Source of the DNA: an uncultured virus (IMG/VR IMGVR_UViG_3300046740_000859)
Lineage: Duplodnaviria; Heunggongvirae; Uroviricota; Caudoviricetes
Virus record (IMG/VR): IMGVR_UViG_3300046740_000859
Strand: one strand, 5' to 3'
Length of the DNA stretch: 24,761 nt
Within the stretch, counting starts at the first letter, position 1; the number at the start of each line of letters is the position of its first letter. Below the pieces are notes generated by a model, which was not told where the DNA came from, searched no databases, and saw only the letters and a program-made list of their open reading frames with translations. Shown here one piece after another: positions 1 through 24,761 of this stretch. The translations under genes and the position numbers were made by a program.

Positions 1-448
1 CGAACTCCGGCTCTCGTTCCCACACGCCGCGGACGTGAGCTTCGCACACGATGATCGTCTTCCGGCGAAGTGCTCGGACCGCCTTGACGGTCTGGAAGCT
101 CTTGCCGACGCCCATGTCGTCCGCCAAGAGTGCGCCCGAGCCTGCCTGGTTGATGAGAAAGTCGATGCCTTCCTTCTGGTAGTCGCGCGCGCCGTCGTAG
201 GAAACCAGCAAGTTGTGCGGCCACTTCCGAGCATTAGTCGGGGGCTCGGGTGCCTTGAGCCCTAGCTCTTTCAAGCGCGCGACGATCTGCTCGACCGCAT
301 CGACGTAGCCCACATGTGCCTTGAGCTCCGAGTCCCAGCGCATGCCGGGGGTGTTACGCGCGGCCTGGTTCAGCTTCGGCGAGTAGTAACCGACGCTGAT
401 CGCCCAGAGTGGCGAGTCTTTGAGCCGGCGAAGATGAAAGCCGCTCAC
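1..448 (-). CDS. SNF2-family (SF2) helicase/translocase, N-terminal part; truncated by window edge
   Basis: Not in ORF track. Hand translation from GTG at 448 (overlaps TGA of upstream gene): MSGFHLRRLK...PGMRWDSELKAH...ARDYQKEGIDFL...GALLADDMGVGKSFQ...TIIVCEAHVRGVW. Shows the Q motif, motif I (LADDMGxGKS.Q) and motif Ia of SNF2 ATPases. Confidence 0.88.
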   Translation of the reverse strand, partial: MSGFHLRRLKDSPLWAISVGYYSPKLNQAARNTPGMRWDSELKAHVGYVDAVEQIVARLKELGLKAPEPPTNARKWPHNLLVSYDGARDYQKEGIDFLINQAGSGALLADDMGVGKSFQTVKAVRALRRKTIIVCEAHVRGVWEREPEF

Positions 449-756
449 GAGCCGTTCTCCTCTTCAATGTCGAGCCGTCGGCGGTACGCCTCGTCGAGAA
501 GGTCTGGGTACAACGGGAACGCCACTTCGGGCCCGCTTTCTAAAAAAGAATCGTATTCACGTTCGGCGTAGAACTGTGCCATCTCGCCGCAAAAAGTTGG
601 GTACGGGATCTCTTCCTTCGCTCTCTCATGGGCTCGCCGGCACAACTTGATCGTGTTGACTAGATGCTCGTTGGTCATGTCGCAGATCCGAACCCTCGTC
701 CCATCTCTGGTCGTCCACTTTTTCGTAACCTTGGGGGCCACGACGCGCGTAGTCAC
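445..756 (-). CDS. Phage hypothetical protein (WTTRDG...DM...HL.N motif)
   Basis: GTG at 756 overlaps the helicase stop (GTGA); 4-nt overlap with the downstream gene; N-terminal motif recalled from phage hypotheticals. Confidence 0.75.
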   Translation of the reverse strand: MTTRVVAPKVTKKWTTRDGTRVRICDMTNEHLVNTIKLCRRAHERAKEEIPYPTFCGEMAQFYAEREYDSFLESGPEVAFPLYPDLLDEAYRRRLDIEEENGS

Positions 757-2267
757 CGGAGCACCATGAGCTTCGAGGACGCCCGCGTGACGGCCGTGTA
801 GAGCCACCTACGCCAGTCCTCTTCACCGACCGGTCCGGGCTTCTCAGCGCAGACGACCAGATCGTCGAACTGCGAACCCTGCATCTTGTGCACGGTCATC
901 GCGTAGCCAAAGTCGAAGAGGCTTCCGGCAGTCGAGAACGAGTGGATCCCTGTCTCACGCGCGAGCTCCTCAGGCGAGGAGTACGTCTTCTCGCGCCCGA
1001 ACTGCGGCCCGAACATCTCGTACTCCACCACGCTGATCTCGTCCTCAGGGAACTCGATCGTACCGAGAAGCTGCGTTTCGCTTTCTCGCGCCGACTTTCC
1101 GTAGGCGTCCGTCAGCTCGCCGTGCGTGTCCCTGACCAACTTCCACGTCACATCGCCCTGAAGCACGCCGCGCATCCCGTTGGCCACTGGCGGGCGGCCG
1201 CCTTGCTCCTTGATGTTGCGAAGGCAGATGACATGCTCGCCCTTACGCGGAAGATCCCGGCCATCTCGTGAGATACCTCGCACGCGACGAACGGTAGCGT
1301 TGAGCCCGACGCGCCGACGGTTGGTGTAGCAAGCAAGCCCCATTTCGAGCAGGCGCACCGCCGAGGCGTTCTCGTAACGCTCCTCGACGATCCGATCGAT
1401 GAAGCGTAGCCGCTCGAACCGCACCGAGTCGCCGGGCATGCTCTCGGGAAGGCGCCCTTCCTCACGGATCAACTTCGAGAGCGCGATGATGGGATTACCC
1501 TCCGCTTGCCGGTGGATCTTCTCGAGGCGTAGGTTGGGGCTCTTCATGAGGCTACCAACGCCGCCGACGGGCGGGAGCTGGCCGTGGTCGCCAACCGCAA
1601 GGATCGGCACGCCGTAGCTCTGGAGGTCGCGGAGCATCATGTCGTCGACCATCGACGCCTCGTCTACGATGATGAGCCCGTAGCGTCGATCGAGCGCTTC
1701 TCGGCGAAGCCACTCCTTGCCACCACAGAGCTTGCACCTGCCGTCGACTTTCTCGACGTAGACGAACTTCTGCGCCGGCTTGAGCGCGTCGAAGGCTGCC
1801 TTCGACTTGATCAACCCGACGTGCCCTTTCGCGCAAACGCTCCGGACCGGAAGGTCGTACTCCCAAGTCGTCTCGCCGACGCAGCCCTTCTCAGGGCACG
1901 GCTTCTGGATCTCGACGGTCTTCGGTTCGAGGCAATCGCACGGCCGGTAGATGAGCGAGTGGATCGTCCCGCAGTAGGGGCGCGGGTCGGACGACGTTAT
2001 GCCATCGCGACTCCTCTTCTGCGCGCCGACGGTCTCGGTGCCGGCAGTCTTGAGCTTCCTGCGCAGCACGGAGGTTGCCTTGCCGGTGTACGCAGTGAAC
2101 GCCGGCAAGTCGACCTGCGCAGCGACGAGCGACACGAGCGTGCTCTTCCCAGAGCCTGCGTAGCCTCCAAGCGAGAGGAGGCCCCCGTCGGCGTCGCGCA
2201 CCCAACCGACGATAGCGTTGTAGGCCGAGAGTTGATCAGACGAGAGATCCTTGACGGTGATGTTCAC
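753..2267 (-). CDS. SF1B Dda/RecD2-like DNA helicase with Cys-rich insertion
   Basis: Walker A GYAGSGKST, TIHSLIY, IIVDEASMV, GDHGQLPPV, IHRQ, YAMTVHKMQGSQF, LYTAVTRA. Start reassigned to GTG 2267, overlapping the upstream TGA. Confidence 0.93.
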   Translation of the reverse strand: MNITVKDLSSDQLSAYNAIVGWVRDADGGLLSLGGYAGSGKSTLVSLVAAQVDLPAFTAYTGKATSVLRRKLKTAGTETVGAQKRSRDGITSSDPRPYCGTIHSLIYRPCDCLEPKTVEIQKPCPEKGCVGETTWEYDLPVRSVCAKGHVGLIKSKAAFDALKPAQKFVYVEKVDGRCKLCGGKEWLRREALDRRYGLIIVDEASMVDDMMLRDLQSYGVPILAVGDHGQLPPVGGVGSLMKSPNLRLEKIHRQAEGNPIIALSKLIREEGRLPESMPGDSVRFERLRFIDRIVEERYENASAVRLLEMGLACYTNRRRVGLNATVRRVRGISRDGRDLPRKGEHVICLRNIKEQGGRPPVANGMRGVLQGDVTWKLVRDTHGELTDAYGKSARESETQLLGTIEFPEDEISVVEYEMFGPQFGREKTYSSPEELARETGIHSFSTAGSLFDFGYAMTVHKMQGSQFDDLVVCAEKPGPVGEEDWRRWLYTAVTRASSKLMVLR

Positions 2268-2725
2268 GGCTGCCTCCTGGCACACACGGGTCCGAGCCCA
2301 GTCGAGACGCTTTCGGGTGTTGTAAGCCGACGCCCGCAGCGCCCACAGCGCCCTTCGTGGTAGACAGCGAGCTCCGGGTGCGCCTGCCCCGCCGAGAGGC
2401 GCCGCCACACCCACGAGAACGCGACAGCGTTCGGCGCGCTCGAATCGATGCGGCTCTTTTTGCCATGCGCGTACACGAGCCCACGGTAGATGCACCCGAG
2501 GTACTGATAGCTGCGGTCGTTGTCGGGGCCCACCAATACGGACACGAAGTGCGGGAGCTCGCCGGTGTCGCCTGCACGGCGCTCGGCTTGGACTACGCGA
2601 TAGGTGAACCGAGTGTCCGTCCGCCGGCTCTGGAACGTCACGTGGGCGTTCCCAGCCAGCATGAAGGCCACGGTAGCGGCGGGGTCGATGAGTTCGGCGC
2701 GAGGGCCGGGAGAGTCGTCCGTCAT
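2264..2725 (-). CDS. DUF6011-containing protein (C-terminal Zn finger)
   Basis: C-terminal HEGRCGRCGRRLTTPESVSTGLGPVC is the DUF6011 pattern; N-terminal AGNAHVTFQS..RFTYRV..GPDN is recalled from phage members. ATG 2725 chosen because it lies outside the polymerase gene. Confidence 0.85.
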   Translation of the reverse strand: MTDDSPGPRAELIDPAATVAFMLAGNAHVTFQSRRTDTRFTYRVVQAERRAGDTGELPHFVSVLVGPDNDRSYQYLGCIYRGLVYAHGKKSRIDSSAPNAVAFSWVWRRLSAGQAHPELAVYHEGRCGRCGRRLTTPESVSTGLGPVCARRQP

Positions 2726-2808
2726 GGCTGTAAAAGAGAGGTGATCCTGCATGTAAACACTGACGAGAGGGTTCAACGATCTATTCACTATCTGTACACC
2801 TTCCGACG

Positions 2809-5403
2809 TCATCCGAAAGCGCTCCACCGTTCGCCGACTTTCAGCTCGATCGGCATCACGAATTGGCGCGCCCCGTCCTCGACGCGTACGCTCGTACCCC
2901 ACCCGTTCGCTGGGATGACAACCGGTTCCTCCCACGTCGTTTTGACGAGCGCTTTCACACTATCGACGTGACGGTCAGGCACCTCCATGATCGCCGCGTC
3001 ATGGATCTGTGCGACGACGGACGAGCCGCTGGGCAATCGACTGGAAATGGACGGGAGGCGTACGTTCATCAACGATGCGATGCCTCCTTGGATCGGGCGG
3101 TTCGCGACGTCCGGGTACCCAGCGTGCCATCCGAGCCATGAGATCCGCCCGGAGAGCGCGTCGCGGAGATGGCCGTGCTTGTCGACCCACTGCTTGTTCC
3201 GATCGACGTACCGGAAGTAGTGCGCGAACACGTCTCGCACCATGTCGTGCATCGAGACCACGTCTCGCATTTGGACGGGGAGCCCCTTGCTGCGCACGAA
3301 GCCGAAGATCGTGTCCGGCTGCGCGTAGTAGATGAACCCGAAGATGCAGTTCTTCTCGACGTCGCGGAAGGGCTTCCCCACGCCCTTCGGATCTCGCCCG
3401 ATGAGCTCAGCCTCGGCGGGGAAGAGAAGCTTCGCCGTCGCGGTGTGCACGTCGCCGGACTCGCACGCGGCGATGAAGCTTTGATCTCCAGAGAGGTAGG
3501 CTGCGAATCGAAGCTCTGCTTGGCTGAGATCGAAGTAGATGAGCTTGTGCTCCGGACGCGCGACGTAGACTTCGCGCACGCGCGTCTCGAGCACGATGCT
3601 CTTGTCCTTGAGTTGCTCGGCTCTGGGGCACGACTGCAAACGGCACGAGTACCTACCGCTTGCGGCTCCGTAGCTTCTCCAGTTGAAATGCGTGCGCGAA
3701 ACGAGGGGCGTCTTCTTTGACGGCTTGTCGAGGATCTGGCTGACCAAGTAGGTGCTCTTGATCTTGACGACGCCGCGCCACTGCAAGAGCAGATCGGCGA
3801 ACCTGCCCGCGCGCGTGGAGTTGTTCTTGAGCCGTTCGAGCGTCGTCTGGGATGTACTCGGGAGCCCTGATTCGGTCGGGTCAGCCGACGCGAGCGGCGC
3901 TTTCAGGATCGTGAAGAGCGCCTTCCGAACCTCGGCGAGCTGCATCGGATGGAACTTCGCTCGGCGGAGCAGCTTCCGCATCTTCCAGAGAAGATCAGTC
4001 TCCTTTCGATCCATCTCTTCCAAGAGCTGCGTTCGGCGTTCCACGTCGACGCCGATGCCGTTGATGATCATGCCCCGGCACAATCTCGCGTTGTTCTTGT
4101 CGACCTCGTAGACGGCCCGCTCGTCTTCGAGGTCGGCTTGCATCTTGAGCCAAACTTGCGCTTGGATGCGCGCGTCCGCAGCGTTGTAGAGCGTCAACTC
4201 CTCACCGCTGAGCTTCTCGGGCGGGAGACCCTTCTCGGTCGTGCCGCCGGTGCCCTGCTTGAACGTCACCTTCCACGGCCCGGCATCGATGAACACGCTC
4301 GCGACGTGAGAGAGCCGTTGCGGCATGTGGCTCGCGAACGTGTGGTGCGCGATGAGCGTATCCTCGAGCTTGTCGTCGATGGGCTCGAACGGGACGTCGA
4401 AGCGATCGAGCGCGATCTGATCGAAGTTGTAGCCGTTGTGCATCCCGATCTTCTTCGACCGCTTGAAGAGCCCGTTCACGATTGGAGCGTGCGTCTTCGT
4501 CTTCCACGGCCAAATGACGACCGTGTGATCACCGTCCGAGATCCCAACGCAGAGGAGGCGGTTGCGAATAGGATCGGCGCCGTCTTTGCCGCCCTCCGTG
4601 CTCGCTCCAGTTTCGACGTCGACACTGATGATGGGCGCCAGCTTTTGGAGCTCTCGACGGACGTCGGCTTGCTTCGTGACGACGACGTACGGACCGTTCT
4701 CGAGGAGCATCTCGTGCGTCAGTTCCCCGCGCATCCATCGAGCGATCCGGTCGAGATCGATCTTCAAGATCGGAAGCCAAGTGTCGGAGCGAAGCACGAA
4801 CGCGGGGTGAACAGTCGGCAACACCGTCCTGCCGGCGAGCTTGCTTCGCCCGTCGACGATCTGCGCCTTGAGCCAGATCTCTTTCCACTTCGGGGCGCCG
4901 CGGAGCTTCGCCTTCTTCGCTTTGCTCCAGGCGGGGCCGGGGTCGAGCTCGCGTGCCGTCCAGACGAACCCGCGCGAGTTCATGATACTCCGAACGCCGA
5001 GCACAGAGAGCGTGCTCGTCTTGCCGAACGTCACGATGGGGATCTTCGGATCAAACTCGGCGAGCTCTTTCAAGAGTCGAGGGGCGCAGAAGGTGGCGGC
5101 GAGCTCGTTCTCCTTGTCGATGTTCGAGCGGCACAGCGCCGCGTTCGTGAGGTGTGCTTCGAGAATGTCGATGTCGACCTCACGGCAGAGCCCTTTGAGA
5201 AAAACGCCAGTCTGTCCAATGAATGGTGTTCCGAAAACTTCTTCTTTCCGCCCCGGCGCCTCGCCGACGAAGACGACCTTCGTGGGAAGCGGCGACGCCT
5301 TAGGCGGGACGACGGTGTTCCCTTTCAGCGGACAGAGATCACAGCGAGCACCGTGCTCTCGCGGACGGTACTCTTGAACGACAGAGAGCGCCTTCGCGGA
5401 CAT
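2809..5403 (-). CDS. polA: Family-4 uracil-DNA glycosylase / 3'-5' exonuclease / family A DNA polymerase fusion (SPO1-type)
   Basis: UDG: CDLCPL, VFVGEAPG, PFIG, TNAALC, TVHPA. Exonuclease: DVET, HNGYNFD, YNAAD. Polymerase: motif A DLSQAELR, motif B RDVEKNCIFGFIY, NRPIQG, motif C QIHDA. Confidence 0.93.
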   Translation of the reverse strand: MSAKALSVVQEYRPREHGARCDLCPLKGNTVVPPKASPLPTKVVFVGEAPGRKEEVFGTPFIGQTGVFLKGLCREVDIDILEAHLTNAALCRSNIDKENELAATFCAPRLLKELAEFDPKIPIVTFGKTSTLSVLGVRSIMNSRGFVWTARELDPGPAWSKAKKAKLRGAPKWKEIWLKAQIVDGRSKLAGRTVLPTVHPAFVLRSDTWLPILKIDLDRIARWMRGELTHEMLLENGPYVVVTKQADVRRELQKLAPIISVDVETGASTEGGKDGADPIRNRLLCVGISDGDHTVVIWPWKTKTHAPIVNGLFKRSKKIGMHNGYNFDQIALDRFDVPFEPIDDKLEDTLIAHHTFASHMPQRLSHVASVFIDAGPWKVTFKQGTGGTTEKGLPPEKLSGEELTLYNAADARIQAQVWLKMQADLEDERAVYEVDKNNARLCRGMIINGIGVDVERRTQLLEEMDRKETDLLWKMRKLLRRAKFHPMQLAEVRKALFTILKAPLASADPTESGLPSTSQTTLERLKNNSTRAGRFADLLLQWRGVVKIKSTYLVSQILDKPSKKTPLVSRTHFNWRSYGAASGRYSCRLQSCPRAEQLKDKSIVLETRVREVYVARPEHKLIYFDLSQAELRFAAYLSGDQSFIAACESGDVHTATAKLLFPAEAELIGRDPKGVGKPFRDVEKNCIFGFIYYAQPDTIFGFVRSKGLPVQMRDVVSMHDMVRDVFAHYFRYVDRNKQWVDKHGHLRDALSGRISWLGWHAGYPDVANRPIQGGIASLMNVRLPSISSRLPSGSSVVAQIHDAAIMEVPDRHVDSVKALVKTTWEEPVVIPANGWGTSVRVEDGARQFVMPIELKVGERWSAFG

Positions 5404-5414
5404 CGATCACACCG

Positions 5415-5717
5415 TCACATCTCGCTCGGAGGCGGATCGCGCCACGCCTCGACCTTGTCGAGCTCCTCCGGAGTGAGCATCGGGTCGTAGTCGCCGCAGA
5501 AGAGCGCTTCGCAGAGCTCGTTGCGACCTTCTAGTTCGAGCGGCACGCCGTCGCCGTTGTGCGCCGCAACGAGCGACCAGACCGCCAGGTAGTGCTCGCA
5601 TTCACCCCTGCGCACGTTGCGTGATTCGCTGGCGAGCAAGTTCTCAAACCGCCGCTTGTGCGACTCGGCGATCTTCGCGATCGTCTCTTTCGACAAGTCG
5701 TTGATGATCGTTTTCAT
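5415..5717 (-). CDS. Hypothetical protein
   Basis: ATG 5717 overlaps the upstream TGA (ATGA); fills the operon gap before the polymerase. Confidence 0.7.
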   Translation of the reverse strand: MKTIINDLSKETIAKIAESHKRRFENLLASESRNVRRGECEHYLAVWSLVAAHNGDGVPLELEGRNELCEALFCGDYDPMLTPEELDKVEAWRDPPPSEM

Positions 5718-5899
5718 CCGCCGTCTCCGCTTCCGTCGTCGAATCCTTCGCACCTACCGCAAGCACACCCATCCTCGGTGTGCTTGCTTCGCGCGCAACC
5801 GCACGCCTCGCAGACGTCGCCGCTCGAAGATTCATCGCGCCCCCCAATCTCGGAGAGCTCGTCGTCTTCGAGCAGCGACCGTCTACGACGTGGCGTCAT
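5714..5899 (-). CDS. Small Cys-rich (putative Zn-binding) protein
   Basis: CEACGC.x4.H.x4.CACGRC; ATGA coupling at both ends. Confidence 0.65.
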   Translation of the reverse strand: MTPRRRRSLLEDDELSEIGGRDESSSGDVCEACGCARSKHTEDGCACGRCEGFDDGSGDGG

Positions 5900-6516
5900 T
5901 TCTTCTTGCCGTTGCTGTTCTTCGACGCTGCCGGCTTCTTCTTCGGCGCGGGCTCGGACTGCGGCTCATCGTCGTCGTCCTCGTCGTCGCCGTCGTCGCT
6001 CGCTGCGCTGAGCGTCCTGTTCGGATCTTGGAACAGCACCTCGGAGGTCACCTCGCCGGTGTCCTTCCGCGTTTGGAGCCGAGTCCACACCGTGAACTTT
6101 TTGCCCTCGAGCGCTCGGACGAGCGGTTGCAGATCGTCGCCGTCGTTGATGACCTTGGGGATGAGGTCCAAGTCGATGTCCAAGGCTTCGCAGACTTGAC
6201 GAATGCGAAGCTTGCTCAAGCGCTCGCCGCGTGAAGTCTTGGCGCCGAAGACCAGAAACACGGAGAGTTCGGTGCCGAGCGCTCTCTCGAACGTTTCGCC
6301 TTCCTCCTCCGTACTGTCGAGACGGATCGGGGCGATGATCATCGGGAAATGATCGTCCTTGGTCGGCTGCGTCTTGCACTTGCCGCGCGGGATCGACGCC
6401 TTCCACTCGCCTGCGGGCGCGTCGGGCACAATCTCGTTGATGTCGAAGGAGACACGCTTGTACTCCATCTTCTTACCTTGATTGCTCTGCTGTTCGGACT
6501 TGGCCATGTGGCTCAC
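5896..6516 (-). CDS. Putative single-stranded DNA-binding protein (DUF669-like)
   Basis: Directly after the AAA ATPase; beta-rich core (APAGEWKASI) with acidic C-tail DDGDDEDDDDE. This is the usual SSB position in nuclease-ATPase-SSB modules. Confidence 0.6.
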   Translation of the reverse strand: MSHMAKSEQQSNQGKKMEYKRVSFDINEIVPDAPAGEWKASIPRGKCKTQPTKDDHFPMIIAPIRLDSTEEEGETFERALGTELSVFLVFGAKTSRGERLSKLRIRQVCEALDIDLDLIPKVINDGDDLQPLVRALEGKKFTVWTRLQTRKDTGEVTSEVLFQDPNRTLSAASDDGDDEDDDDEPQSEPAPKKKPAASKNSNGKKK

Positions 6517-7286
6517 TTTCTTTGCTGATTCGGACGTTTGGACACAACCTCGGGAGACGACTTGCTCCCCTTCTTGAATGCTTCGTGGAGGAGGCCGACG
6601 TCGGCGTCGATCTCGCGCGTGCCTGAGACAGAGAGGCAGCTCGGGCCGTAGACGCCGACGGGATTGATGAAGAAGCTCCGCTTCGCCGGATCTTTGGAGC
6701 TCGGCGCCATGTAGATGACGTCGCCGAACATGCCTGGGATCTCCTTGCGCGCAGCACCGGCGAAGAGCGGCGCGATACCGACGCCGGTCTTTTCGGTTTG
6801 GCCTTCGATGAGCCCACCGCCGGTCTCGATGTAGTGCGAGATGACGTAGACGTGCGCTTTGAAGTCGAAGCAGCGGATCAGGATGTTGATCAAGCGCTTG
6901 CGGTACTCGCGCCAGAAGCGCCGCCCGTCGGCTTCGCCTTTAGTGTTACGCGTCTGGTCTTCGAGCGCGACCTCGAGCCAAGATGCGTAGAGGTTGTAGT
7001 CGTCGATGACGATCCACTTGTAGTTGCCCTCCTTCGCACCTCGTCGCGCTTCCTTGAGCGCGTCTTCCATCTGGATCTCGTCGCGCACGAGATCCCACTT
7101 GAACTTGTCGTTGCGACGCGCAGCGTCTGTGAGTCCGGTCTTCTTGCCGCAGTTGATCACGTACCCCATGCCGAACGCGGCGGCGGCGCTGGCCACCACA
7201 CTGGTCGACTTGCCCGCATGGGGCTCGCCAAGAATCAAAACACGATCGTATGGGTCGCGCTCTAGCGCGGACGCATCTTGAGGCAT
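6513..7286 (-). CDS. AAA_24 / Sak4-like RecA-fold ATPase
   Basis: Walker A GEPHAGKST, Walker B WIVIDD, VISH; module context next to the nuclease and SSB. Confidence 0.8.
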   Translation of the reverse strand: MPQDASALERDPYDRVLILGEPHAGKSTSVVASAAAAFGMGYVINCGKKTGLTDAARRNDKFKWDLVRDEIQMEDALKEARRGAKEGNYKWIVIDDYNLYASWLEVALEDQTRNTKGEADGRRFWREYRKRLINILIRCFDFKAHVYVISHYIETGGGLIEGQTEKTGVGIAPLFAGAARKEIPGMFGDVIYMAPSSKDPAKRSFFINPVGVYGPSCLSVSGTREIDADVGLLHEAFKKGSKSSPEVVSKRPNQQRK

Positions 7287-7352
7287 CCCGGTCTCTTTCC
7301 GCCCGCTGTCACTTCCGAGGAGTGACCCTTCGACGTTGGGCTAGGAAGAAGA

Positions 7353-7381
7353 TGTCTACAAAACCGCAAACGAAAGATCAA
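7353..7381 (-). promoter_or_regulatory. Candidate promoter for the ATPase-SSB-polymerase unit
   Basis: Minus strand TTGATC-N17-TAGACA, immediately after the terminator. Confidence 0.4.
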
Positions 7382-7383
7382 CT

Positions 7384-7423
7384 AAAAAGAGAACGGCAGC
7401 CCCCGTCGAAAGAGGCTGCCGTC
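7384..7423 (-). terminator. Intrinsic (Rho-independent) terminator
   Basis: Minus strand GACGGCAGCCTCT-TTCG-ACGGGGGCTGCCGTT followed by CTCTTTTT, downstream of the nuclease gene. Confidence 0.8.
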
Positions 7424-7492
7424 GAAGAGCTGACGCAGAGGGTCTGCTCGGAACGGAAACATACCAGCGCTCGAACATCTTGTCGAGGAAGG

Positions 7493-8695
7493 TCATTTCT
7501 CGCCTATCAACATCTCGCGCGTCGCCTCTTTGATCGCGCCTTTTTCGCGGAGCCGCGCGAGCTCTTTCTCGCCTGCAACCTTGCCGAGCGCTTCGATCAC
7601 GCTCTTCTTCGAGAGCGTCTCGTAGGTCTGCGTCTGGAGCGTGAGCACCTTGCCGTCGCGCGTCTCGATGACGGCGCCGCTGCGCACGAGGCGCTTGAGC
7701 TCCGCAGAGCCGACCTTCTCGAGCTCACGAAACCGCTTGAGCATATCGTAGAGCGCTCCAGCGCGTATCTCGATCATCCCCTCCGGTGGCGGATCGGTCG
7801 GGAGCGCGCAGAGCGCGTTCGGATCGATGGGCTCGAGGATGAGCTTGTTCGCCGCTTCGGTGAGCACTGCCGCGCTCTCGACGAGGAGGTGCGCCGCGGC
7901 GGCGGGGCAACCGATACGCGCTGGGCAGCGCTTGCAGTATTTGTCGGGACGGAGAAAGCCCCCACCGATGCGGTCGAACGCGGCGTGGAGTTCCTTCGCG
8001 TGGGCGCGTTGATCTTCGATCTCGAACGGCTCCGCGTACACGATGGGCAGCCCCTTTCGATCCGCGTGGAAGATCCCGAGCTCACCGTGTAGCGACGATC
8101 CAGCCGCAAGTCCAAGCGTACGAAGCTGAGGTACCGTCGAAGGCCGCGCGAACCGAACGTCTTCGTCGTCTGCGATCCAACTCTCGAAGAGCCCCGTCTT
8201 GTGGTCGATGACGACCCGGCGTTTCCGGTTAGCGTTCTGCGCGATAAGATCGACGGTGCCCGGCAGCTCATCGTCGGCGACAGAGTACACGTGGTCTGCA
8301 TCGTGCGCCTCGACGGCACGTGCCTTCCAGGTGCCATCCGCTTGAGTGCGCACTGCGTACGCCGTCTCGATCTCGGCGATCTCGAGCTTCTCGTGGGTGA
8401 GCCAATTACGGAGCACCTTCACACCGCTCTTGACGTGCCCAGCGAGCTCCGCGCGCGCGTCCTTGACGTCGTAGTGCTCAGCGGCTCGATCGATCTCTTT
8501 CGCGTAGGCGCCAGCGCTTTTCTCGAGCAGCTTCTTCACAGGCGAGCGGAGGCACGCGGCAAGCACCTGATGGAACGCCGACCCGTACCTCGCCGGCTCG
8601 CTAGGCTCATCAGACGCGGCCTCGAGCGTAGGATCGAACGGGCGCGGGCACAGAAGAAGCAGTTCGGTTTTCGACGCGGACGGTTGAAGACCCAT
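7493..8695 (-). CDS. PD-(D/E)XK nuclease, Cas4/AddB-like with putative 4Fe-4S staple
   Basis: N-terminal SAS...CPR, GSAFH, EIETAY, GTVDLI, IDHKTG, QLRT, and C-terminal CKRCPARIGC. Confidence 0.85.
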   Translation of the reverse strand: MGLQPSASKTELLLLCPRPFDPTLEAASDEPSEPARYGSAFHQVLAACLRSPVKKLLEKSAGAYAKEIDRAAEHYDVKDARAELAGHVKSGVKVLRNWLTHEKLEIAEIETAYAVRTQADGTWKARAVEAHDADHVYSVADDELPGTVDLIAQNANRKRRVVIDHKTGLFESWIADDEDVRFARPSTVPQLRTLGLAAGSSLHGELGIFHADRKGLPIVYAEPFEIEDQRAHAKELHAAFDRIGGGFLRPDKYCKRCPARIGCPAAAAHLLVESAAVLTEAANKLILEPIDPNALCALPTDPPPEGMIEIRAGALYDMLKRFRELEKVGSAELKRLVRSGAVIETRDGKVLTLQTQTYETLSKKSVIEALGKVAGEKELARLREKGAIKEATREMLIGEK

Positions 8696-8700
8696 TTTTT

Positions 8701-10317
8701 TCAGCCTCGTCCCTTCTTCTTGCTCTTCTTGGCGGCCTCATCGGTGTCGCCAACCACTTGTGAGCGCCTCAAGAGAATACGACTTTCCTCTGGACCCTTC
8801 CAAAAAGCTTGGATCCAGATCGGCTTACGCAGAGAGTGCTCCGGCCCGCAAGCTTGCTGGCGCCAATGGCCGCGAACGATAAATTGCACTTTCGGTGACG
8901 ATCCTTTACGGCCGACGCCTTCACATATTTCACGTACGTGTTCGCGAAGATCGATCTTCACTGGCGCCGAAAGAAGAAAACGAGCTTGGCAAAAATCTGG
9001 TTCTCCATGTCGTCGTCGCGCCGATCCTGGGGCGCCCCCAGAAGAACTACTACGTTTTTGGAAATCGTCTGGGTTCGAGAGGGCCAAGGCCGCACCTAAC
9101 GCCAATGATCGGCACATCCCCTCCATTGATTGGAGCACCTCGAGCGGCATGGGGCCCCCTTTCGTATCAATCGCTCTGACCTCCACGAGCCCAGCGCCAT
9201 CATCGTAAACCCACAAACGCGCGACGGCGCCTAACAAACCATCCGGGACAACAAGAGACCAAGCTTTCCACGGAGAGTTGATCGTCATGCCTGACGGTAC
9301 GTCCGTGAGACAAAGATTCGCCGCTAGCTTATGCGAAACTTCCAACTTCGCGTATCCGCACTTTCGCCACGCCAAAGAGAACTTGACGAAAAAATCACGA
9401 GCCGGCTCTGGCGCAACGATTCGTGTGAGCTCGGCGAACGTGCGTGCTACTTTCGCCAGCTCTGGTCGGGTGGCCATCACCGATACGAGGAGTTCGGGGC
9501 CCACGCCAAGTTTCCCGAGCGATCCGACAAGATGGGCCCATCCCATTGTAGCCGTTTCGATATTGTGCGCGCTCGTCAACGGGGGACACGGCACTTCAGC
9601 CGCCACTCGTTTGAGCTCGCGCACAAAAATTGGAAGAGGCACAGGTAACGCTTCAGCGAGTTCGAGTTCGCCCTTGCCTCGTTTGATAACGCGGTGGCGC
9701 CAAGCGAGCTCTCCGGCGAGATCACACCACACCTCACCGCCGGTCCTGCCTTTCGGGATCTCTTGGGCTAAACCTACCCATCCGTTTTCTACGACATGCG
9801 CCTGCACTTTGCCGGCAAGCCCCCCGAACGTTTCGATCAACCGATCGGCCAAACGTTGGATAGCAACGGTTCCCATCTCAGGATCCAACGCCCCCACCGC
9901 GTCACACAAATCATCGACATGGCCGTCAAGAAGCAGACGATTCAACGTACTGCTGATCAGCTCGACCGGTTTCAACGGGAAAGCCACGCTCAAGACTTTT
10001 TCGACCATAAGGCGCTTCACCTCGTCGACGCTTCCCCCCCCATGCTCGCGTGCCACGCGCTGAGCCACAGCCTCACGCAAAGGCCCAAGAAGATCCCCTA
10101 GAACTCTAGCTGCAACTAGAGGCAGCTCTTTCGCGTCAGTATCCGGAGCTAGTCGGCGCACCTCGCTCTCAGATCGTTGAAGCGCTTCCGACACCAACTG
10201 GTCGAAATAGTACTGTGACATCTGCGTCACAAGAGCCTCAGCTCTCTCGCTCGAATTTGCGTCAGGCATCATTGTGCGCCTTTCGGTGAGACGGTGATCG
10301 ATCCTCCAATCATCCAA
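8701..10317 (-). CDS. Large hypothetical protein with C-terminal VRGHWR motif; lower GC
   Basis: 538-aa ORF filling the gap; C-terminal VRGHWRQQACGP...PIWIQAFWKGP. Start uncertain (10317 or ~10270). Confidence 0.75.
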   Translation of the reverse strand: MDDWRIDHRLTERRTMMPDANSSERAEALVTQMSQYYFDQLVSEALQRSESEVRRLAPDTDAKELPLVAARVLGDLLGPLREAVAQRVAREHGGGSVDEVKRLMVEKVLSVAFPLKPVELISSTLNRLLLDGHVDDLCDAVGALDPEMGTVAIQRLADRLIETFGGLAGKVQAHVVENGWVGLAQEIPKGRTGGEVWCDLAGELAWRHRVIKRGKGELELAEALPVPLPIFVRELKRVAAEVPCPPLTSAHNIETATMGWAHLVGSLGKLGVGPELLVSVMATRPELAKVARTFAELTRIVAPEPARDFFVKFSLAWRKCGYAKLEVSHKLAANLCLTDVPSGMTINSPWKAWSLVVPDGLLGAVARLWVYDDGAGLVEVRAIDTKGGPMPLEVLQSMEGMCRSLALGAALALSNPDDFQKRSSSSGGAPGSARRRHGEPDFCQARFLLSAPVKIDLREHVREICEGVGRKGSSPKVQFIVRGHWRQQACGPEHSLRKPIWIQAFWKGPEESRILLRRSQVVGDTDEAAKKSKKKGRG

Positions 10318-10345
10318 TCAAAATTCGAGACCGAGTACCCCCCAC

Positions 10346-11677
10346 TCATTTCCCAGTACCCTTCTGATCAGTGATCCCCCTCCTACTACCTTTTTTGATT
10401 GGAGGATTGGAGGAAGAAGGAACCAGTTTCAGGGGACGTTCTACTGAGCTTTCAGCAGGAAAATAGCGGCGGATGTCGTCGGCGCCCCTCACAATCTTCG
10501 TCCAGCCAATCGCCCGAAGCGCCTTGCCCGCCTTGATCTGCGCGGTGCGGTCCTGCCGGTCCTTAGGCACATCCACGGCGTTGGTGAGCAAGTCCGTGAT
10601 CATCACCCCGCCCTTTCGGTAGAGCCCCCGGTTCATGTGCAGGTACTCCTTGAAGTGGATCTCCCACGGATCAGCTTCTCGCCGCTCCTCAGCCTCAGCC
10701 TCCGTCGCCTTGAGCAACTTTTCGTCGTGCGTGTACCACTTCTCATTCGCGCGGTACCGCTTGAACGCTTCGGCCCAAAGCTGATCGCGCTCTGCGCGCA
10801 GTGTCACGAGATCGATCTTTTTGGTGATCAAGACGGGGCAGAAGCGTCGGGCGCCCGTCGTGTCGTTCAAGTATCCCGCACCGTTCGGGTTGACTGTTCC
10901 GGCGAACACGCACTGCCGCGGGAAGTCGAGCGTCATCTTACCGTACGAAGGGCGGTAGCTGTCCTTCACCGACGTGATGAAAGCTTTCACGCGGGCGAGA
11001 TCGGCGCTGCCGAGGGCGTCGAGCTCACTGAACTCGACGATCCATTTCCGACGGAGTGCTTGGTACCCGTCCTTGCCCCCGATGTTGAAGACCGTATCGA
11101 AAAACCAATCGTCGGACGCGAGCGTGCGGAAGAACGTTGACTTGTGCCACCCCTGCGGTCCTTCGAGGATGAGTACGGTGTCAACTTGTGCTCCCGGACG
11201 CATCACACGAGCAACAGCGCCAAGAAAGAAATTCTTGGTGACGGCACGAGTGTAAGGCGTATCGGGCGCACCTCCAACACGGATGAGCAGATCGTCGACG
11301 CGCGACTTCTTGTCCCACCCGCCAACATCGTTCAGATGCTCTCGTATCGGATGGAACGCCCACCGCTCCGCGACAAGCTGCACGGCCTCGTCGACGACGG
11401 ACGAGTAGAACGAGCAACCGTACTCGTTCGAGAGCCACACGGCCGCTCGCGCCGAATCGCTTTGAGTCCAATCGCCGATTTCCGTATTCGCGGGCGCGAG
11501 ATCCTCAGGCCACGGAGGCGACTTCTTCTTGACGATCACCCCAGCGAACGCATCGAGGGCGATGACGTTGTACCACTCCTTTCGGTGCGTGAGGATCGCG
11601 ACGGCGTTGGCCAGGCACGGCAAGTACGCGCCCTGCTTGTTCTTGAGGAGATAGGTGTCCCAGCTAGCTGTCGCCAA
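10346..11677 (-). CDS. VapE/VirE (virulence-associated protein E-like) P-loop helicase without N-terminal primase
   Basis: FHPIREHL, GAVARVMRPG, LILEGPQGWHKST, WIVEFSELD, DSYRPSYG, RQCVFAGTVN, DTTGARRF, RDQLWAEA. Start reassigned to TTG 11677, 7 nt after GGGAGG. Confidence 0.9.
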   Translation of the reverse strand: MATASWDTYLLKNKQGAYLPCLANAVAILTHRKEWYNVIALDAFAGVIVKKKSPPWPEDLAPANTEIGDWTQSDSARAAVWLSNEYGCSFYSSVVDEAVQLVAERWAFHPIREHLNDVGGWDKKSRVDDLLIRVGGAPDTPYTRAVTKNFFLGAVARVMRPGAQVDTVLILEGPQGWHKSTFFRTLASDDWFFDTVFNIGGKDGYQALRRKWIVEFSELDALGSADLARVKAFITSVKDSYRPSYGKMTLDFPRQCVFAGTVNPNGAGYLNDTTGARRFCPVLITKKIDLVTLRAERDQLWAEAFKRYRANEKWYTHDEKLLKATEAEAEERREADPWEIHFKEYLHMNRGLYRKGGVMITDLLTNAVDVPKDRQDRTAQIKAGKALRAIGWTKIVRGADDIRRYFPAESSVERPLKLVPSSSNPPIKKGSRRGITDQKGTGK

Positions 11678-11718
11678 TGGCGCGCCTCCCTTTCGACGGT
11701 TCGACGAGTAGAAAGTCG

Positions 11719-11782
11719 AGGCTAGCTCCGCGCGTGAGTCGGCGTCAAGACTCTTGTCAGACAAAAAGAAACCGCGTATAAC
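11719..11782. promoter_or_regulatory. Back-to-back divergent sigma70-type promoters
   Basis: Plus: TTGTCA(11754)-N17-TATAAC(11777). Minus: TTGACG(11748)-N18-TAGCCT(11724). Palindrome CAAGA-C-TCTTG spans both -35 boxes. Confidence 0.7.
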
Positions 11783-11789
11783 CGCCTGT

Positions 11790-11969
11790 GTGAAGAACGT
11801 CGAAATCATCTACGCGCGAGTTCCGCGCGAGCTGCGAAGCGCACTCGAACAGGAACGAAAGCGCATGAGCAAGGCGGCTGGGGCCAAAGTGAAAACGAGT
11901 GCGGTCATCCGCACGATCCTTGAGCGCGGCCTGCGCGCCGCTCAGCAAGACGTCGCTAGGACCGGGTGA
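11790..11969 (+). CDS. Ribbon-helix-helix DNA-binding protein, probably leaderless
   Basis: IIYARVPRELRSALEQER...KTSAVIRTILERGL; GTG lies 7 nt after the -10 box. Confidence 0.75.
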   Translation: MKNVEIIYARVPRELRSALEQERKRMSKAAGAKVKTSAVIRTILERGLRAAQQDVARTG

Positions 11970-11983
11970 AGGAGCATCGAAGC

Positions 11984-12364
11984 ATGAAAGTGATCTATCT
12001 CGCGCACCCGTTCACCGCGCCGACGCGCGAGGCCATGGAAGCGAATCGTCGGCGAGCGACGGCCTGGGCGGTGTGGGCGCTCACAACACAAGACGTGTCG
12101 CCGGTCTGCTCGTGGATCGTCTTCACCGGCGCGCTCCCGGAAACACCGGAGAGTCGAAGGCTCGGGCTGGAAGCAGACAAGGCGCAGGTCGCTCGCTGCG
12201 AAGAGATCTGGCTCGTCGGCGGGCGCGTCTCGAGCGGGATGGCTGTCGAAGCGAGCGCCTCGCAGAAAGTCATCGACCTCACGCACCTCGGAGAATGGCC
12301 CCCAGGGCACGAACCCGAGATATCGGACACCGATCCCGCGCCTGCCGTGGGGTATGGGGGATGA
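11984..12364 (+). CDS. DUF4406-like protein (nucleoside 2-deoxyribosyltransferase-like fold)
   Basis: VIYLAHPF...N...SPV...RRLGL...CEEIWLVGGRVSSGMAVE; GAAGGAG RBS. Confidence 0.7.
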   Translation: MKVIYLAHPFTAPTREAMEANRRRATAWAVWALTTQDVSPVCSWIVFTGALPETPESRRLGLEADKAQVARCEEIWLVGGRVSSGMAVEASASQKVIDLTHLGEWPPGHEPEISDTDPAPAVGYGG

Positions 12365-12591
12365 TCGCTGCCCTTCGGATCGTCGCGACACTCTACTTAG
12401 CCATCGGCTTCGGATCCGTCGTCTGGTACGTCACGTGGCTCGAAGGGATCGAAGGCTTCTTAGCGGAGTGGCAGGGGCCGCAAAGCGGAGCTCGATTCTG
12501 GCTCGGCCTGATCACAACGTTCGTCGTCGGGCTCGTGCTCGACGTGATCTTGTGGCCCCTCAACGTGCGCGCCCTTCGGGGCGGCCCATGA
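12361..12591 (+). CDS. Small two-TM membrane protein
   Basis: Two hydrophobic segments and a C-terminal ILWPL; ATGA coupling on both sides. Confidence 0.7.
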   Translation: MIAALRIVATLYLAIGFGSVVWYVTWLEGIEGFLAEWQGPQSGARFWLGLITTFVVGLVLDVILWPLNVRALRGGP

Positions 12592-13052
12592 ACCTCACGG
12601 TACAGATCGAACCACCTCGACGGAAGGTTACGCGCCGCGGGCCCATGGCAGGTAACCGCGGGCAGGGCAGCAAGTGGTTGTGGCCGTCAACAAGACGCCG
12701 CATCTACGAACGTGACGACTGGCGGTGCGTGTGGTGCACCGAAAAAGTCGAACAGCCCACGCTGCCGGAAGACGGGATCTTGGTAAGCGGCGGCATCATC
12801 CGCCAAGCATCGATCGATCACGTTGTTCCGAGAGCGCGTGGCGGCTCGAACGACCCACGCAACCTCATCACCTGCTGCGCCCAGTGCAACGCGAAGCGCG
12901 GTCATCGGAGCGTGCCGGCGTTCGCCAAAGCAATCGCAGAGACGCACGGCTGCGGCTGCGGCGGCTGCCACGTCGACTCGATCGCCGTCATCGTTCGGCG
13001 CGTTCGAGCCGCGAAGCGGCGCAGGCTGCCTCCCCAGAGAATCGACGCATGA
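12588..13052 (+). CDS. HNH endonuclease
   Basis: RRIYERDDWRCVWC...IDHVVPRARGGSNDPRNLITCCAQCNAKRG. Confidence 0.92.
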   Translation: MNLTVQIEPPRRKVTRRGPMAGNRGQGSKWLWPSTRRRIYERDDWRCVWCTEKVEQPTLPEDGILVSGGIIRQASIDHVVPRARGGSNDPRNLITCCAQCNAKRGHRSVPAFAKAIAETHGCGCGGCHVDSIAVIVRRVRAAKRRRLPPQRIDA

Positions 13053-14461
13053 GTCCTTTCGCCCTGACGCTCTGGCGCACCTTCTCGCGCGGACGACGCG
13101 AGAAGCACACCTGGCAATCGTTCATCGACACGTTCGTACGTGACCCCGAGGTTGTGCGCGACAAGCGCAAGGTCGCAGGCTTCTCGCTCGCATCCTTCAC
13201 CGACAATCGGCGAGCGCTTCCTCGAGTCGAGCAAGTGCACGCGCTCATCCTCGACTTCGACGAAGGCGACACGACGATCCGCCAAGCTGCGCATCTTCTC
13301 CCGAACGTGCGCGGAGTGACGTACACGACGTTCAGACACACGTCCGAGCACCCAAAGTTGCGCGTCATCTTCCTTCTGAGCAGGCCCGTCGACGCCGAAG
13401 AGTACTCGCGCGTTTGGGCGTGGGTCGCCGACAAGATCACACGAGCGAAACGTGTGCTCGACGAGTCGACACGCGATGCGAGTCGATTCTGGTACCTCCC
13501 GAGCCACCCGCCTGGATCGACGTACGAATGGCACGAGCTCGAAGGCCAACCGCTAGACGTGACGAAGGCCCTGAGCGAAACGAGCACACACACACGCCCT
13601 TTCCCTGTGGGAGCTCCGGTGCGCGGACGGCAACCTGCGGCACACAAGCCTGGAAAAGGGCGTGTGTGTGCCGATCTCTCCGACGCCGATCAAACTTTCT
13701 TCGGACGAGCGTTCGCGTTCGCCGGCATGGCGTTCGAGCTGCTAGATAACGGTGCGCTCCCAGTCGTATGCCCTTGGGCGAGGGCGCACACTGGCGGCAC
13801 TGATGGCGACTCCTCGACGGTCGTCTTCCCGCCGACGACAGAGGCAGGCTGGGGGCTCTTCCATTGCTCCCACGCACACTGTACGGGGCGCGAGACGTCC
13901 GATCTGCTCGATGTGCTGCCTGTCGCGTCGCTCGATGCGGCTCGGCGCGAGCACGGTCGAGGTCTCCTTCGCGTGCGTGTGATCGACGGCTGGTTTCAGC
14001 GCCTAGAAGCGATGCCGGAGTTCCCCGCGCTCGACAGGTTCATTTTGAAATGCCGTCCGCGTGAGGGCGGTGCGGTCTTCACGATGACGGTGAAGATCGG
14101 GAGCACGCTCCACGTGCAGTACCTAGATGCGCTGTCGTTGCCGTTGCTGATCGGTCGACGTGTCGACGTCGCGATGGAGGATCGAAAGGTAAGAGGCGCT
14201 CGTCTCGTGATCGACAAGCTTGAGCTGACGAAGACGGAGCAACGCGCGCGTTTCGAGTCGATCTCGGCCTCGTACGCGCCAGGTGATTCGGTCAGCGGTG
14301 CCGACTTCGACTTTCTCTTCGCGCTGGCTCGCCGGCACTCTCGCTTCGAGGAGATTATCGGTCCGGGTGTGCGGAGGATCCGTGCGCGCGAGGGGCGTTC
14401 AGGCTTCGACGTCGTGCGAGTAGACGGCTCGTGTGTGGGTTTTTCAGGGAAGGGCGGCTGA
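13049..14461 (+). CDS. AEP-like primase (prim-pol) with Zn finger and C-terminal DUF3223/DCL-like domain
   Basis: LILDFD, YTTFRH, PKLRVI, DASRFWYLP (primase N-domain of the type usually fused to VapE/D5); CPWxxxH...FHCSHAHC Zn finger. ATG 13049 overlaps the HNH stop. Confidence 0.78.
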   Translation: MSPFALTLWRTFSRGRREKHTWQSFIDTFVRDPEVVRDKRKVAGFSLASFTDNRRALPRVEQVHALILDFDEGDTTIRQAAHLLPNVRGVTYTTFRHTSEHPKLRVIFLLSRPVDAEEYSRVWAWVADKITRAKRVLDESTRDASRFWYLPSHPPGSTYEWHELEGQPLDVTKALSETSTHTRPFPVGAPVRGRQPAAHKPGKGRVCADLSDADQTFFGRAFAFAGMAFELLDNGALPVVCPWARAHTGGTDGDSSTVVFPPTTEAGWGLFHCSHAHCTGRETSDLLDVLPVASLDAARREHGRGLLRVRVIDGWFQRLEAMPEFPALDRFILKCRPREGGAVFTMTVKIGSTLHVQYLDALSLPLLIGRRVDVAMEDRKVRGARLVIDKLELTKTEQRARFESISASYAPGDSVSGADFDFLFALARRHSRFEEIIGPGVRRIRAREGRSGFDVVRVDGSCVGFSGKGG

Positions 14462-14466
14462 CGCGA

Positions 14467-14700
14467 TCATCGCCGCTTCTCCAACGTCGCCATCCGAAAC
14501 CCCTTCTCCGTGAGCACCACGGCGACCGGTTCTCCGTGCTCCGAGATCGGCAGCACTTCAATGACGCCGTTCTCGACGAGCTGTTCTAAGAACTCAGCGC
14601 CGCCGCACCAGTGCTCGACCTCGGCGCGCTTCGGCGCGTAGCTGTTTTTCTGGTGGTAGTGCCGGATGTGGCGGCAGATCTCGTAGGGGTCGTCGGTCAT
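14467..14700 (-). CDS. Small winged-helix protein resembling the LexA DNA-binding domain
   Basis: HIRHYHQKNSYAPKRAEV...LEQLVENGVI...VLTEKG; ATGA-coupled. Confidence 0.55.
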   Translation of the reverse strand: MTDDPYEICRHIRHYHQKNSYAPKRAEVEHWCGGAEFLEQLVENGVIEVLPISEHGEPVAVVLTEKGFRMATLEKRR

Positions 14701-15314
14701 CGGACGAGCATTACCTTGTCGCCGAATTTCGCCTCGCACTCTCTTCCGCACCATCCGCTCTCGTGTGTCGACGGTCGACCGCAACCGCAGACGGGAGCGA
14801 CTCTCACATCGGCATGCTTCGCACAGAGAAGCAAACCCCCCTTGGCGATCACGGCTGTGTTCTCGCATTGCGCCCAGCCGCACACGGGATCGTCGCGCCC
14901 GGCGGGCCGCGCACTTGTCCGCTTTGGCCCCTCGAGTCCCGACGCCGCTCTCTCCGGCGTCGCCACGAGCGCCGCCCGCTTCTCGTGCTGCCGGCGCCGA
15001 ACGCGATCGATGACCTCCGGTTGATGGATCCGCGAGATTTCCTTCTCGAGCTCCTCCTGCGCGTCCACGCCGAGCGCTGCGGCCGCCGCGTACACGGTCA
15101 CGAGGCAACCGGCGATCTCCTTTGGAGCTTCTCCGATCGGACGGCTGCACACGTAGTCGACGAGCCGGTGGAGCGTCTCGGAGTCGACGCCGCACGCTTG
15201 CGAGAGCTCGACGGCCTCCTCGACGACGCGTAGAGAACGTTCTGGAGCGTTCTTGGACTCCGCTTCGGTGAAGACCTTCCGGACCCAGGCGGAGATGCGG
15301 GATTGGTTCATCAT
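14697..15314 (-). CDS. MazG-like all-alpha NTP pyrophosphohydrolase with C-terminal Cys-rich tail
   Basis: QSRISAWVRKVF...ERSLRVVEEAVELSQA...LVDYVCSRPIGEAPKEIAG (ExxE...E). Start 15314 is coupled to the upstream stop. Confidence 0.65.
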   Translation of the reverse strand: MMNQSRISAWVRKVFTEAESKNAPERSLRVVEEAVELSQACGVDSETLHRLVDYVCSRPIGEAPKEIAGCLVTVYAAAAALGVDAQEELEKEISRIHQPEVIDRVRRRQHEKRAALVATPERAASGLEGPKRTSARPAGRDDPVCGWAQCENTAVIAKGGLLLCAKHADVRVAPVCGCGRPSTHESGWCGRECEAKFGDKVMLVR

Positions 15315-15520
15315 GGTTCTTCCTCGGCGAAGTGGCCGTCGATTGTCGCTTGACCCATATTCCGCAAGCAGTTCACGCAAGCGGGTGCAGGTTGGCGCTC
15401 TTGTTTCGCAAGCCGTTCGTACATGCGCTCCCCGAGCGCGGTCAGCGGATGAAGAATGGTTTCGATCTCCACGTCGGCCGGTTTGCCGCAAGACAGGCAA
15501 ACTCGAGGTTGGTCGGTCAT
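15311..15520 (-). CDS. Small Zn-finger protein
   Basis: CLSC...CVNC; ATGA-coupled. Confidence 0.65.
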   Translation of the reverse strand: MTDQPRVCLSCGKPADVEIETILHPLTALGERMYERLAKQERQPAPACVNCLRNMGQATIDGHFAEEEP

Positions 15521-15801
15521 TGGATCGCCTTCGCTAGTGCCCAGCCGATTAGGTAGCCGATGGTCAGGCAGACGCTCACGACGAGCGTGCCGGTCAACCA
15601 CATCGAAGTACGTTTCTCAGGGCACCACAACGTCGCCGCTCTTGGGATGCCGCACGTGCAATCGACTGGCAGAAGATAGTCCGCCCAATCCAGTTGTCGA
15701 CCGCAGCCGTCGCATACCCAAACGTGGACGCGCTCGTCGCGCTTGCAGTTCGTGCAGTCGTCTACGCCCTGCACCTTGTTCCAGGTGGTCGCTTTTTTCA
15801 T
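15517..15801 (-). CDS. Cys-rich protein with C-terminal TM anchor
   Basis: CTNC, CDGC, CTC and a hydrophobic C-terminal helix; coupled on both sides. Confidence 0.65.
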   Translation of the reverse strand: MKKATTWNKVQGVDDCTNCKRDERVHVWVCDGCGRQLDWADYLLPVDCTCGIPRAATLWCPEKRTSMWLTGTLVVSVCLTIGYLIGWALAKAIQ

Positions 15802-16082
15802 GTCATCCTCGTGTTCGGCGGTGCGACTTCGAGCGAGCGACGAGGGCTAGCCGTGTTGGGGTTCCACTCCACCGCGTCGATCTCGGGCCAACCGAGTTTC
15901 GGCAAACGGAGCGCCCAGCAGTCACGACACTTCTCGACGCAATCGTACGGCGGCGATCCGACGTCCACGAACATCGTGCGAGCGTGCGCGCAGCCGCGCA
16001 TCCGTTCGTGTGCGGCGTCGGATTCTCGATTCCACTTCCAGAACAGGAAGCGCGAGTACGCTCTGCGGATCAAATCGATCAC
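15798..16082 (-). CDS. Hypothetical protein (CxH...CxxC)
   Basis: 4-nt overlaps with both neighbours. Confidence 0.65.
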   Translation of the reverse strand: MIDLIRRAYSRFLFWKWNRESDAAHERMRGCAHARTMFVDVGSPPYDCVEKCRDCWALRLPKLGWPEIDAVEWNPNTASPRRSLEVAPPNTRMT

Positions 16083-16372
16083 GCGAGCCCAACCTTCTGC
16101 TTCTTGCCGAAGATGCGGTCGTGTCCCTCACGGTAGGCGGGTGTCGCGACCTGCGCCGGTCCCGACTTGTAGATCGACGTCAAGTCGCGCCAGTGATCGT
16201 CCCGTGGCGCACCGACGTGCGCGAGCTCCGAGTTCGGTCGAAGCGGCTCGCCGTCTTTAGCAGGTCGGATGACCACTTCGCGTATCTCGTCGCCCTGACG
16301 TCGGAGAGCGAGGTGCGCGCCCGGAGCGATCTCGGGGCCGATGGAGATCTCGTCGGTGGGTTTGGGTTTCAT
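16079..16372 (-). CDS. Hypothetical protein with GPAQVATxxYRxxxDxIFG C-terminal motif
   Basis: Coupled ORF; the motif resembles small myxobacterial hypothetical proteins (from recall). Confidence 0.7.
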   Translation of the reverse strand: MKPKPTDEISIGPEIAPGAHLALRRQGDEIREVVIRPAKDGEPLRPNSELAHVGAPRDDHWRDLTSIYKSGPAQVATPAYREGHDRIFGKKQKVGLA

Positions 16373-16617
16373 GTGTTTGCCGCCCGTAGCACCCGTTGAT
16401 GGATCTCGAAGTAGATCGGTTGCATCGGGCCGCCGAGGTACTCGGCGAGCGTGAAGGCTCTTTCGACGAAGATGGGCTCCGTGATCTTCGGATGCGATGT
16501 CTCGATTATCATTTGCACGCCGTTCCCAGCGAGGCGCGCGGTAACGCAGATATTCGGGCAGCCGAGCTTGAGGAGCGCGTACTTCATCTCGGATACGGAA
16601 GAGCGTTCAGTGATCAT
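16369..16617 (-). CDS. Hypothetical protein
   Basis: ATG 16617 preceded by AAAGGA; stop overlaps the next start. Confidence 0.65.
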   Translation of the reverse strand: MITERSSVSEMKYALLKLGCPNICVTARLAGNGVQMIIETSHPKITEPIFVERAFTLAEYLGGPMQPIYFEIHQRVLRAANT

Positions 16618-16628
16618 CGGTTTCCTTT

Positions 16629-16973
16629 TCAACCTGGGCAACGGTGTGCCGGCGCCGTCGAGCGGCATGTTGAGCAAAGGTAGTAAGGGAACGGTGCAGC
16701 GACGGGCCTCGGTACCTGCGGTTTGCGCACGAACTTGATGTAGTTCTTCTCGCGCTCCGCGACGCGTTGCGCGCGCGCTGTGGCCTCTTCTCGTCTTCTA
16801 CGTTCTTTCTTACGACGACGACGTTCTGCGATCGACAGTTTGGGGCGTGCTTGCGGATGCTCGTACGCTCGCCACAGATTGATGGGTGACCGAATGGGAG
16901 GCGGCTTTGTGCGGGCCGCATCGACGAAGAGCTCCAGGATCCCGATCCCCAGATCGACGGCGGCGTAGCTCAC
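16629..16973 (-). CDS. Basic hypothetical protein with C-terminal CxxC...HxC Zn finger
   Basis: Arg-rich helix plus CSTC...HRC; GTG 16973 preceded by GAGG. Confidence 0.6.
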   Translation of the reverse strand: MSYAAVDLGIGILELFVDAARTKPPPIRSPINLWRAYEHPQARPKLSIAERRRRKKERRRREEATARAQRVAEREKNYIKFVRKPQVPRPVAAPFPYYLCSTCRSTAPAHRCPG

Positions 16974-17054
16974 GACCACCTCATGGAGAGACACGTGTTC
17001 CAACCAGCTTCCAACAAGCGGGGACTCCTTTTTCGACGAGATGAGAGAAAGAGG

Positions 17055-17120
17055 AGGCTAAAGCCGGACGCGGGTAGAGGTCAAGCTTTCTTTGTCGGCT
17101 TGTTTCGTCGGTAAACATCT
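17055..17120. promoter_or_regulatory. Second divergent control region
   Basis: Minus: TTGACC(17084)-N18-TAGCCT(17060), the same -10 and spacer as at 11.7 kb. Plus: TTGTCG at 17092, with a weak -10. Confidence 0.6.
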
Positions 17121-17127
17121 GTTACGA

Positions 17128-17340
17128 ATGTCCGTTATGGTCGAAAACGAAGCCGATATCATGGTCGCCACACGCGTCGACAAGCCGCTGTACGCGAAGC
17201 TTCTAAAACGCCAGCGAGATGTCAAGAAGATGACCGGTATCGCTCCTAGCGTTAGCGCCATCGTGCGCGCGCTGATTGCGGAAGGGGTCGACAAGCCCGC
17301 AACAAGAAACGCACCGAGAAGGCACACACAACGAGAATGA
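17128..17340 (+). CDS. Ribbon-helix-helix protein
   Basis: IMVATRVDKPLYAKL...SVSAIVRALIAEGV; start 17128 or 17137. Confidence 0.72.
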   Translation: MSVMVENEADIMVATRVDKPLYAKLLKRQRDVKKMTGIAPSVSAIVRALIAEGVDKPATRNAPRRHTQRE

Positions 17341-17780
17341 GCCGACGCTTCGTCTACTTTATTCAACGCGGAGGGGATGGTCCGATCAAAATAGGCACTA
17401 CCTCAAACAAGCTTAGGTCGCGCCTAAGAGAAGTGCAGATCGGATCTCCCGATCCGTTGTACTTGATCGGACACATTCGAGGTCTGGAAGCAGACGTGCA
17501 CATCAGGTTTCAGAGGTACCGTATTTCTGGAGAGTGGTTCGAGCCGCACGAAGACATCCTCAACTTCGTACGTTTGAACAGGCTACCCGCTCCTCTCAAC
17601 GACGAATATATACCTATGTCAATCCGAAACATGGAGGGCCCTCTACGGGTAGCGGTAGAACGAGAAAGACAAAAGGCGAGCTTGTTACTAGGTGAAGAGG
17701 TAACAGCGGGTGCGGTCATTCGGGGGATTTTGAAAAGGGCGTTGCTCGATAAGCCGCGCCGACTCAAAAAGGTTCCATGA
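17337..17780 (+). CDS. GIY-YIG (T5orf172/MUG113-like) domain fused to a C-terminal RHH-like domain
   Basis: FVYFIQ...IKIGTT...RLREVQIGSP...EADVHIRF...RISGEWF; the C-terminus is similar to the RHH at 11790. Confidence 0.82.
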   Translation: MSRRFVYFIQRGGDGPIKIGTTSNKLRSRLREVQIGSPDPLYLIGHIRGLEADVHIRFQRYRISGEWFEPHEDILNFVRLNRLPAPLNDEYIPMSIRNMEGPLRVAVERERQKASLLLGEEVTAGAVIRGILKRALLDKPRRLKKVP

Positions 17781-18097
17781 AAATTGAACACCACACGTTC
17801 GTCGGGATGATGTTCGGTGCGCTCATCGCTCTGGGTATCACCTTCGGGCATCGGTGGCGTGAACAACACGCGCCTGTCGCAACGAAGCCGCACGCGACAG
17901 CGTCGACAGCGCCGCAAGTAGTCTCACCTGCGCCCACGACGCAAACAGCGCAAGATGCGTGGCTAGGCAGACGCGCTCTGGAGTTCGACAAGTGCGCCAC
18001 GTTACACGGCACGCCCACGCTCGGCTTCGGTATGAGGGTCGTGTGCTTGGATTCGCACGCCGTGAAGTTCATCGGCGAAGAGCATCCGCCGTACTAG
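17777..18097 (+). CDS. Single-pass membrane or secreted protein
   Basis: N-terminal TM, Pro/Thr/Ala linker, and a small domain with a Cys pair. Confidence 0.7.
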   Translation: MKIEHHTFVGMMFGALIALGITFGHRWREQHAPVATKPHATASTAPQVVSPAPTTQTAQDAWLGRRALEFDKCATLHGTPTLGFGMRVVCLDSHAVKFIGEEHPPY

Positions 18098-18127
18098 TTG
18101 ACAGCGGGGTGACGATCGTTGTACTTC
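18098..18127 (+). promoter_or_regulatory. Sigma70-type promoter, probably leaderless
   Basis: TTGACA(18098)-N18-TACTTC, then 7 nt to ATG 18135; no SD. Confidence 0.55.
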
Positions 18128-18134
18128 GGTACCC

Positions 18135-18395
18135 ATGGCATCGAAAGAAGAGCTGAAGGGGCTGTGGGTCGGCTGGACGCGCGACGCGATGACGCGGTAC
18201 GAGATGCCCGTCGAGATCGACGACGACGAGGATGCGGTCGAAGAGCTCGTCGACGAGATGATCGACGTCGCGACCGACTACGCCGACGGGATGCTCGAGG
18301 AGTACCAGAACCGGTTCGAGGGCGGTGCTCGCCGGAAACGTAAGAAGAAGAGCAAGGACCGCGACCCCGACGAAGACGAAGACGAAGATCCGTAA
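18135..18395 (+). CDS. Small highly acidic protein
   Basis: 86 aa, D/E-rich core, a basic patch and an acidic tail. Confidence 0.75.
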   Translation: MASKEELKGLWVGWTRDAMTRYEMPVEIDDDEDAVEELVDEMIDVATDYADGMLEEYQNRFEGGARRKRKKKSKDRDPDEDEDEDP

Positions 18396-18420
18396 CCGGT
18401 AGAAACCAGGAGAACCTCTG

Positions 18421-18576
18421 ATGGCATCCAAGAAAAAGAAGAAGACCAAGGTCAAGACCTCGAAGGCGAAGGCCCCGAAGACCGTGAAGGCGAGCAAGCA
18501 CCGCAAGTGCACCGTGTGCCGCAAGCTCGGGCACAACAAGCGGAGCCACGAGCGGGGCGGTACGCTCAACCCGTGA
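18421..18576 (+). CDS. 51-aa Lys-rich protein with zinc-knuckle-like CX2CX4HX4H
   Basis: Below the ORF-track cutoff; AGGAG RBS; MASKKKKKTKVKTSKAKAPKTVKASKHRKCTVCRKLGHNKRSHERGGTLNP. Confidence 0.75.
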   Translation: MASKKKKKTKVKTSKAKAPKTVKASKHRKCTVCRKLGHNKRSHERGGTLNP

Positions 18577-18725
18577 CCGCGTATTCGGTTCGGCAGAAGA
18601 CGCGTCCCGGGCGTCCTCCGAAGAAGAAAGCGGAGAACCCGAAGACGAAGCGCACGCACGAGGAAAGCATCAAGCGTCGGCACAACCCGCGTAGCATTCC
18701 GCCGTTCGGGAGACCTGCGAAGTGA
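18573..18725 (+). CDS. 50-aa basic protein with AT-hook-like motifs
   Basis: GTGA-coupled on both sides; RPGRPPKK and FGRPAK. Confidence 0.62.
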   Translation: MTAYSVRQKTRPGRPPKKKAENPKTKRTHEESIKRRHNPRSIPPFGRPAK

Positions 18726-19021
18726 GCATCAAGGACGAGAAACGTACGAAGGCGAGGGGGCTCATCGAGATCGCGCTCGACAAGGGCGCGACGTCGGAGG
18801 AGCGCAACTCCTCGGCGATGCTCGCGATCAAAGTCATCCGCAAGTACAAGTTGCTCGATCCGACGCCGCTCGACGGGATCCTCGAGCACGACACCGTCCG
18901 CGCGGTGAAAACCGTCGCCGACAAGCTCACCGATCCGGAGTTCACCGGCGGCCTCAAGACGCTGTTCAAGGAAGTGACAGCGGTGGCGGCGTCGTCGTCG
19001 AGGCGGCGGAGGCGGCGGTGA
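18722..19021 (+). CDS. DUF2786-like protein
   Basis: KARGLIEIALDKGATSEERNSSAMLAIKVIRKYKL resembles the DUF2786 helical pattern. Confidence 0.55.
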   Translation: MSIKDEKRTKARGLIEIALDKGATSEERNSSAMLAIKVIRKYKLLDPTPLDGILEHDTVRAVKTVADKLTDPEFTGGLKTLFKEVTAVAASSSRRRRRR

Positions 19022-19554
19022 AAGTAGTCGCTAGGGACGTAGACGGCACGCCTGAGATCGTGCTCTCGGAGGTCTTCTCAGGCATCGGCATCGAAACCGC
19101 CATGGGCCATTTCGGGATCGCGCAGCGCGACGACGGTATCGAGGTGATGCTCAACGGGAAGACCGTTTGGACGTCGCACGAGGTACCGAACGAGCCCGAG
19201 CTGTATCCTAGAGAGAAGGTGCTCGCACCCAACGGCCCCGGGATACGCCTCCCGGACGGCAGCGGCGCGTTCGTCGCGTCGTGGCCGCTCCCGAAGACGC
19301 ACTGGCTCTACGCTGAGGGCCCCAACGAGCCGCCGATGCCGATGCGCGTCGGCCTGGGCGCGAAGCGGAACGAGCTCGCCGACCAGATCAAAGCCGCGGC
19401 TCGTCACGCGATCCGCGCGAGCACCATGAACGGCAAGGAAACAGACTTCGATCCGGACGCGATGGTGCAGAACATGGTCATCGGGCTGCTCGGGTACTGG
19501 ACGGAGGACGGGCGAAGCGGTTCGTGCGGAGAGGTCGGACGGCGTGGCGAGTAG
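19018..19554 (+). CDS. Conserved phage hypothetical protein
   Basis: LPDGSG...PLPKTHWLY...RASTMNGKETDFDPDAMVQNMVIGLLGYWT, recalled as a conserved phage family. Confidence 0.75.
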   Translation: MKVVARDVDGTPEIVLSEVFSGIGIETAMGHFGIAQRDDGIEVMLNGKTVWTSHEVPNEPELYPREKVLAPNGPGIRLPDGSGAFVASWPLPKTHWLYAEGPNEPPMPMRVGLGAKRNELADQIKAAARHAIRASTMNGKETDFDPDAMVQNMVIGLLGYWTEDGRSGSCGEVGRRGE

Positions 19555-19822
19555 CCGCATGACGAAGCGTCAGAAGAAGTGGGAACGAGCGATATTCCGG
19601 AAGCGCTTTCGGCTCGAAGTGTTCGGTCGAGACTACGATGACGTGGCCATAGAGAAGGCCGTAGGTCGCGAGTCGGTGGGGTCAGGCACGGATCTCCAAA
19701 CTTGGCTCCGCGATCTGGAATTCGAGTTCAGCACGGAGCGCGCCGCACTCGCCGCCGCGCAGCGGATCAAGAAGACCGTCCGCGGTACGCGCTGCATGCT
19801 GCACAGCTCGAAGCGGGTCTAG
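19544..19822 (+). CDS. Hypothetical protein
   Basis: Last gene of the plus block; its stop overlaps the convergent gene's stop (CTAG). Confidence 0.65.
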   Translation: MASSRMTKRQKKWERAIFRKRFRLEVFGRDYDDVAIEKAVGRESVGSGTDLQTWLRDLEFEFSTERAALAAAQRIKKTVRGTRCMLHSSKRV

Positions 19823-20859
19823 TCCACGTCGCAGAACGGGCACTCCAGCTTCTTGTCTGCGTTCCAGGCCATGCGGGCACCGCAACGGAGACAAGGCGAA
19901 CGATCTCCTGGAGCTTGCCGTCTGTGAGGCCATTGTCCGTTACGGCGGAATGACGCCCGCTCCTTGTCGGAGGATTCGACGCATCGTTTTTTGTGGGAAG
20001 AGTAGTGCGTTGCAAGAATTTCGCAGCCGCAAGAAGAGCACGTACGTTTCTCTTCCTCGAAGATCGTCACATCCTGAAGCATTCTCTTGGTGAGAAGCCC
20101 CGTTATTTGCCGTTCATCCATCGGCCAGACTTGCCCGCAGGATCGGCAGTAGATGTGCCCTGGGGCCGATCTCTCGTAGCGTTTGCAACCGCAACCGGTG
20201 AACTCCGGCGGGGCCTCGAGGGTAACGGCTCTCCAGTCGAACTCGCCGGTGAAGAGCGAGGTGAGAAGCCGCCGATGTTTGCGCAGCAGCTTGTTCATCG
20301 CGATCAAACAGATTTGCCTCACCCTCTCGCGATTCACACCGAAAACGAGACCGATTTCCTTGAGCGTTTGACCGGGTTCGTCGCAAATCATCTCGTAGTA
20401 GCGCTCGGGCTGGACGATCCCGTTGCCGTCGGACGTGTCCGGAAGAGGTTCTCCGACCGGAAAGTCCATCTCACGTAGATCTTCCGTGATGTGATCCTCG
20501 ATCGCGTCGAGCTGCCGTTCGGTGTAGAGGCTTCCGTGCTCGTACCAATGTAGAAGGTAGAACTCGCGCCAGAAATCTGCGCGTACGCTCAATACGCCAC
20601 GGTACAGTTCTCGTTGACACGTCGCACACTGAGACTCGACATTGTTCTTCTTGGCTTGTTGGAGCCTCGCGGTGGTCCTGATCGCGTGCCGTCCGCACTC
20701 GCATTCGCAGAGCCACAGAACGCCGCGCTGGTTCTTGTCAACCGGACGCAGCGCGGTGAGCGCACCGAAAACTCGCCCTTGAATGTCGTGTGCGCGCTCG
20801 GGGAGTTCGATTTCTTCGGGCAGCGACTGTCCGGAAGGCGAGAGCTCGGCGGGCGTCAC
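19819..20859 (-). CDS. Multidomain protein: homing-endonuclease-associated N-terminal Cys domain + sigma70 region 4 HTH + Zn ribbons
   Basis: DIQGRVFGALTAL...WLCECECG...SQCATC; QTLKEIGLVFGVNRERVRQICLIAMNKL; C-terminal CGC/CRSC, CSSC/HKKRC, CLRC/CPFC. GTG 20859 is coupled. Confidence 0.78.
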   Translation of the reverse strand: MTPAELSPSGQSLPEEIELPERAHDIQGRVFGALTALRPVDKNQRGVLWLCECECGRHAIRTTARLQQAKKNNVESQCATCQRELYRGVLSVRADFWREFYLLHWYEHGSLYTERQLDAIEDHITEDLREMDFPVGEPLPDTSDGNGIVQPERYYEMICDEPGQTLKEIGLVFGVNRERVRQICLIAMNKLLRKHRRLLTSLFTGEFDWRAVTLEAPPEFTGCGCKRYERSAPGHIYCRSCGQVWPMDERQITGLLTKRMLQDVTIFEEEKRTCSSCGCEILATHYSSHKKRCVESSDKERASFRRNGQWPHRRQAPGDRSPCLRCGARMAWNADKKLECPFCDVD

Positions 20860-21053
20860 GGTTTCGGCGCCGTTTTCTTCTTCAGCGGCGGCGTGTGCGT
20901 GATCGCGACGAACCCGTACTCCGCGATCGTCACGTCGGTGCCCTTGGCCCATTCGGCCATGCCTTCCATGAACTCCTTCGTGACGAGATGGCGCTCACCG
21001 TTGGCGCGGATCACAACCCAGATCCGATCGGGGAGTCCGCGGGGGGCGGTCAT
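20856..21053 (-). CDS. Hypothetical protein
   Basis: ATG 21053 with GAGGAG RBS; coupled on both sides. Confidence 0.7.
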   Translation of the reverse strand: MTAPRGLPDRIWVVIRANGERHLVTKEFMEGMAEWAKGTDVTIAEYGFVAITHTPPLKKKTAPKP

Positions 21054-21817
21054 GGTGCGGCTCCTCTCTTCGCGGCCTGCCGCTCGTAGTAGCGAACCTT
21101 CTGACGCCACTTCGAGAGCGTCCGCTGCGCCGCCTGAGCTCGTTTCTCGGATCGGGTGAGCATCTTGACGGCGTGAGCCGCTCGCCGCTCTACGAGGGCG
21201 CCAGAGGGGACCTTCGGCTTCTTGGGTTTCGGTTCGTAGGGGAACGTTTCGACCTTCCCCTCTGCGACGAGCCCCTCGAGAGCCGTCATGATGAGGCGAT
21301 CCATCGCGTACGCCGCGTTGTGCTCGTCGCCTCGGTCCTTCCCCTGAACCATCGGGACCTCGATACCCCAGAGCTCCCTCGCCGCTCGCCTGAGCGTCAG
21401 TTTGAACCGCTCTCCGTGGTGCTCACGCCTGGGGCACGCGAGGTGCACCATCTCGTGCATAAGGACTTCCAGGACCTCTGCCTTCGTCGCAGACGGCCCG
21501 TAGGCCACACGGAGGCTTCGTCGGTAGGTCGCGGCGTGTCCGGACCATCGAGCCTCGGTGCGGTGCCCGACGGAGAGCTTGATGTGGCCGAGGTTGCCGA
21601 CGAAGGGCGGGATCTTGCGGTACGCGGCGAACGCCTTGTCGAGATCGACCCCAGCGGCGACGTGGCCGAGCTTCCGGCGAGCGGCGGCGTCCTTCGCGAG
21701 GAGCTTCTGCTCGCACCGGTGGCAGCGTTCTTGAGGCTCCCAGGGGCCGCCGTCCTTGCGTTGGGCGCCGACGGAGGCGCCGCACTTGGGGCAGCGGAAG
21801 TCGGGGGCGAGTTCCAT
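21050..21817 (-). CDS. SprT-like zinc metalloprotease with N-terminal Zn ribbon
   Basis: EVLMHEMVHL...HHGERF; N-terminal CPKC...CHRC; basic C-terminal coiled helix. Confidence 0.8.
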   Translation of the reverse strand: MELAPDFRCPKCGASVGAQRKDGGPWEPQERCHRCEQKLLAKDAAARRKLGHVAAGVDLDKAFAAYRKIPPFVGNLGHIKLSVGHRTEARWSGHAATYRRSLRVAYGPSATKAEVLEVLMHEMVHLACPRREHHGERFKLTLRRAARELWGIEVPMVQGKDRGDEHNAAYAMDRLIMTALEGLVAEGKVETFPYEPKPKKPKVPSGALVERRAAHAVKMLTRSEKRAQAAQRTLSKWRQKVRYYERQAAKRGAAP

Positions 21818-21819
21818 GT

Positions 21820-22095
21820 TCAGTTCTCTCCGATCGGCTCACACCGATCCGCGAACCAGCCGCACTTCGCGGTGCAGCGGTAGTTGAACCACTTGCCGGC
21901 GATCTCGGTAGGGCCGTCTTGGCGAGGATCGAGGGTACGGACGAGCGGAGCGCCGCACTTCAAGCAGATGAGCGCCTCGATCTTCGCGTCGTCGGCCTTC
22001 ATGTCCGCGATCACGGCTTCGACTTGGTCCGCGGGAGCTCCGCCGTCGAGCAGGGCCTTGCGGTAGTTCTCGTACTTGTCGGTTCGGACGGTCAT
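21820..22095 (-). CDS. Zn-ribbon protein
   Basis: CLKC...CTAKC. Confidence 0.7.
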   Translation of the reverse strand: MTVRTDKYENYRKALLDGGAPADQVEAVIADMKADDAKIEALICLKCGAPLVRTLDPRQDGPTEIAGKWFNYRCTAKCGWFADRCEPIGEN

Positions 22096-22319
22096 TTGGG
22101 CTCCGATTCGTAGAGGTCCGCGAAGTCCGAGAAGTCAGACGTGATGGTGCCGTTGGTCCTGCACAGGAAGCGCAGGAGATCTACGAAAACGCAGAACACC
22201 TCGTTGGCGCCAGCGGCCATGGTCGCCTCCAACATCACCGTACGCAGAATTCGGAAGCGTTGCTCTGCCATGAAGTCCGATGGAACGTGGAGCTCGCCGC
22301 CGGATGGATCGTTCGTCAT
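22092..22319 (-). CDS. Hypothetical protein
   Basis: ATGA-coupled on both sides. Confidence 0.6.
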   Translation of the reverse strand: MTNDPSGGELHVPSDFMAEQRFRILRTVMLEATMAAGANEVFCVFVDLLRFLCRTNGTITSDFSDFADLYESEPK

Positions 22320-22510
22320 CGTTTCTTCTGCTGCTGCTCGGTTTGCTCCGCCCCTCGCACGATGAAGAGACGGATCACTTCGGTTCGGGTGACTGGATTC
22401 AACCCTGGCTGCGACATGCCCTGGGCGATCTTGTCGAGACGCTTCATGAGCGAGCTCGGTAGCTTGACCGCTGTCTGGATCTGTTCTTCCTGCTTCTCGG
22501 ACATACTCAT
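22316..22510 (-). CDS. Ribbon-helix-helix (CopG-like) protein
   Basis: IQTAVKLPSSLMKRLDKIA...TRTEVIRLFIVRG; GAAAGGA RBS. Confidence 0.8.
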   Translation of the reverse strand: MSMSEKQEEQIQTAVKLPSSLMKRLDKIAQGMSQPGLNPVTRTEVIRLFIVRGAEQTEQQQKKR

Positions 22511-22734
22511 CGTTCCTTTCGGGGGCGGTTTTTGATCCTGCTGATGACCTCGTCGAGGCCGGACTGCACCATCTCCGCTTCGCTGGCGAGCAAGGGCACG
22601 CGGCACGCGCGTTTCAGCTCTTCCAGGGTCTGAACGCACTGGTCGAGCTCCTCTTCCGTCGTCGTCCGCCGTCGCCCGAGGATGGGATCGAGCGTCTCGC
22701 GTGCGGAGTGAAGCTTCTCTCGAGCTTGGCTCAC
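22507..22734 (-). CDS. Hypothetical helical protein
   Basis: GGAGG RBS; coupled on both sides. Confidence 0.65.
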   Translation of the reverse strand: MSQAREKLHSARETLDPILGRRRTTTEEELDQCVQTLEELKRACRVPLLASEAEMVQSGLDEVISRIKNRPRKER

Positions 22735-23147
22735 AGCGCGCCTCCCTCGAAGAGCACGACTTGAGCCATCTGCGCGTGGGCGTCCCGAACATCGCCGCCA
22801 CTGAAGAACGCTTCCACCCCGTTGGGGCTGACGGCGAGCACCTCGAACCTGTTCGAGGTCGTATCGAGCCGCGTGACGTACGAACGATCGGGCTGCATCT
22901 GGAGCCAGGTAGTGAAGACGTCGAAAATCCGCTTCGACGCCTCGTTCTGTTTGTGTTGTATGGTCGGTACGAGCGCGATCTTGGCTGAGAGCCGAAGAAC
23001 GAGCCGCGCAGCGAGGTCGACGAAGGCGTCTTCGGGCTCCTTCTCGATGTAGGAGTCGTCCGTATCTCGGAGGACGTCTCGGAGGCTGCTGGCGAGCTCG
23101 CGCATCATAGTTTCGGCGGCGGTGGGGGTGGGATCGGAATGGATCAC
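22731..23147 (-). CDS. Hypothetical protein
   Basis: AGGAG RBS; coupled on both sides. Confidence 0.7.
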   Translation of the reverse strand: MIHSDPTPTAAETMMRELASSLRDVLRDTDDSYIEKEPEDAFVDLAARLVLRLSAKIALVPTIQHKQNEASKRIFDVFTTWLQMQPDRSYVTRLDTTSNRFEVLAVSPNGVEAFFSGGDVRDAHAQMAQVVLFEGGAL

Positions 23148-23317
23148 TTCGATGTCTCCTGAAGAGGGTGAGCGAGAAGCCAGAGCCCTACCGGGAGGCC
23201 AGGTAGTTCTGCGATGTGTTGGTTATCGAACACGATTCGATCGAACGGATTCGCTAACAAGGCGCGCTCCAGATGAAGGAGTTCGATGGCCCGCGCCTGT
23301 TCCGCGGTTAGCGTCAT
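23144..23317 (-). CDS. Small hypothetical protein (MTLTAEQARAI...)
   Basis: ATG 23317 overlaps the rhomboid stop; GGAGG RBS. Confidence 0.6.
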   Translation of the reverse strand: MTLTAEQARAIELLHLERALLANPFDRIVFDNQHIAELPGLPVGLWLLAHPLQETSK

Positions 23318-23871
23318 GCGACCTCCAGAACTTCGCTGTCGCACGCCTTCAAGAGCACGATGACGAGGAAGCCGACGCAGAACCCGCCGATGTGGCACCC
23401 GAACGAGACGTTGCCGTCGCCTCCGAAGAAGGCGTGCCAGACGTTGAGGCCGACGAACGCGACGACGAAGCCCATCAAGCGTGGGCGAAGTACCCCGGCC
23501 ACCGCGATGAGCCCGAAGATGGCCCCCGAGGCGCCAACTAGGGGCTCGGTTGCCGTCGGGCCCACCGCGACGTGGAGAAGTGCCCCGGCGGCGCCCGCGA
23601 GCAGGTACAGGGCCAAGAAGCCCAGATGGCCCAGGGCGCCCTCCACGATGATCCCGAAAAGGACCAGGAAGGCCATGTTGCCGGCGATGTGAACGAGGCT
23701 CGAAGGGTCGTGCAGGAAGAGGCTCGAGAAGAGGGGCCCCACGGCCCCTGAGTGCATGAAGCGGGCCGGGACCAGGCCGTACGCCTCGCAGGTCGCTTGG
23801 CCCCCGGAGGCGAGCTCGAACAGGTAGGCGAGGACGTTCGCGGCCACGAGCAGGAGGGTCACCAGGGGCAT
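23314..23871 (-). CDS. Rhomboid-family intramembrane serine protease
   Basis: About six TM helices; SLFLH, HIAGNM, VEGALG, catalytic GASG and CHIGGF. Confidence 0.93.
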   Translation of the reverse strand: MPLVTLLLVAANVLAYLFELASGGQATCEAYGLVPARFMHSGAVGPLFSSLFLHDPSSLVHIAGNMAFLVLFGIIVEGALGHLGFLALYLLAGAAGALLHVAVGPTATEPLVGASGAIFGLIAVAGVLRPRLMGFVVAFVGLNVWHAFFGGDGNVSFGCHIGGFCVGFLVIVLLKACDSEVLEVA

Positions 23872-23898
23872 GTAGGGCAGACGTGTAGCACGTGGAGA

Positions 23899-23971
23899 TA
23901 TTCACGGGCAACCTGAAGATTCTTGGGGTTCCAGCCGGGGTGTAGCGATATTATCGGGTTGCCCGTGAATA
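23899..23971. repeat. Perfect 15-bp inverted repeat in the third divergent region
   Basis: TATTCACGGGCAACC (23899-23913) and GGTTGCCCGTGAATA (23957-23971), 43-bp spacer. Confidence 0.9.
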
Positions 23972-24000
23972 CCGGCGGGGTAGGCTGCGTCGGACACCCC

Positions 24001-24192
24001 ATGATCATCAAGACCCCGTTCGGCCCGAAACGAATCGTCCGTCGCGTGGGTGCCTGCGCGGAATACTACTTCGAGGCCCCTGGCCCGAGCGCCCCGAATG
24101 GCGGCTGGTGGACGCTGAACCCGCAGCACGGTTTCGTGCCTGTCGCCTCCAACTCTCGCGCCTTGCTGGCGGCTCTGTCTGAGGCCCGATGA
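24001..24192 (+). CDS. Hypothetical protein
   Basis: ATG 24001, downstream of TTGCCC-N16-TAGGCT; stop coupled to the next gene. Confidence 0.55.
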   Translation: MIIKTPFGPKRIVRRVGACAEYYFEAPGPSAPNGGWWTLNPQHGFVPVASNSRALLAALSEAR

Positions 24193-24377
24193 GTTCTGCT
24201 CTCAAAATCGACCGTACCCTCCGTAAGAACGCCCCCGAGGCGTCCACGAAGAAGGGCTACGACCTCGACGCCGAGGCCATCGCGAAAGTGTTGGTGAGGC
24301 ACTACGGCGACGAGGCCGACTCGGTTCTCAAGCAGGTGTTGGAGTGGTTGCCGGCGGCGAGGAGGATGAAACGATGA
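24189..24377 (+). CDS. Hypothetical protein
   Basis: ATGA-coupled on both sides. Confidence 0.65.
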   Translation: MSSALKIDRTLRKNAPEASTKKGYDLDAEAIAKVLVRHYGDEADSVLKQVLEWLPAARRMKR

Positions 24378-24619
24378 GTGCTTCGATGTCTTGGAAAGAC
24401 GCTCTCCGCGCGATGGCCTTCGACGCTCGTCGTCGGGCCGGGAACTCGAAGCCTATGCCGAGCGGACCGAACGATCCGGTCTCGCTCGCCGAGCGCGCAG
24501 GCGCTCGCTACGCTTTCAACGTGATGGCCACGGAGCTCGAGTACCTCGCCGATGATCGCTACAGCAGCCGCGAGGCGCTCGTAAAGCTCCGGAAGCTTCT
24601 GGCGGAGCGCGCGAAATGA
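24374..24619 (+). CDS. Hypothetical protein
   Basis: GAGGAGG RBS; ATGA-coupled. Confidence 0.65.
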   Translation: MSASMSWKDALRAMAFDARRRAGNSKPMPSGPNDPVSLAERAGARYAFNVMATELEYLADDRYSSREALVKLRKLLAERAK

Positions 24620-24761
24620 CCTCGAAGGAACGCCTCGCCCGAAACCTACGCGGTCGCGTTCGCGTGTCGCGCCGCTTCGACGTCGAATCTCTCGGAGAGG
24701 GGCGAGAGAAGCACACCTGCCGCGAGTGCAAGACGTCCGAGATTGTGGTCGTGGCGCCCCC
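24616..24761 (+). CDS. Hypothetical CxxC protein, truncated by window edge
   Basis: MTSKERLARNLRGRV...HTCRECK...; open to the end of the window. Confidence 0.55.
   Translation, partial: MTSKERLARNLRGRVRVSRRFDVESLGEGREKHTCRECKTSEIVVVAP

Follow-up and report, generated by a model that had tools for sequence, protein, structure and literature searches.

A stand-alone phage primase with an accessory, partly eroded DUF3223 tail next to an OB-like barrel

The DNA analysed here, referred to as the window, is a stretch of 24,761 nucleotides from an uncultured virus of the Caudoviricetes (IMG/VR IMGVR_UViG_3300046740_000859) and was taken from a 45.8-kb virus record, G000, that is 54% complete. Its replication region encodes a RecD-like helicase, PolA, AAA_24, a PD-(D/E)XK nuclease and a VapE helicase around the primase gene of interest. 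The features relevant to this gene are as follows.

10346..11809, minus strand: divergent VapE-type helicase gene without a primase domain (Pfam, 240.9 bits)
11966..12364, plus strand: DUF7768 gene, variable between helicase and primase (comparison of family loci)
12588..13052, plus strand: canonical HNH endonuclease gene without DUF3223 (Pfam HNH_5, E 2.5e-11)
13049..14461, plus strand: stand-alone phage primase gene, 470 aa, in the order AEP, linker, Zn finger, OB-like barrel, DUF3223
13061..13588, plus strand: AEP primase-polymerase domain (PHROG matches, 6ZP9 fold, conservation)
13244-13267, 13322-13339 and 13457-13486, plus strand: AEP catalytic residues D69/D71, T93/H97 and D138/R146
13688..13954, plus strand: Zn-finger region with C241, H247, C273, H275/H277 and C278 (invariant columns; PHROG 16950)
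13958..14215, plus strand: OB-like five-stranded barrel, residues 304-389, about 85 aa (secondary structure, fold matches)
14228..14458, plus strand: DUF3223/DeCL/HamC-like tail, Pfam match at 14270-14446 (Pfam, 2K0M and HamC profiles)

The ATG of the primase gene (13049) overlaps the stop codon of the upstream HNH gene, and the homologues use the same start Met. A longer ORF starting at 12725 was rejected, as its extension overlaps the HNH gene and the homologues begin at 13049. An HNH gene between helicase and primase was also seen in the loci L002, L004 and L006. A small repressor-like ORF (11754-11969, plus strand), which overlaps the VapE ORF at its 5' end, recurs in the helicase-primase interval of most family loci; a second ORF of this type is located at 17092-17340 (plus strand). 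The family A DNA polymerase of the window (2809-5403, minus strand) carries an N-terminal domain of the uracil-DNA-glycosylase superfamily. A promoter scan returned no sigma-70 sites, four terminator-like sites were observed against 2.1 expected, and NCBIfam gave no matches for 11 proteins. As a weak hint to the host, one member of the primase family takes its name from a Polyangiaceae MAG, and MAGs of Polyangiaceae and Myxococcota contain distant relatives.

An earlier sequence-only reading had described the primase as lacking its usual fused helicase. No helicase is indeed fused to it, but a separate VapE gene lies divergently upstream. Positions 56-195 of PHROG 256 match the primase while positions 363-703 match the VapE gene, and VapE is located divergently upstream of the primase in all eight distinct family loci with enough upstream DNA. 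Because PHROG 256 spans both genes and the VapE layout is constant, the primase appears to be one half of a split phage primase-helicase, with VapE as its probable partner.

The AlphaFold2 model of the primase, built from a 34-sequence alignment, contains four folded parts (mean pLDDT 82.7). The AEP-like core and Zn finger proposed earlier were confirmed: the protein matches PHROG 9765 (E 4.5e-22) and PHROG 256 (E 1.1e-20), the best solved AEP fold is that of the cyanophage S-2L PrimPol AEP domain (6ZP9; E 3e-6, Z 10.0), and the Cys/His columns of the finger are invariant. The AEP fold also matches RepB' (Z 7.8). The motif I DxD, the motif II His and the motif III Asp are all intact (D69, D71, H97, D138). 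Among the 50 full-length family primases defined below, DxD is present in all and the motif II His in 45, and D138 and R146 are conserved in at least 90% of the family. The five primases missing this His (P0026, P0050, P0053, P0054 and P0063) may differ in activity. The same Zn finger precedes VapE or other helicases in the fused relatives P0058-P0062. The related AEPs P0056, P0057, P0068, P0073, P0075 and P0090 have another domain in its place; in two of them, P0075 and P0090, the C-terminus nevertheless matches the OB-like barrel weakly.

The earlier domain order was right in placing DUF3223 at the C-terminus but had overlooked the OB-like barrel (residues 304-389) between the Zn finger and the tail. 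In the AlphaFold2 model five strands form the barrel, with strands 3 and 4 separated by a helix, a topology that fits an OB fold. Many OB proteins match it at middling scores of Z 6-8, among them PrgE (Z 7.9) and PriB and SSBb (Z 6.8). The barrel occurs as distinct alleles within the family and, judged from the modelled fold, is a probable ssDNA-binding surface. Its junction with the tail was modelled at pLDDT 84-91.

The quoted C-terminal stretch is in place in the 470-aa ORF at 13049-14461 (plus strand), and several methods assign it to DUF3223. Pfam PF11523 matches residues 408-466 with an E-value of 1.1e-5 and 26.3 bits, above the cut-off of 21. PDB 2K0M matches the tail both by sequence (E 3.2e-5) and by fold (Foldseek E 3.6e-4, rmsd 1.7 over 76 columns; VIA Z 11.7). 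A profile made from nine free-standing DUF3223 proteins only scored the tail at 49.6 bits, the best of 2000 shuffles reaching 8.1, and the PADLOC HamC model PDLC00203 matches it with an E-value of 4.4e-8. The ESM atlas was uninformative, as its matches to the tail (0.89-0.91) were limited to a DUF927 cluster and clusters without a name.

The DUF3223 sequence pattern proposed earlier was borne out for GxG and RxDG, both present in the query, but the tail is shortened and does not have several of the residues retained by free proteins. We compared 17 tails, query included, with 34 free DUF3223 proteins. The GxG glycines occur in 17/17 tails, and R, D and G of RxDG in 16/17 each. The conserved Lys before IG is found in 3/17 tails versus 33/34 free proteins, the Tyr of the terminal helix in 1/17 versus 27/34 and its Cys in 1/17 versus 29/34; this Lys and the Tyr-x-x-Cys are missing in the query. 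The Phe of the N-terminal hairpin is gone from most tails. Fifteen of the 17 tails stop 5-13 residues past RxDG, while P0050 and P0051 run on. The median net charge of the tails is only slightly more positive than that of the free proteins (+2 vs. +0.5). The tail is a partly eroded, shortened DUF3223 without an HNH half.

To define the family, the best 8000 candidates of a primase homologue search were scored, which gave 61 proteins. The 57 members with a strong OB match were retained, and leaving out seven fragments gave 50 full-length proteins, of which 12, query included, carry the tail and 38 do not. With the fragments included, the tail is present in 16 protein clusters besides that of the query, and it is in frame in two other phage contigs. 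Because these further clusters and contigs share the fusion, and considering the shuffle control, a chance tail or a misassembly was rejected. The open literature yielded no description of a primase-DUF3223 fusion, subscription journals being mostly outside this coverage. We conclude that it is a real, conserved and apparently undescribed architecture of known parts.

Five phage records were searched for further DUF3223 domains. In the two tailed records the primase is the sole DUF3223 protein; the domain is absent from the three records without a tail, of which one is complete (G004, 83.9 kb), so that a stand-alone DUF3223 substituting for the tail was rejected (0/3 records). No tail remnants were detected behind the tail-less primases in 13 loci (best i-E 0.12). 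Since the complete tail-less phage G004 has no DUF3223, the tail is accessory and dispensable for the family.

These findings raise the question of whether the tail is a near-neutral passenger, i.e., the relic of a captured gene that is kept folded only to spare the primase. Its absence from 38 of the 50 relatives and from a complete phage genome would fit, as would the loss of conserved surface residues and of the last helix, and no other folded domain of the primase is as poorly conserved (56% vs. 64-70%). However, the dN/dS of the tail is approximately 0.19, 0.28 and 0.18 in three pairs (0.115/0.59, 0.363/1.31 and 0.356/1.99, the last two being near saturation), with 0.073/0.63 for the AEP domain in the first pair; the tail is under purifying selection. 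Lineages that share only about 50% identity in the AEP domain have also kept it, and the GxG and RxDG residues are retained as described above. We therefore regard a mere passenger as unlikely.

The tail also appears to have moved. Its presence or absence changes eight times on the AEP tree, six times on the OB tree and three times on a combined quick tree. In P0012, the AEP domain is 85% identical but the OB barrel only 46%, and this mismatch suggests that C-terminal modules have been exchanged.

The likely source of the tail was traced among free-standing DUF3223 genes. The DUF3223-side searches returned 43 viral loci, with several contigs represented more than once; they form 17 lineages at 55-60% identity (16 at 50%); the sample leans to GC-rich phages because the DNA pattern wrote Arg as CGN. 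All 32 loci from one of these searches encode a long form of about 215-250 aa. Examples annotated as HamC or 'DCL family' with a C-terminal HNH-like domain are listed below.

L168, 3965-4705: long HamC/'DCL family' gene with C-terminal HNH-like domain
L159, 3289-3969: as above
L174, 3602-4339: as above
L198, 3761-4405: as above

In the second half of the long forms, [HE]xDH is present in 29/34, a later invariant His in 34/34 and an Asn in 31/34, while the full CxxC-DH-CxxCN occurs in 2/34 (L174 and L198 keep both CxxC pairs). The domain carries an insert of about 55 aa. We take these residues to be an HNH motif, and the C-terminal half is very probably an HNH nuclease with an insert. Profile comparisons stayed below significance, with Pfam HNH E-values of 0.07-0.19 and atlas scores of 0.87-0.89; hhalign against a shallow HNH profile was not significant (probability 3.8), and a single-sequence model of a long protein, made without an alignment, reached a pLDDT of 36, too low to be usable. 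We found no description of such a domain in long HamC/DCL proteins in the open literature. Downstream of the DUF3223-HNH gene of L174 lies a gene for a 465-aa protein (1766-3160, minus strand) whose C2c1 RuvC-like match is weak and does not reach the cut-off (E 7e-5).

Six of the 17 viral lineages have the free DUF3223 gene within about 550 bp of a primase-helicase gene. It overlaps the start codon of the latter in L159, L158/L160 (including Sinorhizobium phage AP-16-3) and L167, and is separated from it by 540 bp in L177, 501 bp in L180 and 98 bp in L187, where the primase-helicase matched only over its helicase part. Under an assumed, unmeasured background of 7% or 15%, six of 17 corresponds to a p-value of 7e-4 or 0.03. 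Six further lineages place the gene in replication modules, with DnaB (L164), a helicase loader (L175), an initiator (L197), SNF2 helicases (L185, L198) or, in L165, a CHC2 finger and DnaB at 2.8 kb. The remaining five lie outside replication modules (L163, L166, L174, L200 and the L173 group); the L173 group is the largest lineage (15/43 loci; e.g., L193 3575-4291), with the gene between those for ParB/methylase and the terminase small subunit. From the primase side, a long-form DUF3223 gene was found 12 bp upstream of a primase-ZnF-VapE gene (L052). In a control of mechanically picked neighbours of primases (150/160 ORFs, 57/62 loci), canonical HNH was found twice and DUF3223 once; because of this 1/150, the free gene is considered a rare passenger and not a core partner. 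Of 40 plasmid matches four were opened; in an archaeal plasmid the DUF3223 gene is upstream of a primase/helicase-like gene, and in a Bartonella plasmid it is hamC following hamAB. PHROG 15934, found in the 538-aa ORF of the window (8701-10317, minus strand), directly adjoins DUF3223-HNH genes in two unrelated phages (L175 2698-3708 and L190 2545-3534).

In a careful DUF3223 tree (49 domains, 98 columns; the long-branch L163, L197 and L170 left out and L052 added), all 17 tails form one clade (100/99). Its sister is L183 (96/91), a DUF3223-HNH gene from the same contig as L159, the stop codon of which overlaps the start of a Prim-Pol helicase gene. The AU test did not reject a grouping of the tails with HamC L168 (p 0.057) or with the short stand-alone P0214 (p 0.171). 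P0050 and L159 are 43% identical over 96 aa, in an alignment that does not stop with DUF3223 but reaches into the helix preceding the HNH half. No HNH half was found behind the tail in three tailed genomes, nor elsewhere in G000. The tail donor was thus likely a free-standing phage DUF3223-HNH gene, nothing plant-like, and the simplest history would be a single in-frame capture at the 3' end of the primase gene followed by truncation. The C-terminal position of the tail contrasts with that of most free genes, which precede the primase. That the putative donor genes often adjoin phage primase genes hints that the domain acts on nucleic acids at the replication fork.

The earlier view that bacterial DUF3223 proteins are uncharacterised needs a correction: according to PMC8565338, they are already named HamC, an accessory gene of Hachiman type II that is present in 3.8% of Hachiman systems, and 2K0M is classed as a HamC; the function is given there as unknown, in line with that view. 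PMC11914072 and PMC13064477 hold one mention each. The tail could hence be a nuclease-dead HamC mimic that binds and disarms host HamAB at the fork. Its match to the PADLOC HamC model, the HamC status of its best structural match (2K0M; PMC8565338) and the same two-domain form of the long HamC beside hamAB are compatible with such a decoy. Nevertheless, the nearest relatives of the tail are primase-side phage genes rather than HamC, and only a small share of Hachiman systems have HamC at all (PMC8565338). In incomplete myxobacterial or deltaproteobacterial genomes HamA was found in 0/4 and DUF3223 in 0/5 with a working positive control, which is soft evidence as the link to these hosts is weak. 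We consider a decoy highly improbable.

We give a probability of about 0.5 to the reading that the tail is a captured, nuclease-less nucleic-acid-binding module that extends the OB surface. An ancestral primase would have acquired its DUF3223 tail in frame from an adjacent gene for a DUF3223-HNH nuclease and then lost the HNH half, after which tail and OB barrel would have been spread or lost jointly by recombination. Beside the OB barrel, the tail may help the helicase-less primase to hold the template or primer-template at the fork. Binding of RNA by the DUF3223 of plant Domino would be a precedent, reported among the sources covered only for AtDomino (bioRxiv 10.64898/2026.01.19.700320; PMC12972900). 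The purifying selection on the tail and the confidently modelled OB-tail junction favour this reading. Against it count the loss of the Lys, Tyr and Cys, the barely raised net charge, the 38 relatives without a tail, the HamC grouping left standing by the AU test, the motif-level support for HNH and the location of the L173 group.

Alternatively, the tail might be a docking module tethering the split primase to its helicase or to another fork protein, by analogy to DeCL docking RRP6L1 on Pol V. The window primase has lost its fused helicase, and DUF3223 genes recur beside helicases (HamB, DnaB, D5, SNF2 and VapE). A DeCL-containing fragment is stated to interact with RRP6L1 (10.1101/111831), and the Domino DUF3223 is proposed as a La1 binder (bioRxiv 10.64898/2026.01.19.700320). 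Yet tail-less primases also adjoin VapE helicases that are 60-79% identical to that of the window, so helicase tethering cannot depend on the tail, and docking appears improbable compared with the captured binding module.

A natural pair of tailed and tail-less versions of one small enzyme makes the effect of the domain directly assayable. Plant Pol V requires DUF3223 in vivo, and the domain is the hallmark of Hachiman type II; the tailed primase bears on its role in prokaryotes, although the accessory and partly degraded state of the tail limits the reach of this claim. A more useful lead than the fusion itself is the association of DUF3223 with a probable HNH nuclease and with phage primase-helicase genes, since long HamC/DCL proteins read as DUF3223 plus HNH near phage primase-helicases suggest a testable function for HamC. 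Speculatively, and with considerable doubt, DUF3223 could be an ancient module targeting forks made by helicases or primases. It would aim the phage HNH nuclease beside primase-helicase genes and turn the long HamC into a second nuclease, unrecognised so far and linked to the HamB helicase. The window primase would have captured it without the nuclease, either as an anchor at the fork or as a decoy against Hachiman, much as plant Pol IV/V recruited DeCL.

Among known systems, S-2L PrimPol and the VapE/VirE-linked phage primase-helicases of PHROG 256 share with the window primase the AEP fold, the catalytic motifs and the VapE partner. In contrast to PHROG 256, the helicase of the window is separate and on the other strand, and the primase ends in a Zn finger, the OB-like barrel and an optional DUF3223 instead of PriCT-2 and a helicase. 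S-2L PrimPol, the nearest solved AEP, is described as having a steric gate that admits only dNTPs (PMC8065100). The RNA-primer synthesis proposed earlier is a conjecture for the window primase. The putative donor resembles the T4 mob genes, free-standing HNH homing endonucleases (PMC2988022), in being two-part and located between conserved replication genes, but its second domain is an N-terminal DUF3223 and its HNH motif has the insert of about 55 aa. HamC of Hachiman type II is related to the tail through the PADLOC models, whereas the tail is fused to a primase and lacks the C-terminal HNH-like half; hamA was found neither in G000 (54% complete) nor in the complete G002, the control L168 being positive. 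Finally, the DUF3223/DeCL family (PF11523; plant DCL/DOMINO, the NRPD1/NRPE1 C-terminal domain, ciliate Mlp1 and 2K0M) has the same fold and belongs to the same sequence family as the tail, and a profile of free phage DUF3223 proteins also finds the Pol IV and Pol V subunits (E 2e-18 and 4e-13). Unlike plant DeCL, the tail is joined to an AEP primase via an OB-like barrel and has mostly lost the hairpin Phe, the Lys and the Tyr/Cys helix. Like the Pol V CTD, which is reported to be dispensable in vitro (10.1101/111831), it is appended to the C-terminus of a nucleic-acid polymerase.
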